This document shows positions 1 to 64,000 of a DNA stretch of 64,000 bases, one piece after another. Origin of the DNA: a bacterium. Its GTDB lineage: Bacteria; Zhuqueibacterota; Zhuqueibacteria; Residuimicrobiales; Krinioviventaceae. The position numbers and the translations under genes are program-made. The stretch covers positions 5,856,001 to 5,920,000 of the forward strand of contig OY843751.1 in NCBI GenBank assembly GCA_963693055.1, in the 5' to 3' direction. Each line of letters starts with the position of its first letter. Position 1 is the first letter of the stretch. The notes below the pieces were generated by a model. The model worked only from the letters and a program-made list of their open reading frames with translations. It did not search any database and was not told the origin of the DNA.

Positions 1-101
1 TCCGGAAAACAAAACCAATCCACAGATCCGTTTTTACCAATTAATGCAACTGTGTGCAAGTCTCCAACAATACCATAATCTTCAATGGGTTGATAAGCGA
101 T
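1..101 (-). CDS. Glycoside hydrolase family 15 (glucoamylase/trehalase-like), N-terminus only; runs off the window edge
   Basis: Manual translation gives (I)[32 protein letters not shown], a typical GH15 N-terminus. AGGAGG lies 8 nt upstream of an ATC codon. Confidence 0.75.
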
Positions 102-196
102 AACTGGGTCCTCCTAGATATAAAAAATCCGTTCTGCTATAATAACAGTAACAGATTATACCCCTATTTCATAAACTGTGTAAATTTAAGTAAAAT

Positions 197-847
197 TTAT
201 AAAGACTTTTTTTGAGATGAAATATCACGAATGATTTCTTCAAATCGTGAAAAATATTTGGCCACATGCAGAGCATCCATTAGTGCATGATGCACCTCAA
301 CAGAGACAGGCATCTTCCAGACACCATCCTGCTGAAAATACTTGCCAAAAACAATCTTGGGGATAGAGTCACCGCTTCTGAACTTGCGGGCATGAGAGAT
401 GCTGGTAAAACGGATCCAAGGCACAACCGAATAATGGATGAGATCATCCTGCTCTACCCGGGGATTCAAGGATTCTTTTTTTTCTGTAAATTCTTGCAGA
501 ATTTTTAAAGACTGTTCTGAAAACGTTCTAAAATCCGGGTCCCAGGGGAAATAACAAAATCCAAAAGTCTTATCCTTGTAAAGTACTGTTGATCCGGCAT
601 GGATCACATCATAAACAATGACCTTGTCTTCTTTGAGACGATAGCGAAACGCTTCCACCTCGTTCACAGCACGGGTGGAAGCATACAATGACGCTATAAA
701 AAAAGATGATTTCATTTGTTTCGACATCTGCACCAAAGGAGTTACATCAATATCGGCGCAGATGTTGAAAAACGGTAAATCAAAATCCTTAAAAAAATAA
801 TACTGGTCTTTACGCGGCCAGCTTTGTATATCGATTTCTGTATACAT
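197..847 (-). CDS. CatA-like O-acetyltransferase (chloramphenicol acetyltransferase family)
   Basis: N-terminal W.RK.QY.FF, S.VPW..FTS and catalytic HHALMDALH motif; 216 aa. Confidence 0.85.
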   Translation of the reverse strand: MYTEIDIQSWPRKDQYYFFKDFDLPFFNICADIDVTPLVQMSKQMKSSFFIASLYASTRAVNEVEAFRYRLKEDKVIVYDVIHAGSTVLYKDKTFGFCYFPWDPDFRTFSEQSLKILQEFTEKKESLNPRVEQDDLIHYSVVPWIRFTSISHARKFRSGDSIPKIVFGKYFQQDGVWKMPVSVEVHHALMDALHVAKYFSRFEEIIRDISSQKKSL

Positions 848-857
848 ACAACCTTTT

Positions 858-2999
858 TTAGAACCTGTAATTGTATCTGATTTTCATACGCGCGTTTTCT
901 TCCTGGGTTTCCCAGTGATCAAACGGATCCTGGGCAATGGTCCGCCAAACCAGCAAAATCTCGTTTCCGGGTTTTATAATCCATACAAAACGGGTTTGAA
1001 TTCCCATTTTTTCAGACAAATTGTCATATTGAACAAAATTGTACAAGGTTACATTGGGACTGAACAAAAAGTTGAAATTTACGCGCATTACATCTGTATC
1101 AAAATCACCGGTAGCCAGCGATACTGAATTGTGCTCATATGCCACACCCAGATAAAATGGAACGCCTATTTTAAAACCCGATTCCAAAACAATTTCCTGA
1201 CGATTACCGGTATAAAAATCGCCCCATTCATAAGACAAGCCCGCCCAAGCCTTGCGGTGCTGAGCACTGGTTACGCTCGTTTGAAAACGATTAAACTCGT
1301 ATATATCCGTTGGAATGGTATGATCGGAATGAATGGCAAAATCCTTACTCAACCGCTCATATGTGGGCAGCATAGCGATATCGAACTGATCCCCGGTTTT
1401 GAAACGGATACTCATGGGCGTAAGTTTCAGTTCACGGGTTTCCAGCACATTGTCCATATTGGTAATGTAATCGAACCCGGTTTTAATAAAATATTGCATA
1501 ATGCCCCATCGGTTGGGCCTTGGTCCCACAGCAATATTACCATAGGTTTCACGGATTCCGCTGCGCTTTTGGAAACCGATTCCCGGCAAAAAATTCTCGC
1601 CAATTTCATGAAATCCGGTACGGATGTAAAGAAAATCATTGGGATAAATAATATCACCACCCCACGACACGTCATTACCCGACAGACCGTCAGTTGAGGA
1701 TTTTAATCCGAACAGTATAACACCCAGGTTCTGATTTCCCCTGAAATTTGAAGTAGCAAGTTTTACATCCGCTCCAACCACATGGTTGTCTGCATTGCCA
1801 ACAGAATTACCGATAGTTCCGATAAAACCGACAGAGGACTGTCCGCCAATATTACGCGAGATCCGCGCTACCGCATATTCCTGGGCCTTGTCATCACGTT
1901 CATCCGCAATTGCCAGTAAACCCATGTTCCATTGACCAATCTGTCCGGTTACTTTACCACCCCATTTGATGGGTACGGGATTTCCATTGCCGTCTAACCC
2001 AATACGGCGGGAAAAGAACGGGATCAGTTTGTTGGCATAGGGATTGTCGCGGTTGTCCAGCTCTAAACCAAAATTAAAATATCCGGCACCATCCAAAAAG
2101 AAATCTCGCTTTTCCGGAAACAACAGGGGGAAGCGGGTCAGGTTGATCATACGGTCATCTACTTCAGTCTGGGCAAAATCCGTGTTCACGGTCAACGCGC
2201 TTTTGACGGAGGGTGTGATTTGGTAAAACATATCTACACCCGCGTCAACAGGATACTCGCGATCATCCGGGGGTTCATTATCCATGCCAAACAAAGCATA
2301 GGGACTAATATCCAGTCCAATACCCTGCGATAAATCCTCTAGTCCTTCCAGCGGGCCTGCGTCTGACACTTGAAATTTATAAGAATCTACATTGGCAACG
2401 GGCCAGAATGCGTTTTCCTGTTTTCTGGCAATATTTCGGTTGAGTTTTAAACCCCATGTAGTCTGGTTTTTGTTAAAACTGAATGTCTTGAAAGGTATGG
2501 CAATCTCGGTGGTCCACCCATCTCCTACAACCTTGGAACGACCAATCCAGATCCCATCCCATGATTTGTTAAATACTGCACCGTTCTGAGAAATAAGTGC
2601 ATCACCCATACACCCGCGAGCGTTGATTTGAAACCAGAACGCGTTGCGTTTATCTAAAAAGGTATCGATAATAATTTTGATGGCATCTTCACTTCCCAGG
2701 CTGGCATCTCGCGCCACTTCTTTGGCGGTTATTTGTTTAGGATCACCATACAGCTTGCAACCGATGTAAAGATTGTCCTTGTCGTACAAGACAAACACCT
2801 CTGTTTCTTCAGAACAGGGCGCACCCACATCCGGTTCACGCTGATAAAACTCGGTTATGGGTTCAGCTGTTCTCCATACAGCTTCATCCAGATACCCGTC
2901 AATGTCAATGTTTTCGTTGGTAAAAACCGCTCTAACATTCGCTTGTGCATGCACGTTTGCCGAAACTGCTATCAGCAGCAACATTAGAATTCTTTTCAT
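858..2999 (-). CDS. CBM9-like domain plus DUF5916 outer-membrane protein
   Basis: Signal peptide, IDG.LDE..W, TVNTDFAQTEVD, NLTRFPLLFPEKRDFF, FFSRRIGL and a C-terminal Phe. Confidence 0.8.
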   Translation of the reverse strand: MKRILMLLLIAVSANVHAQANVRAVFTNENIDIDGYLDEAVWRTAEPITEFYQREPDVGAPCSEETEVFVLYDKDNLYIGCKLYGDPKQITAKEVARDASLGSEDAIKIIIDTFLDKRNAFWFQINARGCMGDALISQNGAVFNKSWDGIWIGRSKVVGDGWTTEIAIPFKTFSFNKNQTTWGLKLNRNIARKQENAFWPVANVDSYKFQVSDAGPLEGLEDLSQGIGLDISPYALFGMDNEPPDDREYPVDAGVDMFYQITPSVKSALTVNTDFAQTEVDDRMINLTRFPLLFPEKRDFFLDGAGYFNFGLELDNRDNPYANKLIPFFSRRIGLDGNGNPVPIKWGGKVTGQIGQWNMGLLAIADERDDKAQEYAVARISRNIGGQSSVGFIGTIGNSVGNADNHVVGADVKLATSNFRGNQNLGVILFGLKSSTDGLSGNDVSWGGDIIYPNDFLYIRTGFHEIGENFLPGIGFQKRSGIRETYGNIAVGPRPNRWGIMQYFIKTGFDYITNMDNVLETRELKLTPMSIRFKTGDQFDIAMLPTYERLSKDFAIHSDHTIPTDIYEFNRFQTSVTSAQHRKAWAGLSYEWGDFYTGNRQEIVLESGFKIGVPFYLGVAYEHNSVSLATGDFDTDVMRVNFNFLFSPNVTLYNFVQYDNLSEKMGIQTRFVWIIKPGNEILLVWRTIAQDPFDHWETQEENARMKIRYNYRF

Positions 3000-3134
3000 C
3001 GCAACCTCTTGAATATCACTTCTTTTCCTACAAGGCCAATATAAAAAATTCTAACATTTAAAGCTTGGGAAATTTTTGGGAGACTTCTATTAATGCCTTT
3101 TTATTATTTTACCTTAATTACAAACTAATAAATA

Positions 3135-3785
3135 CTATTCAATCCCACTAACTTTACTAAATAAATCTATTACATTGTTATTACTATTATTTTTATAAGT
3201 TTTCCATGAAATTTCATAATTCTCTGCTTGATTTCCCCAGACATCCCAACCGGGTCTTTTACCGCGAGCAAACAATTCTAAATAAGGCCCGGGGCTACAA
3301 TCTTCAATTATTTGATAAAGTTCGTCAGGTTTACGGCTGTGTTCTTGTTTCTGTGATCTGATTATATTTACCTGACTCCTACCCGGTTTTAGAGTTCTCA
3401 TACTTCCTCGAATTCCAAACAAAATAATCTCTGTAGTATTTCTAAAATAAAATCCAACTCCCCTTCCATCAGGTCCACCATCTTTTCTTACTTTATGCCA
3501 AATCAAATTTGTTTTATATTCAAATCCCCATGCCCTCATTACTTCTAAGCCTTCTGGCAATAATGCGTTCGGAACCCATAAATATAAATGAGACGGTTTA
3601 TCAGCTATTACATGAACCGGAATTTCCTTAATCTCTTTGAGTTTCATAGTTGGGTATCTATTAAGCCTTTTATGCTCAGGAGCCATTTTACCTGTACGAT
3701 TGTTAAATTGCCAAGGTGGATCAGCCAAAATTGTTTGATATTTACGATCACCAAATTCAGATAAAAATGTTTCATAAATTTCCAT
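3135..3785 (-). CDS. MT-A70 family adenine methyltransferase
   Basis: ADPPW catalytic motif, HLYLW, HSRKP, YLELFAR, GW.VWGNQ. Confidence 0.9.
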   Translation of the reverse strand: MEIYETFLSEFGDRKYQTILADPPWQFNNRTGKMAPEHKRLNRYPTMKLKEIKEIPVHVIADKPSHLYLWVPNALLPEGLEVMRAWGFEYKTNLIWHKVRKDGGPDGRGVGFYFRNTTEIILFGIRGSMRTLKPGRSQVNIIRSQKQEHSRKPDELYQIIEDCSPGPYLELFARGKRPGWDVWGNQAENYEISWKTYKNNSNNNVIDLFSKVSGIE

Positions 3786-4369
3786 TATATATCCTCTTTA
3801 TAAGTGCTTTTTTGAATGCCAATAACTATTATAGGACAACCTGCTCCACCGCCACCTTCAATTCGAGGTAATAATTTCGACATATGAGTTGTTGAATTTC
3901 CATATGATGAACCACGTCCCAAATCATTAAAAATCTCTTGTAATTCATCACATCTTGTCAATATGATACCAACACTTATGGCACGAAGTTCAAACAACAA
4001 TCTAAAATTATTTAAATCTCTATCATAAAATGGATCTTTATTATTCCACTCAAGTTCAATAGCAATTTTATTCTTATAGCAATCAATTTTATGGGTTGGT
4101 GATTCCATCCTGCTTTCATCAACAATTACAGCTGTATTAAATTGCTTTTCTATCCATCCACGATCTCCCATAAATGAATCAACCCATTTTGCTAAATCAG
4201 ATTTATTACCCCCTCCTTTAACTAACCAAGATTTTCGCAATTCAAATTGCTCAAGCATGTCAATTAAATCTTGCCATTCTGATGGAAAATCATGTTTTAA
4301 TATTGCAGAAGCATGCTTCCACTCATGGATTTCATATTTTTCTAAAATATTTTCTGGAAAATGCACCAT
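3785..4369 (-). CDS. BglII/BstYI-like type II restriction endonuclease
   Basis: THKIDC...IAIELEWNNKDPFYDRDL motif; 1-nt overlap with the MT-A70 gene. Confidence 0.8.
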   Translation of the reverse strand: MVHFPENILEKYEIHEWKHASAILKHDFPSEWQDLIDMLEQFELRKSWLVKGGGNKSDLAKWVDSFMGDRGWIEKQFNTAVIVDESRMESPTHKIDCYKNKIAIELEWNNKDPFYDRDLNNFRLLFELRAISVGIILTRCDELQEIFNDLGRGSSYGNSTTHMSKLLPRIEGGGGAGCPIIVIGIQKSTYKEDI

Positions 4370-4458
4370 AATTATATTAGTAATCCTACATTACTTTTTT
4401 TATAAAATAACACAATTTGTTTTAAATGTCTAATAATTTATTTCAATTATTCGCCTTC

Positions 4459-5613
4459 TCACTTTCCAAAGCAATAGGAAAAATCCACCCAGGGAAAGAA
4501 TGGCCAGCCGCCTTCTTCAAAAGCCTCAATGGCAGTGAGCAATGCGAGATCAACCGCAACTTTATCACCGAAAAAACGTACACCACCGGAAAACAGTATA
4601 GTACCATCATTTCCCCCGGGGAAAATCCAATTTTCGGTAATGAGCTTGACACTGTTCGAAACCTGTGTCTCCCCACCGATGAGCAGTAAAGGACTGTCAT
4701 CATTAAAATCCGTGATGGGTATACCCAGTCCCAATGTCAGACTCTTGAGTTCATTACCCAATGTAGCAACAGCAAACCCGAGCCCCAAATTCGCATCTTC
4801 CTCGCCGGGTACGGTCAAATAGAGTATACCGGTTGCAATATCTATTGTGGGCGATATATTAAAAGCGAGCTTGGGGGCCAGATGAAAGATCTGTTCATCC
4901 GCACCCGGAAGCAGTGACATTCCACCACTGAGGGTAAAATTAGATGTGATACCAAAAGCCACGGTAGGAAAAAACACCCAGTAATCCGCAAAATAGCCGG
5001 TGCCTTTGGGTACGCCCCGCCCTGTGGGTGCAAAAAACATACGAGAGCTATTGGGGTCTATACGGTAATATTTACTATCCGATAATTCGCTTTCCAGATC
5101 CTGAACAGATTCAATACTTATATCCGGTACGGTCATAACCACGCCACCCCGTGTTTGAGCAATCAAGGTGTCTTGCTTGGCTTTTTGAAACGTCACCACC
5201 AACTTGCTGCCATCGGTCAGTGTAAGACGTTTCATAACGGATTGCTCCAGCCATTGATCATCATTTATTACATACAAAGCATCATCAAAGGTATCACCAG
5301 TTTTAACAGCCTCTATTCTCTTTTCGGTCAAGCGAACCAACTGTTCATACTCTGTTAACGGCATGTTTGTGATAAAAATCTGAGCATGACTCTCATTATT
5401 GCGAATGACATGTAAAATTACCATCTCTTTTTTCAAATAAAATCGGGCCGCTGAAAAGCCCTGTATCTCTCCAAAGATCGTAAAGGATTCATTCTCGCTG
5501 GCGTCTATTACCCACCCCAGCTCACCATGCAAAATCACCGGTACTTGCTCATTCGCATATACTGCAGTAATCCCCAGTAATAACAAACTACATAAAATTA
5601 TAATCGTTTTCAT
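4459..5613 (-). CDS. Hypothetical exported protein with probable C-terminal beta-barrel
   Basis: Signal peptide MKTIIILCSLLLLG; amphipathic strands in the C-terminal half; start refined to the ATG at 5613. Confidence 0.55.
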   Translation of the reverse strand: MKTIIILCSLLLLGITAVYANEQVPVILHGELGWVIDASENESFTIFGEIQGFSAARFYLKKEMVILHVIRNNESHAQIFITNMPLTEYEQLVRLTEKRIEAVKTGDTFDDALYVINDDQWLEQSVMKRLTLTDGSKLVVTFQKAKQDTLIAQTRGGVVMTVPDISIESVQDLESELSDSKYYRIDPNSSRMFFAPTGRGVPKGTGYFADYWVFFPTVAFGITSNFTLSGGMSLLPGADEQIFHLAPKLAFNISPTIDIATGILYLTVPGEEDANLGLGFAVATLGNELKSLTLGLGIPITDFNDDSPLLLIGGETQVSNSVKLITENWIFPGGNDGTILFSGGVRFFGDKVAVDLALLTAIEAFEEGGWPFFPWVDFSYCFGK

Positions 5614-5693
5614 AATCTTCTCTCCATTACTCCTATACAACGATTTTTCACGATGGGATTATTTCAATATTGAACGATTTGTTTTCAGGATTT

Positions 5694-6917
5694 TTATTTC
5701 AAAAGCAGCATTTGACGTGTCTGGCTAGTATTACCGGATTTTAAACGATATACATACACACCGCTTGCTACAGGTTCTCCTGAATTGTCACAGCCATCCC
5801 AGCAAACATGATACTCGCCTGATACTTGAATAGATGACACCAGCGTTCGTACCGGCTTTCCTGTGATGGAATAGATCCTCAATGTGGTCTGACCAGACTC
5901 GTTCAACCGATAGGATATTGTTGTGGATGGATTAAAAGGATTGGGATAGTTTTTGTTCAGCACAAAACGTTCCGGTGTTTCTGTTGGTTCCAGTATTCCG
6001 GTTTCATTTAATCGCGGATAAAAATAGAGATCCGCATCCATGCCCAGAGCTTCTTCACTGAGGGTATAATAACCCGATCCATCTGTTGCCCAACAAACGG
6101 CTTCACCCAATGGCTCAGCAATATAGGGCACAAAAACTACATTCGCTTGTAGTATATCCCGCCAGGGTATGGTACTGTCTGATCTGATCCAGTAGAATAT
6201 CTGGTAATAGGATTTTATAAGCATTTCCAAACCATTTGCAGAGATGTCACCGCCAACCATTTTCCCCCAATCACCGCCATACAATTCAAGCGTGATCATA
6301 GATTCAGCAATCATTGTTTCCGTTGTGGATTGCGGATATGGCAGGCGAAACACATCTGCAGAACCCGCTTGTTTGGTCACAATCAATAGGTCCCGCGATA
6401 CGGGATCAAGCATCAGGGTTTCCGCATTGTAGCGCGCGCCGGGATAACGAAAAGTAATGGTTTCCGCACCGGTCAAAACCGTATCCACAGCCTCTGCCGC
6501 AGGATTGACTACCGGCTCCGGAATACGATAAATGAATTTATCTTTGTATCTATAATCATTGTCCCCTATATCCGCAATATACAGATAAGCCTCTTCCTCA
6601 ACCGGACCAGGACCAATGGCAATATCTTCCCAGTCGCGGTTGCTAATACCGTCAATCTCATACTCTCCCAAATGCTGTCCCGACATGTCTATTGCAAACA
6701 ATCGTGCCTTGTCACCCGAATCGTTATGCGTCCAAAGCACACCGGGATTTTTCCGGCTGGCAACCAAACCGGATGCCTCAACAATTGCATCGTTTTCGAT
6801 CGTCCCGAGGTTCTGCCTGCTGCCAAACTCTACAGTCTGCGCAAACAGACTTTGCATAAAAAAAAGCAGAAATACTATATATCGTGAAATCGTATTTTTG
6901 CTTTTTAAAATCATCAA
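5694..6917 (-). CDS. Secreted beta-propeller-like protein with T9SS/FlgD-type C-terminal domain
   Basis: Signal peptide, EASGL..S, WTHNDSG and DWEDIA motifs; C-terminal NYPNPFNPSTTISY...ASGVY. Confidence 0.75.
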   Translation of the reverse strand: MMILKSKNTISRYIVFLLFFMQSLFAQTVEFGSRQNLGTIENDAIVEASGLVASRKNPGVLWTHNDSGDKARLFAIDMSGQHLGEYEIDGISNRDWEDIAIGPGPVEEEAYLYIADIGDNDYRYKDKFIYRIPEPVVNPAAEAVDTVLTGAETITFRYPGARYNAETLMLDPVSRDLLIVTKQAGSADVFRLPYPQSTTETMIAESMITLELYGGDWGKMVGGDISANGLEMLIKSYYQIFYWIRSDSTIPWRDILQANVVFVPYIAEPLGEAVCWATDGSGYYTLSEEALGMDADLYFYPRLNETGILEPTETPERFVLNKNYPNPFNPSTTISYRLNESGQTTLRIYSITGKPVRTLVSSIQVSGEYHVCWDGCDNSGEPVASGVYVYRLKSGNTSQTRQMLLLK

Positions 6918-6932
6918 ATCAGTCCCATTTTT

Positions 6933-8069
6933 TTACTTGATCAGGAGCATTTTACTAACCGCTGAATGTTGTCCCGTAGTCAGCCTGTAATAATAAATCC
7001 CGCTTGCCAGGGACTTTGCATCAAAAACGACTGAATAGGTACCGGAAGTATGGACCTCGTTCACCGGCATTGCTATCTGATTGCCAAGCAGATCAAACAC
7101 CATCAAAGTAACATGCGCGGTTTCTTCAATTCGGTAATGGATTCGGGTAGACGCATTAAAGGGATTGGGATAATTACTCAACAATTGAAAAGATTCAACA
7201 GGTTCATCCTGTTTTGTGATGCCCGTCTGCGGCAGGGTGTAAATGTAAATATCTGACTGCCCGCCTCGTTTAGAGGTATAGGCTATCTTGCTGCCATCCG
7301 GTGACCATGTAGGCATACTGTCGCCACATTCACAGGGAATTTTCACCGGGTCCGTCCCATCAGCATTGACAAGCCAGATACTGCTGTCATTGTTCTCCCG
7401 CCACGATACAAATACGATTTGCTTGCCATCGGGAGACCAACAGGCCCGGTCATCACTTTCGCTATGCTGTGTAACCTGCACCACTTCCCCAGTTTCCAAA
7501 ACAATGTACCAGATATCAGTATTGCCTGATCGGTCGGATGTAAACAATATCTTGCTGCCGTCTCTGCTCCAGTTGGGATGATAATCAAACGAGCTTCCAA
7601 AAGTCAGTTGCTGCGGATTGCTGGCGTCAATATTACACGTCCACAGCTTCCCGTCTTTCATATAAACAAACTGCTCTCCATCCGGAGAAACCGATGCCAT
7701 CAAGGTTATGGGCTGGGTAAGCTGTTCTGCTTCACCGCCATCAATCCCAACTTTGAATATTGCCAATCGGCCCTCTTGTGGAGTATAAGCATCGAACAAG
7801 AGGGTTTGAGAATCCGCCAACCACGAGTTGTACATGTCACCGGTCAAATCACCGGTAATATCAATTTTGAAAGATTCTGCAGTCTCTAGATCCGTATACC
7901 AGAATTCCGAATTTCCATTTACAACGGTTGTGTGAGAAATATATTTTCCGTTCGGGGACCAGTTGAGGTGATACTCTTCATAAACAGTATGGGTTAGCCG
8001 TTCTGTTTCAGCAGCATTTAAACAGATCAATGCGGATAAAATAATGAGAATAAAGAATAATTTTTTCAT
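6933..8069 (-). CDS. TolB-like PD40-repeat protein with T9SS-type C-terminal domain
   Basis: Repeated WSPDG motifs; NYPNPFNAST...LASGIYYYRL C-terminus. Confidence 0.85.
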   Translation of the reverse strand: MKKLFFILIILSALICLNAAETERLTHTVYEEYHLNWSPNGKYISHTTVVNGNSEFWYTDLETAESFKIDITGDLTGDMYNSWLADSQTLLFDAYTPQEGRLAIFKVGIDGGEAEQLTQPITLMASVSPDGEQFVYMKDGKLWTCNIDASNPQQLTFGSSFDYHPNWSRDGSKILFTSDRSGNTDIWYIVLETGEVVQVTQHSESDDRACWSPDGKQIVFVSWRENNDSSIWLVNADGTDPVKIPCECGDSMPTWSPDGSKIAYTSKRGGQSDIYIYTLPQTGITKQDEPVESFQLLSNYPNPFNASTRIHYRIEETAHVTLMVFDLLGNQIAMPVNEVHTSGTYSVVFDAKSLASGIYYYRLTTGQHSAVSKMLLIK

Positions 8070-8086
8070 AATACCCCTCAATCTCA

Positions 8087-8110
8087 AGCCCGGTCTCAAA
8101 GGACCGGGCC
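8087..8110 (-). terminator. Hairpin downstream of glnS
   Basis: GCCCGGTC..GACCGGGC inverted repeat; U-tract is weak. Confidence 0.4.
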
Positions 8111-8123
8111 TGTATATAATAAA

Positions 8124-9856
8124 CTAGTGCTGTTTATTTTGCTTTACCATCTTACCCCAGGTGTCGCGCAGCGTAGTGGTTCGATTAAATACCGCTTTAT
8201 CATCCGTTGTATCGGGATCGGTATAAAAATAGCCATGACGCTCAAACTGCAGGTTTACACCCGGTTTAACATTTTTCAAAAACGGCTCTACCAGGGCATT
8301 TTCCAAAACCTCAAGAGAGTTGGGATTCATATAATCCAGAAAATCTTTACCCTCTTCAACATCTCCGGCTGCATCGGCAATAGTCAGCAAATGCTCATAC
8401 AAACGCACTTCGGCAGGTACGGCATGACGGGCAGAGACCCAATGAATGGTTCCCTTTACTCTGCGTCCATCTGGTGTGCCGCCGCCTTTGGATTCCGGAT
8501 CGTAGGTACATTTGAGTTCAATAACATTGCCATCATCATCCTTGATAACCTCATTACAGGTGATGTAATAGGCGTAACGCAACCGGACTTCACCACCGGG
8601 TTTGAGTCTGAAAAACTTTTTCGGGGCATCTTCCATAAAATCGGTTTGCTCCACATACAATTCATTGCAGAACGGTACCTTGCGGGTGCCCATGCTTTCG
8701 TCTTCAGGATTGTTAATGGCATCCATCTCTTCAACTTGATCTTCAGGATAGTTGGTGATGGTTACTTTTAAAGGATGCAAAACACCCATTACCCGCTGTG
8801 CGGATTTGTTGAGTTCTTCACGCAAACAGAATTCCAGCAATGCATAATCTACCATGCTGTTACGCTTGGCTACACCCACACGTTCTGAAAATGTACGAAT
8901 AGATGACGGCGTAAATCCTTTGCGGCGGAACCCGGAAATGGTGGGCATACGGGGATCATCCCAGCCGCGTACATGTCCTTCTTTGACCAGACGTAACAAA
9001 CGGCGCTTGCTCATTACCATGTAGGTAAGGTTGAGGCGCGCAAACTCGATCTGCTGGGGATGGTATTCCTCCAACTCGTCCAGAAACCAGTCGTACAAGG
9101 GACGATGATCTTCAAATTCCAATGTACAAATAGAATGGGTTATGCGCTCAATCGAATCGGACTGGCCGTGCGCCCAGTCATACATGGGATAAATGCACCA
9201 CTTGTCGCCAGTACGCGGATGTGTAGCGCGCAAAATACGATACATGATAGGGTCACGCATATTGATATTGGGTGATGCCATATCCACTTTGGCGCGCAAG
9301 GTTTTGGAACCATCCGGGAATTCACCGGCATGCATACGCTCAAACAGATCCAGATTTTCCTCGATACTGCGGTTGCGGTACGGGCTCTCTTTGCCGGGTT
9401 CTTTGAGTGTCCCACGGTATTCACGGATCTCTTCCGGGGTCAGTTCACACACATAAGCTTTGCCCTTTTTAATGAGCCGGATTGCCCATTCGTAAAGCTG
9501 ATCAAAATAATCAGACGCATAATATTCATGGTCACCCCATGAAAATCCGAGCCATTGCACATCTTGTTTAATAGAATCTATATATTCCTGCTCTCTTTGA
9601 TGGGATTGGTATCATCAAAACGCAAATGGGTTTTGCCGCCGTTTTCCTTTGCCATACCAAAATTGAGACATATCGACTTTGCGTGTCCAATATGCAGATA
9701 GCCGTTGGGTTCGGGCGGGAAACGGGTCACAACACGTCCTTCCCACTTGTTGGATTCCATATCTTCTTTGATAATATAACGGATAAAATGGGGCGGCGGT
9801 GTTGCACCGTTTTCCGGTTTTTCCGTTTCTGCGGGTTTGTTTTCATTTTCTGACAT
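8124..9856 (-). CDS. glnS: Glutamine--tRNA ligase, split by a 1-nt frameshift near 9590-9597
   Basis: [15 protein letters not shown] in ORF 9578..9856; MSKR and [12 protein letters not shown] in ORF 8124..9560. The frames join as DTNPIKE|[16 protein letters not shown] if one base is added. Confidence 0.93.
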
Positions 9857-9952
9857 AATGTATTTCCTGTATATTCATTGATGCTAAACACAAATTAAAC
9901 ATATAATATACGGATTTTTTCGGGTGAGAGCAAGAGAGGAGTTGAAAATATA

Positions 9953-10378
9953 TTATTGTCGTCCTTTTCCATTTTCAAGTTCTACATGAACAAACCGACT
10001 GGTATTAATTAAAAAAAACTCGATATACTCAAACTCTCTATGCGAAATAGCAAGAGCCGGATCATCAGCATTTTTACACTCAATAAACCAGGACAAAAAG
10101 CGCCTTAACCCCTTTTGAGAATTTTTAATATCTGAAATATGTGTTTCATCAAACCGTTCCAATTCATAAATACGTTCTTTTAACTTTTTTGGAATGTAAA
10201 TAGATTTTTTCACAAGCTCTTTCAATCTTGCCAATTCAATATAATACTGATCCAACTCTTCTTCAACAATACAACCATCCGCTAAATATTTCTGCAATTG
10301 ATCATACAGGTATTTCAGGTAATCGTCAAACTGTTCAAGCGTTAAATCGATCACAATATTATCCCATATAGTTATCAA
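9953..10378 (-). CDS. Hypothetical protein
   Basis: 141-aa AT-rich ORF with no recognised motif. Confidence 0.5.
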   Translation of the reverse strand: MITIWDNIVIDLTLEQFDDYLKYLYDQLQKYLADGCIVEEELDQYYIELARLKELVKKSIYIPKKLKERIYELERFDETHISDIKNSQKGLRRFLSWFIECKNADDPALAISHREFEYIEFFLINTSRFVHVELENGKGRQ

Positions 10379-10572
10379 TCATTCAATTATATCTCAATAT
10401 TTAACAAATTCATATCCGTAAAGATCTGTGTTGATCCGTGGCTTAAATCGTTATCAGCAAAATACTAGATATATTAAAGATCCTGAGAACACTCCCGCAT
10501 TTTAAAATTTGAAGAAAAGCGTTGTTCACAAATACCTCCCAACCCTGCAAACAACGCTCTTCAAATCCCTGT

Positions 10573-11931
10573 CTACAACAACTGTTGTCTGTTCTCATAT
10601 ACTTTTAAAATACCGCGGTATATATCATCCATGTCTTCTTGAGTGCCCAGAAAATTTTCATGTTTGATACCAATGGTTTCTTTTACCAGCTTTTCAGCTT
10701 TGGGGAAATGCAGTCCCGCACGGTATTCGTCCAGCCTATTTTCATCAAACAATTTTTTAAACGTCCGTGAAGAAATAGTGGACTCGATAACGCCTTCCTG
10801 ATGCATGGCAAATCCCTCAATCACTCCCAAACCGGTATTTGCGGGAATGCCCTCTGCTTCCAGCGCTTTGATGAATATTTTGCGGGGCAATCCGAATGTT
10901 TTCTCATCCAGTCTGAACCCGTAATAATAAAAGGATTTACGAGTGACCTGGTCATAATCTTTACGGGGAATAATGCCCGGTATCTGTTTGATCTTTTCCG
11001 TCAAATACGCTGCATTCTCACTTCTTCGGTCCACTTCTTTTTCAACCGATTGCATCTGTGTCATCAAAATAGAAGCCTGGTATTCAGCCATTCTGCATTT
11101 GGTACCCAGAATGGGGCTGCCGCCCTTGTCCTTTGGCATGTATTTTCCACGTGCACGACCAAAATTATGAAAAGAATAACAAAGGTCCATAATCCGTTCG
11201 TCATCACCCAGAATGGCACCGCCTTCACCACAGGTGATCTGCTTGCCGTTTTGCAGGCTGAAACATCCCAAATCTCCCAGCGTACCGGCTTTTTTGTTTT
11301 TCCATTCAGACATGTGCGCTTCACAGGCATCTTCAACCACTACCAGATTGTGTTTTTTGGCAATTTTATTGATCTTGTCCATATTGCAGAGACCACCAAG
11401 AATATGGACGGGTAGAATTGCTTTTGTGTTGGGGGTGATTTGTGCTTCAATCTGGTCGGGATCCATCTGCCAGGTTTCGGGATCAATATCTACAAACACC
11501 GGTAACGCATTATTGAGCAATATTGCATCAATAGATGCCACAAAGGTATAGGGCGTGGTTATAACTTCATCCCCGCCTTCAATGCCAAGCGCTCGCAAGG
11601 CAGTAATTAGCGCATGGGTGCCATTGGTGGTCAACAGACAATGTTTTGCACCCATCAAATCTGCAAATTTCTTTTCCGCTTGCGCAACCACGTTCTTTCG
11701 CGACCATACGCCGCTTTTCAGCACCGGAAGGATTGCATCCTGGTCTTGCTGATCCCAAATGGGCCACCGTGGATAAGGCTTGCTGCGGAGCTTTTCTCCA
11801 CCCAGAATAGCAAGTTTATTATTAGCTTGCGCAAAACTGACTGCGGGCAATGCGCTTGCCAATACCGTTGCCATGGTACCCGCACATGCAGTTGAAAGAA
11901 AACGTCTCCTTGATGTTTGATTTACTTTCAT
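10573..11931 (-). CDS. DegT/DnrJ/EryC1/StrS family PLP aminotransferase with Tat signal peptide
   Basis: NGTHAL, PYTFVAS, EDACEAH, FSLQNGKQITCGEGG; N-terminal SRRRFL...AQA. Confidence 0.9.
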   Translation of the reverse strand: MKVNQTSRRRFLSTACAGTMATVLASALPAVSFAQANNKLAILGGEKLRSKPYPRWPIWDQQDQDAILPVLKSGVWSRKNVVAQAEKKFADLMGAKHCLLTTNGTHALITALRALGIEGGDEVITTPYTFVASIDAILLNNALPVFVDIDPETWQMDPDQIEAQITPNTKAILPVHILGGLCNMDKINKIAKKHNLVVVEDACEAHMSEWKNKKAGTLGDLGCFSLQNGKQITCGEGGAILGDDERIMDLCYSFHNFGRARGKYMPKDKGGSPILGTKCRMAEYQASILMTQMQSVEKEVDRRSENAAYLTEKIKQIPGIIPRKDYDQVTRKSFYYYGFRLDEKTFGLPRKIFIKALEAEGIPANTGLGVIEGFAMHQEGVIESTISSRTFKKLFDENRLDEYRAGLHFPKAEKLVKETIGIKHENFLGTQEDMDDIYRGILKVYENRQQLL

Positions 11932-12152
11932 TACTCCCTCCTCCATAAAAATATGAAATGCTGCTTCCCGGAATAGTGCCTAAATATAGCATGCATAATC
12001 AGGATCAGATTATAAATCCGGACAAATCAGGCTATAATTCAATATAGTAATTTTTTTAACAATATAAATAATTAAGGTGAGTGACTGGAATAAAAAAATA
12101 AAAAATGGCTGTCATGCGCCAGGAAACAAGCAATTACCCCTTAAACTGACCC

Positions 12153-12218
12153 AATACAGAACAGGCAGGTATAAAACCCAATACCATGGATCAAATTCCA
12201 TACCCGCCGCCCTGTATT
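12153..12218 (-). ncRNA. Candidate structured RNA (29-bp hairpin with 9 G.U pairs)
   Basis: Manual pairing is complete on the minus strand apart from a single bulge. Confidence 0.5.
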
Positions 12219-12257
12219 ATTTCCAAATCATGCTAACTAAAATTAATATTTCCCGCT

Positions 12258-12704
12258 CTAGTGAGCTTCAAGCTCTTCAATTTTAACCTTTGAATATTCG
12301 CTCAAAGGTTTCTCTTTAACGCCCGCGTAAAACACAATAATCTCTGCCGGTTCATCAGACTCATTTTTACCAAAATGCCACTTGTCTACCACTTCAATAA
12401 TTGGCGATCCCTCTTCAAGATACAATGTCTCGTTTTCATTGGTCATAACCGTAAGTTTGCCTTTGGTCAATATGCCCACATTGATGATGGGATGTTTGTG
12501 CACAGGCAGTTCCGAGTGAGGCGGAATAGTAATCTTTAAAACCGTAATCTCGGGTTTTCCGGTCTCATAGTTGGGCAGTTCCTGGCCATCCCAACTTTTG
12601 GATGATTTTACCAGAACTTTGACATTGGGCGAGGCTGAATCATGCGCTATTACCAAGGTTGAAAACAAAAACAATATAGATAATATGATAGACAAATTTT
12701 TCAT
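12258..12704 (-). CDS. Exported cupin domain protein
   Basis: Signal peptide; LPVHKHP...EVVDKWHFG cupin motifs. Confidence 0.85.
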   Translation of the reverse strand: MKNLSIILSILFLFSTLVIAHDSASPNVKVLVKSSKSWDGQELPNYETGKPEITVLKITIPPHSELPVHKHPIINVGILTKGKLTVMTNENETLYLEEGSPIIEVVDKWHFGKNESDEPAEIIVFYAGVKEKPLSEYSKVKIEELEAH

Positions 12705-12827
12705 CTCAAGTCCTTTTCCGTTTGTGATTTTTTAGATTAAACTTCGGGATTTTTTCAATAAATGACCGGGTTATTTAATATTTATCGGCAGGAAATGCTA
12801 CATCTTGAGGGTAATCTGTTTAAAATC

Positions 12828-12860
12828 AAAAAAAAGGCCGCTGTTGATCAACAGCGGCCC
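12828..12860 (-). terminator. Rho-independent terminator
   Basis: GGCCGCTGTT-GATC-AACAGCGGCC hairpin followed by a T-run on the minus strand. Confidence 0.8.
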
Positions 12861-12865
12861 TAAAA

Positions 12866-13444
12866 TTAAATCACAGGAACTTCGGTTTTTACTTCACCCA
12901 CTATATTAAAAGTCACTTTGACCTTTACATCAAAGTCCAGATTGGGTGGTGGTGTTGGTGTAACAATGCCGTTAATATTGAAAAAAATCTGGTTAGTACC
13001 TGAATCAATATGAATCGCCTGGTTAATTTCTGAAACACCATCGGTTTCAAGACCCGTAACTTGCTCAATATCTTCTACCGCATCCAGATCCAAACCGGAC
13101 AGAGTTGCTAAATCTTTAAGATTATTAAAAGATGTTGCGCTAACCTGAGCAACGCCATCAATAACAGAACCTGCCGCGCTATTGTTATTCAATATTGTAA
13201 AAGAAACACTTTCAATAGAGATTGCAATAATATTTTCAAATGCGTTTTCCTGCTGCAGTTTATTCACCTCGTCGGCAAAATTTATCATATCGGTACTCAC
13301 AAACGAACCGTTTGAGCTGTTTACCGGAACAACTTGTTCAACGTAACCAACAACCGGCAGCTGCACCAAACGTTCTTCGCAAGAAGCGCCAATGGTCATC
13401 ATGGCCAATGCGCCTAATAATAATGTATATACAATTGCTCTCAT
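12866..13444 (-). CDS. Hypothetical lipoprotein
   Basis: Hydrophobic leader ending IGAS-C. Confidence 0.65.
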   Translation of the reverse strand: MRAIVYTLLLGALAMMTIGASCEERLVQLPVVGYVEQVVPVNSSNGSFVSTDMINFADEVNKLQQENAFENIIAISIESVSFTILNNNSAAGSVIDGVAQVSATSFNNLKDLATLSGLDLDAVEDIEQVTGLETDGVSEINQAIHIDSGTNQIFFNINGIVTPTPPPNLDFDVKVKVTFNIVGEVKTEVPVI

Positions 13445-13461
13445 ATTATATCCTCCAAAAA

Positions 13462-14358
13462 TTAAAGCCCAAACGCGGCAGACAAGGCAAACGCAGTGCG
13501 TGCACCAAATGACGCGTCAGCAGATAAATGTACTAAAACAAGATTAAAGCCCAGACCGGCTGTAATCTCCATGCCGGTATCTCCGTCAATATCCAACTCG
13601 ATTGGCATAATGGTATAATTATCTTCATATGTATACTTTACAGTTGCACTGGTTTTATCAAAGCCTATACCGCCATAAATTGTCATAGGACCAAAACCAC
13701 GGCTTGCCTGTACACCATAGTGCAAAGTTGTCATATTAATCAGATCTTCATCAACATCCACATCCTGCCAGAAAGCTCCTACAGAAATATCAATGGGAAA
13801 CATGAACAGATACTGGCTGATGCTATGCCTGATACCAATACCCTTTAATGTAATGCTGCCAATCTCAGAATCACCAAAATCCGCTGTAAAATAGCGGACA
13901 ATAGCTTCAGAACCCAAGATACCCACAGTTACCTGAGGTACAGCAAATGCGGTAGCATTCATATTCAATCCACCCGGAAAGGCATAAATAGACCCGCCGG
14001 TACCAGTTACAAGCGTGGCTTCTTCACTACCTACAACCGTAGACGCTTCAGCACTTTGCTGTGGATTAAAATTTCCTTCTGTCTTGGCCATAAAGGTTTT
14101 ATCATCATCCGGAATAGGCGCCATCATGGCAACAACACCCACACGCAAACGCAAACCGACTACAGGAATTTTAGCGGACTGGTACCAGCCTCGGTTCATA
14201 TTTACACCCAATCCACTTACGATTGGCTTCATATATCCTTCTGCATTATCCCCTGTATAACGTTTCAGGTTATCTTCAATCTGAGAAAAACCCGTAACAC
14301 TGGATAAAAGGATGAATAGTAAAAGATATAACGGCCACAACTTTTTGTTTAACTGCAT
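13462..14358 (-). CDS. Putative outer-membrane beta-barrel protein (DUF6588-like)
   Basis: Signal peptide, GY..P...G.G..MN.GWY.SA, GIGIRHSISQY, C-terminal strand. Confidence 0.6.
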   Translation of the reverse strand: MQLNKKLWPLYLLLFILLSSVTGFSQIEDNLKRYTGDNAEGYMKPIVSGLGVNMNRGWYQSAKIPVVGLRLRVGVVAMMAPIPDDDKTFMAKTEGNFNPQQSAEASTVVGSEEATLVTGTGGSIYAFPGGLNMNATAFAVPQVTVGILGSEAIVRYFTADFGDSEIGSITLKGIGIRHSISQYLFMFPIDISVGAFWQDVDVDEDLINMTTLHYGVQASRGFGPMTIYGGIGFDKTSATVKYTYEDNYTIMPIELDIDGDTGMEITAGLGFNLVLVHLSADASFGARTAFALSAAFGL

Positions 14359-14521
14359 TTAATTACCTCCAATGAAGGATCATGCGATTTAATGAATTAT
14401 TCAATTATTTATTGCACTATTTCAAGTATTAACTTATATTTAAGAAATACTATTCCGCTTTTTTAATGTTAAGGTATTAATATAAGAACGTTTGTGATTC
14501 AAACAACAAAATTTTTAAAAA

Positions 14522-15691
14522 ATGACAAAAAACAGGCTGGAATTGAGAAAATTTGTTGTTCCCGAGTTTATTTTTGGGGATGGCGCTGTAGATCATACAG
14601 CAAATTTTGTTAACAATTTTTCCGGGGAAAATGTTCTGCTGGTAACCGACAACGGTCTGATAAATGCAGGTTGGGCAGGCCAGGTTGAAGATATTCTTAA
14701 AGATGCCGGCATTCATTATCATATATTCAAAGACATCACCCCAAATCCTAAAGACTATGAGGTGATGGAAGGCACCCGAATTTGCATTGAACAAAAATGC
14801 GATATCATTGTTGCTATTGGCGGCGGCAGTGTAATGGATTGCGCCAAAGGTATTGGCATTGCAAGCTGTAACCAAAAACATGTTTTAGAGTTTGAAGGCG
14901 TTGATGAAGTACCCAAACCAGGCCCCCCTCTTATATGTATCCCAACAACTGCGGGTACCGCCGCAGATATTTCTCAATTTGCCATTATAAACAATACCAC
15001 AGACAAGGTGAAAATTGCAATAATCAGTAAAACCGTAGTTCCTGATGTTGCCTTGATTGACCCGCTTTTAACCAGCACCATGGACCCTGAATTGACTGCT
15101 GAAACCGGCATGGATGCCCTGGTACACGCCTTTGAAGCCTTTGTCTCTACAGGCAGCTCTCCTATTACAGATTTGCATGCGTTACATGCAATCAAACTTA
15201 TTTGGGAATACCTGCCAGTTGCCTATAATGAATCGGATAACATCCACGCGCGTGAAATGATGATGTTGGGCAGCCACTATGCGGGTATGGCATTTTCCAA
15301 TGCCAGTCTGGGACTTGTTCACAGTATGGCCCACAGCATGGGGGGATTGTTGGATTTTGCACATGGCTTATGCAACGCACTTTTGCTCGAAGTTGTAGTA
15401 GATTTTAATTATAAATCATCTATAGATAAATATAATAAAATCAGCAAAACATTGGGATTAAAAATATCAGGAAAAACAGCAGAACATCAAAAGGACCAAC
15501 TTGTAAAAGCCATTCAATCACTCAGACATTCTCTAGACATCACAAGCGATAATCTGAACAGCTCCGTAACGCCAGATCAAATTTTACAAATGAGTAAAAA
15601 TGCCTGTAATGATCCATGTTCTGTTACAAATCCCTACAGCCCCACTGTTGATCTAGTACGGAGCCTGTATGAAAAAATCTTTACCCCCTGA
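14522..15691 (+). CDS. Iron-containing alcohol dehydrogenase, ErcA-like
   Basis: [13 protein letters not shown]-terminus, [31 protein letters not shown]. Confidence 0.85.
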
Positions 15692-16796
15692 TCATAAGGA
15701 AATGCTTGATCGTATTATTGGTGTAAGCAAATCATCCCACCAAAAAAGCTACTACCCTCAGTTGCAGGAACAAATTGCAAAGCTGGAAAAAAGTGAGCAA
15801 AATTATCGTTTCTTGTTCGAAAACATGTTTGATGGTTTACTTGTTTGCCAGGCCGAATATTTAAACGGTAATGAAATACCAAATTTTAAAATAATAGAAA
15901 TGAATTCCGCCTTTCTCAAAGCTACAAATTGGGAAAAAGCATCTCTTTTAAATACTCATTTTTCAACATGGTTTTCTCAAAATCAAAGGCTGTGCAATAG
16001 TTGTCAAAACGTTTTTAGTAAAAATATTGCTACCAATATAGAAGAATATTTCAAAGATATGGACAAATGGTTTTCGATCAACATCTTTTGCCCTCAACCC
16101 GACCGTATTGCTGTCCAATTTCATGATATTACCGTTGAAAAAAGTGCAGAACAAAGCTTACGTGAATCATTGCGAGAAAAAGAAACGCTGGTCAGAGAAG
16201 TACATCATCGGGTAAAAAACAACCTTCAAATCATATCAAGCCTGCTATATTTACAGTCAAAAGGATTCAATGATCCCATTATTGTTAACTTTATCAAAAA
16301 CAGCCAAAACCGCATCCGCTCCATGGCACTCGTTCATGAAATGATTTATAAATCTGAGAATTTTACAAAAATTAATTTTACCGATTATATCCGGAAACTG
16401 TGCTATTCTCTACAAAACGATATGCTGCCTGACACACAAAATATTTCATTTCACTTTTCTATGGATTCGGTCATACTAGACCTCGATCAGGCAATACCTG
16501 CATGCTTAACATTAAATGAAATCATTTCTAATTCATTAAAATATGCATTCAAAGATGTATCCCACACAAACAATACCATTTCGCTGAAAATGTCCCAGAA
16601 AAACAGCAGAGCTTTTCTTACAATCAAAGACAATGGAATTGGTATAGATGAAGAAGGGAAAAGCAGCAAAAATCTGGGTATGAAATTAATAAACACGCTT
16701 GTTCTATCACAATTGGAAGGTAAGCTGGATATAAAAGCATCAAAAGGCACAATATTCAATATTGAATTTGATTTGAAAAACAGGTCGTTTATCTAA
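15669..16796 (+). CDS. PAS sensor histidine kinase (HisKA_2 type)
   Basis: [12 protein letters not shown]-box, [17 protein letters not shown]; overlaps the ADH gene. Confidence 0.9.
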
Positions 16797-17586
16797 GCTC
16801 AGGATTTCCATAACAGTACAAACACCCATGCGGACATTTGTGATACCAGCCAATATCCTTACTCTTTGTGCACCCGCACAAAGGACGCTGCCCCGATGCT
16901 TTACTTACAGAGGCCTTTAATCCTTTGGGGTGTAATTCATTCAACAAATAGCCATCAATACACCGTGAACGCGGCCAACCGGGCACACAGCAGCCATCCA
17001 GCTGTATCCCATACTTTTCCGCAATGCTCTCAAGCCATTCATTTTCCCGGATTTTTTGGGCATCATCAATATCAATAATGGAAAGCCCTCGTTTTAACAA
17101 CCGCTTTTCAACTTTGGTGTAAATTTCTACCCAACTGGTGATGATATGATAAATCCCCTGCGCAGCAGCCTGCGGAGCGAGAATTTCAAAAAAATCAAGA
17201 TTGCAGATCTCTCTTCCATCAGGCATTAAAAAATGTACAATGGGATCAAACCGGATTCTAATACGCTTGGGACTTTTAACCAGGGTTACCAGTTGAGGCA
17301 TCATATCCATTGCAGTATCTGCACCAGGCACCCCAGGTTCCAGCTCAGTACCGCCCAAGCCGGTTATAGAAAACAATACAAACACCTGGTCCAGTGATTT
17401 TACCAGAGAATTTAATTCATGGTGATTAAACAGATTTGAAGGATCTTTAGTCCAAAATACCACAGAATGAACGGGTTGTTCATGCATTACCTGCTTTAAA
17501 CGTTCCACTAACAAATCCGGATTTCCGGCAATCATATCAGTACGTCTGCTTGCAGAAACAACTATCCCATCTAGCGAGTTGGCCAC
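16789..17586 (-). CDS. DUF1848 family protein (radical-SAM-like)
   Basis: SASRRTD, FWTK, RFDPI, C-terminal CGC...[13 protein letters not shown]. Confidence 0.85.
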
Positions 17587-17588
17587 AT

Positions 17589-18548
17589 TTACACCCAGCG
17601 GTTAAAATATATCGCATTTTTATTTAAACGTTCGGGAAAATCTTTGAGGGTCATACGCTGGTCCGTATGAATGATTTTGAATTTCATTTCCAGGAAAAGA
17701 TGATATAAAGCAGTATTGTCGAGAGATAATCGTAACAACAACTGGTCCAACTCTCTGTTACGTGCAATACTTTCCAGTGCTGCAAAAAAATGTTCAAAAT
17801 AGCTTAATGGAGTTTGTGGATTAGCGGCAAATGCTACAATTCGCAACACATAATGCTCCTCTTCTATAGATGTAGAGCGGGTTTGAAAAGAGCAATAAGC
17901 AACCGGTACAGATCCATTCATAAACAACACAGAATCCCCAAATCCAAAATTGGTTAAACTGTTAATTAATGGAACATAGTCAATGTTTGCGGCATTGGGG
18001 GCAACCAGTTTTTTAACAATATCACAAAAAACGCCCTGGTCCGAATCTGAACATTCTGAATAAAAAATAATTTTCAACGGTTGTGTATGATTATCCGCAT
18101 TTATGGGAACTGCCCGAATCATATCGGCAGTTAAAGGGCCGGTCACAAATCCCAGTCTTCCATAAAATCCAATATTTCTGGCACTACGGGGATTGGTTTC
18201 CAACCCTATCGTTGTACATCCGTTATATTTAAGAAACTGTATAGATTCAGTCGTTATTTTTTTGCCAATTCCAGACAAGTGAAAATCCGGATCAACCGCC
18301 AGTGGACCTATCCAACCGGTTTTTCCCCAAATATGATTAAAAGAAACACCTAGAATTCTGTCGCGCTCTGAAATAACCAGACAACCTTCCGGGCATTCTT
18401 CCTGGTACATTTCTAAAAACAGTGGACGGCAAAGCGGAATATGGGTCTGATGATAACCATCATCAATCCTGCCCTGAGTAAAAGCTCTCGACAACAGATG
18501 ATTCACATCCGCTATTTCTGCTTTTTCCATTTGACGAACAAATGACAA
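17589..18548 (-). CDS. GNAT family N-acetyltransferase
   Basis: GWIGPLAVDPDFHLSGIGK and NIGFYGRLGF motifs. Confidence 0.8.
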   Translation of the reverse strand: MSFVRQMEKAEIADVNHLLSRAFTQGRIDDGYHQTHIPLCRPLFLEMYQEECPEGCLVISERDRILGVSFNHIWGKTGWIGPLAVDPDFHLSGIGKKITTESIQFLKYNGCTTIGLETNPRSARNIGFYGRLGFVTGPLTADMIRAVPINADNHTQPLKIIFYSECSDSDQGVFCDIVKKLVAPNAANIDYVPLINSLTNFGFGDSVLFMNGSVPVAYCSFQTRSTSIEEEHYVLRIVAFAANPQTPLSYFEHFFAALESIARNRELDQLLLRLSLDNTALYHLFLEMKFKIIHTDQRMTLKDFPERLNKNAIYFNRWV

Positions 18549-18610
18549 TAGATGACCTCAATTTAAACCGAACCAACTTTAACTAACAAAGCCGCGACAA
18601 GGTCACGGCT

Positions 18611-19186
18611 TTAAGAACGTAGTTGATCGCGCAATTTCTTTTTTAGCATTTCCCTTGCCCTGAAAATACGCACTTTGACCGTTCCCAGGGGAATGTCCAA
18701 CTCTTCGGCAATCTCTTCATAAGATTTATCCTGAGTGTGACGTAATAAAATTGCGTCTCTGTATTTTTTGGGCAACGAATCAATTGCATCCTTGATCTGA
18801 AAACGCTTTTCCTGAGAAATCATACCATCTTCAGGGTCAACGTTATTGGTATCAGGATAATCTCTTTGAATATCACCCTCTTTAACACTTATGGGAGTAT
18901 CCAAAGAAAAAGTTTTCAACTTTTTCTTTCGAAAATGATCAATACAATTGTTGGCAGCAATTTTGAAAAGCCAGGTTGAAAAGGCATATTCAGAATTAAA
19001 TGAAGACAATGCACGAAAGGCTTTTATAAAGGTCTCCTGCGTAATATCTTCAGCCAGGGGGCGGTCTTTGACCATTCGGAATACAAAATTATAAATCTTT
19101 TCCTGATACTGATTTACAATTTCAGCATATGCCTTTTGATCACCTTCAAGCGCCTGATTTATTAATGAAAAAGTCTGGTTAGTCAT
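18611..19186 (-). CDS. ECF sigma-70 factor (SigW/RpoE-like)
   Basis: AEDITQETFIKAF, FSTWLFKIA, SYEEIAEEL.IPLGTVK.RIFRAR. Confidence 0.92.
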   Translation of the reverse strand: MTNQTFSLINQALEGDQKAYAEIVNQYQEKIYNFVFRMVKDRPLAEDITQETFIKAFRALSSFNSEYAFSTWLFKIAANNCIDHFRKKKLKTFSLDTPISVKEGDIQRDYPDTNNVDPEDGMISQEKRFQIKDAIDSLPKKYRDAILLRHTQDKSYEEIAEELDIPLGTVKVRIFRAREMLKKKLRDQLRS

Positions 19187-19333
19187 GCCTGATTGGATAA
19201 GGTTAAATAATATTTAACAAAATTACATTAAAAATGATTAACAATCAAGGAAAAGTTGTTGCAAAAATATATACCAAATGTTACTTTAAGGCGTTGAAAC
19301 ATATATAATTAATGCATATCAGGGAATGATTTT

Positions 19334-19717
19334 ATGGTGCAATCTGTTGGCATAGATATTGTTGATATTGAACGATTTGAAAAAACCATCAACAAATGGG
19401 GAGATAAATTTTTAAACAGAATATTATCCCCAAAAGAGTTGGACTATTGTAAAGCCAAACATAATGCTATCCATTCCATGGCTGCCCGGTTTGCCGCCAA
19501 AGAGGCCCTGATTAAATGTCTGAATGACAATGACCAAATTGGTTTCAGCTGGCAAGATATGGAGATCATAAATGCTAACAACGGCCGTCCGGTGGTACAC
19601 TTGAGGGGCAAAATGCTGTCAAAATTACAAAATGTTGCTATACATGTCAGTCTTTCGCACAGCCCATCATCAGCTGTTGCCGTTATTGTTCTTGAAAAAA
19701 AGGAGAATAACCCATGA
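19334..19717 (+). CDS. acpS: Holo-ACP synthase
   Basis: GIDIV, ARFAAKEA, VSLSH motifs. Confidence 0.93.
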   Translation: MVQSVGIDIVDIERFEKTINKWGDKFLNRILSPKELDYCKAKHNAIHSMAARFAAKEALIKCLNDNDQIGFSWQDMEIINANNGRPVVHLRGKMLSKLQNVAIHVSLSHSPSSAVAVIVLEKKENNP

Positions 19718-21252
19718 AACCCATTGTAACCGCTAAACAAATGTCTGATATAGATGCCTATTGTATTGAACAATTGAAAATACCCGGTGTTGTATTGATG
19801 GAAAATGCCGGCATTGGAGTAGTAAATCAGGCCCTGGTACTATTAGAAAACAATCCGGTGGGCAAACAGGTTTTGATTCTTTGCGGCCCCGGAAATAATG
19901 GTGGTGACGGTTTTGTGGCCGCCAGGCACTTGATAAATCAAGGTGCTCAGGTCTATACCCTGGTACTATCCCCGCGCGAAAAGATCAAAGGCGATGCATT
20001 AATCAACCTTGAAATCCTTGAAAAGATGGACCACCTCGTTAGGTTTCTAGATACATATGTACAACCAATCGTCAAACCCGATCTCATTATTGACGCAATG
20101 CTAGGTACTGGTGTTAAAGGAACTCTAAGAGGAATATTTATAGAATATGTGGAATGGGCAAACCATCAGCCCTGTAAAACACTGGCTGTAGATATTCCAA
20201 CGGGTGTAAATGGAGATGACGGCTCTATAAACGGCCCTGTAATAAGAGCTGATATAACTACAACCATGGCACTGCCAAAACCCGGCCTATTATTTTCCCC
20301 CGGCAGAGAGTTTGCCGGTAAAATTGAAACAATAGATATTAGCATGCCGCAAAAGGCGTTTGATAATAACATCTCTAAAGTTTGGATGCCTGAACAAAAA
20401 GAGATTAAAGCCTTGTTGCCTTCCCGCCCGCTGGACGCGTACAAGAATAAATTCGGCACTGTTGCCGTTGTAGCCGGTTCACGCGGATTTACGGGTGCGG
20501 CTTGCTTGTCCAGTATGGCTGTGCTAAAATCCGGATCAGGTCTGTCATATTTGTGTGCGCCTGCCAGCCTTAATGTTATATATGAATCTCAAATGGCTGA
20601 AGTCATTACCTGGCCCTTTGATAACGACAATGGCTACCTCTCAATTAAAGATATTGAAAAAATTAAAGAAAAAATTAATGAACAATCGGCTGTTGCTTTG
20701 GGTCCGGGTCTGGGTCAGGCACAGGAAACCCGTGAGCTGGTACTACAATTATTAAAAGATATTGATAAATCAATGGTGCTGGATGCGGACGGATTAAATA
20801 TTTGCGCTAATCATCCGGAAAGCATTATCAATTATCGTGGAGAGATGGTGCTTACTCCTCACCCGGGCGAATTTTCCCGATTAACCGGTTTATCGATCAA
20901 AGAAATACAATCAGATCGGATAGAATGGGTACGCAAATACAGTAAAAAATGGAACCAGATTCTGGTACTCAAAGGCGGCCCCACGCTTGTAGGTACACCG
21001 GAAGGTGATGTGTATATCAACCCCACCGGTAATGCCGGAATGGCTACTGCAGGATCCGGAGATGTATTGACCGGTATTATATCCGGATTTATCTCACAGG
21101 GTCTTGGCACATACAAAGCCGCTCTGGCAGGTGTTTATATACACGGACTTGCCGGCGACCTGGCAAAAGATGACAAGGGTGAAGCGGGAATGACCGCAAT
21201 GGATATTTTAAACAATCTACCAAAAGCAATGGAAAAAGTAAAAAATGGATAA
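19714..21252 (+). CDS. nnr: Bifunctional NAD(P)H-hydrate epimerase/dehydratase
   Basis: LMENAG, GPGNNGGDG, DIPTG, LTPHPGEF, ATAGSGDVLTG. Confidence 0.93.
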   Translation: MKPIVTAKQMSDIDAYCIEQLKIPGVVLMENAGIGVVNQALVLLENNPVGKQVLILCGPGNNGGDGFVAARHLINQGAQVYTLVLSPREKIKGDALINLEILEKMDHLVRFLDTYVQPIVKPDLIIDAMLGTGVKGTLRGIFIEYVEWANHQPCKTLAVDIPTGVNGDDGSINGPVIRADITTTMALPKPGLLFSPGREFAGKIETIDISMPQKAFDNNISKVWMPEQKEIKALLPSRPLDAYKNKFGTVAVVAGSRGFTGAACLSSMAVLKSGSGLSYLCAPASLNVIYESQMAEVITWPFDNDNGYLSIKDIEKIKEKINEQSAVALGPGLGQAQETRELVLQLLKDIDKSMVLDADGLNICANHPESIINYRGEMVLTPHPGEFSRLTGLSIKEIQSDRIEWVRKYSKKWNQILVLKGGPTLVGTPEGDVYINPTGNAGMATAGSGDVLTGIISGFISQGLGTYKAALAGVYIHGLAGDLAKDDKGEAGMTAMDILNNLPKAMEKVKNG

Positions 21253-21652
21253 ACCTCGCTCGATAGAGTTCATACTCTACCAGTTGCCGGCCTATATATG
21301 GGCTATTGTAATTCTAGCTTTAACATCGTATCCATCCATAAAGTTGCCGGATATTGGATTTGATCCTGTAGACAAGCTTGCACACTTTGGCGTGTATTTC
21401 ATTCTGTCTGCGCTAGTGTTGCGAGCTATTGTAAAAAATGGGCCGGTTGTGAAACAAAATCAATGGAACAAGGGTATATTAATCAGCAGCATTTTTGCAA
21501 TATTTGATGAACTTCACCAAATTCCAATACCCGGCAGACAAGGTGATATTATGGATTTTCTTGCAGATTTTCTGGGAATTTTATTTGCCGGATTGCTATT
21601 TAAACTACTATATATTCTGATTCAAAAGCACAGGATTAAAAATGCAAATTAA
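21245..21652 (+). CDS. VanZ family membrane protein
   Basis: DKLAHF..Y, DELHQ..IPGR, D..AD motifs. Confidence 0.88.
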   Translation: MDKPRSIEFILYQLPAYIWAIVILALTSYPSIKLPDIGFDPVDKLAHFGVYFILSALVLRAIVKNGPVVKQNQWNKGILISSIFAIFDELHQIPIPGRQGDIMDFLADFLGILFAGLLFKLLYILIQKHRIKNAN

Positions 21653-22301
21653 ACATTTTTTTAGCTGGATAATAATTGGACTGGTATTCGGGATATTTTC
21701 TCCTGCTTTTTCCCAAAGCTATTATGCTTATAACCAACCCCGGATTTCTTTTGGTGGAGATGCAGCCTTTTTCAGGATCTCTTTTGATGGATTTGATGAA
21801 ATATATTCAAATAAATGGGGCGCATCCGTTGGAGCATTTGCATCTGCTCGTTTTTACAAAAGTTATTATGCTGTAATTAAATACGGCCAATTTTCAAAAA
21901 ACGGCAAATCCGGAACCTATAAAGATACTGACTATAATCTTGAAAATGCCAAATGGGATGAAAAATGGTACAAAATAGGTGTCAGAGTTCACCCGCCCAT
22001 TGATAACAAGTTTAGTTCATATTACGGCTTTGGAATAGGATTTTTTGACGTTCAGGAAGCTGTAGACATTTCAATTTTTACTGTTGATGATACGGCTACT
22101 GCAATTAAAGCTGAATCAGATAACGATTTGGGAAGCGGCTTTTACCTTGAGCTGGGTATTGAATATTTTCCGGTTCCTTTTATGGCAATCTATAGTGAAT
22201 TTGATATATCATCAGGGAGCTATAATGGCAGACCCGGATTTGAAGCCACAAGCGTTGGAGGCTATCGATTATCTCTAGGTATAGCAATTTACCCCTTTTA
22301 A
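21642..22301 (+). CDS. Putative small outer-membrane beta-barrel protein
   Basis: Signal peptide, aromatic amphipathic strands, C-terminal Phe. Confidence 0.6.
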   Translation: MQIKHFFSWIIIGLVFGIFSPAFSQSYYAYNQPRISFGGDAAFFRISFDGFDEIYSNKWGASVGAFASARFYKSYYAVIKYGQFSKNGKSGTYKDTDYNLENAKWDEKWYKIGVRVHPPIDNKFSSYYGFGIGFFDVQEAVDISIFTVDDTATAIKAESDNDLGSGFYLELGIEYFPVPFMAIYSEFDISSGSYNGRPGFEATSVGGYRLSLGIAIYPF

Positions 22302-22392
22302 CAAAACAAAGCATTCTTTATATAAAATTAATTTGATTTTGCAGTATGAAATGATATATTTAAATAGACTTAATAGCATAGGAATAAATTGA

Positions 22393-22761
22393 ATGATGAA
22401 CAAAAAAGTAGAATCATTCCACGATCTGGTTGTTTGGCAAAAAAGCCATGAAATGGTATTGGAAATCTTTCAAATCACCACTAAATTTCCAAAAAAGGAC
22501 CAATCCTACCTTTCCAGCAAACTCCGGGATGTGGCAGTGATCATACCGTCCAATATTGCTATTGGATTCCAAAAGCGGGGCAAAAAAACCAAAGTCCATT
22601 ACTACAGAGTCGCCCTTACGGAAATTGAACAACTCCGGTATCTGTTAACACTTGCAGAAGATTTGGGTTACCACAAAGGCATGGAAGAAATAATGGAAAA
22701 TTGTGAGAATATCGAAAAAATGCTCAAGCGACTGATTCGGTCAATTGCCTCTCAATCATGA
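22393..22761 (+). CDS. Four helix bundle protein (23S rRNA IVP-like family)
   Basis: F.DL.VWQKS, FP...Y.L.S.LR.....IPSNIA.G. Confidence 0.85.
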   Translation: MMNKKVESFHDLVVWQKSHEMVLEIFQITTKFPKKDQSYLSSKLRDVAVIIPSNIAIGFQKRGKKTKVHYYRVALTEIEQLRYLLTLAEDLGYHKGMEEIMENCENIEKMLKRLIRSIASQS

Positions 22762-22767
22762 TCTTTT

Positions 22768-22797
22768 AAGGCTGCCAAATGGCAGCCTTTTTTTTTA
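22768..22797 (+). terminator. Rho-independent terminator
   Basis: AAGGCTGCCA-AA-TGGCAGCCTT followed by a T-run. Confidence 0.8.
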
Positions 22798-22863
22798 TTT
22801 CAATTCAATCCTAATCCGCTTGTATATCAAAAAACACAATAATAAAATTGTTGCCATCAGGAC

Positions 22864-22890
22864 AAAAAAACCCTGTCGAAATGACAGGGC
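22864..22890 (-). terminator. Rho-independent terminator
   Basis: CCCTGTC-GAAAT-GACAGGG with a T-run on the minus strand. Confidence 0.75.
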
Positions 22891-22897
22891 TAGACAA

Positions 22898-24859
22898 TTA
22901 TGATTGCAACAAATTGCTTACTTTTTCAAGCTCTTTCTTTTTATCCTGAAAGTATTCTCGTATTTCCCCAATGATCATATGAGATTCATATTCACCTCGC
23001 ACGGCAGCAAAATCCGCATAGCGGTCCTGCTCAGTTCCATTGTGTCCATAGCTGATTCTAACATCCGGTGCAAACTCTTTTAGTGCGTCTGTCAACAACA
23101 AATCATGATAAAAATCAATGGCCTGCTCATAAATTGTGGAAAACTCTTTCAAGTTATCCACATTCCAGTCTTTGGGATGAATTCCAGTCCGATCTTCCAG
23201 TTGTTTACAAATCCAGGGCATAAGATATGACTGATAATTAAAATGAATTCCACAAACAATAGGTCTAAACTGTGAAAGGCTGCTGATTCTACCATTTTCA
23301 ACATCTTCCATTACATTATGCAATGCTTCCCTGGGAGCAACCATGCCGGCAATATCCAGCCACTCACCTTCAGCAATCTTGTTTTCAGTGGCAAGTGAGG
23401 TTGTCCACTCCTTAAAAGACATCTCTTTTCCTATACTGCGAATCAAAAATTTACCCAGGAAAAAATTTATAGACCGGTCATATAGTTCAATTCCACGCGC
23501 AATAGCGTTTTTCTTGATAATACATCCATTATACTCCACATCATTTTCTCCAAAGCCCCTGAGAAGTGCTAATGCCTTGATCATTTTTTCTACTGTATAA
23601 GTGGTAAATACATTGGGATGAATACGGTCAATCAAAACCGGATCTTTTCGGTTATCTCTACGTGGCCATTTTACAGCATCACGAAACATACCAACGGATT
23701 TTAAATTGATACCGGGTATTAATGTGGTAGTGCCATCTGTATTACCAATAACATAAGAAAAAGGCATGTTGGAAGTGTCTGGATGGGTATATACCCTGCC
23801 CATAATCATAGAAAAGGCACCAATTTGAGCAGGCCACATAATATAGGCGTTACTTGCTGTTTTACAACCCCGTTCCATAATGCCCTGGTGTATGGGGCCC
23901 AGTTTATATAAATGATTACTCTGATTTGTGCCGCTGCCCGCATTCCAGTAGGATACAATTCCGGCAATAATTAAAGAAGATTTATGGTCTGTTAAAGTAA
24001 AGGGACCAATAAAAGCTGAAAAAGCCTCTCCATTCAAACATACACTATTGCCAAAAACCAAAAGATTTTCTCCTGAAAATTGCCCACCTATTCGGCTGGC
24101 CTGTCCCAGAAAAAAATTGTTAACAACAGCACCATCGTCAATAACTGAACCGGAGGATGTTATAAAGTTTTTAGCAATAACACCGCTTCCAATAAACGCA
24201 GGATCCTCTTTAACACTGTTTATGGATCCATTTTCAATGTGTTCGGCGCCCTCCAGCTTTGCATAAGGTCCAATATTGAGATTTTTTAATATTTTACAAT
24301 CCCGTACCTGTGCATGCTCACCTATTGTTCCCTGAAATGAGATCACTGTATCCGTATACATTTCAATCATGTATTCCAGTCGCTGAATTAATTTATGCCG
24401 GTGCCGGTACATTGCTAAAAAATAGGCTGTCTGAGCTGACAGTCTGTCATAAATGGGTACTTCTCTACCACCACCTTCATTTATAACTTTAACTTCTGTA
24501 CCATTTCCAAATGAAGATTCTCCCTCAACCAATAAAGTGCCAACGTTTTCAATAACAACATGGTTTTTTATCCTGTAATTGGCAATGGTAGTATGTACAT
24601 TCGCTATAAAAACATTGTCTTCAATAACACAATTGTGGATAACAGCATTTTCAATCCCTGAATGAAAGGCCCGTCCCCCTGGCAAAGCTATCGTTTTGGA
24701 ATTATTACCAAGTAATACATCTCCGGAGAATCTGACATTTCGAAAAAATTCCGGCTGGAATCCAGGTTTAACTTTAATCATCTCCCACGATTGGGAATAA
24801 CAACCATTTGATTCTAGTATCTCAATATCTCGAACTGTTAGCGATCTATAATCATCCAT
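22898..24859 (-). CDS. DUF4954 family protein
   Basis: NEGGGREVPIYD.LSAQ.AY, HKSSL.IAG, NAGSGTNQSNH.YKLGP.HQG, PFSY. Confidence 0.85.
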   Translation of the reverse strand: MDDYRSLTVRDIEILESNGCYSQSWEMIKVKPGFQPEFFRNVRFSGDVLLGNNSKTIALPGGRAFHSGIENAVIHNCVIEDNVFIANVHTTIANYRIKNHVVIENVGTLLVEGESSFGNGTEVKVINEGGGREVPIYDRLSAQTAYFLAMYRHRHKLIQRLEYMIEMYTDTVISFQGTIGEHAQVRDCKILKNLNIGPYAKLEGAEHIENGSINSVKEDPAFIGSGVIAKNFITSSGSVIDDGAVVNNFFLGQASRIGGQFSGENLLVFGNSVCLNGEAFSAFIGPFTLTDHKSSLIIAGIVSYWNAGSGTNQSNHLYKLGPIHQGIMERGCKTASNAYIMWPAQIGAFSMIMGRVYTHPDTSNMPFSYVIGNTDGTTTLIPGINLKSVGMFRDAVKWPRRDNRKDPVLIDRIHPNVFTTYTVEKMIKALALLRGFGENDVEYNGCIIKKNAIARGIELYDRSINFFLGKFLIRSIGKEMSFKEWTTSLATENKIAEGEWLDIAGMVAPREALHNVMEDVENGRISSLSQFRPIVCGIHFNYQSYLMPWICKQLEDRTGIHPKDWNVDNLKEFSTIYEQAIDFYHDLLLTDALKEFAPDVRISYGHNGTEQDRYADFAAVRGEYESHMIIGEIREYFQDKKKELEKVSNLLQS

Positions 24860-24877
24860 AAAATACTCCGGGATATT

Positions 24878-25180
24878 TTATTTTGGCAACTTGATCTGCC
24901 GTTTTGATTTATCTTCATTCTGGCGATAAAATAGCGCGGTGTGTCCTACACCGCCAACCCAATGGCATTGACATTTCTCAGCAATTTGCACATTAAAGTT
25001 CTTTTTCTCTTCTTTAAATTCATTATACTTGATTTTGAGCAGCTCGTGCGCTTCTAACGCTTCATTAATAGATTCAAGCACTTCACCTGACAGTCCGTTT
25101 TTACCAATCAATATAATCGGTTTCAGAGGATTAGCAAGACCCCTCAGGTATTTTTTTTGTGCTCCGGTTAATTCCTGCAT
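24878..25180 (-). CDS. yhbY: YhbY/CRM RNA-binding protein
   Basis: LTG.QK.YLR.LA..LKP...IGKNGL...AL..HELLKI. Confidence 0.9.
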   Translation of the reverse strand: MQELTGAQKKYLRGLANPLKPIILIGKNGLSGEVLESINEALEAHELLKIKYNEFKEEKKNFNVQIAEKCQCHWVGGVGHTALFYRQNEDKSKRQIKLPK

Positions 25181-25196
25181 GTTTATTATCCTTTAT

Positions 25197-26375
25197 TTAA
25201 AAAGCTTTAATAATCCCCTCGCACAACCAGTTTGCAACCGCCTGTCTGTTATTTTCGAGAACCAGACGGTCCTGGTCAAGAGGATTACGTATATTTCCTA
25301 ATTCTATATATACTGCCGTTGGTACGGTTTTACGGAGCATATGCAAATCTCTTGTAAGAACTTTGCCTCCATAACCTCTACCGGGCTGGTGTATAGCATA
25401 TTTATTTTTTACTGTCTTGTAAAGAGTTGTGGCCAGTTTTTTACTTGCCGCAACACCTTTTTCATAATAATAAAAAATATCTATCCGTTTTGAATACGAT
25501 CTTGAATCAACATGAATAATCACAACCTGTTGTGTAGAATAGACAGCTTTGTTTTGGTTATATAACTGGTTTATGATTTCCGCGCGCTTGTCAAGGCGAG
25601 TGACCGTTTGTGCAGAAATCTTGTGTCCGCCATAATAGATTTCATCACTGTCACATTTCAAATAATGACTGTCTCTGATTCCATCATTCTGGTCCCGAAC
25701 AATCATGTAAACTTTGGCGCCATGCTCTAAAAGTCTGCGTGCCAGCCGGAGTGTGATATCATATGCGTATTCATCTTCACACATTTTATTACGCGCGCGC
25801 TTTCCAATGGCCCCGGGATCAGGCCCGCCATGTCCGCTTACAAGGTAATAGACAGCACCTTTAAGCTGATTATCTACCAGCTTTACATTTTTATATTTTT
25901 CACCAAATATGGGAAACGTATTATTTCCGCCCAGACTCACAGTTTCATGTTTGATCTCTACGGATTCCGGCATCATACTGAACGGTACCCATAATTTCAA
26001 ATCACGGGTATATAACTGGCTTTTTACACCGGTTCGGGTTACTTCCCGGTTATAATTTTCTATTGATTTTGCATGTAGATAATCATTATAACCCAAAGTT
26101 GAACGAATTGTTTTCCCATCAAATGTCAACTGATATAATGGCAGCTCATATGTTTTCCCACTGATCAGCTCAGATTTGTTGTTTAATTTATCCGAGTTGA
26201 TGGTTTTAAATTCATTTATATATTCAACCGTGGTGGGTAAATTATAACGCCTTAACAAGGCATATATCCCATCACCTGTTTTGGGTACAGTTGTAACGTA
26301 TTCAATTCCAAATAGAGGAAAAACAAAACAAACAAAAAAACAAATAAATAATGCAGTGCGGGTCTTTGTATCCAT
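25197..26375 (-). CDS. N-acetylmuramoyl-L-alanine amidase (Amidase_3)
   Basis: GHGGPDPGA, E, IHVDS and YIELGN zinc motifs; signal peptide. Confidence 0.88.
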   Translation of the reverse strand: MDTKTRTALFICFFVCFVFPLFGIEYVTTVPKTGDGIYALLRRYNLPTTVEYINEFKTINSDKLNNKSELISGKTYELPLYQLTFDGKTIRSTLGYNDYLHAKSIENYNREVTRTGVKSQLYTRDLKLWVPFSMMPESVEIKHETVSLGGNNTFPIFGEKYKNVKLVDNQLKGAVYYLVSGHGGPDPGAIGKRARNKMCEDEYAYDITLRLARRLLEHGAKVYMIVRDQNDGIRDSHYLKCDSDEIYYGGHKISAQTVTRLDKRAEIINQLYNQNKAVYSTQQVVIIHVDSRSYSKRIDIFYYYEKGVAASKKLATTLYKTVKNKYAIHQPGRGYGGKVLTRDLHMLRKTVPTAVYIELGNIRNPLDQDRLVLENNRQAVANWLCEGIIKAF

Positions 26376-26380
26376 ATGTG

Positions 26381-26761
26381 TTAATCAGCTCTGTGGTTCA
26401 GCAGTTGTTTAATTGAATTCATCAAATCTTCCAAAGTCAGGGGTTTTACCAGATATTTGTAAAGCGGATTCGTGATCGCTTTGTTCATTAATTCCTTTTC
26501 AGAATGTGCACTTATAAACAAGACCGGTGTAGGACACTGTTTCTGAATCGCGTCTGCAGTTTCAAATCCGTCCAGTTTACCATCCAATAAAACATCCATT
26601 AATACAATATCGGGTTTAACTGTTTTAATACTTTCCAGCGCATCTTCACCGGTATAAACAATATCAACAACCTGATACCCATTTGACTCTAGCTTTAATT
26701 TTGTATCTTGGGCTATAATTGCCTCATCCTCAACAACCAGGACCTTTTTCTTGCTCAACAT
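26381..26761 (-). CDS. Single-domain response regulator
   Basis: VLVVEDE, DIVLMD, ISA, YLVKP. Confidence 0.9.
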   Translation of the reverse strand: MLSKKKVLVVEDEAIIAQDTKLKLESNGYQVVDIVYTGEDALESIKTVKPDIVLMDVLLDGKLDGFETADAIQKQCPTPVLFISAHSEKELMNKAITNPLYKYLVKPLTLEDLMNSIKQLLNHRAD

Positions 26762-26828
26762 CCCTCCCTTACAGACCGCGGGTCTCATTCACTTTTAAAG
26801 CAATTGAAATATGTCGCAATTGGCTCTA

Positions 26829-28589
26829 TTAATTATTATTTATTTTTTCAATTAAAACTACTAAATCATTATCAATAGATTTTGATGGAGTACCAAATTC
26901 AATATTACCAGGTCCTGATACTGTCTCAACAGACCCATTATAAAGATCTCCCCCTGTTAACGGATTGTACCATTTAACAGTAAAAGATCCTTCTAACAAT
27001 TGAATACGAGAATTGATACCATCCGGTAAATAAATCACATAAATAAAACCAAGCTTTGCAAAGCACCAGGCGTTTTCGTTGGATAACAGTTCGTCATGAG
27101 CTTTCATTTCCCAGAATGGTAAATATTGATTGAAAAAATCCAACGCGTTGCGGGTTTGATCCCACATGTTTTCACGAGATCGCCAATCTTCACAATTCAA
27201 GTCATTATTCTCATATTTATAACCAAAATACCATTCGCAGCCACTACCGCCGGCTAAAAGATTTCCCCACAGGCCATATCTTCTCACCTCATCATGTGTA
27301 GAATCATCTACATCGGGTTTAACACCGGTGTTTGCAGGCCCTATCTCATCCAGGCAGACAAACCACAAATTTCCGTTTTTTTCAGACAGATCGAGCCATT
27401 TAAGCGTCTCGCTATGGGTTTTTCTTACATCGCCCATTTGCAATGAAGGTCCATCAAAATTCTCATCATCAAGCAATAGTGTATAAACCTTGTCATATTG
27501 ATTGGGAAAAGTATGCACAACTATAGGATGCTGATATGGATCATTCGATTTTATATAGTCTGCAAATGCCTTCCGTTGCGCATCGGTATTGGTGTTTTCT
27601 TCACCAAGGTTCCATACAAGTGCCGGGTGATGTGCAAAACGGGCTATCAATTCTCTGTAATATAATTTTCTTTCAACATCCAACTCGCCTTTATCAAGCA
27701 GTGTATCATTTTCAGTTTCCTGGGTAATTACATGCATCATTAAACCCAGCTTGTCCATATGAGAAAATACAATTTCCCACTGATCCAGTTTGCTGCAATC
27801 ATATCTCTCACGCTGGTCTGGTGCAATCCAGGGCCAAACATCATCCCCGTCACCCTCTACATTCATAGTCAAAAAATAGACCGAATTCATTCCTTTGGAT
27901 GCAAGATAGTTGAGAGCACCTATTATATTCTTCCCTTTAAAGTTCTGCCATAAAGGGTCACCCTCATTCCAATCCTGAGAATGAGGTTCATATTGATGCG
28001 TTGGTTTTGGAGTACCATCAAATTCATAATAAGCTAAAAAATTCTCGGGACTGTCTGCCCCGCCTTTGAGAAAATATTCGCCTGTTTCTGTAAATTGCAA
28101 ATAGTGTTCTCCAATATGACAAAGCTGGCCTTTTCCTCTAAAATCCTGGCCTGTTTTATCGGTTTTTAATATTTCTATAGAGCCCTTTAGCCCATCCGAA
28201 CCTAAAGGCTTTCCAGCATCCATATCATCGTCTAGCGCAATCATATATCCTTTTCGAAAAGATATTGAATACTCCCAAACACCTTCTCTGCCAGGCATAA
28301 AATGCGCCTTCCAAACATTCCCGGAGCTAGAACCGGATTCAGCTGCATTTCCATCTGCCGCAAAAAAACCAGGTATCGTAATTCGATGATTGTCCTGAGT
28401 CAAGGTAATAAGCAATCTAAAATTCAAAAAAGGATTAACGTGATCATCCTCAGAGGCTTGTGGTCCTTTAACAACGAATGTAACCCGGTGCCAGGTTTTG
28501 AGCTCACCTTGAATTTGTACATCATTCCGGGACGCACAGCCTGCAAACAAAAAAACAATTAATAAATAAAATAATTTATTTTTAATCAT
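26829..28589 (-). CDS. DUF5060/DUF4038-like putative glycoside hydrolase lipoprotein
   Basis: Lipobox FAGC, NPFL..R, GFFAADG, WNLGEEN, DEIGP. Confidence 0.7.
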   Translation of the reverse strand: MIKNKLFYLLIVFLFAGCASRNDVQIQGELKTWHRVTFVVKGPQASEDDHVNPFLNFRLLITLTQDNHRITIPGFFAADGNAAESGSSSGNVWKAHFMPGREGVWEYSISFRKGYMIALDDDMDAGKPLGSDGLKGSIEILKTDKTGQDFRGKGQLCHIGEHYLQFTETGEYFLKGGADSPENFLAYYEFDGTPKPTHQYEPHSQDWNEGDPLWQNFKGKNIIGALNYLASKGMNSVYFLTMNVEGDGDDVWPWIAPDQRERYDCSKLDQWEIVFSHMDKLGLMMHVITQETENDTLLDKGELDVERKLYYRELIARFAHHPALVWNLGEENTNTDAQRKAFADYIKSNDPYQHPIVVHTFPNQYDKVYTLLLDDENFDGPSLQMGDVRKTHSETLKWLDLSEKNGNLWFVCLDEIGPANTGVKPDVDDSTHDEVRRYGLWGNLLAGGSGCEWYFGYKYENNDLNCEDWRSRENMWDQTRNALDFFNQYLPFWEMKAHDELLSNENAWCFAKLGFIYVIYLPDGINSRIQLLEGSFTVKWYNPLTGGDLYNGSVETVSGPGNIEFGTPSKSIDNDLVVLIEKINNN

Positions 28590-28803
28590 GCGATATACTC
28601 CAAACAAATATATCCCGAATTGCGCAGAATCACAAGTACTATTTAATACAAACAGCTTCTTTCCTCATTAAAATCAGCACTTTAATATATATTTTTCATT
28701 TTTAAGATTCAAGCAGAAAGGAAATTGTTTTAGAGCATATCTAACTCACAAAACAAACCGACCGGTCTATAAAATTTCTATAAAACATTGATTTTTTTGT
28801 TGG

Positions 28804-28844
28804 TTATCCACACAAAAAACTTGCCCTTTAACCTGTGTGGATAA
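28804..28844. promoter_or_regulatory. Inverted pair of perfect DnaA boxes
   Basis: TTATCCACA at 28804-28812 and TGTGGATAA at 28836-28844. Confidence 0.55.
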
Positions 28845-28880
28845 GTCTTTTTTTATTTTGATATATACAAAACCAAAAAA

Positions 28881-30755
28881 TCACAGAGGAAAATTTATCA
28901 CAAACTCTACACCAGGCTGATTATTTTTCAATTCAAGCTTGCCATTTATTTGTTTGGATAAAACTTTGACAAGCATAAACCCCATAGACTCTGCTTTCCA
29001 AAAATCAATCTCTTTGCTTATGCCGACACCATCATCTCTAACCTCGAGTCTACACATATTCTGTTCCAGTTCAGCATTGATGCTCAAACATCCCTTAATA
29101 TTATTCGGGAACGCATGCTTGACAGCATTGGTAATCAATTCATTTACTATTAATCCGCAGGATATTGCCTTGTCCAACTCCAAATACATATTATTCACAT
29201 TGACAGAAAATGTAACATTATCAAATACTGAATATGAATAAAAGATCTCCTGAGTGATGGATTCAATATATTCTTTAAAATCAATTTTTGAAAAATTTTC
29301 TGATCTGTACATCTTTTCATGTACTATGGCCATTGAATAAATACGGTTCTTGCTTTCCAAAAATGCTTGTTGTATAACGGAATCATTACTTTGACTTGCC
29401 TGAATGCTGAGTAAACTGGTTATGATCTGTAAATTATTTTTAACCCGATGATGAATTTCTTTTAACAAGATCTCTTTTTCTTTTAATTCGTTTTTAACAA
29501 TTTCTTCAGCATTCTTTTTCATGGTAATGTCTGATATAAATCCCTCAATAAACAACAGCTCATTATTCTCGCCAAAAACACCCACACCCCGCTCTAAAAC
29601 ATATTTTACTTTATTTTTTGCTGTGAGTATTCTATATTCCAATTCAAATTGTTTACCGGTAGAAAGCGCACTAGACACATTATTCACAACATATTCTCGA
29701 TCATCCGGATGAATGATATTCGCATAAGTTAATTTTTTATTATGTATAAAATTTTTGACTTTATACCCAGTTAATTCTTTACAACCACTGCTTATAAACA
29801 ACATGGTCCAATATTGATCATTTTTACAGCGATACGCCATACCCGGTAAATTATGAAACAAGGTTAACAGCATTCTCTGTGATTCTTGCAACTCTCCTAT
29901 AGACTGTTTTGCCTTTGTTATATCCAACACTGTAAAAATAACATCACTGGTAATACTTTTGTGCTTTATGGGAGTAAACGTCAAAAGAACATTAATTAAC
30001 TTTTGATCTTTTCGTTTCCAAACGGTACTAATCGTTGCAACGCCCTGCTCAAGTATCTGTGCGTTTATCTTTTTCGCAAACCGTTTAAAATCAAGATTTG
30101 ATGAAAAAAGCATATCAATTCTTTTGCCCAACAGCTCTGTAACAGTAAACCCTGTAATCTCGCATGTAATAGAATTTACTTTTTGGAAAGTATGGTGATT
30201 TATAACCCCGGTTCCTGCTTTACTTTCTTGAATAATTTCTCGTAGAAATGGATCAGAACTTGCATTTTTTTTGTAAAATTCTAATTCTGATACATCAAGA
30301 AAATTACCAACAAGCTTAACAGAACCATTTGATTCTTGCAATATTTCAGGCTCAAGCCTGAACCACTTTATCTTTCTTTCTTTATTAATAATCCGAACCA
30401 GTATTGAACTCGGTTCTTGCTTCTCAATAATTAATTTAAACCCCTGAATTACTTTGATTTGATCTTCAGGGAATATATATTCTGAAACCAGATCTGATAA
30501 TTTAGCATCGACATTTCGGGTGTCAACTCTCTCGTCGTCCATCCAAATTGAACAAGAACAATTTATTTCGTCTGAAAAAGGATCCCACTCGAATGAACCC
30601 GTTACTGAAATATCATAAAGACGACCTATTAACGCTTCTCTTTTCTTGAATAACAAAAGGTCTTGCTTTAATAAACGATTCTCCCTTTCAAGCAGCGAAA
30701 TCCGCTCCACAGGATTTTCGTTTTCTGCGACAGATTTTGTGTTATTGTTTTTCAT
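28881..30755 (-). CDS. Multi-PAS sensor histidine kinase (HisKA_2)
   Basis: PAS motifs (IHPDDRE, NLPGMAYRC), [28 protein letters not shown]. Confidence 0.9.
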   Translation of the reverse strand: MKNNNTKSVAENENPVERISLLERENRLLKQDLLLFKKREALIGRLYDISVTGSFEWDPFSDEINCSCSIWMDDERVDTRNVDAKLSDLVSEYIFPEDQIKVIQGFKLIIEKQEPSSILVRIINKERKIKWFRLEPEILQESNGSVKLVGNFLDVSELEFYKKNASSDPFLREIIQESKAGTGVINHHTFQKVNSITCEITGFTVTELLGKRIDMLFSSNLDFKRFAKKINAQILEQGVATISTVWKRKDQKLINVLLTFTPIKHKSITSDVIFTVLDITKAKQSIGELQESQRMLLTLFHNLPGMAYRCKNDQYWTMLFISSGCKELTGYKVKNFIHNKKLTYANIIHPDDREYVVNNVSSALSTGKQFELEYRILTAKNKVKYVLERGVGVFGENNELLFIEGFISDITMKKNAEEIVKNELKEKEILLKEIHHRVKNNLQIITSLLSIQASQSNDSVIQQAFLESKNRIYSMAIVHEKMYRSENFSKIDFKEYIESITQEIFYSYSVFDNVTFSVNVNNMYLELDKAISCGLIVNELITNAVKHAFPNNIKGCLSINAELEQNMCRLEVRDDGVGISKEIDFWKAESMGFMLVKVLSKQINGKLELKNNQPGVEFVINFPL

Positions 30756-30827
30756 GATTTTCTAAATAGTTAAAAAATGTAAACATCACCACTTGAACAA
30801 TATTATATCAAAAAAATGAGCCAATAA

Positions 30828-31658
30828 TCATGCCGAAATCTCAAAAGGTAGAAACAATTCTATGGTTCCGCTTGTTTTGAAATTATATTTCTCAATGCAA
30901 AAAGGCCAGGATTTCCACATATCCAGGATTCTACAATACTTTTCATATTGATACATAAATCCAAGTGTTTCAAAAGCTCCCTTGTGAGCAATTCCGATAT
31001 AATTATTTTCACTCACTACTTTTTTCACAAATGGAGTATTTTCCGGAAAAGTTTCTTTAATTTCTGCTCCAACAAACAGATAATTGTTTCTCCTTTTTGA
31101 TAAAATGCGAATGCCAAACACTTCTTTGACCAAATGATTACAAGTTTTGCATTCATCCTGAAATTGTTCAATCCTTCTCTCATCATTCGGATTAAATCCC
31201 TCTTTTACAGGATACAATATTCCACATAACTCCATAGTTCGAAACCTTACATGTTTAGGTTTCAACAAGTCGTTATTGCAAACATAATAGAGATATTCTT
31301 TTTCAAATACAGGCATTGACCTTTCATGATCATTACTCAATTGTTTTTTCCATACCCCGGGAGCAACTTTATAAATCCGCCTGAACGCCCGAATAAACGT
31401 TTCCGGAGAATTGAATTGCAACTCAAATGCTATTTCTATAATCTTTTTATTACTATTTTTCAATTCTTCTGCGGCAACATCTATTCTTCTTCGAACAAGA
31501 TATTCATAAGGTGTGAAATGCGTTATTCTGTTAAACAGGCGACAGAAATGATACAGAGAATAATTGGCTGCATAGGCCATGTCTCCTATTGTAATATCAT
31601 CCCTAATATGTTTTTCAACAAACCGGACTGCTTTATATATTGCTTCTACTTCTCGCAT
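30828..31658 (-). CDS. AraC family regulator with C-terminal GyrI-like effector domain
   Basis: YSLYHFCRLF, IIEIAFELQFNSPETFIRAFRR. Confidence 0.88.
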   Translation of the reverse strand: MREVEAIYKAVRFVEKHIRDDITIGDMAYAANYSLYHFCRLFNRITHFTPYEYLVRRRIDVAAEELKNSNKKIIEIAFELQFNSPETFIRAFRRIYKVAPGVWKKQLSNDHERSMPVFEKEYLYYVCNNDLLKPKHVRFRTMELCGILYPVKEGFNPNDERRIEQFQDECKTCNHLVKEVFGIRILSKRRNNYLFVGAEIKETFPENTPFVKKVVSENNYIGIAHKGAFETLGFMYQYEKYCRILDMWKSWPFCIEKYNFKTSGTIELFLPFEISA

Positions 31659-31660
31659 GA

Positions 31661-32167
31661 TTATTCTTTTTTCTTACGAATCGGTATATACAAATCTATT
31701 TTAGATTCATGCAAGCGGTCCATTCCCTTGAAACGCTCATCATAAAGCTGATAATTAAAAGGATATGCAATTTCGTAACCTGATTTGCTTAACCATTCCT
31801 GTACAAGCAATGTTTCCCAATCAGACGAAATTTCATTACCTTTTAATGTATAAACGGCATAGGTGTTTTCAGGAAGAACCTTGAGTACCAAGTCAACAGG
31901 GGCCAATTCCGCTTTTTCTATTCCAAAACCTACAAAAATTTCAAAGTGTCCTTTTTCCCGAGTATCATAATGTTCAATATGTACTTCGAGCATTTGCTCA
32001 GGTAAGGGAAATTGCAGTTCATTTTTCTTCATATATTGCATTAAACGGGCCCACAAACGGCCTATTTCATTTTCTTCAGTCCAACCGCTACTGAATTGAA
32101 AAGGATCACCAAAAAAATCGAGTCCTACTAAAATCATACGCTCTTTATGTACTATCCGGGGTTCCAT
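31661..32167 (-). CDS. GyrI-like small-molecule-binding protein
   Basis: MEPRIV, IGRLW, WL..SGYE, YDERF, DLYIPI; start refined using the AGGAG SD. Confidence 0.85.
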   Translation of the reverse strand: MEPRIVHKERMILVGLDFFGDPFQFSSGWTEENEIGRLWARLMQYMKKNELQFPLPEQMLEVHIEHYDTREKGHFEIFVGFGIEKAELAPVDLVLKVLPENTYAVYTLKGNEISSDWETLLVQEWLSKSGYEIAYPFNYQLYDERFKGMDRLHESKIDLYIPIRKKKE

Positions 32168-32256
32168 ATCAATCTCCTGAATAAAAACAGTATCCATTCA
32201 ATATACTAAATTGAATGAATAAAAAAAGGTCGTATGAAAACCATACGGCCATTTAG

Positions 32257-34743
32257 TCATTTGATAAACATAAGCTTTTTAACAAAGGATTCATGCCCGG
32301 CTGTAAACCGGCAAAAGTAAACGCTACTTGATATACCCAGGGTGTTGAAACGAATGCTATATTTACCTGCCTGCTGATAACGGTTGTCAACCAGGGTTCT
32401 CACCAGCCGTCCCATAATATCATAGACATGGACATTAACAGTTGCATTTTGGGCCAAATGGTATTCGATCTGTGTTGATGGATTGAACGGATTGGGATAC
32501 GCATTCATCAAATCCGTTTTTAACGGAACTGTATTCTCGTCCTCCAATCGGGTAATGACCGTATTTACAATTTTAATAGTTCGCGCGCCAACGGTTTTAT
32601 TTGCATTCCCCGCATCATCAAGGGTCATTAAATTTAGAGTATAAACACCATCAGTGAATTGGGTGGTATTAAGATAAAATGTGAATCCCGCGTTTTCTGC
32701 ATTAAGGTATCCCGGATATTTTTGTGCAACAGTTTCATTCCGCAAGTTATATATGGGTTTACCAATAAACTCTCCGTTTAAATACACAAAAATAGTAGAG
32801 CCATCCGTTTGAATGGTGTTTGGCGGTACTGCCAAAACCCAACCGGTGATTTCTACATTCTCGCCAGATACTATTTGTCCATCTGCCGGAGCATCAATGT
32901 CTCCAAACGGAAGCACGGCATTGGCGTTATCAATTATAAATGACGCACTTTGTAACAGGGTCACATTACCCTCATAGTCCTCTACCTCGGCTGCAAAGAC
33001 ATATTCACCATTTTCAAACTCGTGACTAGACAAAGAATAATTCCATCCCGCACAATCAACAAAAGGGTATGCCTTATACATGGATTGTACATCCGGCCTT
33101 GTGCTTTCCACCTGAACAGCATCGCCAATATATTGCAGTTCATTTTCATTTTTTAACAAAATTTTGACTGATTGAACGCCAATATCATCCAATGCCCAAC
33201 CTGACAATTGCACATTACCGCTCACAACCTGGTCTTGTGCAGGAGAGATAAATTCTCCAAAAGGGGGCTCTGTTATATCATTCACAGTAAATTTAACAGA
33301 AACATATTCCGATGCAGATGCGTTATTGATCTCAGAGACTACAATTGTGCCGTGATGTTGACCTACAGGTAATCCGGAAGGATCAAGTGTAACCTGCACC
33401 CATCCCGGACCTGTTCCTGTGGGTGGATCTAACACAATCCAATCTTGTTTTGTTTCTACCTGCCAATTTAAAATTCCTTCACCCTTGTTGAACACCTGAA
33501 AATAGTGATTATAGGGGCCAGTAGCCTGTATCTCGTTTCCTGATTGAGGGATGGTTCTTTTCAAATTTGAACCGCCAGCAGGAGCACCGGCTTTAATATT
33601 ATTTGTTGATGTACCGGCAGCAGGCGCAGTACTGTTTTCAATAGTAAAATATCTGGTGCCAATACCATCGGTGTTGCCTACATTATCCGTTGCCACCCAT
33701 TGGATAGTATGCACACCATTTTCATAAGGAGTAGTGTCAAATTCAAAAAAAGCACCTGCTCCATTTGCATTTTGATAATCCGGAAAGAGAGAAGCAATGT
33801 CGGAGCGATATCCATTATACGTTGCCGTTCCAACATTTTGTCCATCAATGAGCACCTGTATATCGCTACCGCATTCATACAACATATTCGGTAAGGGCGT
33901 TAGTGCCCAGCCAGTACATCTAAAATTTGTTCCAAAGGCTTTACCTCCATTTTTAGGAGAATCTATGGCGCCAAAGGGTTTAACCGCATTTTCATTGTCT
34001 ACATGTATTGTAGTTGTTCCCAAATCTGTTCTATTGCCTTCTACATCCCTGGCAACGGCTTTATACATGTGGGTCCCATTATCGTCTGGTACACAATGGG
34101 TTAATATTGGAAACTCCCAACCTCCTTTATAATTTTCAGGATAATCGGGGTATTTTTTGATCTGGTCTGGTCTTATACCTTCTACCAGAGCAGCCTCACC
34201 TAAAAATTTTTCACCATCGTTATCTACTTTGTAAATTTCAACACCATCAATGGCCACATCGTCCAGAGCCCATCCTCCAATGATAACCTGACCACTGACA
34301 GTTGAACCGGATTCCGGCTTATCAACTGCGCCAATGGGTGGTGATGATTGATTCATATAATATGATGTAATTTTACAATACAACTCTTCATCCAGGTTAA
34401 AAGTGTCCAAACCGGAATGAATTAGTACAGTTCCAGCTCCTGAATCATCCTCTAAGCTTGTATCAAACAATTCGGAATCAGGGATGAGATCAACAAATCC
34501 GTTTCCCTTACCTTGCTCAGGCACTACTTTTAACAAGTCATTATCTGATTTCACTACCCATTCTGTATTTTGATCTTTGGCGTTTACATAAACTCTTGCA
34601 CGTGGTTGATAGTTTGAGTTTAGAACATTAGCAAGTGTGATTTCTTTTCTGGAAAATTCAATAGGCTTTTCTTGTGCAATACTTGTTTGAAAATGCAGGG
34701 TAAAAATAATTAAAAGTAATACAGGCAATCCTTTTCGTATCAT
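32257..34743 (-). CDS. Secreted protein with BACON-like and four Ig-like repeats plus T9SS-type C-terminal domain
   Basis: Four PFG..D.P..G..VSG....GWAL repeats; AYPNPFNPST C-terminus. Confidence 0.75.
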   Translation of the reverse strand: MIRKGLPVLLLIIFTLHFQTSIAQEKPIEFSRKEITLANVLNSNYQPRARVYVNAKDQNTEWVVKSDNDLLKVVPEQGKGNGFVDLIPDSELFDTSLEDDSGAGTVLIHSGLDTFNLDEELYCKITSYYMNQSSPPIGAVDKPESGSTVSGQVIIGGWALDDVAIDGVEIYKVDNDGEKFLGEAALVEGIRPDQIKKYPDYPENYKGGWEFPILTHCVPDDNGTHMYKAVARDVEGNRTDLGTTTIHVDNENAVKPFGAIDSPKNGGKAFGTNFRCTGWALTPLPNMLYECGSDIQVLIDGQNVGTATYNGYRSDIASLFPDYQNANGAGAFFEFDTTPYENGVHTIQWVATDNVGNTDGIGTRYFTIENSTAPAAGTSTNNIKAGAPAGGSNLKRTIPQSGNEIQATGPYNHYFQVFNKGEGILNWQVETKQDWIVLDPPTGTGPGWVQVTLDPSGLPVGQHHGTIVVSEINNASASEYVSVKFTVNDITEPPFGEFISPAQDQVVSGNVQLSGWALDDIGVQSVKILLKNENELQYIGDAVQVESTRPDVQSMYKAYPFVDCAGWNYSLSSHEFENGEYVFAAEVEDYEGNVTLLQSASFIIDNANAVLPFGDIDAPADGQIVSGENVEITGWVLAVPPNTIQTDGSTIFVYLNGEFIGKPIYNLRNETVAQKYPGYLNAENAGFTFYLNTTQFTDGVYTLNLMTLDDAGNANKTVGARTIKIVNTVITRLEDENTVPLKTDLMNAYPNPFNPSTQIEYHLAQNATVNVHVYDIMGRLVRTLVDNRYQQAGKYSIRFNTLGISSSVYFCRFTAGHESFVKKLMFIK

Positions 34744-34956
34744 TTTTCCTCCCGAGCCGGTTAAAAAGTCCTGTCAAAGGGACAAACTGCATATCAAACT
34801 GACATCCTGATTTATTTTTGTCTCTTAACTATAACAAAAACAATTGATTGAAAATTAGTAAATATAATGGAAAATTTTCCGAAAAAGTTTCAAGAACTGT
34901 GCCAGGAGGGTAATGTTTATACCAGGGCCGCTAATTCACGGCCCCGGCAATTTAAA

Positions 34957-35418
34957 TCAATCCATGGGTGCTATGCCTCCTTCAGGCATCCATTCCGGCC
35001 ATCCCTCTAACCAATTCGGTATAAACGCGTTTTTCACACGATCACATACCGGGAAATAGGGCTTTAAATCCAAAACCTGTGTATTATCAACAGCATCGAT
35101 ATTAGCAACCTCAATTTGTCCGGTCCCATTATCTATATGAACAATAGGACACACAGACATGGCAATGGGATTCGGTCGGTATTCCGCACGGCAGGCAAAC
35201 ACACCCGCGGTTTTATCCTCGGCATACGGAAGCTGTGTCTGTAATTTTGCGCGGTCCTTTTCATTATCACAACGGTCTGCCCACCAGAAGACCACCACAT
35301 GGCTAAATTCATCCAGTCGCAACAATCCATCTTTATAGTCCGGATTCAGTTGAACAACTGTTTTTCCATTTTCACGCAACACCTGCCCGATTGTTTTTAC
35401 CTGAAATTGCTTCTGCAT
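34957..35418 (-). CDS. TsaA/TrmO-like SAM-dependent methyltransferase
   Basis: GL..L.EFSH, GVFACRA..RPNPI, DA.D.T.VLDLKPY. Confidence 0.85.
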   Translation of the reverse strand: MQKQFQVKTIGQVLRENGKTVVQLNPDYKDGLLRLDEFSHVVVFWWADRCDNEKDRAKLQTQLPYAEDKTAGVFACRAEYRPNPIAMSVCPIVHIDNGTGQIEVANIDAVDNTQVLDLKPYFPVCDRVKNAFIPNWLEGWPEWMPEGGIAPMD

Positions 35419-35588
35419 TTTTATCTCCTGTATTGATTATAATTGACAGATAAAAATACAATACTCTCAGACCTTTTTCTTGATCCTGCTTGCCCAATAC
35501 CAATCCCAATAATAACAATTGCGATCAAACCTGACAAATCTTGCTTTTTGATGTAATAGTTTTAGCCGATAAAATGATATAAAGCTCT

Positions 35589-35623
35589 AAAAAAAGGCCC
35601 CGATGCAATGATCGGGGCCTTTT
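35589..35623. terminator. Rho-independent terminator, possibly bidirectional
   Basis: AAAAGGCCCCGAT..ATCGGGGCCTTTT. Confidence 0.8.
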
Positions 35624-35642
35624 ATAACGATTATAACTTTAT

Positions 35643-36830
35643 TTACCACACCCTGCAAATCAATCCTTTTAAATACTCTCCTTCCGGGAAATTGGCTGCT
35701 ATGGGGTGATCCTCAGGCTGACCCAGGTGCCTTAATATATGCACATCCCGGCCCGAATCTGCGGCTGATGCCGCGATGATCTTTTGGAACAGATCTCGGT
35801 TCACATGTCCTGAGCAGGAAAAGGTAAACAAGATACCACCGGGATTCAATAGTTTCATTGCTAACAGGTTAATATCTTTGTATCCCCTGCTTGCTTTTTG
35901 TACCTGATGGGCAGATTGCGCGAATTTGGGAGGATCAATCACAATAACGTCAAAAGATTTTCTGGCATCACGATAGGTCCGTAATTGTTTAAAAACATCC
36001 GCTTCAAGGTGCTCAATCTTTTCCATGTCGAACCCATTTTGCTCCGCTGCCTGTCGTGCTAAATCAAGCGCGTCTGCTGAAGAATCCATCTGCACTACAT
36101 GTTCGGCGCCACTTTGCAGTGCCCACAGACCGAATCCGCCGGTATAACTAAAGGCGTTCAGCACAGATGCGCCCTGACAAAAGGCTGAAAACGCAGCACG
36201 ATTGTCTCGCTGGTCCAGATAGTATCCCGATTTATGCCCGGTTCGTACATCCACAGGGATGGCAATGCCTCCCTCGTGTATCCAGATCAGTGTCGGTGGT
36301 TCTTCACCCCACAACTTTCCAATAGATATGGGCAGGCCTTCTTTGTCGCGGCTTTCGGAATCTGACCTTTCAAAAATCCCGGCACAGGGTGCCAGTTCTG
36401 CAAGAATGGCCACAATATCTGCTTTCCAATGTTCTACGCCTGCTGAAGTAAACTGGCAAACCAGGTATTCATTATACTGGTCCACAACCAGACCGGGCAG
36501 ACCATCTGCTTCGGCATTGATCAAACGGATTGCAGTAGTAAACCCGGATTCGTTCAGCCAGGCCCGTCCGGACATGGCCCGCTCAATTCGACGACGAAAA
36601 AAATCAACGTCAATGGTTTCGGTCTCGTCAAAACTCCAGACCCGTACCCGTATTTGTGATTCGGGCGAGTACGCTCCCTTGCCCACCGGCTTGCCGGAGG
36701 ACGTAATAATGTCAACGGTCTCACCACTTGCGGGTTCGCCTCTGACTTCTTGAATGGCCCCGGAAAAAATCCACGGGTGCCGACGCTGAATAAACGCGTC
36801 ATGCTTGGGTAATAAATGTATGCTTTTCAT
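35643..36830 (-). CDS. rlmI: RlmI/RlmK-like class I SAM-dependent rRNA methyltransferase
   Basis: PUA domain HPWIFSGAI, EADGLPGL.VD, GHKSGYYLDQR, DPPKF, FSCS, PEGEYLKG; start refined to MKSIHLL. Confidence 0.85.
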   Translation of the reverse strand: MKSIHLLPKHDAFIQRRHPWIFSGAIQEVRGEPASGETVDIITSSGKPVGKGAYSPESQIRVRVWSFDETETIDVDFFRRRIERAMSGRAWLNESGFTTAIRLINAEADGLPGLVVDQYNEYLVCQFTSAGVEHWKADIVAILAELAPCAGIFERSDSESRDKEGLPISIGKLWGEEPPTLIWIHEGGIAIPVDVRTGHKSGYYLDQRDNRAAFSAFCQGASVLNAFSYTGGFGLWALQSGAEHVVQMDSSADALDLARQAAEQNGFDMEKIEHLEADVFKQLRTYRDARKSFDVIVIDPPKFAQSAHQVQKASRGYKDINLLAMKLLNPGGILFTFSCSGHVNRDLFQKIIAASAADSGRDVHILRHLGQPEDHPIAANFPEGEYLKGLICRVW

Positions 36831-37290
36831 GCCGGAATATACTAAAAAGAAAGTATAAATAATATTAAATTTCATACTATTTTTAATATTGTGCAGGGAT
36901 TTGATCAAATTTAAGCAATAGTATTTGCCAGGCGGAATATATATTAGGACATTTGTCCTGGTTGTAAATAAAAATATTGCGGGAGAAATATTCCGAAACA
37001 ATATTCCGTGATGCAGGGCTTTGCATCACGATCAAGGACATCGTGCATGCAATCGAACTCAGGCTCCGGTTACCGATAAAAAAGGGCAAGCTTCTTCACC
37101 TGCTGCGGACAAACGAAACAAGTTTCGTTCTATCTAAAGATCTCATTTCAATAGAACATTTTTTATCTACAGGTGAAACGTATTGCCTGCCTTATACGTC
37201 AAATAATAAAGCCGCCAATGGACAAGAGCGTTTTATTTTATCTGCCAATTTACTATATTACGGCAGTAAAATAAAAAAAAGGAAAACCTA

Positions 37291-37875
37291 TTGAAATCTA
37301 TATGCGTATTCTGCGGATCTGGCAAGGGTTCATCCCCTGAATATATTAATGCCGCCCAAGAACTGGGCCGTCTGTTGGTCAAAGAAAATCTGGATCTGGT
37401 ATATGGCGGCGCGCGCGTGGGCCTTATGAACGAAATAGCCAACACCGTGCTGGAAGGCGGCGGCAAAGTTACGGGTGTAATGCCGCAATATCTGGTGGAC
37501 AAAGAAGTGGCCCATACCGGCATTACAAAGCTGCATATTGTTAAAGATATGCACCAGCGCAAAGCAATGCTGTCTGAATTGTCTGACGGTTTTATTGCCA
37601 TGCCAGGCGGACTGGGCACGCTGGAAGAGATATTTGAAGCTTTAACATGGGCCCAGCTTGGCATCCATAAAAAACCGTGCGGATTTTTGAATGTAAACGG
37701 ATTTTATGATAAACTACTGGACTTTTTGGACCATGCCGTTGACCAGGAATTCATCAAATCCGATAACCGGAAACTGGTCATGAGAGACCCGTCACCGGAG
37801 AATCTGCTTGAATTGATGCGAAACTATATTCCGCCCGGTGTTGACAAGGCAAAATGGATTTTACATATACAATAA
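37291..37875 (+). CDS. LOG family protein (TIGR00730-like)
   Basis: VFCGS, YGG..VGLM, MH.RK, PGGLGTLEE. Confidence 0.92.
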   Translation: MKSICVFCGSGKGSSPEYINAAQELGRLLVKENLDLVYGGARVGLMNEIANTVLEGGGKVTGVMPQYLVDKEVAHTGITKLHIVKDMHQRKAMLSELSDGFIAMPGGLGTLEEIFEALTWAQLGIHKKPCGFLNVNGFYDKLLDFLDHAVDQEFIKSDNRKLVMRDPSPENLLELMRNYIPPGVDKAKWILHIQ

Positions 37876-37896
37876 TTTTTTAATTATTGGGGAGAG

Positions 37897-38904
37897 TTGA
37901 ACATGTCATTGCACAAAATTATATCCGCCTGTTTGCTGATGCTTTTTTTTACGACAACTGCTGATGCCAGGCCAAACAACACGTTTCGCTATGAGAATAA
38001 AAAGTATCGCTTTTTTCCTGAAACCTCTAAAAAAAGACCGGACCTGCCGTCGCCGTTGGTGCTGGAAGATGGCCGTCAGATTGTGACCTGCTTTACCATC
38101 GACAAGCAGTATACGCTGATTGATGTTACCATTGCCAATGACGATTCCCTCAACTATCAGAAAAACCTGTGGCTGGGCAAGGGCCGTCAAAAGAGTGTTG
38201 ACGGTATCGACTTTCCCACACTCGCCCGCACCGGTCTACACTCTGAACAAGAGTTGGACCAGACCCGAACCATCACCGGTAAATCTATTCAGGAAATCAA
38301 CGATATTGCCCGTCCCGAGCAGTACTCGGGTATGGGATTCATCAGCTTTGACGAAGATATACTCTCGGTGCTCAAAGGCGACAACCGTCTGGTAGAAAAA
38401 GCGGGATTCACACATCCGCAAATAGTTGAACCGCTCTTCCATGTATGGAATGTGATCCAGGCTGCGGCCCGACAGAACAAAAAAATGCCGGTTGCCGATG
38501 CAATTGAAGGCATTTGTTATAATGATCAAAAAATCTATCTACAGGTATGGGGCGCGCTGGGTTGGCAGGAATCCATTTTTAACGATGAAATTCTGGGCTA
38601 TTGGGAGATTGAGGTCTGGCGAGATTTGAGTGATGAGGAAAAATCCTTTATTGAAAAAACCTATGCCGATCTGGACGAGAGACAAATGGAATCGCTTTTA
38701 CACAACCTGTCATACATCCACACCGGTGAGATGGTACCCTATTACATTATGCGCTACGGTTTTTACGAAGGCCATACCGGCTACCGCGCGGATCCCATCT
38801 CGATCCTCTCGGTATTTGGATTGAAAAGAATACAGGACCTGCACACAAGCATGGATGGCGATCTGTACAAGGCTTTGAATACGCATTTTACTTCAGAACA
38901 ATAA
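37897..38904 (+). CDS. Hypothetical exported protein
   Basis: Signal peptide; 335 aa; YI.RYGFYEGHT.YR.DP C-terminal motif. Confidence 0.65.
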   Translation: MNMSLHKIISACLLMLFFTTTADARPNNTFRYENKKYRFFPETSKKRPDLPSPLVLEDGRQIVTCFTIDKQYTLIDVTIANDDSLNYQKNLWLGKGRQKSVDGIDFPTLARTGLHSEQELDQTRTITGKSIQEINDIARPEQYSGMGFISFDEDILSVLKGDNRLVEKAGFTHPQIVEPLFHVWNVIQAAARQNKKMPVADAIEGICYNDQKIYLQVWGALGWQESIFNDEILGYWEIEVWRDLSDEEKSFIEKTYADLDERQMESLLHNLSYIHTGEMVPYYIMRYGFYEGHTGYRADPISILSVFGLKRIQDLHTSMDGDLYKALNTHFTSEQ

Positions 38905-38910
38905 TTTTCG

Positions 38911-41337
38911 CTAATATACCACCCGTATACCTATTGTAGGGATTGGCGGCATGGATGTGTACGGGTGTTTTACATAATAATCCACATACTTGCCATTGCG
39001 GGTATCGTACGAGATTGTCCCGAATTCTTTATAAAATAAAACATTTTTACGCGCATACAGGTTGCGAACGCCGGCGTAAAATGACATGTGCCAGGTGCTG
39101 AAATGAAACTCTTTTTCCAAACTCACATCAAGGCGATGGTACCACGGATGGCGGATTTTGCCCGGTGGTACGTCAATATAAATCACATCATAATAGTCCT
39201 GTTCCATGTCTGACCAGTTGCTGTCCCAGGGGATCCTTCGGTACGCGGAAATGTATTTATCAGCATAATAGGGCACGCCGCTGTAAATCACAAATGAGCC
39301 CGAAAACTTCCAGCCTTTGCCCAGTGGACGCGAGAAATAGGTGTCGAAACGATAGCGCTGGTCCCAGTTGGTATCGGTTTTCACACCCGAAATGGTACGA
39401 TAGGTACGGCCCACTGTTGCGGCAAACCAGCTCTGCCAGCCCATCAGTTTGGTTTTCAAAAACAGTTCCACGCCATATGCAGTACCGGGCTGTTGAATAA
39501 AATCGGGTCCAGGTCCTATCGAGCGAACCAGGTTACTGTATTGCTTGTAATAAGATGATAGAGAGATCTGGGTATTGTCTTTGGCGTATTCCACATTGGC
39601 GATCCAGTGGTTGGCGCTTTCCTGTTGCAGCGAATCATTAAGCGGAAAATAGAGCCGTAAAAAGCCCACCAGCCCGTCTTCAAGTGCCGTTGCTAATCCC
39701 TGGGTATAGCGTCCGTACGCGCCGGTCACCGACCAGTTCGGATTGATTTGATATTTCGCGTTCAGGCGCGGCTCGGGAATGACCTTACTGTTCCCCTGCC
39801 AGCGCGTTAGGCGCAATCCCCCACGCACGGTCAGGGGAGTTTCCGGCTGCCACAGCGCTTCGGCAAAACCGGTATACATGTTTGCACTGTTTGTATACGC
39901 AAAAGCATCTGTAGGCGCCTGATCAAAATAGATACCGATCTGCTCATTGTAGTCCCACAAGGGAGATACAGGCAGATAGTTGGAACCCCAACCATAATCG
40001 GGTTTGAACGTGGATTTCAACGCCCCGGCAGTCAACCGCCATGCTTTGGATACGTCCCAATCCATCTGTATATTGATGGAATGATCAGTCAGATCATTTG
40101 CAACCTCTTCTTTTTGATAAATAAAATCATCTTTTGCCTGTTGCAATTCTTCCTGGGCCCAATCCGGCACATCACCGGGAATATCCAATTCATTCTCATA
40201 TTCATAGGAATTACCGGCAACACTGGTATAGAGCTGTGTGGAAACATTTATCCTGTCTGTCACACGATAATCCCATTTCACACTTGCCAATGTGTTTTGC
40301 CATGAATAGGTATTAGCAACATGGTATTGATATTCGATGTATTCTATTTCTTCTGCACTTTCATCCTTATAAATAGTTTGGTCGCTGTCATATTCGGAGG
40401 TGTATTTATCTTTAAAGTTAAATGCCATCAACGAGATCGTATGCCTTGGGTGTGGTGTATAGGAGATCTTGCCAAACACATCGTAAAAGCCATAGGGCAC
40501 ACCGTCTCCCAGGTTCTTGAACAGGGTTTCCACATAGCTTTTTCGGCCCGAGACGATCCATTCCAGTTTGTTACCAAACCTGCCGCTGGCTGTCAAGTCC
40601 GCACCGATGATAGAGAGATCGCTGCTGATCTCGAGCGCCTTTTGCGGCGAGTGTGCTTTAACATTCAACACCGAACTGAGCCGGTTGCCATAGCGCGCGG
40701 AAAACCCGCCGGGAGAAAAGTGCACTTCGCCCACCAGGTCGGTATTGAACGCGCTGGCAAGACCAAACAGGTGAAAGGGATAATAGACCGGCACACCTTC
40801 CAACAGCACCAGATTCTGATCGGGATTGCCGCCGCGCACATTCAGCTCGTTGGTGAGCTCGTTCATGGTGATCACCCCGGGCAGGAACTGCAGTGCATTG
40901 TTTATGTCCGGCTGTAAGGTATAAGGCACGGTACGGATATCGCTTAAATTCATGCGCAGCGCGCCCGGTTCCAAAGACAATGCCACGGTTTCGTCTTTGT
41001 AGCGGTCAGATTCCACCCGCAGCTCGTTCAGCACCAGCACCTTGCGCTCCAGTTCAATATAATGGGTCCCCGCGGATATACCGTTTGCCGCGATACGTGC
41101 GGACTCGTAACCCATATATCGAATGATCAGTGTATCGTTTTCCATTTCGGAAGGCGGCATTGAAAAACGTCCGTGCGAATCTGAAATAACGCCTGCCCCG
41201 CTCTTGCTGAAAAACACATTGGCCCCGGCCAGAGTGTGGCGCGAGGCACGGTCCTGCACTACGCCGTTGATCATCTCTTTTGCGCCTGCCCACTGCAATG
41301 CCACAAAAACAAATACAACAATGATATATCTATTCAA
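38911..41337 (-). CDS. TonB-dependent receptor
   Basis: Carboxypeptidase-regulatory-like N-domain, plug LNVRGG.PDQN...EG.PVY, GGFSARYGNRLSSV, EPRL, YHRLD, NLY. Confidence 0.9.
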   Translation of the reverse strand: MNRYIIVVFVFVALQWAGAKEMINGVVQDRASRHTLAGANVFFSKSGAGVISDSHGRFSMPPSEMENDTLIIRYMGYESARIAANGISAGTHYIELERKVLVLNELRVESDRYKDETVALSLEPGALRMNLSDIRTVPYTLQPDINNALQFLPGVITMNELTNELNVRGGNPDQNLVLLEGVPVYYPFHLFGLASAFNTDLVGEVHFSPGGFSARYGNRLSSVLNVKAHSPQKALEISSDLSIIGADLTASGRFGNKLEWIVSGRKSYVETLFKNLGDGVPYGFYDVFGKISYTPHPRHTISLMAFNFKDKYTSEYDSDQTIYKDESAEEIEYIEYQYHVANTYSWQNTLASVKWDYRVTDRINVSTQLYTSVAGNSYEYENELDIPGDVPDWAQEELQQAKDDFIYQKEEVANDLTDHSINIQMDWDVSKAWRLTAGALKSTFKPDYGWGSNYLPVSPLWDYNEQIGIYFDQAPTDAFAYTNSANMYTGFAEALWQPETPLTVRGGLRLTRWQGNSKVIPEPRLNAKYQINPNWSVTGAYGRYTQGLATALEDGLVGFLRLYFPLNDSLQQESANHWIANVEYAKDNTQISLSSYYKQYSNLVRSIGPGPDFIQQPGTAYGVELFLKTKLMGWQSWFAATVGRTYRTISGVKTDTNWDQRYRFDTYFSRPLGKGWKFSGSFVIYSGVPYYADKYISAYRRIPWDSNWSDMEQDYYDVIYIDVPPGKIRHPWYHRLDVSLEKEFHFSTWHMSFYAGVRNLYARKNVLFYKEFGTISYDTRNGKYVDYYVKHPYTSMPPIPTIGIRVVY

Positions 41338-42187
41338 AGGTCAATATCTCCTTTTTAAATCTAACAATAACACTGTCCGTGATAGTATATGTCGATGAGA
41401 AATACCCAAATCCGCCACCATGAATGTTATCATTTTCTCCGGATTTCATCCCTTTACTGATATAGTCTTCAATGATGGGATCAATTTTATTCAAATCGTA
41501 ATAATATGAATGTTGATAGGGTAAAAAAGTTGAATCAAAGGCGGTTATTTTAATTTTTATTTTTTCCGTCCACTCGGATACCAAGGTATCCTTGAGACTT
41601 GCATGCTCAATAGCAGGCAGCACGGAACAGGTATCAAATGATGCAATTCCGTTATAAAAAATCCCTATTGAATACCAAAAGGCATGCTCGCTTTTACTGT
41701 AGCGAATTTGTGGTGAGACATATTCTGAAATCGAAAAATAGGGGTAGTACTTTTGCGTGAAACCTTTATATATATAATCCAGCGTGTCCGGCATATCTTC
41801 TTTTAACAAACGGAACTCGCCCGGAATATATGTATGGGCATATAACAGCACATCGTCATTAATACGCGCGGAAATATCATATCGTTCACCCGGTACAATA
41901 TCCACCTGCTCCTGTTCATCCGCGTAAACACCGGGCTGCAATTCGTCCAGCACCGCGCTCTGACCGTTACTACTCAGCGTAACCACTGCACCGCTCACAT
42001 CTTCAGGCATAGTCTCGGGCAATGAATAGCCCACCACCGCGCCAATAGGAGTAATATAGGCTGAAATTTTACTGAAGAGATAATAGGTACCCATGGAATC
42101 CGGGTCTACCAATATCGGATCATGGGTGCAGGAAAGAATACCTAACATCAGAAAGATTGTTATCTTTATTAATCGAAAATTATTCAA
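41330..42187 (-). CDS. DUF4249-like lipoprotein, tandem copy C
   Basis: TTG start after GGAG gives MNNFRLIKITIFLMLGILS-C; VSGA.V.L, PGVY, NI.GGGFGYFS. Confidence 0.75.
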   Translation of the reverse strand: MNNFRLIKITIFLMLGILSCTHDPILVDPDSMGTYYLFSKISAYITPIGAVVGYSLPETMPEDVSGAVVTLSSNGQSAVLDELQPGVYADEQEQVDIVPGERYDISARINDDVLLYAHTYIPGEFRLLKEDMPDTLDYIYKGFTQKYYPYFSISEYVSPQIRYSKSEHAFWYSIGIFYNGIASFDTCSVLPAIEHASLKDTLVSEWTEKIKIKITAFDSTFLPYQHSYYYDLNKIDPIIEDYISKGMKSGENDNIHGGGFGYFSSTYTITDSVIVRFKKEILTFE

Positions 42188-43133
42188 GTACCAACTCCAT
42201 ATCATCCAGAATGATCTTTTTAAACCGGACCACAACACTATCTGTAATAGTATGTGTTGATGAGAAATACCCAAATCCGCCACCATGAATGTTATCATTT
42301 TCTCCGGATTTCATCCCTTTACTGATATAGTTTTCAATTATACTGTTTGAATTATTCAAGTCGCTATAAGATAATGCCGGGTACGGCAGATTAGTGGAAT
42401 CATAAGCAACTATTGACAGTCTAATTTGTTCCGTCCATTCGGATACCAGAGTGTCTCTTGTGCTTGCATGCTTAAAAGCCGGTAGCATAGAATTAGAGTC
42501 AAATGAGGAAATCCCATAATAATTCATTCTGATGGAATACCAGAAAGCATTCTCGCTTTTACTGTAGCGAATTTGCGGGGAGACATACTCTGAAATCGAA
42601 AAATAGGGGTAGTACTTTTGCGTGTAACCTTTATAAATATACTCCAACGTGTCCGGCATTTCTTCTTTTAACAAACGAAATTCTCCCGGTAAATAGGTAT
42701 AGGCATACAATAGAACATCTTTATTGATACGCGCGGAAATATCATATCGCTGTCCAGGGATAATATCGACCTGCTCCTGTTCATCCCCATAAACACCGGG
42801 CTGTAATTCGTCCAGCACCGCGCTCTGGTTGTTGCCACTAAGGGTAACAACCGCGCCGCTTACATCCTCCGGCATGGTCTCGGGTAGTGAATAGCCCACC
42901 ACCGCGCCGTTCGGTGAAATATCGGGTGAAATCTGACTGATCAGATAATAGGTACCCATTGAATCCGGATCTACCAATATCGGATCATGGGTGCAGGAAA
43001 GAATACCTAACATCAGAAAGATTGTTATCTTTATTAATCGAAAATTATTCAAGTACCAACTCCATATCATCCAGAATGATCTTTTTAAACCGGACCACAA
43101 CACTATCTGTAATAGTATGTGTTGATGAGAAAT
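42105..43133. repeat. 164-bp exact direct repeat (42105-42268 = 42970-43133), period 865 bp
   Basis: Base-by-base comparison of the two gene junctions. Confidence 0.9.
42180..43052 (-). CDS. DUF4249-like lipoprotein, tandem copy B (mosaic)
   Basis: Same signal peptide as copy C; same C-terminus as copy A. Confidence 0.75.
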   Translation of the reverse strand: MNNFRLIKITIFLMLGILSCTHDPILVDPDSMGTYYLISQISPDISPNGAVVGYSLPETMPEDVSGAVVTLSGNNQSAVLDELQPGVYGDEQEQVDIIPGQRYDISARINKDVLLYAYTYLPGEFRLLKEEMPDTLEYIYKGYTQKYYPYFSISEYVSPQIRYSKSENAFWYSIRMNYYGISSFDSNSMLPAFKHASTRDTLVSEWTEQIRLSIVAYDSTNLPYPALSYSDLNNSNSIIENYISKGMKSGENDNIHGGGFGYFSSTHTITDSVVVRFKKIILDDMELVLE

Positions 43134-43932
43134 GCCCGAACCCGCCGCCCTTTATATTATCGTTATGACCTTCATTGTAGCCCCACTCTGTCATATACTT
43201 TTCAATACCGCCATTTTGGTTATTAAAATCTGTAGATGGATTTGTTTTAAATGGTAGGTATGTTGAATCAAATGCCGTTATTGAAAATACACAGGTACTG
43301 TCCCATTCGCAATATTCAGGATCGTCAAAATGCTTGTACCTTGGATAATAATTTGCAGGTAAATATGAAGATGTTTGAAATGAATCCAAAGTTTCAGATT
43401 TTTTATCTGCATGCCAGGTCAATTGATATACAAACGCATGTTCACTATTACTCCATTTTATCAAAGGTGGTTCAACCTCTTTAACAAAAAACAAAAAACT
43501 ATCAAATCTTTTATAATACAGTCCTTTTAACAAATACACCAATGTATCCGGCATGTTTTCTTTTAATACAAAAAAATCTCCCGGTAAATAGGTATGGGCA
43601 TACAACAGCACATCCTCATTAATGCGCGCGGAAATATCGTACCGCTCGCCCGGTACAACATCAACCATTTTCTGATCATCCGCATATACACCGGGTTGCA
43701 ACTCGCTCAGTACCACGTTCTGACCGTTTCCGGCAAGGGTAACCTCCGCACCGCTTACATCCTCCGGCATGGTCTCGGGCAAAGAATATCCCACCACCGC
43801 ACCGTTCGGGGAAATATTGGGCGAAATCTGACTGATGAGATAATAGGTGCCCATGGAGTCCGGGTCCACCAGTATCGGATCATGAGTGCAGGAAAGATGC
43901 AGTAAAACAAAGACTAAAATCCCTCTTTTCAT
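43045..43932 (-). CDS. DUF4249-like lipoprotein, tandem copy A
   Basis: MKRGILVFVLLHLS-C lipobox; paralogous to copies B and C. Confidence 0.75.
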   Translation of the reverse strand: MKRGILVFVLLHLSCTHDPILVDPDSMGTYYLISQISPNISPNGAVVGYSLPETMPEDVSGAEVTLAGNGQNVVLSELQPGVYADDQKMVDVVPGERYDISARINEDVLLYAHTYLPGDFFVLKENMPDTLVYLLKGLYYKRFDSFLFFVKEVEPPLIKWSNSEHAFVYQLTWHADKKSETLDSFQTSSYLPANYYPRYKHFDDPEYCEWDSTCVFSITAFDSTYLPFKTNPSTDFNNQNGGIEKYMTEWGYNEGHNDNIKGGGFGHFSSTHTITDSVVVRFKKIILDDMELVLE

Positions 43933-45276
43933 CTAATTATAAATCCGTATTTGTTTTGACTTACTATCAATGATTAACAAATAATCCCCAAAAACCTTGT
44001 AAAACTCGTGTGAAGGTAATCCATTTGCCAGGATCTCCCCTGTGTTGATATCCAGTTGATAATGTTCACACCAATCTTTATCGTATTTGGGATAACAGGA
44101 AAAAAATAAATTATTTTCATTAATAAAGATATCTTTAACGGCCATCAATCTCTTTTTATTTATAGACCAGCGTTCTTTTTGCGTGTTTATATCAAAGCAA
44201 CCAATATGCATTTGGTGATTTTTGTAATATCTTGTTAAAAGCAAATGATCATTAATAAACTCATATCCATGTACTACTCTTTTAAAATCCGTCAAGACAA
44301 CATCATTTCCATAAAGATTTACAACATTCACAAAAAGTTCAAGATTCATCAACGAATCCACTTCCATCTTTGTTGTTTTAAAAGCAACAAGATATTTACT
44401 TTTGTTCAAGTTAAAACAATCATCACAAACATCATTAACATCCAAAAACGCTTTCCCATCATCAGAAATCAACCATCTTTGAAATGTCACTGTCTTTGTT
44501 TCAATATTATAATTCACAAACTGTAACGGAAATCTTATATATTTCTTTTTGTGAAACTGTTCCAACTGTTTCTCAAAGAATTCATCACTTTTCATTAACA
44601 ATTCAAATTGAGAACCATTATTCATGTGTTGGTAATACATTTCCCGAAATTGTTCTTTATAATTTTCTTCCTGCTCTCTAGTACGAACACGAAATCTTTT
44701 GGACAGCAACAAACAAACTGTTGAATTACTTGAAAAAGCCGCATGAAAGAAACTGTATTTATGAGAATTAATTGAATTGGGTATTGGTTCCCCTGTTTCC
44801 ATATCAAGGATTAAAAAATTACCATCCATTTCATCATTACTGATCCCTTTGGTAATTCCATATTTACCATCATCATTGATTTCAAAAGGTTGATCTACAA
44901 GCTCACGACTCCACAATTCATCACCATTACTATTCAGACAGGTAAACGTAATAAAATCCCCCATCTTCCATCCATGCTTGATCAATATTTTATCAGAATG
45001 GGTGCTAATATAAACATCTTTAATACATTCCTGATTTCGTTTCCATGAAAATTGTCCTCGCATATCATAGCAGCAAACAATTCGTTTTATTTTCCCTGTA
45101 ATGGTAATAATTACTTTTTCATTGGATAAAATTTTGATCAGTTCATCATCACTATATTCTATATGTCCCACCTGTTGTTTGTCGGCAAAGGAATTCTGCA
45201 ATGCAAGTGGAACTTGCTGGTAAAGTCCATTAATAATCATTATCATATTTAATAATATTATTAAGCGCAAAATCAC
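43933..45276 (-). CDS. Hypothetical exported protein, PQQ-like beta-propeller repeats
   Basis: G.ELW and D..TGE repeats; AT-rich; paralog of the upstream gene. Confidence 0.6.
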   Translation of the reverse strand: MILRLIILLNMIMIINGLYQQVPLALQNSFADKQQVGHIEYSDDELIKILSNEKVIITITGKIKRIVCCYDMRGQFSWKRNQECIKDVYISTHSDKILIKHGWKMGDFITFTCLNSNGDELWSRELVDQPFEINDDGKYGITKGISNDEMDGNFLILDMETGEPIPNSINSHKYSFFHAAFSSNSTVCLLLSKRFRVRTREQEENYKEQFREMYYQHMNNGSQFELLMKSDEFFEKQLEQFHKKKYIRFPLQFVNYNIETKTVTFQRWLISDDGKAFLDVNDVCDDCFNLNKSKYLVAFKTTKMEVDSLMNLELFVNVVNLYGNDVVLTDFKRVVHGYEFINDHLLLTRYYKNHQMHIGCFDINTQKERWSINKKRLMAVKDIFINENNLFFSCYPKYDKDWCEHYQLDINTGEILANGLPSHEFYKVFGDYLLIIDSKSKQIRIYN

Positions 45277-45288
45277 ATCCCCCTTTTA

Positions 45289-46620
45289 TCAATTCATCAA
45301 ATACAATATATGTTCAGTTTTTGAAAAAACAATTATTGTACTTCCCGGGAAATATAAATACTCATTCCACTTGCCAGACATCTCACCAGTTAATGAAATC
45401 AGACTACACAACATCGAATTCATATAATTTTTGTTACAACTTGAAATCACAAGATTGGTATCAGTTAAAACACAACTTTTAATCTTTCCTTTTATCAGAT
45501 CGCTTGCACTAATCTCCCACTTTTTTTGATGTTTGATATAGTCGTATAATTGAATTTTCTTATTTGCTCTTACACCATGAAATATTATCATTAAAGAATC
45601 ATCAACAATTTTCATTGAATGAATAGTTGGAAATTGTTTTATTTCACCTAACAATTCACCTCTTTTAGTAAAAACCAGGGCAACATCATTTGGCCTTGCA
45701 GGCCCTTTATTACTTCCATAATTAAAATCGATAATTATGCGGTCTTTTTGATTTGAAACACTTAAATCACCTTTTGATTTTTTCCATAAAAGCTTACCAT
45801 TTTTAGTAAATAACTCTTTTGATACTGATATACCATTTTCCTTTATTTTATAGAGTTGAAACTTTACCGGTTTATATTCAAGATCTTTACAATTCCTGCG
45901 TTTGTTTTTTAAATAAGCAATGTCCCTCTTGTTTTTTTTGATCTCTTTTCTATCAGACAATGTTTCTCGTTTTGCTTCCAAAGTCATTATTTCCTGATCT
46001 ATGAGATCTATCTTTTTCTCATCATAAACTACTTCCGTTTCCTGTAAAAGAACCAGTATCGTATTATCATCTATGAATTCCGCAAAAAAATTACTGTTAC
46101 TATTTTGGAATATTGTTTGAATTTCATTACCGGTTTGTGCATCAAACAATTGAAATTCTCCAATTCCGGTATCTCCACTTTTCATGGTTGTTATTGCATA
46201 AAGCCCGGAATCAGAAATTTTTAATCCGGGTGCTGTGATTTGTTTTTGCCATTTTTGGGTCCCCTTCTTATCATAACAAGTATGCGTATAATAATCATTT
46301 TTCCAATCGTGTATCACAATAATATTATTAGCGTTTTTATCCATTGTTACTGCGTAAACCCGTTCATGTTGTTTTTGCCATAACATATTTCCTGCATTAT
46401 CAAATAAATTTACAATATTTAACTGGTCGTCCTTTTCATCGGAACAGACCACAACAAAGCCCTGATTACCTGTCTGAAAATCCGCTACAACGTCATCTTT
46501 GAAATCAATGGTTTTAATAATCTCTTTACTATTAAACAATTGCTTCATTTCTACTGGTAGCTCCTGGCAAATTCCATTTACTACCCAGACCCATATAAAC
46601 ATCAAAACCATACGCGGCAA
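45289..46620 (-). CDS. Hypothetical exported protein, PQQ-like beta-propeller repeats
   Basis: G.MLW, G.QKW and DAQTG repeats; AT-rich. Confidence 0.6.
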   Translation of the reverse strand: MPRMVLMFIWVWVVNGICQELPVEMKQLFNSKEIIKTIDFKDDVVADFQTGNQGFVVVCSDEKDDQLNIVNLFDNAGNMLWQKQHERVYAVTMDKNANNIIVIHDWKNDYYTHTCYDKKGTQKWQKQITAPGLKISDSGLYAITTMKSGDTGIGEFQLFDAQTGNEIQTIFQNSNSNFFAEFIDDNTILVLLQETEVVYDEKKIDLIDQEIMTLEAKRETLSDRKEIKKNKRDIAYLKNKRRNCKDLEYKPVKFQLYKIKENGISVSKELFTKNGKLLWKKSKGDLSVSNQKDRIIIDFNYGSNKGPARPNDVALVFTKRGELLGEIKQFPTIHSMKIVDDSLMIIFHGVRANKKIQLYDYIKHQKKWEISASDLIKGKIKSCVLTDTNLVISSCNKNYMNSMLCSLISLTGEMSGKWNEYLYFPGSTIIVFSKTEHILYLMN

Positions 46621-46724
46621 AATACACCCCTGCTCTATTTAAATCAATGAATCTATTATTCCAGAATTTCTGCCCCTGGATTTAACAAGTTACACATCCG
46701 GTTTAAATTTCACAACTATTTTAT

Positions 46725-46738
46725 CGAACATGTGTTCG
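46725..46738. promoter_or_regulatory. Candidate Gram-positive-type LexA (Cheo) box
   Basis: CGAACATGTGTTCG matches CGAACRNRYGTTCG. Confidence 0.4.
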
Positions 46739-46785
46739 GTTCTTTGACGTCCTAAAGAACCAAAACGTTTACCCCGGTTTTAAAA

Positions 46786-47196
46786 TTATGGTGTGAAAGC
46801 ACTCATCCCCGCCAGCACCAGTTCATAATCCTGCCCGATGATGACGGTCACATTAGCAATGGCGGAAGGATCGTTCAGATAAAACTGGCGGCCCTCGGGC
46901 AGTTTGAGTCTCGCTTCTAAAAGCGGTAGTTCCTTTTTCAACCGTTTGCTGCGCACCACCAGACGGGTTTTGGGCACATCAAAGCGTTCCGCATTGTCTA
47001 CCCGCACCACATTAAAATCCTGCAGCTTTTCCGCAAATGTCTGGGCTATTCCCGGTTTGCCGCAGCCATTCAAGATCTCTAACGAGATGGGTTCGGACTG
47101 GGCCTTTTTGTAGAACCAGGAAGAAATAAATATGGTATTGACAGCAATCAGCAGAAAAATAAGAAAATTTAAACGCTGTTTCTTTTTCACGCTCAT
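46786..47196 (-). CDS. LytR C-terminal domain protein
   Basis: N-terminal TM helix, EILNGCGKPGIA, NA..F, VTVIIGQDY. Confidence 0.88.
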   Translation of the reverse strand: MSVKKKQRLNFLIFLLIAVNTIFISSWFYKKAQSEPISLEILNGCGKPGIAQTFAEKLQDFNVVRVDNAERFDVPKTRLVVRSKRLKKELPLLEARLKLPEGRQFYLNDPSAIANVTVIIGQDYELVLAGMSAFTP

Positions 47197-47229
47197 ACGC
47201 TGTTTCCCCTTGTCTTTTCAATCTAATTT

Positions 47230-48912
47230 CTAGCTGGTATATAAAAACCGTTTTATCTTTTGTGTTGGTGTTTTTTCAAACGGTTCTGTTTGCTCAATAA
47301 GCTTGTTCAGTCTTGAAAAAGCGGTAACCTTTTCGTTTACTGCATTTCGGATCTTTTTAAGCAATTCCTGAATGTTCTTTTTCATCTCTAATTCACTTTC
47401 ACAGGCGAAATCGGTATCAATCGCATCGTAATTCAGGTGCACGCGTGCTGCCAGTTTACCGCGATCATTAAACACCAGAGATTCCAGCACATACTCGCAC
47501 TGGTTGATCAGGGTTTCTACTTCTTCCGGGTAAATATTTTCACCACTGGGACCAATAATCACATTCTTGGAGCGGCCCTTGATATAGACAAAATCATCCT
47601 TGTCGAAAATTGCCAAATCACCCGTCTTGAACCAACCGTCCGGAGTAAATACCTGTTTGGTCAGTTCAGGATCTTTAAAATAACCGAGCATAATATTGGG
47701 CCCCTTGGCCTGTAATTCACCTTCTATACGATAAGGATCCTGCGAGGCAATCCGAAGACTCACTCCGGGCCCCGCAGGTCCGGTAGAGCCAATGCGGGTA
47801 ACATCGGGTGATGCACCGGCAAGCAGGGGTGAGGTCTCGGTCAATCCATATCCAATAGCATAAGGAAAGCCGCTGTCTTTTAAAAAGATCTCTACGTCCG
47901 TAGCCAGTTTGGCACCGCCAATACCGAAAAACCGCATACGTCCGCCAAAAGATTTGTACAACTTTTTACCGGCAATTTTGTGCAACTGTTTGCGCATTAA
48001 AGGATTTTGATACAACGTCCGCATCAATTTAGACTTTTGGAACTGGGGCAATATTCTGTTTTTAAATATTTTTTCAATAACCAATGGAACGCTTAGCATA
48101 ACCGTGGGACGAATTTTTGCCATAGCATCCAGCAAAAGCCGCGGAGATGGGGGTTTATCAAAATAATTTATCAATCCGCCGCCGTAAAAAACCACAAGCA
48201 TACCCACTGTGCATTCATAGGTATGAGAAAGCGGTAAAATAGACAAAGTTTGATCAGTAGGTTGAATGGCAAAAATACCGGTAGAAATGATAGTATTCGA
48301 AACAAGATTTTTATGAGAAAGCATAACTCCTTTTGAATGACCGGTTGTGCCGGATGTATAAATAATACATGCAAGATCATCTTCTTCAATCTCGGTATCT
48401 CCCCTGCCCGCCATTTTCAAGGCCGCGTTTTTTAATCGGGTAAAATCTTTTGATCGCTCTTTGAGCATATCACGCACACCATCTTTGGTGGTTTTGGGAT
48501 TTATTTTTGATAACGTTTCCATCAAAAACACATTATCTACAGATACCGGTTCTTCTTGCTGAATTTTATCATACTGTCGCTCTGAAATAAAAAGAGCTTT
48601 ACAGCCGGAATGACGGAGAATATGTCTCACCTGGTCAGGCTGAAAATCGGGCAAAATGGGTACAGCCACCGCACCCATGGTCGTTACAGCAAAATAGGTA
48701 ATGACCCAATTGGGCCGGTTTTCGCTCAAAATAGCAACACGGTCACCTTTTTGGATACCGTTGTTTTTCAGGATAGCAGACAGGTGCTTGACCTGTTCAC
48801 CCACTTGTTCATAGGTAATAGGTGCATCCCCAATGAGGGTCATGGCAGAATACGCTCCATGCCTGGAGATAACATAGTCTAAAAAGGATTTTAAGGTAAG
48901 TTTTGATAACAC
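47230..48912 (-). CDS. Long-chain fatty acid--CoA ligase (AMP-binding)
   Basis: YTSGTTGHSKG, GYGLTETSP, GWFKTGD, GRSKN, GENIYPEE, KTPTQKIKR. Confidence 0.92.
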   Translation of the reverse strand: MLSKLTLKSFLDYVISRHGAYSAMTLIGDAPITYEQVGEQVKHLSAILKNNGIQKGDRVAILSENRPNWVITYFAVTTMGAVAVPILPDFQPDQVRHILRHSGCKALFISERQYDKIQQEEPVSVDNVFLMETLSKINPKTTKDGVRDMLKERSKDFTRLKNAALKMAGRGDTEIEEDDLACIIYTSGTTGHSKGVMLSHKNLVSNTIISTGIFAIQPTDQTLSILPLSHTYECTVGMLVVFYGGGLINYFDKPPSPRLLLDAMAKIRPTVMLSVPLVIEKIFKNRILPQFQKSKLMRTLYQNPLMRKQLHKIAGKKLYKSFGGRMRFFGIGGAKLATDVEIFLKDSGFPYAIGYGLTETSPLLAGASPDVTRIGSTGPAGPGVSLRIASQDPYRIEGELQAKGPNIMLGYFKDPELTKQVFTPDGWFKTGDLAIFDKDDFVYIKGRSKNVIIGPSGENIYPEEVETLINQCEYVLESLVFNDRGKLAARVHLNYDAIDTDFACESELEMKKNIQELLKKIRNAVNEKVTAFSRLNKLIEQTEPFEKTPTQKIKRFLYTS

Positions 48913-48990
48913 AACAAGCTCCTTGTTTTCAGTAGAATAAAATATCACATCTGAAAACAAGAAGCAAGTTTTTATTACAAATACAATTTG

Positions 48991-50529
48991 TTATTGATTA
49001 TTTTCCTTACGGTGGAACGCTTTATGGTAACCTGTAATAATGGCTTGATACAAAAAGCCGGGTTTGTCACCGGTTGTACCCAGATAAATATGAACAATCA
49101 TAAACAGCACAAACATCACTGCAACAAAATAGTGCATGAGTGCAATAAAACCCAATCCACCAATTCCCAATAAACCAATGGGTGCAAGTTCCGGGAACAT
49201 GAGCAGTAAACCGGTTATAATAATAACCGGGAACAAAAAGAACATCACAACCAGATAACTAAAACGCTGCAATGGATTGAATTTATGCTTTACAGAACAG
49301 TGATAGGGTTTATCTTCACCTCTGAATATTCCATATACATAATACCGGGCCTGAATCAATAAGCGTTGGTGTACATTATGGGCACCCGGAATATAGTGTT
49401 TTATATTTCCATCAAAAAAGTTCATTGCCAGATAAAAAGCAAATGCAAGCATTAACAAGCGCGCTGCATTATTGTGAACATTTACAGCAACTGCAAAGCT
49501 TAATATGGATCCTTCATTAGCAAAATGCAGGCTGAAACCGGTAAATATCAATATAATAAATAAAATCGCATTCGTGGCGTGCCAGATACGAATATTCAAT
49601 TTATATATATATTCAGAATGCAGTTCGTAATCGGGGCCATTTTTCTTAATATTACGTGTAAAATAAATACGTAATGCACCATGGGCTAAAACACCTGCAA
49701 ACGCGGCAAGAAACATTAAAATGATTAAATTATCAATAAAAGTTAACCGGGTTGCGCCAATCACATATGCATTCTGAAACAAATAATAATTCATAATACG
49801 ATGCAACTGATCATCTTTAGATGCAGTTGCAGATTGATACAGCTTGTGGGTCAATATGGAATTCTGAGAGTGGCAGGAAACGCATTTATGCTGCGCTTCG
49901 TCATCTGCTACAATGTGATGTACATTTGCGTCTTCTGCAGGCGTATGACATTCCACACAACGAACTGAGCGCCAGTGGATTTCACGACTTGGTAAAAATG
50001 AATGAGAGAGATCAAGCTTTGATGCATCTTTACCTGATAAATATGCATAAATTGCAGAATCAACATGACAATTGTAACAATTGTCATTATAATATTTTAT
50101 TTCATGTTCCAGATCCTGGGTCAAAGAATCAAAGTTGGCTCTGTGAATATCATGACATTTAAAACAGTTAAAATCCTGGATCTTTTCAGCATGGTAGCTA
50201 AGTTCATACGCTTCGTGTTGTTCTTCAAATTCTTCACCATGACAATCAAGACACATAGGCGTAGAAGCTGCATCAAGCAAATGTGGAAATTCTTCAAAAC
50301 CCCCTTCTTCCGATTCAATATGACACATGGTACATTCCATCTCACCATGCGTAGCTTTTTGATATACTTCAACAGGCAGATATAAATCAAGAATCTCACC
50401 TTTTTCTGTTACCGGCTCAATACTGTTATCCGCATGACATGCCTGACACAGTTCATCATATTGAGCAAATGTAACCGAAAAAGAGAGTAGCAGCAGCAAA
50501 GTAGTAAATATTATTTTTCTTGAAATCAT
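48991..50529 (-). CDS. Heptaheme cytochrome c fused to cytochrome b (CbcA-CbcB-like)
   Basis: 7 CxxCH motifs, then a TM cytochrome b domain (RIWH, FSLH, VH, FNPLQ, LMH, VHIYL). Confidence 0.85.
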   Translation of the reverse strand: MISRKIIFTTLLLLLSFSVTFAQYDELCQACHADNSIEPVTEKGEILDLYLPVEVYQKATHGEMECTMCHIESEEGGFEEFPHLLDAASTPMCLDCHGEEFEEQHEAYELSYHAEKIQDFNCFKCHDIHRANFDSLTQDLEHEIKYYNDNCYNCHVDSAIYAYLSGKDASKLDLSHSFLPSREIHWRSVRCVECHTPAEDANVHHIVADDEAQHKCVSCHSQNSILTHKLYQSATASKDDQLHRIMNYYLFQNAYVIGATRLTFIDNLIILMFLAAFAGVLAHGALRIYFTRNIKKNGPDYELHSEYIYKLNIRIWHATNAILFIILIFTGFSLHFANEGSILSFAVAVNVHNNAARLLMLAFAFYLAMNFFDGNIKHYIPGAHNVHQRLLIQARYYVYGIFRGEDKPYHCSVKHKFNPLQRFSYLVVMFFLFPVIIITGLLLMFPELAPIGLLGIGGLGFIALMHYFVAVMFVLFMIVHIYLGTTGDKPGFLYQAIITGYHKAFHRKENNQ

Positions 50530-50545
50530 TTTCTCTTCTTTTGGT

Positions 50546-50563
50546 TTGTGAATTATTTTACAA
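50546..50563. promoter_or_regulatory. Rex-like operator
   Basis: TTGTGAA-TTAT-TTTACAA, one mismatch to TTGTGAANNNNTTCACAA. Confidence 0.55.
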
Positions 50564-50964
50564 CTTAAAATTTAACCGTTTTATCCATAATAATAAACAA
50601 AAAAACAACTTGATTGATTATGTACAGCAAAAAGCGGCATTTCTGCCATTACTAATAAGGGTTTGGGAATAATTGCAAGAAAAGCTCAAGCGCATTATGC
50701 AGATTTTCTATTTTTTTTCAAAAAATGGTATTGCGTCTGTTTAATGCTTTCTTATATTGAATATAAAGGACCTGCTTTTGTGAAAAAAAGAACAAGTGTA
50801 ACCATATAGAGCCTTGTGTTGGGACCCATCATGTTTTAATTGTGGTTCTCTAACACTATTCAAATCCTTTTGACTTTCTTTTACGGATCGCCAAGACATT
50901 CTCGTCCTGTATCAAAGCTGGCTGACTTGATATCAATTCCCAATAAACATAAACCAATGACGAG

Positions 50965-53766
50965 ATGTGCATTATGGAAAATTCCACAAAATTTGTCCGC
51001 GTTGTTCTTGTTTCATTGCTTATGCTCCTCATGTTCCACCCATCTTTTTCAGCAAAAGATGAAGATTGCCTCATGTGTCATGCCGATGCAACCCTTACTA
51101 TGGAAAAAAACGGTAAAACAATTTCCGTTTTTGTTCCGGAAAACACATTAAAGGGTACCGTGCATGAAGAAAATGGATGCGTATCGTGCCATATTGACGC
51201 AGATGTTGAAGATTTTCCGCATGATACTCCGCTTGAAAAGGTGGATTGCAACATGTGTCATGATGATATTGGTGAAGATATGGCCCTTAGCACCCATGGC
51301 ATTGCACATGCAAAAGGTGATAAAGACGCACCCGTCTGTATCGATTGTCATAACAAGCATACGATATTAAAAAATACAAACCCAAAATCTTCTACATATG
51401 TTATGAACATCCCTATGCTATGTGGACAATGTCACAGTGAAGACAGCGAAGTTGCGCGCCGGCACAGAATCACCCAGTCTGACATTATTCAAAACTATAC
51501 CATGTCCATCCATGGAGAAGGTTTGTTCCAGGGTGGACTCATTGTTACCGCCGTTTGTACCAACTGCCATACCTCTCACAATGTGTTACCGCATACAAAC
51601 CCCAAATCCTCCATACATAGAGATAATATTGCAGGTACCTGTATGCAGTGCCACGCGCAGATTGAACGCGTACACCAAAAAGTGATCAAAGGTGAATTGT
51701 GGGAAAAACAACCCAACGCCATACCCGCCTGTGTGGATTGTCATTCACCTCACAAAATACGCCGTGTTTTTTACGCGGAAGAATTTACAGATCATTATTG
51801 CATGAATTGCCACGAAAAACAAGACCTTACCCGCAAACTGAAAGACGGAACCATAGATTCATTATATGTAGATGTGAGCGACTTGCAGCATTCCATTCAC
51901 GGACAAAATATTTCCTGTATCAAATGTCATACAAACGTCAGCAGGGGTAAACGTCCTGTTTGTCAAGATTCCGGCCCGGTAGATTGTTCCATTTGTCATG
52001 TTGAACAAGCTGACAATTTCTATTCCAGCATCCATGGCGAATTGTTTGCCAAAGGCGATGAAAATGCCCCTAGCTGTACCAACTGTCATGGTGGCCACAA
52101 GATCCTTGCCGGAGATAATTTGGAATCTCCAACCTTTACTCGTAATATTCCGGCTCTTTGCGCGCAATGTCACAGAGAAGGAGAAAAAGCCGCGGTAAGG
52201 TATACCGGCAAAGAAACCCAGGTTATAGAACATTACACCATGAGTATTCACGGCAAAGGTTTGTTTGACAGCGGACTCATGGTATCTGCCGTTTGCAGCG
52301 ATTGCCATACACCTCACAATGCTCTGCCAGCTAGCGATCCTGAATCAAGCGTGCACGATACCAATGTGGGCAAAACCTGCTCAAAATGTCACTTGGGTAT
52401 TTACGAGACATTTAAATCCTCCATTCACAGCCCCCTGGTATCCAAAACAGATAAAAAGCTACCTGCATGTAACGATTGCCACAAATCGCACGAAATTGAA
52501 CGTGTAGACCGTGACGATTTTCGTGCGCAGATACTGGGACAGTGCGGTCACTGTCATGAGGATGTTACAGAGACCTATTTTGAAACCTATCACGGCAAAG
52601 TTTCAAAACTGGGTTCAGAAAAAGCAGCCAAATGTTCCGACTGTCACGGTTCTCATAATATATTGCCGCCAACGAATATCGCTTCAACACTCAGTCGTGA
52701 CAATATCATAGAAACCTGTAAACAATGCCATCCCAATTCAAACCGCAAATTTACCGGCTATCTTACACATGCAACACATCATAATCGCGACAAATACCCG
52801 GCATTGTTTTACACGTTCTGGTTTATGACCTTTCTGGTTATAGGCGTTTTTGCTTTTTTCGGAATCCATACCATATTGTGGATCCCCCGGTCAATTCGAG
52901 AACGTATACGTATACACAAACATCTGTCCAAACACCCCAAACGCTGGATTGTTCGTTTTGGCAGGCTACCCAGAACACTGCATTTAATGGTCATTGTAAG
53001 CTTTTTGGGCCTTGCCTTAACCGGAATGAGCTTGAAATTTGCCGGTTACGAGTGGGCCTATAATATAAGCCAGTTCTTTGGCGGAGCCGAAGGCGCCGGC
53101 ATTGTTCATAGAATTTGTGCAATCATCACATTTCTCTATTTTATTCTCCACTTTGTATACATTGGTCGTGAAGCTAAAAAGAAAGGCATGAATTATTGGA
53201 AATTCATGTTTAACAAAAACGGAATGATTCCCACAAAACAGGATTTTATAGACTTTTTTCATACCATTCTCTGGTTCCTGGGTCGAAAAAAAGCTCCCCA
53301 TTATGGCAGGTGGACTTATTGGGAAAAATTTGATTACTTTGCTGTATTTTGGGGTGTTGCGGTTATTGGTTCAACGGGACTTGTGCTCTGGTTCCCGGAA
53401 TTCTTTACTCGTTTTTTACCAGGCTACCTGATCAATGTAGCAACAATCATTCATAGCGATGAAGCCTTGTTAGCAACCGGATTTATTTTTACAATCCACT
53501 TTTTCAACACGCATTTCAGACCCCAAAAATTCCCTATGGACCCGGTTATATTTACCGGCAAAGTTCCATACGAAGAATGGAAACTGGAAAGACCCAAAGA
53601 ATATCAGCAATTAAAAGAAACCGGAGAACTGGAAGGTTTAACGCGTGAAACTGAACCTCCCAGATGGTTAAATATTCTGTCCCGCATTTTTGGTTTCTTT
53701 TTCCTCTTATTAGGCCTGAGCCTGGTGGTTATGATTATTTGGGCAATGCTGACACAATATAAATAA
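50965..53766 (+). CDS. 19-heme cytochrome c fused to cytochrome b (expanded CbcL-like); start may be 50974
   Basis: 19 CxxCH motifs; C-terminal cytochrome b with YWEKFDYFAVFWG, IHSDEALLA, HFFN.H.RP.KFPMD. Confidence 0.9.
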   Translation: MCIMENSTKFVRVVLVSLLMLLMFHPSFSAKDEDCLMCHADATLTMEKNGKTISVFVPENTLKGTVHEENGCVSCHIDADVEDFPHDTPLEKVDCNMCHDDIGEDMALSTHGIAHAKGDKDAPVCIDCHNKHTILKNTNPKSSTYVMNIPMLCGQCHSEDSEVARRHRITQSDIIQNYTMSIHGEGLFQGGLIVTAVCTNCHTSHNVLPHTNPKSSIHRDNIAGTCMQCHAQIERVHQKVIKGELWEKQPNAIPACVDCHSPHKIRRVFYAEEFTDHYCMNCHEKQDLTRKLKDGTIDSLYVDVSDLQHSIHGQNISCIKCHTNVSRGKRPVCQDSGPVDCSICHVEQADNFYSSIHGELFAKGDENAPSCTNCHGGHKILAGDNLESPTFTRNIPALCAQCHREGEKAAVRYTGKETQVIEHYTMSIHGKGLFDSGLMVSAVCSDCHTPHNALPASDPESSVHDTNVGKTCSKCHLGIYETFKSSIHSPLVSKTDKKLPACNDCHKSHEIERVDRDDFRAQILGQCGHCHEDVTETYFETYHGKVSKLGSEKAAKCSDCHGSHNILPPTNIASTLSRDNIIETCKQCHPNSNRKFTGYLTHATHHNRDKYPALFYTFWFMTFLVIGVFAFFGIHTILWIPRSIRERIRIHKHLSKHPKRWIVRFGRLPRTLHLMVIVSFLGLALTGMSLKFAGYEWAYNISQFFGGAEGAGIVHRICAIITFLYFILHFVYIGREAKKKGMNYWKFMFNKNGMIPTKQDFIDFFHTILWFLGRKKAPHYGRWTYWEKFDYFAVFWGVAVIGSTGLVLWFPEFFTRFLPGYLINVATIIHSDEALLATGFIFTIHFFNTHFRPQKFPMDPVIFTGKVPYEEWKLERPKEYQQLKETGELEGLTRETEPPRWLNILSRIFGFFFLLLGLSLVVMIIWAMLTQYK

Positions 53767-53800
53767 AAAAAAGGCAAAGGATAACTCCTTTGCCTTTTTA
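53765..53800. terminator. Bidirectional terminator
   Basis: AAAAAGGCAAAGGA-TAAC-TCCTTTGCCTTTTT between convergent genes. Confidence 0.85.
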
Positions 53801-53820
53801 TAACATAAAACTCTTGGCAG

Positions 53821-54906
53821 CTAGAACGCTTCAACCACCAAAGCATAAATAGACATGGTTCCCCACTCATCAAAGCCCAGATCCAACCGGGCATTGATTT
53901 TCTCTCTTGTATCAAACATGAATCGAATTCCCGCACCATAACTGACTTTAAAATCCCGCAGGTGAAAATGATCAACCTTGCATGCAACATCTCCCAATCC
54001 GGCAAAAAACACACCTCCAAAACGCCAGAACAATGGATACCTATACTCGGTTTGCATGGTAATCATATTATTATCCCGATACCGGCCAAAATAATAACCT
54101 CGCATCCAATAAGATCCGCCAAGCAGACCCATCATCTGAAATGGGGGATTCCCATCTATAAAGATGTTATAGCTGTGAAAGGCAAGCACGTGGTTCCTGA
54201 ATATGGGCATATAATGGCGCAGATCCAGGGTATACATTGTAAAATCAAAATCACTTCCAATAGCTGAACCAAAAGAGACCGCATAAAACTGATGATAATG
54301 ACCACTCGTTGGAAAATAAGTGTGATTACGCGTATCCCAGTTTACAAGAATACCCAAACCCGATGCCGCCCCGTCACCACTCCCAGGTATTGTTTGATAT
54401 TGCAATATACCATTGGGATCTGTTTCTTTTAAAGCAATATACTCAAACTGGTAACGGATACCGGTATACAATCCCGGTAATATCCGCTTTTGGATGTTGG
54501 TAAAGGTTCGAATTAACGAGGGGGTAAAATCTTCTTCACTTTCATCAGGAGTATTGCTGCCTGCACCCCAGTATTTATCAGGATATTTATAATAATTATA
54601 GGTGCCGTTTACAAGCCATGCTTCATTATTAAAATAAAGCTCCGGTTGAATGGCAAATAACAATTGTTTTCTCTGTGTAAACGTCAGTGCAACTTTGATG
54701 TTTGATGGGCGAACATCCGTCTTGCTGTCTGCTGCTCTAAATGAATAAACACTCCCCACACCCGCAGCTATATCCGTTTCCGGAGTAAAATAAGCATAAG
54801 GAAGAGCAACCAAACTGTTTCTGTTTTGATCCTGCGCATGGGCAAGAACAAAAAGCAGCAATAACAAAATTGCGCTCAATCGAATTTTAAACATACATTT
54901 TTTCAT
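53821..54906 (-). CDS. BamA/TamA (Omp85) barrel-only outer-membrane protein
   Basis: LP...FTPET, DTRN, LGG...MRGY..GRYRD, GAGIRF, C-terminal EAF; start refined. Confidence 0.85.
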   Translation of the reverse strand: MKKCMFKIRLSAILLLLLFVLAHAQDQNRNSLVALPYAYFTPETDIAAGVGSVYSFRAADSKTDVRPSNIKVALTFTQRKQLLFAIQPELYFNNEAWLVNGTYNYYKYPDKYWGAGSNTPDESEEDFTPSLIRTFTNIQKRILPGLYTGIRYQFEYIALKETDPNGILQYQTIPGSGDGAASGLGILVNWDTRNHTYFPTSGHYHQFYAVSFGSAIGSDFDFTMYTLDLRHYMPIFRNHVLAFHSYNIFIDGNPPFQMMGLLGGSYWMRGYYFGRYRDNNMITMQTEYRYPLFWRFGGVFFAGLGDVACKVDHFHLRDFKVSYGAGIRFMFDTREKINARLDLGFDEWGTMSIYALVVEAF

Positions 54907-54949
54907 GTTTACAATGTATAAATATCTCGAAACTATTACAATCATTATA

Positions 54950-55140
54950 TAAAAAAACCCCGCCAAAAGTATAAGCGGGGTTATTAAACTATAAGCATCC
55001 GGATTACCTGGTGCTAACAAGCTTCACCGGAGGCTCTTATTATCGTACTAATAATAATAAGATCACCTCCTTTCAACAGGGCATCCGTATTCACATCGAG
55101 TCGCTCCCTGTCAGCAACCCAACGTAGCGTGAATTAGGTA
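54950..55140 (-). ncRNA. Candidate structured RNA: pseudoknot, sequestered extended SD and terminator
   Basis: Manual folding; G.U pairs favour the minus strand; ends in CCCCGC..GCGGGG followed by a U-run. Confidence 0.55.
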
Positions 55141-55184
55141 GCTTTGCTATATTTTAAAACCATTTCCTTATTCTATTTATTCCG

Positions 55185-56687
55185 TTATATCGGTGGAGAA
55201 GAGTGACATTCGCTGCAATTTAGATATTGCCAGTCTCCATCAATATCAACCGGATGAACAAAATCAAGTGCGTCACGGGTTGAAGTAAACTGAACATCAC
55301 CTTCTTTACCCTGTGCCGTAATTAAATGACAATCATTACATGTCTTCGATATCACATCACCATCATCACTTTCATGCAGATCATCATGACACCTGAAACA
55401 ACCATTCGATGTCATATGACCTATATGGTTAGGATAGCCTTCCCAGGTCACTTTCATTTCCGGAAAAATGTTTTGCGAAAAAGCTTCCTGAACACCAATG
55501 ACAGATTTTAATAACCTGCCTTTATTTAAAATGGCATCGGGATAATTTTCTTCATAAAATGTTGTTAAATACTCTTTAATACCGTCCATTGCCAGCTCTG
55601 TTGATTCATATTCCTGTAAACATGCTTCAATAGCAGCCTGTTTTACCATTGGCAACGATGCATCTATTTGACCACTGGCAATTGCAATATTGATAAAACT
55701 AGATGGATCATTATAAATGTGACTGGGTCGGTTATGACAGTCAATACAATCCATTGTGCGTCTTTCAATATATTCCGCATCCTCGTCCAGAGGTTCATCG
55801 GTATTGTTATACGTTGTAACCTTGCCTGTGACTTTATTGGTCAGAATAACCTGAGGTATAGTTTCTCTTTTTTCATCTGTAGTGATATACTCTATTTTAA
55901 TATCGGGATTAATATGCCAGTGAATACCTGTCGATTGCCCCATACTCGGGTTTCCGCCACCGGTGTTCATCAACATGTCAATCTCCCAGCGCGTATTCTC
56001 CTCATCGGCAAGATAATAATATTCCATGCGCTGCTGCTTGCCATAAATTTTTTGCGGCCAGTGACACTCTTCGCAGGTCTCTCTTGCGGGTCTCAAATTC
56101 TCAACAGGCGTGGGTATGGGTTTGGGATATTTGTTTGTTAGGGTTGCATACACCTGGTATAATCCACTCAATTTAGATTTTACATACCAGTTCGCCCCTT
56201 CTCCCACATGACATTCTGCGCAGGTAACCCGGGCATGTGGTGAATTATGATAGGCGGTATATTCGGGTATCATTAAATTGTGGCACAAAGTCCCGCAAAA
56301 GGTTACAGACTCTGTATAATGATAAGCTTCATAGCTGCCCAATGCAGATAGAAACAGAAAAACCAGAGTACAAATTGTAAATATGATTGTAGCGTTTCTA
56401 TGTCTGGGATTATTCAGGTCAAGTATTGGAAAATCATCCGATACTTTTTTACCCAACTTTTTCTCTCTTCTTGATTTTCGCAACATTCCAATGGGAATCA
56501 ATAAAAGCCCCAAAATAATAAATGCAGGTACTATCATAAAAATGACAATCCCCACATAGGCTTTATCTAATGATGATAACGAAGATAATACATAAAGAAA
56601 AACAAACATAAATGTTGCGATGAGCGCAATTGCGGCACCAGTGTAGGAAATTATGTTGTAAAAGGACCGTGGTAAATGAAGTTTCAT
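55185..56687 (-). CDS. NapC/NirT family heptaheme membrane cytochrome c (ImcH-like)
   Basis: 3 N-terminal TM helices; CGTLCH plus 6 CxxCH; SPHARV.C.ECH, LRPARETCE.CHWP, DC.DCHNRP.H. Confidence 0.88.
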   Translation of the reverse strand: MKLHLPRSFYNIISYTGAAIALIATFMFVFLYVLSSLSSLDKAYVGIVIFMIVPAFIILGLLLIPIGMLRKSRREKKLGKKVSDDFPILDLNNPRHRNATIIFTICTLVFLFLSALGSYEAYHYTESVTFCGTLCHNLMIPEYTAYHNSPHARVTCAECHVGEGANWYVKSKLSGLYQVYATLTNKYPKPIPTPVENLRPARETCEECHWPQKIYGKQQRMEYYYLADEENTRWEIDMLMNTGGGNPSMGQSTGIHWHINPDIKIEYITTDEKRETIPQVILTNKVTGKVTTYNNTDEPLDEDAEYIERRTMDCIDCHNRPSHIYNDPSSFINIAIASGQIDASLPMVKQAAIEACLQEYESTELAMDGIKEYLTTFYEENYPDAILNKGRLLKSVIGVQEAFSQNIFPEMKVTWEGYPNHIGHMTSNGCFRCHDDLHESDDGDVISKTCNDCHLITAQGKEGDVQFTSTRDALDFVHPVDIDGDWQYLNCSECHSSPPI

Positions 56688-56704
56688 TGTTCGCCCTTTC
56701 AAAT

Positions 56705-56722
56705 TGGTTATATATTTAACAA
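56705..56722. promoter_or_regulatory. Rex-like operator
   Basis: Minus strand TTGTTAA-ATAT-ATAACCA, two mismatches to TTGTTAANNNNTTAACAA. Confidence 0.45.
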
Positions 56723-56843
56723 TATAGATTTTAAACATACAACGCAACACTTATTACATATTAATTTTACACGGTTCCGCAATCTGCTTGGCAATTTCTA
56801 TTCATCTTTTTTTAAAAAATGTTTTTACAATCATCAAATCAAA

Positions 56844-57260
56844 CTATCTCTTGAATAAACGAACTATTAGTGCATCCAGGCTATATTTCCCTGGCCCCAT
56901 AAGTAAGGTTGCAGCAGAAATGATTGCAAATGTTAACGGTAACTCTTTTCTACCAAAAGGATCGTCAGCATGGGCACCAAAAGCAGCAACCAGCATTGTA
57001 AATATTACAAACAACAACGCCGGTCTGAAAAACAAACCCAATATGATGAAAATACCACCTAAAAATTCACTAAAAGCCGCCGCATATGCAAAAAATTCAG
57101 GAAATGGAAAGCCCAAATCGGCCACCCCTCCGGCAAAACCTTCTATATTACCAAAAACTTTTTTATACCCATGCATAGCCATCATTGATCCTAACCAGAT
57201 TCTCAACAAGAGTATAGATACATCTGCGAGTGTTACTTTTGTATTTAATATTTTGAGCAT
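56844..57260 (-). CDS. DoxX family membrane protein
   Basis: LLLR...G..M..HG..K, E.LGG....LG...R, GPGKYSLD. Confidence 0.9.
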   Translation of the reverse strand: MLKILNTKVTLADVSILLLRIWLGSMMAMHGYKKVFGNIEGFAGGVADLGFPFPEFFAYAAAFSEFLGGIFIILGLFFRPALLFVIFTMLVAAFGAHADDPFGRKELPLTFAIISAATLLMGPGKYSLDALIVRLFKR

Positions 57261-57346
57261 AAATCACCTCTTTTGAATAACATTTCCGTCAAAACGGAAC
57301 ACCTTTTATTTTTACGAGTTTAATATAATGACAGTCTAACTAAAAA

Positions 57347-58384
57347 GTGATGACCATGAACAATACATTGTTTGAATATATGATATCTACACCCCATCCC
57401 GCAGTAACAGATGGAGAAACAATCGGGTATTCACGCAAAGGTCAACCTATTCAGGCTTTTCGTTTGGGTTCGGGTTCACTGAATATCAGCCTTATTGGCG
57501 GATTACATGCAGATGAGCCCGTGGGTCCCCGATTTTTACGGCATTTCACCACTTTTTTACGTATGCTGCCAAACAATCATATGCTATTAACAAAATTTAC
57601 GTGGTGGATCATCCCGCATGGGAATCCGGATGGAGAATTAAACAATGCGATTTGGACTGCAAAAGGTAATGGCTTTTACCAACTGTCCAACTATTTATTA
57701 TCTGCTGTGCGAGAAGCTCCGGGCGATGATATGGAGTTTGGCTTTCCTATAGATCAGCACGATAAACACGCGCGTCCTGAGAATAAAGCGATTTATCGCT
57801 GGTGGGAAACTGCGGAAAATCCATTTCAGCTTCACATGTCTTGTCATGGCATGCTGTTTGGTGAAGGCCCCTGGTTTTTAATTGACTCAACATGGATCAG
57901 CAGAAGCAAACCAATCATAGAATCATGCACCGCGCTTACGGAAGAGCTGGGTTATCGGTTAAATGACAGTAATCGCCAAGGCGAAAAGGGCTTTACGCGA
58001 ATTACCAAAGGCTTTAGTACACGCCCCGATTCCAAATACATGAAAGAATATTTTATGGATTTGAACGAGCCGGAAATGGCTGCAAAATTCCGTCCCAGTT
58101 CCATGGAAGCGATCCGCTCCATTAGCGGAGATACCCTTACACTGGTTTCTGAAACACCGCTTTTTCTTGTACCACAAACATTTGATTCTAACATCAGCCA
58201 GACAAGCATAACACAAAAATGGCGCGAACAATTTGACATTTGGCGCAGAGATGGCAATCCGGAACGTATCGAAAAAGAAGCAAATATGCTGGGAATTAAA
58301 CCCATGGCGGTTAAAGATCAGATGAAGATCATTTTCTCGTTTCTGTTTTCCGGTCTATCCTTAATTGAACCCATAGAAATTTGA
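57347..58384 (+). CDS. M14 family zinc carboxypeptidase-like protein
   Basis: IGYSRKG.PI, GLHADE, P..NPDG, S.HG. Confidence 0.8.
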   Translation: MMTMNNTLFEYMISTPHPAVTDGETIGYSRKGQPIQAFRLGSGSLNISLIGGLHADEPVGPRFLRHFTTFLRMLPNNHMLLTKFTWWIIPHGNPDGELNNAIWTAKGNGFYQLSNYLLSAVREAPGDDMEFGFPIDQHDKHARPENKAIYRWWETAENPFQLHMSCHGMLFGEGPWFLIDSTWISRSKPIIESCTALTEELGYRLNDSNRQGEKGFTRITKGFSTRPDSKYMKEYFMDLNEPEMAAKFRPSSMEAIRSISGDTLTLVSETPLFLVPQTFDSNISQTSITQKWREQFDIWRRDGNPERIEKEANMLGIKPMAVKDQMKIIFSFLFSGLSLIEPIEI

Positions 58385-58454
58385 CCCTCATAAACGCGCG
58401 TTTTGTCTCAATGGTTAGCAACGACATTATTAAAACAAACCGCGCGTTTACCCA

Positions 58455-58486
58455 TAAAAAAAGCCCGTGCTGAATCAACCCGGGCT
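58455..58486 (-). terminator. Rho-independent terminator after lemA
   Basis: AGCCCG..CGGGCT with a T-run on the minus strand. Confidence 0.6.
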
Positions 58487-58506
58487 AATAAAATCTTAAA
58501 TTCAGA

Positions 58507-59124
58507 TTATTTATTTCCAAAATCCACTTTGGGTGCTTGCTGAGCTTCCTCAGGCGCTTCAAAATAAGCTCGCTGTTGAAAACCAAACATACCGGCAAAA
58601 AGATTGGTGGGAAACATGCGTATCTTGCGGTTATATGCCTGCACTGATTCGTTAAAACGTCTCCGCTCTACCGCTATACGGTTTTCCGTTCCCGCCAACT
58701 CGTCCTGCAAGCGAATAAAATTTTCATTTGCTTTTAACTCAGGATACCTTTCAACAACCACCATCAAGCGCCCCAAAGCCTGGGTCAGGTTGTTTTGTGC
58801 CTGTGAAAACTGTTCCATCTGTTGAGGGTTATTTAACAACCCTTCTGCGTTTATATTTGGGCGTGTTGCATTGGCACGTGCCTGTACAACAGCTTCAAGG
58901 GTTTCCCGTTCGTGACTGGCATATCCTTTAACAGTTTCAACAAGGTTGGGAATCAAATCAAACCTTCTTTGTAATACATTTTCAACCTGGGCCCAATTGC
59001 CGTTCACCTGCTCATCCAGTTGGACCAGTCCATTGTACATATTCTTGAACATTCCAACAAGGATAAACCCAATAACAAGGATGACGATCAAGGCACCGCA
59101 TCCTATTTTCATACCTTTAGACAT
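58507..59124 (-). CDS. lemA: LemA family protein
   Basis: YN.LV, QRRFDLIPNLVETVKGYA.HE, E.YPELKAN, ELAGTENRIAVERRRFN. Confidence 0.95.
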   Translation of the reverse strand: MSKGMKIGCGALIVILVIGFILVGMFKNMYNGLVQLDEQVNGNWAQVENVLQRRFDLIPNLVETVKGYASHERETLEAVVQARANATRPNINAEGLLNNPQQMEQFSQAQNNLTQALGRLMVVVERYPELKANENFIRLQDELAGTENRIAVERRRFNESVQAYNRKIRMFPTNLFAGMFGFQQRAYFEAPEEAQQAPKVDFGNK

Positions 59125-59138
59125 TCATGCTCTCCTGT

Positions 59139-59867
59139 TTACTTGATTTGGTCTACAATATTACTCAATTTTCTAATTTCTTCTATGTAACGTTCTGTTA
59201 ATTCAACTAATTCCGCGGTAGAGTGTTTTGATGTTTTACTCCACACGCTGATAATTTCCTGAAAAACCTGCCTATCAAGATCAAACACCTCGGCAGTTTT
59301 TAACAATGTTTCATCTTTATGCTTTGGCGTATCAATATCCTTTAATTCAAGCAATGCAGTAAAAATTGATGCAAAAGTTGGTATTGTTATAGATAGCATT
59401 TCAATCAACGCATCTTTTTTACCCACAGTCAGCATAAAGTTTTTACGTAAATGCAGTAACTTTCCTTTGACCTGCTCTTCACATTTTAAACGTAAATCTG
59501 TTTTAGATATCTCTATTTCTGAAAGAATGTCTTTACCAAAAACAGGTTTATGATACATTTTCATATTCAAAAACTCTATGGGAAAACTGTCCAGAGAGGA
59601 TTGAATATAATTCTCTGTTAGAAACAACGGTACCGATACAGACCGTTTGCTCCAGCGTTTTACCAAATCAAAGGACTTGCTTAGCTTTTGAATACCTGAT
59701 TCACTCAGCACAACCAAAAAATTTATATCAGATTTTTTGTATTGATACTCGCCTTTGGCCCCGCTGCCGTATAAAGCTATAGATACAACCTCGTCGCCAA
59801 AAACAGACTGTATGTCTTGCGTAAACTCGGGAAAAATCTCTTCAGGAGTTTGAGGTATTTTAGACAT
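59139..59867 (-). CDS. Pol-beta-superfamily nucleotidyltransferase-like protein
   Basis: LYGSGAKGEY...SDINFLVV and S.D.FPIEF; true start MSKIPQ, since the ORF extension overlaps the upstream gene's Gly tail. Confidence 0.75.
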   Translation of the reverse strand: MSKIPQTPEEIFPEFTQDIQSVFGDEVVSIALYGSGAKGEYQYKKSDINFLVVLSESGIQKLSKSFDLVKRWSKRSVSVPLFLTENYIQSSLDSFPIEFLNMKMYHKPVFGKDILSEIEISKTDLRLKCEEQVKGKLLHLRKNFMLTVGKKDALIEMLSITIPTFASIFTALLELKDIDTPKHKDETLLKTAEVFDLDRQVFQEIISVWSKTSKHSTAELVELTERYIEEIRKLSNIVDQIK

Positions 59868-59902
59868 GTAAAGGCCTCCATTTTCTATTTTAATTTTTAA
59901 AA

Positions 59903-60688
59903 TTAATATCCACCACCGGCACCACCGCCGCCGCTCATTCCACCACCAAAGCCGCCAAAACCGCCGCCAAAGCTGCCGCCACCGCCAAAGCCGCCGCCAA
60001 AACCACCACCGCCGCCGCGGCCACTGTTCATCATTGACCCCAATACCAGCCAGGGTATCAATCCGCCGCCGCCTCGTCGTCCTCCGCCTAAAATTGAGAA
60101 CAGAATGATCAATCCAATCAGTGTACAAAAAGGATTGCTGCGTTTACCCGAACTGCGACGCTGAAGTTTTTGAGAAGGATGGTACTCTGTACCGGTAAAA
60201 CTTACATTGTATTCTTTGGCAATGAGCGCAGCAAAGGAAGAAACACCAGCCATAAAACCACCATCTATATCATTGTTTCTGAAATACGGTAGCATAACAT
60301 CGCGCCAAACGTCTCCTGCCAGGGCATCTGGTATAAAACCTTCAACGCCGTAACCCACTTCAATACGTACTTTGCGCTGGTCAACAACATTAAAGATCAA
60401 AATGCCCTTATCTTCTCCCTTAACTCCTATTCCCCAATTCTCATACAGCCTGTTGGCATAATCGTTATAATCTTCATCACCAATGGTTTTCATGGTAACA
60501 CAAACAATTGCCACATGGGTCTTATTAAAGACTTCTATTGCCAGGGCTTCTAACTTTTGCTCTGTTGAAGAAGATAAAATATTGGCAAAATCATTAACGG
60601 CACCCCTTTTCTGAGGAAAGTTAAAATCAGCAAACAAAGGCGCCGCAATTATAAAAATCAATAATACTATACTGGTAACTTTTTTCAT
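59903..60688 (-). CDS. TPM domain protein with Gly-rich tail (YgcG-like)
   Basis: VNDFANIL, WGIG..G.D.GIL, RIEVGYG.EG..PD, GGFGGG.SGGGGAGG. Confidence 0.92.
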   Translation of the reverse strand: MKKVTSIVLLIFIIAAPLFADFNFPQKRGAVNDFANILSSSTEQKLEALAIEVFNKTHVAIVCVTMKTIGDEDYNDYANRLYENWGIGVKGEDKGILIFNVVDQRKVRIEVGYGVEGFIPDALAGDVWRDVMLPYFRNNDIDGGFMAGVSSFAALIAKEYNVSFTGTEYHPSQKLQRRSSGKRSNPFCTLIGLIILFSILGGGRRGGGGLIPWLVLGSMMNSGRGGGGGFGGGFGGGGSFGGGFGGFGGGMSGGGGAGGGY

Positions 60689-60754
60689 AATAAATCCCAA
60701 TTCATCATTTTTTCCACATCTTGTACATCATTTAGTATAAAAAAGATTCATATT

Positions 60755-61162
60755 TTATTGAACAGACAGCACTTTTTTAAACGATTCTGGCAGCCTGGCA
60801 GGTTTACGCTTTTCATAATCAAAGCCTGCCAATATCGTATGTCCGGTAGCAATGGTCTGATTATCTAATTTTCTGATAATTTCATACAACAACGTAAACT
60901 TGATTTTAGCAGCTTCCAAACAGGCAATGTGAATTGTCAGCTCATCGCCCATAAAAGCCTCACCTTTGTATTTTACAAGTGATTCTGTTTGAATGAGAGA
61001 AACACTATCACCAATATCTTTTTCTGATAATCCATATTCAGCCAAAAAGCGAATTCGTGCTTCCTGAAAATAGAGTAAAACCGTATCGTTACCCAAATGT
61101 CCACCGTAATTTACATCTCCAACACGCACTTGAAGTGTTGTAGAAAAAATACTATTCTGCAT
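60755..61162 (-). CDS. Hotdog-fold thioesterase family protein
   Basis: VRVGDVNYGGHLGND....FQEAR. Confidence 0.88.
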   Translation of the reverse strand: MQNSIFSTTLQVRVGDVNYGGHLGNDTVLLYFQEARIRFLAEYGLSEKDIGDSVSLIQTESLVKYKGEAFMGDELTIHIACLEAAKIKFTLLYEIIRKLDNQTIATGHTILAGFDYEKRKPARLPESFKKVLSVQ

Positions 61163-61312
61163 ATTATATACCCTTGTAACATGTGTTTATTCAAAAATAT
61201 TTAATTTCAACCTTAAATCAAAATGAATTCATGATTAATTTTATAATATATGAAATAAAACCAGCATTTATTAGAGGGAACAAAGACTAAAAAGGTTTTG
61301 TTAAATATATTG

Positions 61313-61386
61313 AACGCAGATGGTCATCCCCCTCCTTTGGATGCTGACCCCCCTAAGCATTCAATAATTGACTGTCTGCGTTTTTT
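61313..61386 (+). ncRNA. Candidate sRNA or leader with C-rich unpaired segments and a U-tract
   Basis: 14-bp outer stem, 9-bp inner stem, UCCCCCUCCU bulge, GACCCCCCUA loop, U6. Confidence 0.45.
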
Positions 61387-61644
61387 ATTGAATGTGAATA
61401 ATTTTATTATTATATTTGTTCAATTATTCGTATTGAAACGAATTTCTGCCAATGCGGATATTCAATGTGTGCCTGAATGTATTATTGTCATTCCTACCAG
61501 CACCAAACCCCGATAACATGAACATAATTTTGTTACGGTAAAATTTTTTGGAATATTGTTTTGCAATATTTCGTATATAGTATAACATCCAGATCTTTAT
61601 TTTCAGGGATTTAACCCGAAAACAAATATTAGTGAGGCAACTAA

Positions 61645-63411
61645 ATGCAAGTTAACGTGAATTACAGCATTGTGGATAATAAAGTAATTATTAACATTAA
61701 AAATCAGGTTTGTGCAAACGCTGATGAATTACTCAACAGTAACCTCTTTAAAGAAATTCTTGAACGGTACATGAAACACCTGATTGAACATGAATCACCT
61801 TTGCTTAAAATGTTTGATAAAAAACCACAAGACATAAAATCCACAGACTCTAAAACCATGCAGCAAACACTGGTGTTTTTATCGAAAATGAGTATTGATC
61901 TGGTACCCAAAGTTGTAGAAGATTCTGATAGATTTATTAAAAATCCACAACAGCTGGCTTCCTTTGTTGAAGGATTGTATAACTTTTGGCGTGGGTACGA
62001 ACGTTTTATTGTTTGTGATTCTTCGACCGATGTGATTGATCAACGGCCTTATCGTACTTTCAACTCTACCATAGAATCTCTAACCCAGCTCATACGTAAA
62101 GTTTATCGTGATGTGCAGGAAAATATAACAGGGAAACACCCCAGCATTTATCGCCAGGTACATGCAGGTGCTGAAATAGCAGCCATCGCATTACCCAAAG
62201 ACCTGAATTTTCCTGATGATGTATATGATCAGCTTGGAGATATTCCCATAATCAGACAAATCCTTTTAAATCCACCTTTGCTTCTGAATCCACCCATGAA
62301 CAAACGTACCGGCAAGTTTCAGCGCATAGAACAAAACCCGCTTGACTTGTTAAAGATTAATAAAGACGATTGGATTGGTTACCCCGCCAAAGTGGGACCG
62401 CAGCTTATTGTTGTGTATTTCCACAAAACCTTTTATGAACTGGGTTTCAGTCTTTGTAACTTGTTTGAACTGGCAGATGATGAGTTTTTAAATCGTCCGG
62501 TAGATGCGGTTTACCTCTATGGAGTTCCCGGACAAGAGCTGGATGATCTGGCAGAATTGCCTACCGTTTTCTATGACGATGAAAAGAACAAAATGCTATC
62601 TGCTGCCGTACCGGGCAGACCCGAATTCGGTTATTTTGGCTATCTAAAGAAAATGATGCTTACCCTGCATAATGTACAAATGATCAAACGCGGGAAAATG
62701 CCCTATCATGGTGCTATGGTTAAAATTTCGCTCAAGGGTGGCAAAAACAAAACCGTTCTCATTGTGGGAGATACCGGTACCGGCAAATCTGAAATGTTGG
62801 AAGCCCTACGCACCCTGGGTGATCAGTACATTGAAGAAATCATCATCATTGCCGATGATATGGGCTCGCTTGATTATGCTGACAATGGTGATATTATAGG
62901 ATATGGAACCGAGATTGGCGCTTTTGTACGTCTTGACGACCTGCAACCAGGTTACGCCCTGGGCCAGCTTGACCGTGCTATTATTATGAGTCCCAACCAG
63001 GTCAATTCACGCATAGTTTTGCCGGTAACCACTTATGAAACCGTAATAGAAGGCTATAAAGTGGATATGGTTTTATACGCCAACAACTATGAAGAAATTG
63101 ATGAAGACCATCCTATTATTGACCGTATAGAAACAGCCGATGAGGCGTTTAAAATTTTCAGAGAAGGTACCGCCATGAGCAAAGGTACTACGACCTCTAC
63201 CGGCTTGGTGCACAGTTATTTTGTAAATGTCTTTGGTGCGATTCAGTATAAACCCGAGCATGACGAAATTGCCCACGGCTATTTTGAAAAATTTTATGAA
63301 AAAGGATTATTTGTAGGCCAAATGCGTACAAGACTGGGCATTCCCGGTTGGGAGTACAACGGCCCCGAAGCTGTAGCAAACGCCCTGCTTGAAATGCTAA
63401 TGAACAGTTGA
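61645..63411 (+). CDS. Phosphoenolpyruvate carboxykinase-like P-loop protein (divergent family)
   Basis: YFGYLKK..LTLHN, P.HGA, GDTGTGKSE, IADDMG, GTEIGAFVRLDDL, N.R. Confidence 0.75.
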   Translation: MQVNVNYSIVDNKVIINIKNQVCANADELLNSNLFKEILERYMKHLIEHESPLLKMFDKKPQDIKSTDSKTMQQTLVFLSKMSIDLVPKVVEDSDRFIKNPQQLASFVEGLYNFWRGYERFIVCDSSTDVIDQRPYRTFNSTIESLTQLIRKVYRDVQENITGKHPSIYRQVHAGAEIAAIALPKDLNFPDDVYDQLGDIPIIRQILLNPPLLLNPPMNKRTGKFQRIEQNPLDLLKINKDDWIGYPAKVGPQLIVVYFHKTFYELGFSLCNLFELADDEFLNRPVDAVYLYGVPGQELDDLAELPTVFYDDEKNKMLSAAVPGRPEFGYFGYLKKMMLTLHNVQMIKRGKMPYHGAMVKISLKGGKNKTVLIVGDTGTGKSEMLEALRTLGDQYIEEIIIIADDMGSLDYADNGDIIGYGTEIGAFVRLDDLQPGYALGQLDRAIIMSPNQVNSRIVLPVTTYETVIEGYKVDMVLYANNYEEIDEDHPIIDRIETADEAFKIFREGTAMSKGTTTSTGLVHSYFVNVFGAIQYKPEHDEIAHGYFEKFYEKGLFVGQMRTRLGIPGWEYNGPEAVANALLEMLMNS

Positions 63412-63507
63412 TTGTATTAAATATTAGTCAAGTTTCCCTTGCCATTTGGAGATCCCAGGGAAATTGCCTTCACACATTTTTCAACCCCAAAATTACTGGT
63501 TCAGACA

Positions 63508-63537
63508 CAAAAAAACCCGCTCAAAGGCGGGTTTTTT
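63508..63537. terminator. Bidirectional terminator
   Basis: AAAAAACCCGC..GCGGGTTTTTT between convergent genes. Confidence 0.85.
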
Positions 63538-63559
63538 AATAATTCTATATAAACAATGA

Positions 63560-64000
63560 TCAAACACGGCGATTCGCGATAAGCATGGTTTTGGGATCCA
63601 GCTTTAAGCGCATTTTATCAAGGTCTTTATTTCCGTTGTCTTTTAACAATTGAAAATCGATATGTTCTTCATGAGGATTCAGCATAATGATTACAGAAAA
63701 AATATCTTTGAGCTGGTTCACCGGCGCCGGAACTCCCTGATCATCCAACTGCAGATCATGACGGTGCAATGTTGCACTGAACCAGACTTCTGCATCCAGT
63801 TCTTTGGCAAAACCTTGCCAGTCCTGCAATTGCTCCAGGGTTGCTTCCTCAAAGGGGAACCCGTCAACAATAACCATTTCGGGAATAAAATCCAGGCTGT
63901 CTTTGAACTGTTTAAAATGGGCTTTAACATTATCAAGCGATGTGTTGTCTTGTTTAAAATGCAAAATTAAACGTAAATGCATGGTGTTGTCAAAAATCTC
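63560..64000 (-). CDS. C-terminal part of a RecA/KaiC-like ATPase-fold protein; starts beyond the window
   Basis: Frame stays open to the window edge; Walker-B-like MVIVDG, A.EL.AEVWFS, L.LDPKTM. Confidence 0.6.
   Translation of the reverse strand, partial: EIFDNTMHLRLILHFKQDNTSLDNVKAHFKQFKDSLDFIPEMVIVDGFPFEEATLEQLQDWQGFAKELDAEVWFSATLHRHDLQLDDQGVPAPVNQLKDIFSVIIMLNPHEEHIDFQLLKDNGNKDLDKMRLKLDPKTMLIANRRV

Follow-up and report, generated by a model that had tools for sequence, protein, structure and literature searches.

The window analysed here, a stretch of 64,000 nucleotides of contig OY843751.1 from a KSB1 bacterium, contains a locus with three multihaem open reading frames, of which gene 1 and gene 3 are read from the minus strand and gene 2 from the plus strand. 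Given this layout the three genes are not one operon, and the space between genes 2 and 3 is taken up by an Omp85-family gene and a structured RNA. A public-run contig, possibly the source data of the assembly itself, is identical over the whole stretch with no mismatch. The features of the locus are as follows.

48991..50529, minus strand: gene 1, a CbcA-CbcB-type fusion of 512 aa (7 CxxCH, cytochrome b domain, alignment to CbcA/CbcB)
50546..50563, no strand: Rex-type palindrome, 1 mismatch against the consensus, 17 bp ahead of the start of gene 1 (motif scan; kept in the sister genome)
50778..50795, no strand: weak Rex-like site ahead of gene 2 with 3 mismatches, rank 26 (motif scan; kept in the sister genome)
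50965..53766, plus strand: gene 2, a 19-haem CbcL-clade protein of 933 aa with an FdnI-like six-helix cytochrome b (motifs, profile, tree)
53821..54906, minus strand: Omp85-superfamily barrel gene (domain match)
54951..55135, minus strand: candidate stand-alone structured RNA of about 185 nt (conservation, fold, no Rfam match)
55014..55058, minus strand: predicted frame of 14 codons within the RNA, ATT..TAG (Shine-Dalgarno complementary to the 3' end of the genome's 16S)
55185..56687, minus strand: gene 3, an ImcH orthologue of 500 aa with 3 TM helices, one CxxxCH and 6 CxxCH (motifs, domain, alignment)
56688..56843, no strand: junction at which the sister genome has a further block (genome comparison)
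56705, no strand: weak Rex-like site in this junction, upstream of gene 3, rank 100 (motif scan)

The 33 haem-c motifs counted in a sequence-only reading of this DNA were recovered as 7, 19 and 6 CxxCH plus the single CxxxCH of gene 3, or 32 canonical motifs and one atypical. The two cytochrome b fusions it described are genes 1 and 2, both with prokaryotic cytochrome b domains, and gene 3 carries a NapC/NirT domain and, at its N-terminus, three hydrophobic helices. For the Omp85 gene a start at 54906 is likely, because the longer open reading frame from 55020 crosses the terminator of the RNA. The gene was considered as a cytochrome conduit and rejected, as in 80 related loci it was nowhere found beside imcH and had no cytochrome link. 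In the sister genome a fourth module (Rieske / cytochrome b / 9-haem / DUF2339) occupies the equivalent of the junction and is absent from the present genome. The cluster is a loose, often reshuffled neighbourhood, neither a single operon nor a single complex.

Gene 3 was found to be an ImcH, as had been proposed. Members of this family (GSU3259; PMC4251993, PMC6295460) and gene 3 are alike in their length of about 500 aa, their three N-terminal transmembrane helices and their motif set, with a NapC/NirT-like region, an atypical CX3CH by the transmembrane region and six CX2CH. The haem motifs of gene 3 lie at 131/156/205/314/430/450/491, compared with 132/156/205/311/428/448/486 in GSU3259, and the protein is 49% identical to a Geobacterales ImcH. 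No architectural difference from ImcH was found; what differs is the host, a KSB1 bacterium. Sequence searches of the PDB returned no solved ImcH and only distant matches to FdnI, NrfB and one unnamed cytochrome c.

The assignment of gene 2 to CbcL was likewise upheld by profile, tree and conserved histidines. Gene 2 was the sole match among 12,586 open reading frames to a 33-sequence CbcL profile (E 5e-188). Its identity to 9-haem CbcL is 43-49% across about 400 aa. In the tree, whose CbcL references were 9-haem proteins picked by the haem spacing of GSU0274 and not the G. sulfurreducens sequence itself, it falls into one clade with these CbcL, separate from the 11-17-haem paralogues (support 100/100), and groups with Geobacterales CbcL and not with the paralogues or FdnI. 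Gene 2 and Geobacterales CbcL share this cytochrome b clade and the conserved membrane histidines (635, 673, 715, 830, 845 and 850 in gene 2); a simple hydropathy scan gives five membrane helices, and the alignment to CbcL spans the whole six-helix domain. GSU0274 CbcL has 9 haems, whereas gene 2 has 19. Haem numbers in the CbcL/MtrH/MtoC family range from 3 to 23 (PMC6295460), and the haem spacing of gene 2 is almost identical to that of the 19-haem rows (Caldithrix, KSB1, Marinifilaceae) in Table S2 of that study. In the literature consulted we found no 19-haem CbcL form with a functional test.

Gene 1 encodes, in order, a signal peptide, seven c-haems, a CbcA-type anchor helix with a histidine, and a four-helix cytochrome b. 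Its sequence is colinear with CbcA followed by CbcB, both from the Geobacterales family and from Bacteroidales, and the seven haem motifs and five membrane histidines all align; this bears out the CbcA plus CbcB architecture suggested for it earlier but not its orthology to Geobacter CbcBA. In a cytochrome b tree, which came with long-branch warnings, the neighbours of gene 1 are Bacteroidales proteins and YdhU of E. coli (SH-aLRT 91) and not Geobacterales CbcB. A second cytochrome b of the genome scores as high as gene 1 against the CbcB profile, gene 2 scores above it against the CbcA profile, and its best NCBIfam match is thiosulfate reductase cytochrome b, under the cut-off of that family. 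CbcBA (GSU0593-0594; 10.1101/2021.04.15.440034) and gene 1 have in common the seven-haem domain, the anchor-helix histidine and the four-helix PhsC-like cytochrome b; however, CbcBA of Geobacter is encoded by two genes and gene 1 is one polypeptide, the insert of about 75 residues that precedes haem 7 of CbcBA is absent from gene 1, and CbcBA has an adjoining BccR-like sigma-54 regulator where gene 1 has a Rex box. Since gene 1 is fused and no BccR-like sigma-54 regulator was found nearby, it is classed from its predicted features as CbcBA-type and not as a CbcBA orthologue. Fusions of cbcA and cbcB also occur in 4 Geobacterales genomes and have been mentioned for Chloroflexi.

Distant matches to NrfH, FdnI and PhsC-type profiles could be taken as a sign that the three proteins serve as membrane partners in other complexes, as NrfH or as the cytochrome b of a formate dehydrogenase, hydrogenase or thiosulfate reductase. 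Every one of these matches lies under the curated cut-offs, no molybdopterin reductase or other molybdopterin enzyme was found in the genome, and the only NiFe large subunit belongs to the complex-I-like group. Of the 17 other proteins with at least four CxxCH, none reached the cut-off of the NrfA family. It is therefore very improbable that the proteins belong to such complexes, and, on the point by which the sequence-only reading had proposed to judge itself, they are not NrfH, formate dehydrogenase or hydrogenase subunits and the genome holds candidate outward conduits.

The lineage had been described as one not known for such electron transfer, which is not supported, since ImcH, 19-haem CbcL homologues and cbcBA clusters have already been published for FCB-group genomes (Caldithrix, KSB1, Ignavibacteria and Bacteroidetes), with the ImcH family listed for Caldithrix and Ignavibacteria (PMC6295460). 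Co-location is not special either. In 34 of 80 loci the ImcH gene has a CbcL-family gene as its neighbour; even in the Geobacterales family searched imcH adjoins cbcL in 7 of 30. All three types come together in 2 of the 80 loci and the exact trio in 2 of 41 searched genomes of the order; in the stretches examined from two other carriers, the fusion has no imcH close by. The novelty of the cytochrome cluster is low, and all three families are known.

Rex-like sites were ranked over 763,960 intergenic positions against the consensus TTGTGAA-N4-TTCACAA, as quoted in PMC5317091, and the gene 1 site took rank 6. The earlier claim of shared operator-like sites stands in so far as such sites precede all three genes, but they are unequal, the site being strong at gene 1 only (ranks 6, 26 and 100). 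A rex gene is present, and the motif was also found before rex, the porin-cytochrome cluster, an octahaem reductase, an NfnAB-like pair and a group-4 hydrogenase operon. With its rex gene and these predicted sites before redox genes the genome fits a Rex regulon, in which the prediction within the cluster is strong for gene 1 only. We found no literature on Rex in connection with multihaem extracellular electron transfer.

In Geobacter the roles of ImcH, CbcL and CbcBA are graded (10.1101/2021.04.15.440034), and it could be argued that the trio is a co-regulated, potential-graded module like that of G. sulfurreducens, with ImcH serving high, CbcL medium and CbcBA low potential. All three architectures are indeed present, Rex-like sites precede each of them, and the Rex box ahead of the cbcAB fusion would be consistent with its induction when NADH is high. 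Nevertheless, the idea is weakened because the layout is divergent, two of the three Rex-like sites are weak, and within the order the trio is limited to 2 of the 41 genomes searched, with the fusion away from imcH in the stretches examined from two other carriers. Gene 2 has 19 haems and not 9, and no BccR-like regulator is adjacent. We regard such a module as unlikely.

The classical menaquinone route is indicated by menB and menD, both above their cut-offs, and no member of the futalosine menaquinone family was detected. The genome also has three genes for cytochrome c assembly. Three cytochrome/beta-barrel clusters lie elsewhere in the genome. The conduit partner of 512 aa was modelled from an alignment with AlphaFold as a 22-strand barrel (pLDDT 84), whose best fold matches are outer-membrane barrels (ushers and porins; TM at most 0.43), MtrB being absent among the matches listed, and in 28 of 29 homologue loci at least three CxxCH lie directly upstream. 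A paralogue of this barrel sits after a 49-haem gene, and another porin-like gene is flanked by 9- and 12-haem genes. Menaquinone synthesis together with the three clusters makes outward electron transfer likely. The ImcH orthologue, the 19-haem CbcL-clade protein and the CbcA-CbcB-type fusion probably act as separate menaquinol:cytochrome c oxidoreductases feeding outward conduits. Each of the three proteins would oxidise menaquinol separately, and electrons would then pass to periplasmic cytochromes and, by multihaem/beta-barrel conduits encoded elsewhere, to a presumed extracellular acceptor. The fusion gene may be induced as NADH accumulates, with Rex replacing the BccR of Geobacter.

Other possible electron sinks are an alternative complex III with an aa3-type oxidase, a bd oxidase and an octahaem tetrathionate-reductase-family protein; these oxidases and the octahaem protein count against the explanation just given. 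Caldithrix abyssi, which has the 19-haem protein and ImcH, is described as capable of nitrate respiration and fermentation, and the available part of its description makes no mention of 'ferric' or 'iron reduction'. Menaquinol oxidation might even serve periplasmic sinks alone (the octahaem reductase, sulfur compounds or haem storage), with nothing crossing the outer membrane, as could be suggested by the octahaem reductase with its cytochrome b partner and Rex box and by the sub-cut-off match of gene 1. However, that enzyme already has its dedicated partner, no molybdopterin reductase was found in the genome, and there are three cytochrome/barrel clusters, one of them with Rex boxes, so we hold this to be quite unlikely. 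Still less probable is a flow inward of the kind proposed for MtoC, with menaquinone reduced by electrons drawn from Fe(II), from minerals or from partner cells. CbcL/MtoC homologues do occur in Fe(II) oxidisers (PMC6295460) and the genome has oxygen reductases, but ImcH has been reported from reducers only, and Rex derepression at high NADH would rather fit electron disposal.

The candidate RNA between the genes is predicted to comprise a covarying 13-bp hairpin, a hairpin that sequesters the Shine-Dalgarno, an alternative helix and an intrinsic terminator, the last read from sequence and fold; a pseudoknot may form between the loop CAGGG (55110-55106) and the complementary CCCTG (55081-55077). 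In its homologues the frame is of 13-14 codons, starts mostly with AUU/AUC/AUA and is poorly conserved, and the predicted peptides of 13-14 aa are polar. Carriers of the RNA number 39 among 125 genomes of the class and 29 among 86 Calditrichota, nearly always with one copy per genome, and none of the carriers appeared among the sequencing runs listed; its model gave nothing better than E 0.02 in 30 searched genomes outside KSB1/Calditrichota (one unlabelled carrier excluded), its pattern had no match in viral contigs, and it reached no Rfam family's gathering threshold. It was rejected as 6S RNA or tmRNA, since the genome encodes its 6S-like RNA and its tmRNA at other places, and as a cis riboswitch or leader, as the downstream gene over 81 loci is on the same strand in 48, on the opposite strand in 27 and missing in 6. 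The neighbours at these loci are 146 genes in 96 families, the largest with 9. The RNA is probably an independent small gene, located within the cluster by chance. A csrA gene occurs in 32 of 39 carriers and 33 of 86 non-carriers, which are not independent, being kin, and GGA is missing from many loops; the link to CsrA is a lead only. A sigma-70 scan stayed at chance level (34 against 29.8), and the RNA's terminator was missed by the scan.

As far as the consulted parts of the sources describe them, the type I toxin mRNAs timP and tisB (PMC13000454, PMC7708055, PMC11228461) resemble the RNA in layout: near the 5' end lies a pseudoknot, followed by a Shine-Dalgarno that is sequestered and that a long-range helix could free. 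The RNA differs from them in its 13-14-codon frame, which is non-hydrophobic and poorly conserved with AUU/AUC/AUA starts, and in being nearly always single copy. We tentatively suggest, with somewhat less than even confidence, that it is an undescribed class (no Rfam match) of stand-alone, ribosome-engaging RNA in KSB1 and Calditrichota, in which access to a full-length Shine-Dalgarno and to a 13-14-codon frame with a near-cognate AUH start would be controlled by a pseudoknotted 5' domain together with a helix switch of two states. Such an RNA might bind the initiation machinery or sense its state, through IF3-type start-codon control or 30S sequestration, and not serve to produce a peptide.

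For the cytochromes the advance is incremental, adding one more complete KSB1 genome to the likely extracellular respirers, and it offers a testable case in which Rex, and not BccR, would act over a CbcBA-type enzyme plus a porin-cytochrome cluster. The RNA, if the suggestion is true, would represent a new route of translational regulation: a small gene conserved in two phyla, almost always present once per genome, with a micro-frame that starts at AUH.

A six-frame count over the whole window located three multihaem reading frames at the places where the sequence-only reading had put them.

48991-50529, minus strand: gene 1, 512 aa, seven CxxCH motifs, prokaryotic cytochrome b domain
50965-53766, plus strand: gene 2, 933 aa, 19 CxxCH motifs, prokaryotic cytochrome b domain
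55185-56687, minus strand: gene 3, 500 aa, six CxxCH motifs and one CxxxCH, NapC/NirT domain

The 33 heme-c motifs counted in that reading were recovered as 7, 19 and 6 CxxCH motifs, but the remaining one, in gene 3, is CxxxCH. Genes 2 and 3 are separated by a gene of the Omp85 family, and since gene 1, gene 2, the Omp85 gene and gene 3 run on the minus, plus, minus and minus strands they do not form one operon. A contig from a public run, possibly the source of the window DNA, is identical over 48500-57500. The genome, a single 6.54-Mb contig with a G+C content of 39% and a completeness rated 100%, was placed in KSB1. Elsewhere in the window (41330-43932, minus strand) three lipoprotein-like paralogues stand in tandem; their N-terminal stretches are near-identical, and the 3' end of one recurs in the next.

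Gene 3 is, as judged from its sequence, an ImcH. Its haem positions fall within five residues of those of GSU3259, the ImcH of Geobacter sulfurreducens, it is 49% identical to Oryzomonas ImcH, and it shares the CX3CH, six CX2CH and three helices by which the accessible text of PMC6295460 defines the family. A genome scan confirmed at least 585 relatives, the best 80 of which take in Calditrichota, Ignavibacteria, Bacteroidales, KSB1 and Zixibacteria. Gene 2 is likewise assigned to the CbcL clade. The CbcL references were proteins from 61 Oryzomonas-family genomes, picked by the nine-haem spacing of GSU0274 (CbcL of G. sulfurreducens) and not themselves G. sulfurreducens sequences; the last ~400 residues of gene 2 show 43-49% identity to these references, and gene 2 was the sole match when 12,586 ORFs were searched with a profile of them. 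It grouped with these references, apart from 11-17-haem paralogues, in a 22-row tree (support 100/100), and the same split was seen in an 82-row FastTree (support 93). Its 19-motif spacing nearly equals that of a Marinifilaceae row in Table S2 of PMC6295460, which also lists 19-haem proteins from Caldithrix abyssi, a KSB1 genome and Ignavibacteria.

Gene 1 is a CbcA-CbcB-type fusion. The proposed CbcBA likeness stood as to architecture, since gene 1 aligns with split CbcA/CbcB pairs of a Geobacterales family and of Bacteroidales in seven haem motifs, the anchor-helix histidine and four cytochrome b histidines, but grouping with Geobacterales CbcB was not seen: in a tree that carried long-branch warnings, gene 1 joined Bacteroidales proteins and E. 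coli YdhU. An octahaem-linked cytochrome b matched the CbcB profile (E 1.5e-40) on a par with gene 1 (E 3.4e-41), and gene 2 scored above gene 1 with the CbcA profile. Such a fusion is not new as such; it is present in four Geobacterales genomes, and the accessible part of the CbcBA preprint (10.1101/2021.04.15.440034) mentions fused forms from Chloroflexi as well as cbcBA clusters of Caldithrix and Bacteroidetes.

The alternative that the three proteins are subunits of other complexes, in a genome lacking an outward conduit, is not what was found. All matches of genes 1-3 to NrfH, FdnI, HyaC and PhsC-type families were under cut-off, none of the 17 other proteins of the genome with four or more CxxCH passed the NrfA cut-off, no molybdopterin oxidoreductase was found in the genome, and its only NiFe subunit is complex-I-like. 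An identity as NrfH or as a formate dehydrogenase or hydrogenase subunit was thus rejected, and three candidate conduits were located.

L008:6968-15423: candidate conduit 1, 20-, 28- and 10-haem genes followed by a barrel-modelled protein
L002:8137-13384: candidate conduit 2, a 46%-identical paralogue of the conduit 1 barrel behind a 49-haem gene
L001:8327-12644: candidate conduit 3, a porin-like gene between 9- and 12-haem genes, accompanied by a rhodanese-domain gene and two Rex boxes

The conduit 1 partner was modelled from a 29-row alignment as a 22-strand barrel (pLDDT 84), whose best fold matches, at modest TM-scores, were outer-membrane ushers and porins. The unnamed barrel family of conduits 1 and 2, whose members there follow very large multihaem cytochromes, occurs in 47 of 125 genomes of the class; multihaem sequence lies immediately upstream at 28 of 29 homologue loci, the remaining locus having no upstream DNA. 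The third cluster may resemble extHIJKL of Geobacter. Further genes observed include one that joins a NapC/NirT tetrahaem domain to a domain like that of formylglycine-generating enzymes (L004:9030-10640), a fusion of a cytochrome bd subunit I-like domain with an 8-haem c domain, accompanied by a membrane partner gene (L012:9644-13383), and two candidate secreted cytochromes, of 5 and 9 haems, that end in FlgD/Por-type sorting domains (L009:8346-10283, L011:8408-11104).

The genome holds menB, menD and three haem-c assembly genes, and electrons from menaquinol would pass outward via the three cytochromes and the candidate conduits. The genome also encodes alternative sinks: an octahaem reductase, a bd oxidase, and complex ACIII together with an aa3-type oxidase. 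Our best reading, and a moderately probable one, is that menaquinol electrons are transferred outward.

Shared operator-like sites had also been proposed, and these are strong before gene 1 but weak before genes 2 and 3. A scan with the Rex consensus (accessible text of PMC5317091) turned up a site with one mismatch, 17 bp ahead of gene 1, which the sister genome also has. When 763,960 intergenic positions were ranked with a matrix built from seven sites that lie outside the window, this one came 6th; the same scan had supplied those seven sites, so that the ranking is not fully independent. The sites before genes 2 and 3 ranked 26 and 100. The other top untrained matches lie before rex, which passes three NCBIfam cut-offs, before the porin gene within a cytochrome cluster and before the octahaem reductase. 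The fusion may be induced at high NADH via Rex, and the putative link of Rex to the cytochrome cluster is modestly new.

As to clustering, neighbourhoods of up to 10 kb per side were drawn for the best 80 of at least 585 ImcH loci, 43 of them at least 20 kb long. Within these 80, a CbcL-family gene was found at 34, CbcB at five, both at two (L041, L086), a Rieske-type cytochrome b at 25 and at least two other module types at 23. In the Geobacterales family imcH lies within 1.5 kb of cbcL at 7 of 30 cbcL loci, and in D. soudanensis, by the accessible text of PMC4914508, the two genes lie seven locus tags apart. A full-length fusion is present in 4 of 41 genomes of the window's order and all three genes in two. 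The sister genome has a Rieske, cytochrome b, 9-haem protein and DUF2339 block directly before imcH (L206:5413-9843), whose Rieske, cytochrome b and DUF2339 proteins had no match in the window's genome; a related contig carries 5,052 additional bases at this junction. Comparable blocks stand ahead of imcH in further relatives too, so that loss from the window's genome is the simpler reading. The lineage had been described as not known for such modules, but ImcH, 19-haem CbcL-type proteins and cbcBA clusters were already known from Caldithrix, KSB1, Ignavibacteria and Bacteroidetes. The cluster is real, and as a KSB1 instance of known families it is ordinary.

A structured RNA was first noticed in two relatives, in the DNA that precedes their fusion gene.

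55135-54951, minus strand: candidate stand-alone structured RNA with a sequestered Shine-Dalgarno

It was found by BLAST in 28 of the 125 class genomes and, with a covariance model built from 22 of these, in 39, single copy in each; 29 of 86 Calditrichota gave one strong match each, one genome having a second, partial match, and among 40 assorted genomes strong matches came only from Calditrichota, one KSB1 record and one further record. Its neighbour genes differ in family and strand, and the RNA is independent of the cytochrome cluster. Ferritin-like genes are the largest single neighbour family, directly downstream at nine loci (L224, L248, L253, L261, L271, L275, L315, L318, L328). Rfam gave no match at gathering score, weak E-value matches lying far under the families' gathering scores, and no description was found among the papers listed in a literature search or in the accessible text of the KSB1 survey PMC9012183; although supplements of ncRNA surveys such as PMC8632094 and PMC6429828 may bear on this, the RNA is apparently undescribed. 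A 6S-like RNA at G000:C1:2762068-2762248 of the same genome also scored under its Rfam gathering score (36.4 vs 46.4 bits).

As a conserved structure the RNA is well supported. Across 26 sequences, two-sided changes occur at 13/13 pairs of the 5' hairpin and 3/12 pairs of the Shine-Dalgarno (SD) hairpin. A loop-to-downstream helix is 98% paired with zero covariation, which leaves a pseudoknot possible. When the SD region is constrained to stay open, the anti-SD strand pairs, by inspection, with a downstream strand in 26/26. A terminator and promoter-like hexamers can be made out by eye in most copies; the window's copy has no clear promoter. The nearest published mechanism is that of timP, whose control combines a pseudoknot with a switch (accessible text of PMC13000454).

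The SD is complementary to the 16S 3' end of the window's genome and is followed by a short reading frame, 13 or 14 codons long, that opens at ATT or ATA in 26/26. AUU is the IF3-sensitive start of infC. Outside the training set, 46 metagenome loci, some repeating genome matches, were collected with a pattern ending at 'AT'; 13-14 codons were kept in 40 of 41 distinct loci, ending in TAG, TAA or TGA, and ATG stood at the start position in three. Among the Calditrichota loci, 21 were parsed, of which 20 kept this length and one had 12 codons; eight lay outside the parsed set. Shuffles gave a mean of 2.1/39 vs 38/39 observed, a contrast inflated by kinship, and early stops at fixed positions are seen in the two remaining frames as well. 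Ribosome engagement through the micro-frame would be the likeliest function of the RNA.

What the first reader, a model, noticed from the sequence alone, without database searches (positions are those of the whole stretch)
54950..55140. Pseudoknotted RNA carrying a sequestered 14-nt perfect complement of the 16S rRNA 3' end
Minus strand, 5' to 3': (1) A long stem AUUCA..CGUUGGGUUGCU / AGCGACUCGAUG-UGAAU whose 7-nt loop GACAGGG (55106-55112) is complementary to downstream CCCUGUU (55075-55081), an H-type pseudoknot. (2) Immediately after, GAAAGGAGGUGAUC (55061-55074), the complement of the conserved 16S tail GAUCACCUCCUUUC, folded into the hairpin GGAGGU-GA-UCUUAUUAU / AUAAUAAGA-GCCUCC. (3) A small hairpin and an intrinsic terminator (54950-54982). 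G.U pairs favour this strand. No AUG follows the SD, but an AUU 7 nt after GGAGG opens a 14-codon ORF, IIISTIIRASGEAC (55014-55058). Candidate roles are a new riboswitch or attenuator, a 30S-binding sRNA, or a non-AUG micropeptide mRNA. It sits within the cytochrome cluster.
Basis: partly seen in the sequence, partly recalled or inferred. Interest (0 to 1): 0.8.

Follow-up and report, generated by a model that had tools for sequence, protein, structure and literature searches.

The report
Pseudoknotted, switchable ribosome-gripping mini-mRNA
This is a conserved, stand-alone RNA of about 190 bases, found in many uncultured bacteria, with an unusually strong ribosome-docking site in front of a 14-codon reading frame that begins with AUU instead of AUG; it likely grips the small ribosomal subunit like the known rreB mini-messages, but it adds a pseudoknot and a predicted two-state fold that those lack.

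Summary
The structure is real and belongs to an undescribed family: 159 non-redundant members, single copy wherever checked, in the window's phylum (likely KSB1), Calditrichota, Ignavibacteria, Fibrobacterota and marine Gammaproteobacteria. Each has a covarying stem-loop whose CAGGG loop can pair with CCCUG, an extended Shine-Dalgarno, a start codon 7 nt later, a 12-16-codon ORF and usually a terminator. The start is AUU/AUC/AUA in 49 of 59 unbiasedly found members and AUG/GUG/UUG in 9, so it is a true start position. Neighbours vary and the terminator forms in both folds, so it is not a riboswitch or attenuator. In a marine homolog one RNA contig runs from the predicted promoter to the terminator. 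No Rfam family reaches threshold. The closest system is the alphaproteobacterial rreB/rreR mini-mRNAs (matched by Rfam CC2171), which bind 30S; they share the docking site but lack pseudoknot, switch and AUH start. Verdict: new variant of rre-type mini-mRNA; ribosome binding and purpose untested.

The parts
54951..55144 (-). Whole predicted transcript, about 194 nt. The 5' end is inferred from the -10 box; read-through from the upstream cytochrome gene is not excluded.
   Evidence: by analogy with homolog L116, whose 5' end maps 7 nt after its -10 box
55151..55156 (-). Putative -10 box TAAAAT; no good -35 in this copy
   Evidence: a -35/-10 pattern is present in 37 of 115 members versus 2.1% of 5750 shuffles
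55092..55126 (-). P1 stem-loop, 14 bp, loop GACAGGG at 55112-55106
   Evidence: 12 of 12 P1 pairs show both-side changes in 56 sequences
55076..55081 (-). CCCUGU, 3' strand of the H-type pseudoknot, pairing with the P1 loop
   Evidence: 98.9% of cells paired; CAGGG/CCCUG in 142 of 159 members
55061..55074 (-). Extended Shine-Dalgarno GAAAGGAGGUGAUC, complement of the 16S 3' tail
   Evidence: (duplex -21.7 to -26.4 kcal/mol)
55014..55058 (-). Micro-ORF, AUU start 7 nt after GGAGG, 14 codons, UAG stop
55027..55038 (-). Anti-SD inside the ORF; pairs with the SD (closed fold) or with the post-stop segment (open fold)
55006..55022 (-). Small hairpin carrying the stop codon in its loop (open fold)
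   Evidence: seen by eye in many FCB-group members
54993..55002 (-).
54951..54985 (-). Intrinsic terminator, independent of the switch

Best explanation
It is a stand-alone mini-mRNA of the rreB type that likely binds the 30S subunit tightly through its extended Shine-Dalgarno, is likely translated only weakly from an AUU start that initiation factor IF3 would discriminate against, and is predicted to flip between an SD-closed and an SD-open fold, so that the act of initiation and translation, more than the peptide, would be what it reads. Proposed cycle: (1) the nascent RNA folds the SD hairpin (predicted: closed by a median 13.5 kcal/mol when cut at the stop codon); (2) once the post-stop segment is made it can capture the anti-SD, or 30S can pull the SD out of the hairpin from the unpaired AAA seed (predicted); (3) the upstream pseudoknot would help dock 30S, probably via S1, as proposed for tisB, rpsO and timP (inferred); (4) 70S would form on AUU mainly when IF3 proofreading is slack, as for this genome's own infC, which also starts with AUU (sequence shown, regulation inferred); (5) a ribosome reaching the stop, fixed 3-5 codons past the anti-SD, would cover the anti-anti-SD and release SD and anti-SD to re-pair, resetting the RNA to closed and probably exposing it to decay, as start-dependent decay was shown for rreB (inferred). 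Shown by calls: conservation, covariation, frame, start-codon pattern, independence from neighbours, transcription of a homolog. Not shown: ribosome binding, translation, switching.
For: Frame: 118 of 118 members give 13-15 codons while the other two frames scatter over 0-100 and 0-50 codons; spacer lengths change in steps of 3; 159 of 159 give 12-16 codons. Start: in scans that did not force it, 49 of 59 have AUU/AUC/AUA, 9 have AUG/GUG/UUG and 1 has CUC at the same place. 16S pairing is selected: the GA bulge, unpaired in the SD hairpin, stays G plus A or G; in the 18 members found by the model alone the core changes are mostly wobble-compatible. Switch: 83 of 113 downstream segments beat 95% of shuffles; open minus closed median 0.1 kcal/mol versus 11.4 for shuffled tails, and 80 of 100 beat all 20 shuffles. 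Peptide poorly constrained: pN/pS 0.9-1.2 overall, GAS varies to GTS/ETS/WAS. infC of G000 begins AUU after AAGGAGG. Precedent: rreB binds 30S, is weakly translated, and a start-to-stop change raises its half-life from 10 to 37 min (PMC5711450); extended SDs accompany AUU/AUA starts in S. aureus (PMC13009471). Transcript.
Against: No ribosome binding, translation or switching was measured. The window's own copy is predicted closed by 10.8 kcal/mol, and its tail does not beat all shuffles. Canonical starts in 9 of 59 unbiased members plus L299 and L300 show that IF3 sensitivity is not universal. Close relatives give pN/pS 0.47-0.68 and L299 keeps Gly-Ala-Ser with three synonymous changes, which hints that the peptide matters. 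Only one of five pseudoknot pairs shows both-side changes. No RNA data were laid on the window's own copy.
Confidence: 0.5

Rival explanations
1. It is a tightly throttled mRNA whose product matters: the 12-16-residue peptide is the effector, and the extended SD, weak start, pseudoknot and delayed opening only keep its level low, in the manner of type I toxin mRNAs such as timP.
For: pN/pS 0.47-0.68 on close pairs; Ser at codon 5 in 81 of 93 members by both UCN and AGU codons; GAS kept with synonymous codons in L299 and L254; RreB and RreR are conserved within clades (PMC5711450); the timP logic of pseudoknot plus long-range SD release is similar (PMC13000454 abstract).
Against: Overall pN/pS 0.9-1.2; peptides are polar and short, unlike the 38-aa membrane toxin TimP; the only common motif coincides with the anti-SD; neighbours show no shared partner or modifying enzyme; an antisense antitoxin was not searched for directly.
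Confidence: 0.25
2. It is a 6S-RNA-like decoy for ribosomes: an abundant RNA that parks 30S-IF3 complexes in slow-growing cells and releases them by translating its own micro-ORF.
For: Strongest SD in the genome with a weak start; single copy, own promoter; element contigs at depth 51.5 and 15.8 against 2-8.4 and 2-4.6 for flanking contigs in two runs; translation is predicted to reset the fold.
Against: Contig depth cannot rank genes, and the runs were chosen for holding this stretch. Twenty-fold overproduction of rreB did not affect growth, and the authors judged ribosomes far more abundant (PMC5711450). Distribution is patchy (38 of 145 genomes in the phylum).
Confidence: 0.15
3. It is a trans-acting sRNA or protein sponge: the P1 loop (ACAGGGAG here) binds CsrA, or the CUCC-bearing segments pair with other mRNAs' ribosome-binding sites.
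For: G000 encodes CsrA; the loop of this copy resembles the ANGGA motif (recalled); a weak rsmX hit at 20.9 bits against a gathering score of 56.
Against: The loop's conserved part is CAGGG, complementary to CCCUG; many members read CAGGGGG; there is only one such loop; the anti-SD is paired in both predicted folds; it does not explain the conserved frame.
Confidence: 0.06
4. It is a riboswitch or leader-peptide attenuator controlling the downstream gene.
For: Pseudoknot next to an SD, short ORF and terminator; ferritin lies downstream on the same strand in several class members.
Against: The next gene is convergent in 72 of 87 loci; flanks are unrelated; the terminator is kept in 98 of 100 members in both folds; a homolog's RNA contig ends at the terminator.
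Confidence: 0.04

Closest known systems
rreB / rreR mini-mRNAs of Alphaproteobacteria (PMC5711450); loci of this kind are hit by Rfam RF01867 CC2171
   Same: Small stand-alone transcript with promoter and terminator; GAAAGGAGGUGAUCC docking site; start codon 7 nt after GGAGG; ORF of about 14 codons; SD mostly in a hairpin with a few unpaired 5' bases; context not conserved; AUG/GUG members of the new family mostly begin start-UCU like rre. RF01867 scores AUG members at 28.7-31.8 bits (gathering 75) and ranks the element first in 3 of 5 genomes. Locus L286 matches the published rreB primers.
   Different: A 60-70-nt 5' domain with a CAGGG/CCCUG pseudoknot (signature in 1 of 17 CC2171 loci); an in-ORF anti-SD with a post-stop anti-anti-SD; AUU/AUC/AUA start in most members; 14-15 rather than 16-17 nt of complementarity, not reaching the start codon; other phyla. 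Model R1 hits 0 of 19 CC2171 loci; RF01867 has no hit in G000.
timP (and tisB) type I toxin mRNA leaders (PMC13000454, PMC11295053)
   Same: 5' pseudoknot, co-transcriptional SD sequestration, long-range pairing that frees the SD without processing
   Different: No hydrophobic toxin ORF, no known antitoxin, non-AUG start; the releasing segment lies after the stop codon
infC-type non-canonical initiation sites (AUU/AUA with extended SD; PMC13009471)
   Same: AUH start plus strong, start-proximal SD; the genome's own infC uses AUU
   Different: Those head ordinary protein genes; here the ORF is 14 codons within a structured stand-alone RNA
Rfam RF02471 Ms_IGR-5
   Same: Its consensus opens with a similar extended SD-like tract
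   Different: The model does not hit the element in any of 5 genomes tested; no upstream pseudoknot in its consensus

Membership tests
rre mini-mRNAs (rreB/rreR) | 16-17 nt perfect complement of the 16S 3' end, reaching the first base of the start codon | tested here: not met
   14 Watson-Crick pairs plus one G.U, ending before the start codon; definition from PMC5711450
rre mini-mRNAs (rreB/rreR) | Start codon 7 nt after the canonical SD | tested here: met
   spacing 7 in 151 of 159 members, 8 in 7, 6 in 1
rre mini-mRNAs (rreB/rreR) | GUG (or AUG) start codon | tested here: not met
   AUU in the window; AUG/GUG/UUG in only 9 of 59 unbiased members
rre mini-mRNAs (rreB/rreR) | sORF of about 14-18 codons | tested here: met
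   14 codons here; 12-16 in 159 of 159
rre mini-mRNAs (rreB/rreR) | Small independent transcript with own promoter and terminator | tested here: met
   terminator found in 111 of 118; promoter pattern enriched; promoter-to-terminator contig in homolog L116; not tested on the window's own copy
rre mini-mRNAs (rreB/rreR) | SD in a hairpin with a short unpaired 5' seed | tested here: met
   predicted closed fold leaves GAAA unpaired
rre mini-mRNAs (rreB/rreR) | Co-sediments with 30S, weakly translated, start-dependent decay | not testable with these tools
   needs gradients, toeprints and reporters
Rfam RF01867 CC2171 | Covariance-model score of at least 75 bits | tested here: not met
   no hit in G000; 17.4-31.8 bits on homologs
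Rfam RF02471 Ms_IGR-5 | Covariance-model score of at least 45 bits | tested here: not met
   no hit on the element in 5 of 5 genomes at E up to 10
Riboswitch / attenuator | Consistently 5' of related genes, with a terminator or RBS of that gene controlled by the alternative fold | tested here: not met
Type I toxin mRNA | Hydrophobic toxic peptide and an antisense antitoxin RNA | tested here: inconclusive
   peptides are short and mostly polar; toxicity and antitoxin not tested

The most novel reading that the evidence does not exclude
A cross-phylum RNA gauge of translation initiation: a 6S-like ribosome decoy that loads 30S through a pseudoknot and a super-SD, holds it at an IF3-proofread AUU codon, and is reset by translating its own micro-ORF. 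Together with rre/CC2171 it would define an ancient, overlooked class of ribosome-toggled RNAs.
Probability: 0.2. Interest if true: 0.88.

Novelty: new variant of a known kind. Interest (0 to 1): 0.63.

Why it matters
rreB-type RNAs were described once, in Alphaproteobacteria, with unknown function. This family extends the design to several other phyla and adds a conserved pseudoknot, a thermodynamically balanced SD switch and a start codon that alternates between AUH and AUG/GUG/UUG by lineage. That gives natural variants to test what such RNAs do: whether the ribosome's engagement or the peptide is the output, and whether IF3 proofreading is used as a signal outside infC. Such genes are invisible to annotation (non-AUG, 14 codons) and absent from Rfam at threshold, yet a homolog is transcribed in ocean metatranscriptomes. 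The work also indicates that Rfam CC2171, listed as an sRNA, covers rre mini-mRNAs.

Tried and rejected
Rfam at gathering level: 0 hits on the window and on 20 homolog loci; E-value hits on the window are terminator-like. Paralogs in G000: none. Mobile elements: 0 in viral contigs, no match in phages, one 25-nt chance hit in plasmids. Ms_IGR-5 link: not found. Phylum of L115: 2 of 151 genomes matched, one being the query and one judged chance. My early idea that AUG is nearly forbidden came from a narrow metagenome pattern (6 stretches) and, whose pattern forced 'AT'; unbiased scans showed AUG/GUG/UUG lineages, so I dropped it. Rows dropped before counting, judged by eye for lacking the upstream CAGGG/CCCUG pair: 8 of 119, 2 of 22, 6 of 23, 14 of 26 rows (one further row was a duplicate). 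RNA run X16 did not cover the SD/ORF; X7 and X13 contigs run upstream of the predicted start, so read-through or DNA is possible; no DNA run or silent stretch was laid as a control. Literature searches that found no description of this family; passages of PMC11109978, PMC5069720 and PMC5737381 showed nothing relevant; their supplements were not read and could list it. Earlier-findings look-ups by sequence returned nothing.

Full report
Observation. The stretch folds far better than its shuffles (z = -4.37, 0 of 200). The loop-to-linker complement of 6 bp arises in 0.5% of shuffles. The 14-nt complement of the 16S tail is the best such site in the genome after the 16S gene itself. Rfam gives nothing at gathering level on the window or on 20 homolog loci. 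The element is single copy in G000. It sits between a NapC/NirT-type multiheme cytochrome gene and an Omp85-family gene.

A family. BLAST of 61 relatives found homologs. A pattern scan of the phylum gave 22 matches in 21 of 167 genomes, 20 of them real. A covariance model built from 56 members found one copy in each of 38 of 145 genomes of the phylum, including 16 of 18 in one family. Record titles name marine Gammaproteobacteria (OM182, Pseudohongiella, Azotimanducaceae), KSB1, Calditrichaeota, Ignavibacteriae, Fibrobacterota, Bacteroidetes and one Lentisphaerae bin. Looser scans added 17 members among 71 genomes of the phylum of L076, 11 among 151 of the class of L069, and 25 (read by eye) among 101 of the family of L116. 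Across Gammaproteobacteria the model hit 3 of 150 genomes. The merged non-redundant set is 159. Dropped rows are listed under Tried and rejected. The window's phylum is likely KSB1, from a class member identical to a locus so titled.

Structure. On 56 sequences, 90.7% of cells pair, against 43-53% when partners are slid and 0 of 500 shuffles as high. All 12 P1 pairs show both-side changes. The pseudoknot is 98.9% paired but mostly invariant: one pair changes on both sides. By eye, A-U becomes G-C in L057, L115, L171 and L207 and U-A in L078. CAGGG/CCCUG is kept in 142 of 159. So the pseudoknot is well supported by conservation and modestly by covariation.

The micro-ORF is real at the sequence level. 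In 118 of 118 members of the first set the frame gives 13-15 codons with the stop 3-5 codons after the anti-SD, while the other frames scatter; spacers change in steps of three. The GTDB pattern forced 'AT', so start codons were counted only in scans that did not: of 59 members, 49 have AUU/AUC/AUA, 4 AUG, 4 GUG, 1 UUG and 1 CUC. A position that alternates among known start codons at a fixed 7 nt from GGAGG is a start site. AUG members recovered from metagenomes keep the same 13-codon frame. The genome's own infC begins with AUU after AAGGAGG. Passages of PMC13009471 report that AUU/AUA starts in S. aureus come with extended SDs, give about 10% of AUG output and are modulated by IF3. The peptide is weakly constrained: pN/pS is 0.9-1.2 over all spanning-tree edges but 0.47-0.68 on close edges (8 synonymous, 14 non-synonymous at one step). 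The shared Gly-Ala-Ser is the anti-SD, varies to GTS, ETS or WAS, yet is kept with synonymous codons in L299. A role for the peptide stays open.

After the stop codon lies a segment complementary to the anti-SD; 83 of 113 beat 95% of shuffles, and the pairing survives large insertions. Folding from the SD to the terminator, the SD-open and SD-closed states differ by a median 0.1 kcal/mol in 100 members, against 11.4 when the tail is shuffled; 80 of 100 beat all 20 shuffles. RNA cut at the stop codon is closed by a median 13.5. The window's copy is an outlier, closed by 10.8, though pairing with the 16S tail is worth -22 to -26 kcal/mol. The pseudoknot domain was left out of these folds. The terminator is unaffected by either fold in 98 of 100.

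Stand-alone and transcribed. The nearest downstream ORF is convergent in 72 of 87 loci, and 49 sampled flanking proteins fall in unrelated families. A -35/-10 pattern precedes 37 of 115 members versus 2.1% of shuffles. Seventeen RNA runs hold the stretch of marine homolog L093. Laid on its 96%-identical relative L116, 7 of 8 runs have a contig over the SD/ORF. In X12 the only contig spans 1433-1615; it ends at the terminator, and at 1615 carries a loose end that I recognise as a template-switch adapter (recalled), exactly 7 nt after TTGACA-17-TAAATT. That points to the 5' end and strand of an RNA of about 190 nt. In X17 the only contig is 1452-1604. Limits: these are contigs, runs were picked for holding the stretch, two contigs run upstream, no DNA control was laid, and the window's own copy was not tested.

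Comparison with what is known. AUG members score sub-threshold on Rfam CC2171, whose consensus opens with the same docking site followed by GUG UCU. CC2171 hits in Pseudomonadota are short transcripts with that site and 14-25-codon ORFs. An earlier finding pointed to rreB/rreR. I read PMC5711450 (abstract and main text parts 1-4 of 5, figures not held) and searched its one text supplement: the rreB primers match locus L286. rreB is a 165-nt mRNA with a 17-nt SD, GUG start and 14-aa ORF; it co-sediments with 30S, is weakly translated, decays faster when the start codon is intact, has no growth effect on overexpression, and its function is unknown. The new family works like rre at the docking site but is not a member by the strict tests: shorter complement, AUH start, an upstream pseudoknot (signature in 1 of 17 CC2171 loci), the anti-SD switch, and no cross-hits of model R1 on 19 CC2171 loci while it finds 12 of 12 of its own AUG/GUG/UUG/CUC-start members. 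L300, with pseudoknot and AUG UCU but no in-ORF anti-SD, looks intermediate, so common ancestry is plausible but unproven. The leader logic also resembles timP (PMC13000454, abstract and outline; PMC11295053, part 1 of 2). CC2171 was confirmed by Northern blot in Methylorubrum with no function assigned (10.1101/2022.01.24.477521, passages). Ms_IGR-5 is uncharacterised (10.1101/2021.12.14.472595, passages) and does not hit.

Verdict. That this is an rre-like, ribosome-engaging mini-mRNA I put at about 0.85. On purpose I commit to a self-resetting reader of initiation (0.5), ahead of a throttled peptide gene (0.25) and a 30S decoy (0.15). I found no description of this family in the searches named under Tried and rejected; unread supplements of motif surveys could list it. 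Novelty: new variant of a known kind. Interest 0.63.

Noticed in passing
L286 and other RF01867 hits L279-L297: Rfam CC2171, typed as an sRNA, hits loci with an extended SD and 14-25-codon AUG/GUG ORFs; L286 matches the published rreB primers, so CC2171 appears to cover rre mini-mRNAs.
   Followed up: yes
L300:1075-1270 (G915): Pseudoknot domain plus extended SD plus AUG UCU and an 11-codon ORF without the in-ORF anti-SD; a possible intermediate between this family and rre.
   Followed up: partly
G000:C1 near 3912250, minus strand (L168): infC starts with AUU six bases after AAGGAGG.
   Followed up: partly
G000:C1:345636 and 345682, minus strand: Two AAGGAGGUGA sites 46 nt apart with no AUG right behind either; several other such sites in the genome also lack an obvious start.
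   Followed up: no
window 53821-55020, minus strand: The mechanical Omp85 ORF starts at a TTG inside the element; the real start is more likely an ATG at 54906 or 54894, after the terminator, with no SD.
   Followed up: no
L020, L021, L024-L026, L251-L258: One family-level subgroup adds a longer 3' domain and a 5'-3' pairing (CCUAG with CUAGG), seen by eye and not quantified.
   Followed up: no
L013, L015, L026, L078; L053, L087; marine gamma loci: Lineage-specific neighbours: ferritin downstream on the same strand; release factor RF3 convergent; LysR or Lhr helicase convergent in Gammaproteobacteria.
   Followed up: partly
L023 (G055): A 27-nt hairpin-like insertion between P1 and the pseudoknot 3' strand, absent in the near-identical L022; the pseudoknot pair is retained.
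   Followed up: no
window 48991-56750: Three multiheme cytochrome c genes, two fused to cytochrome b domains, one on the opposite strand; close relatives keep the RNA near the same cytochrome, AMP-binding and LemA genes.
   Followed up: no
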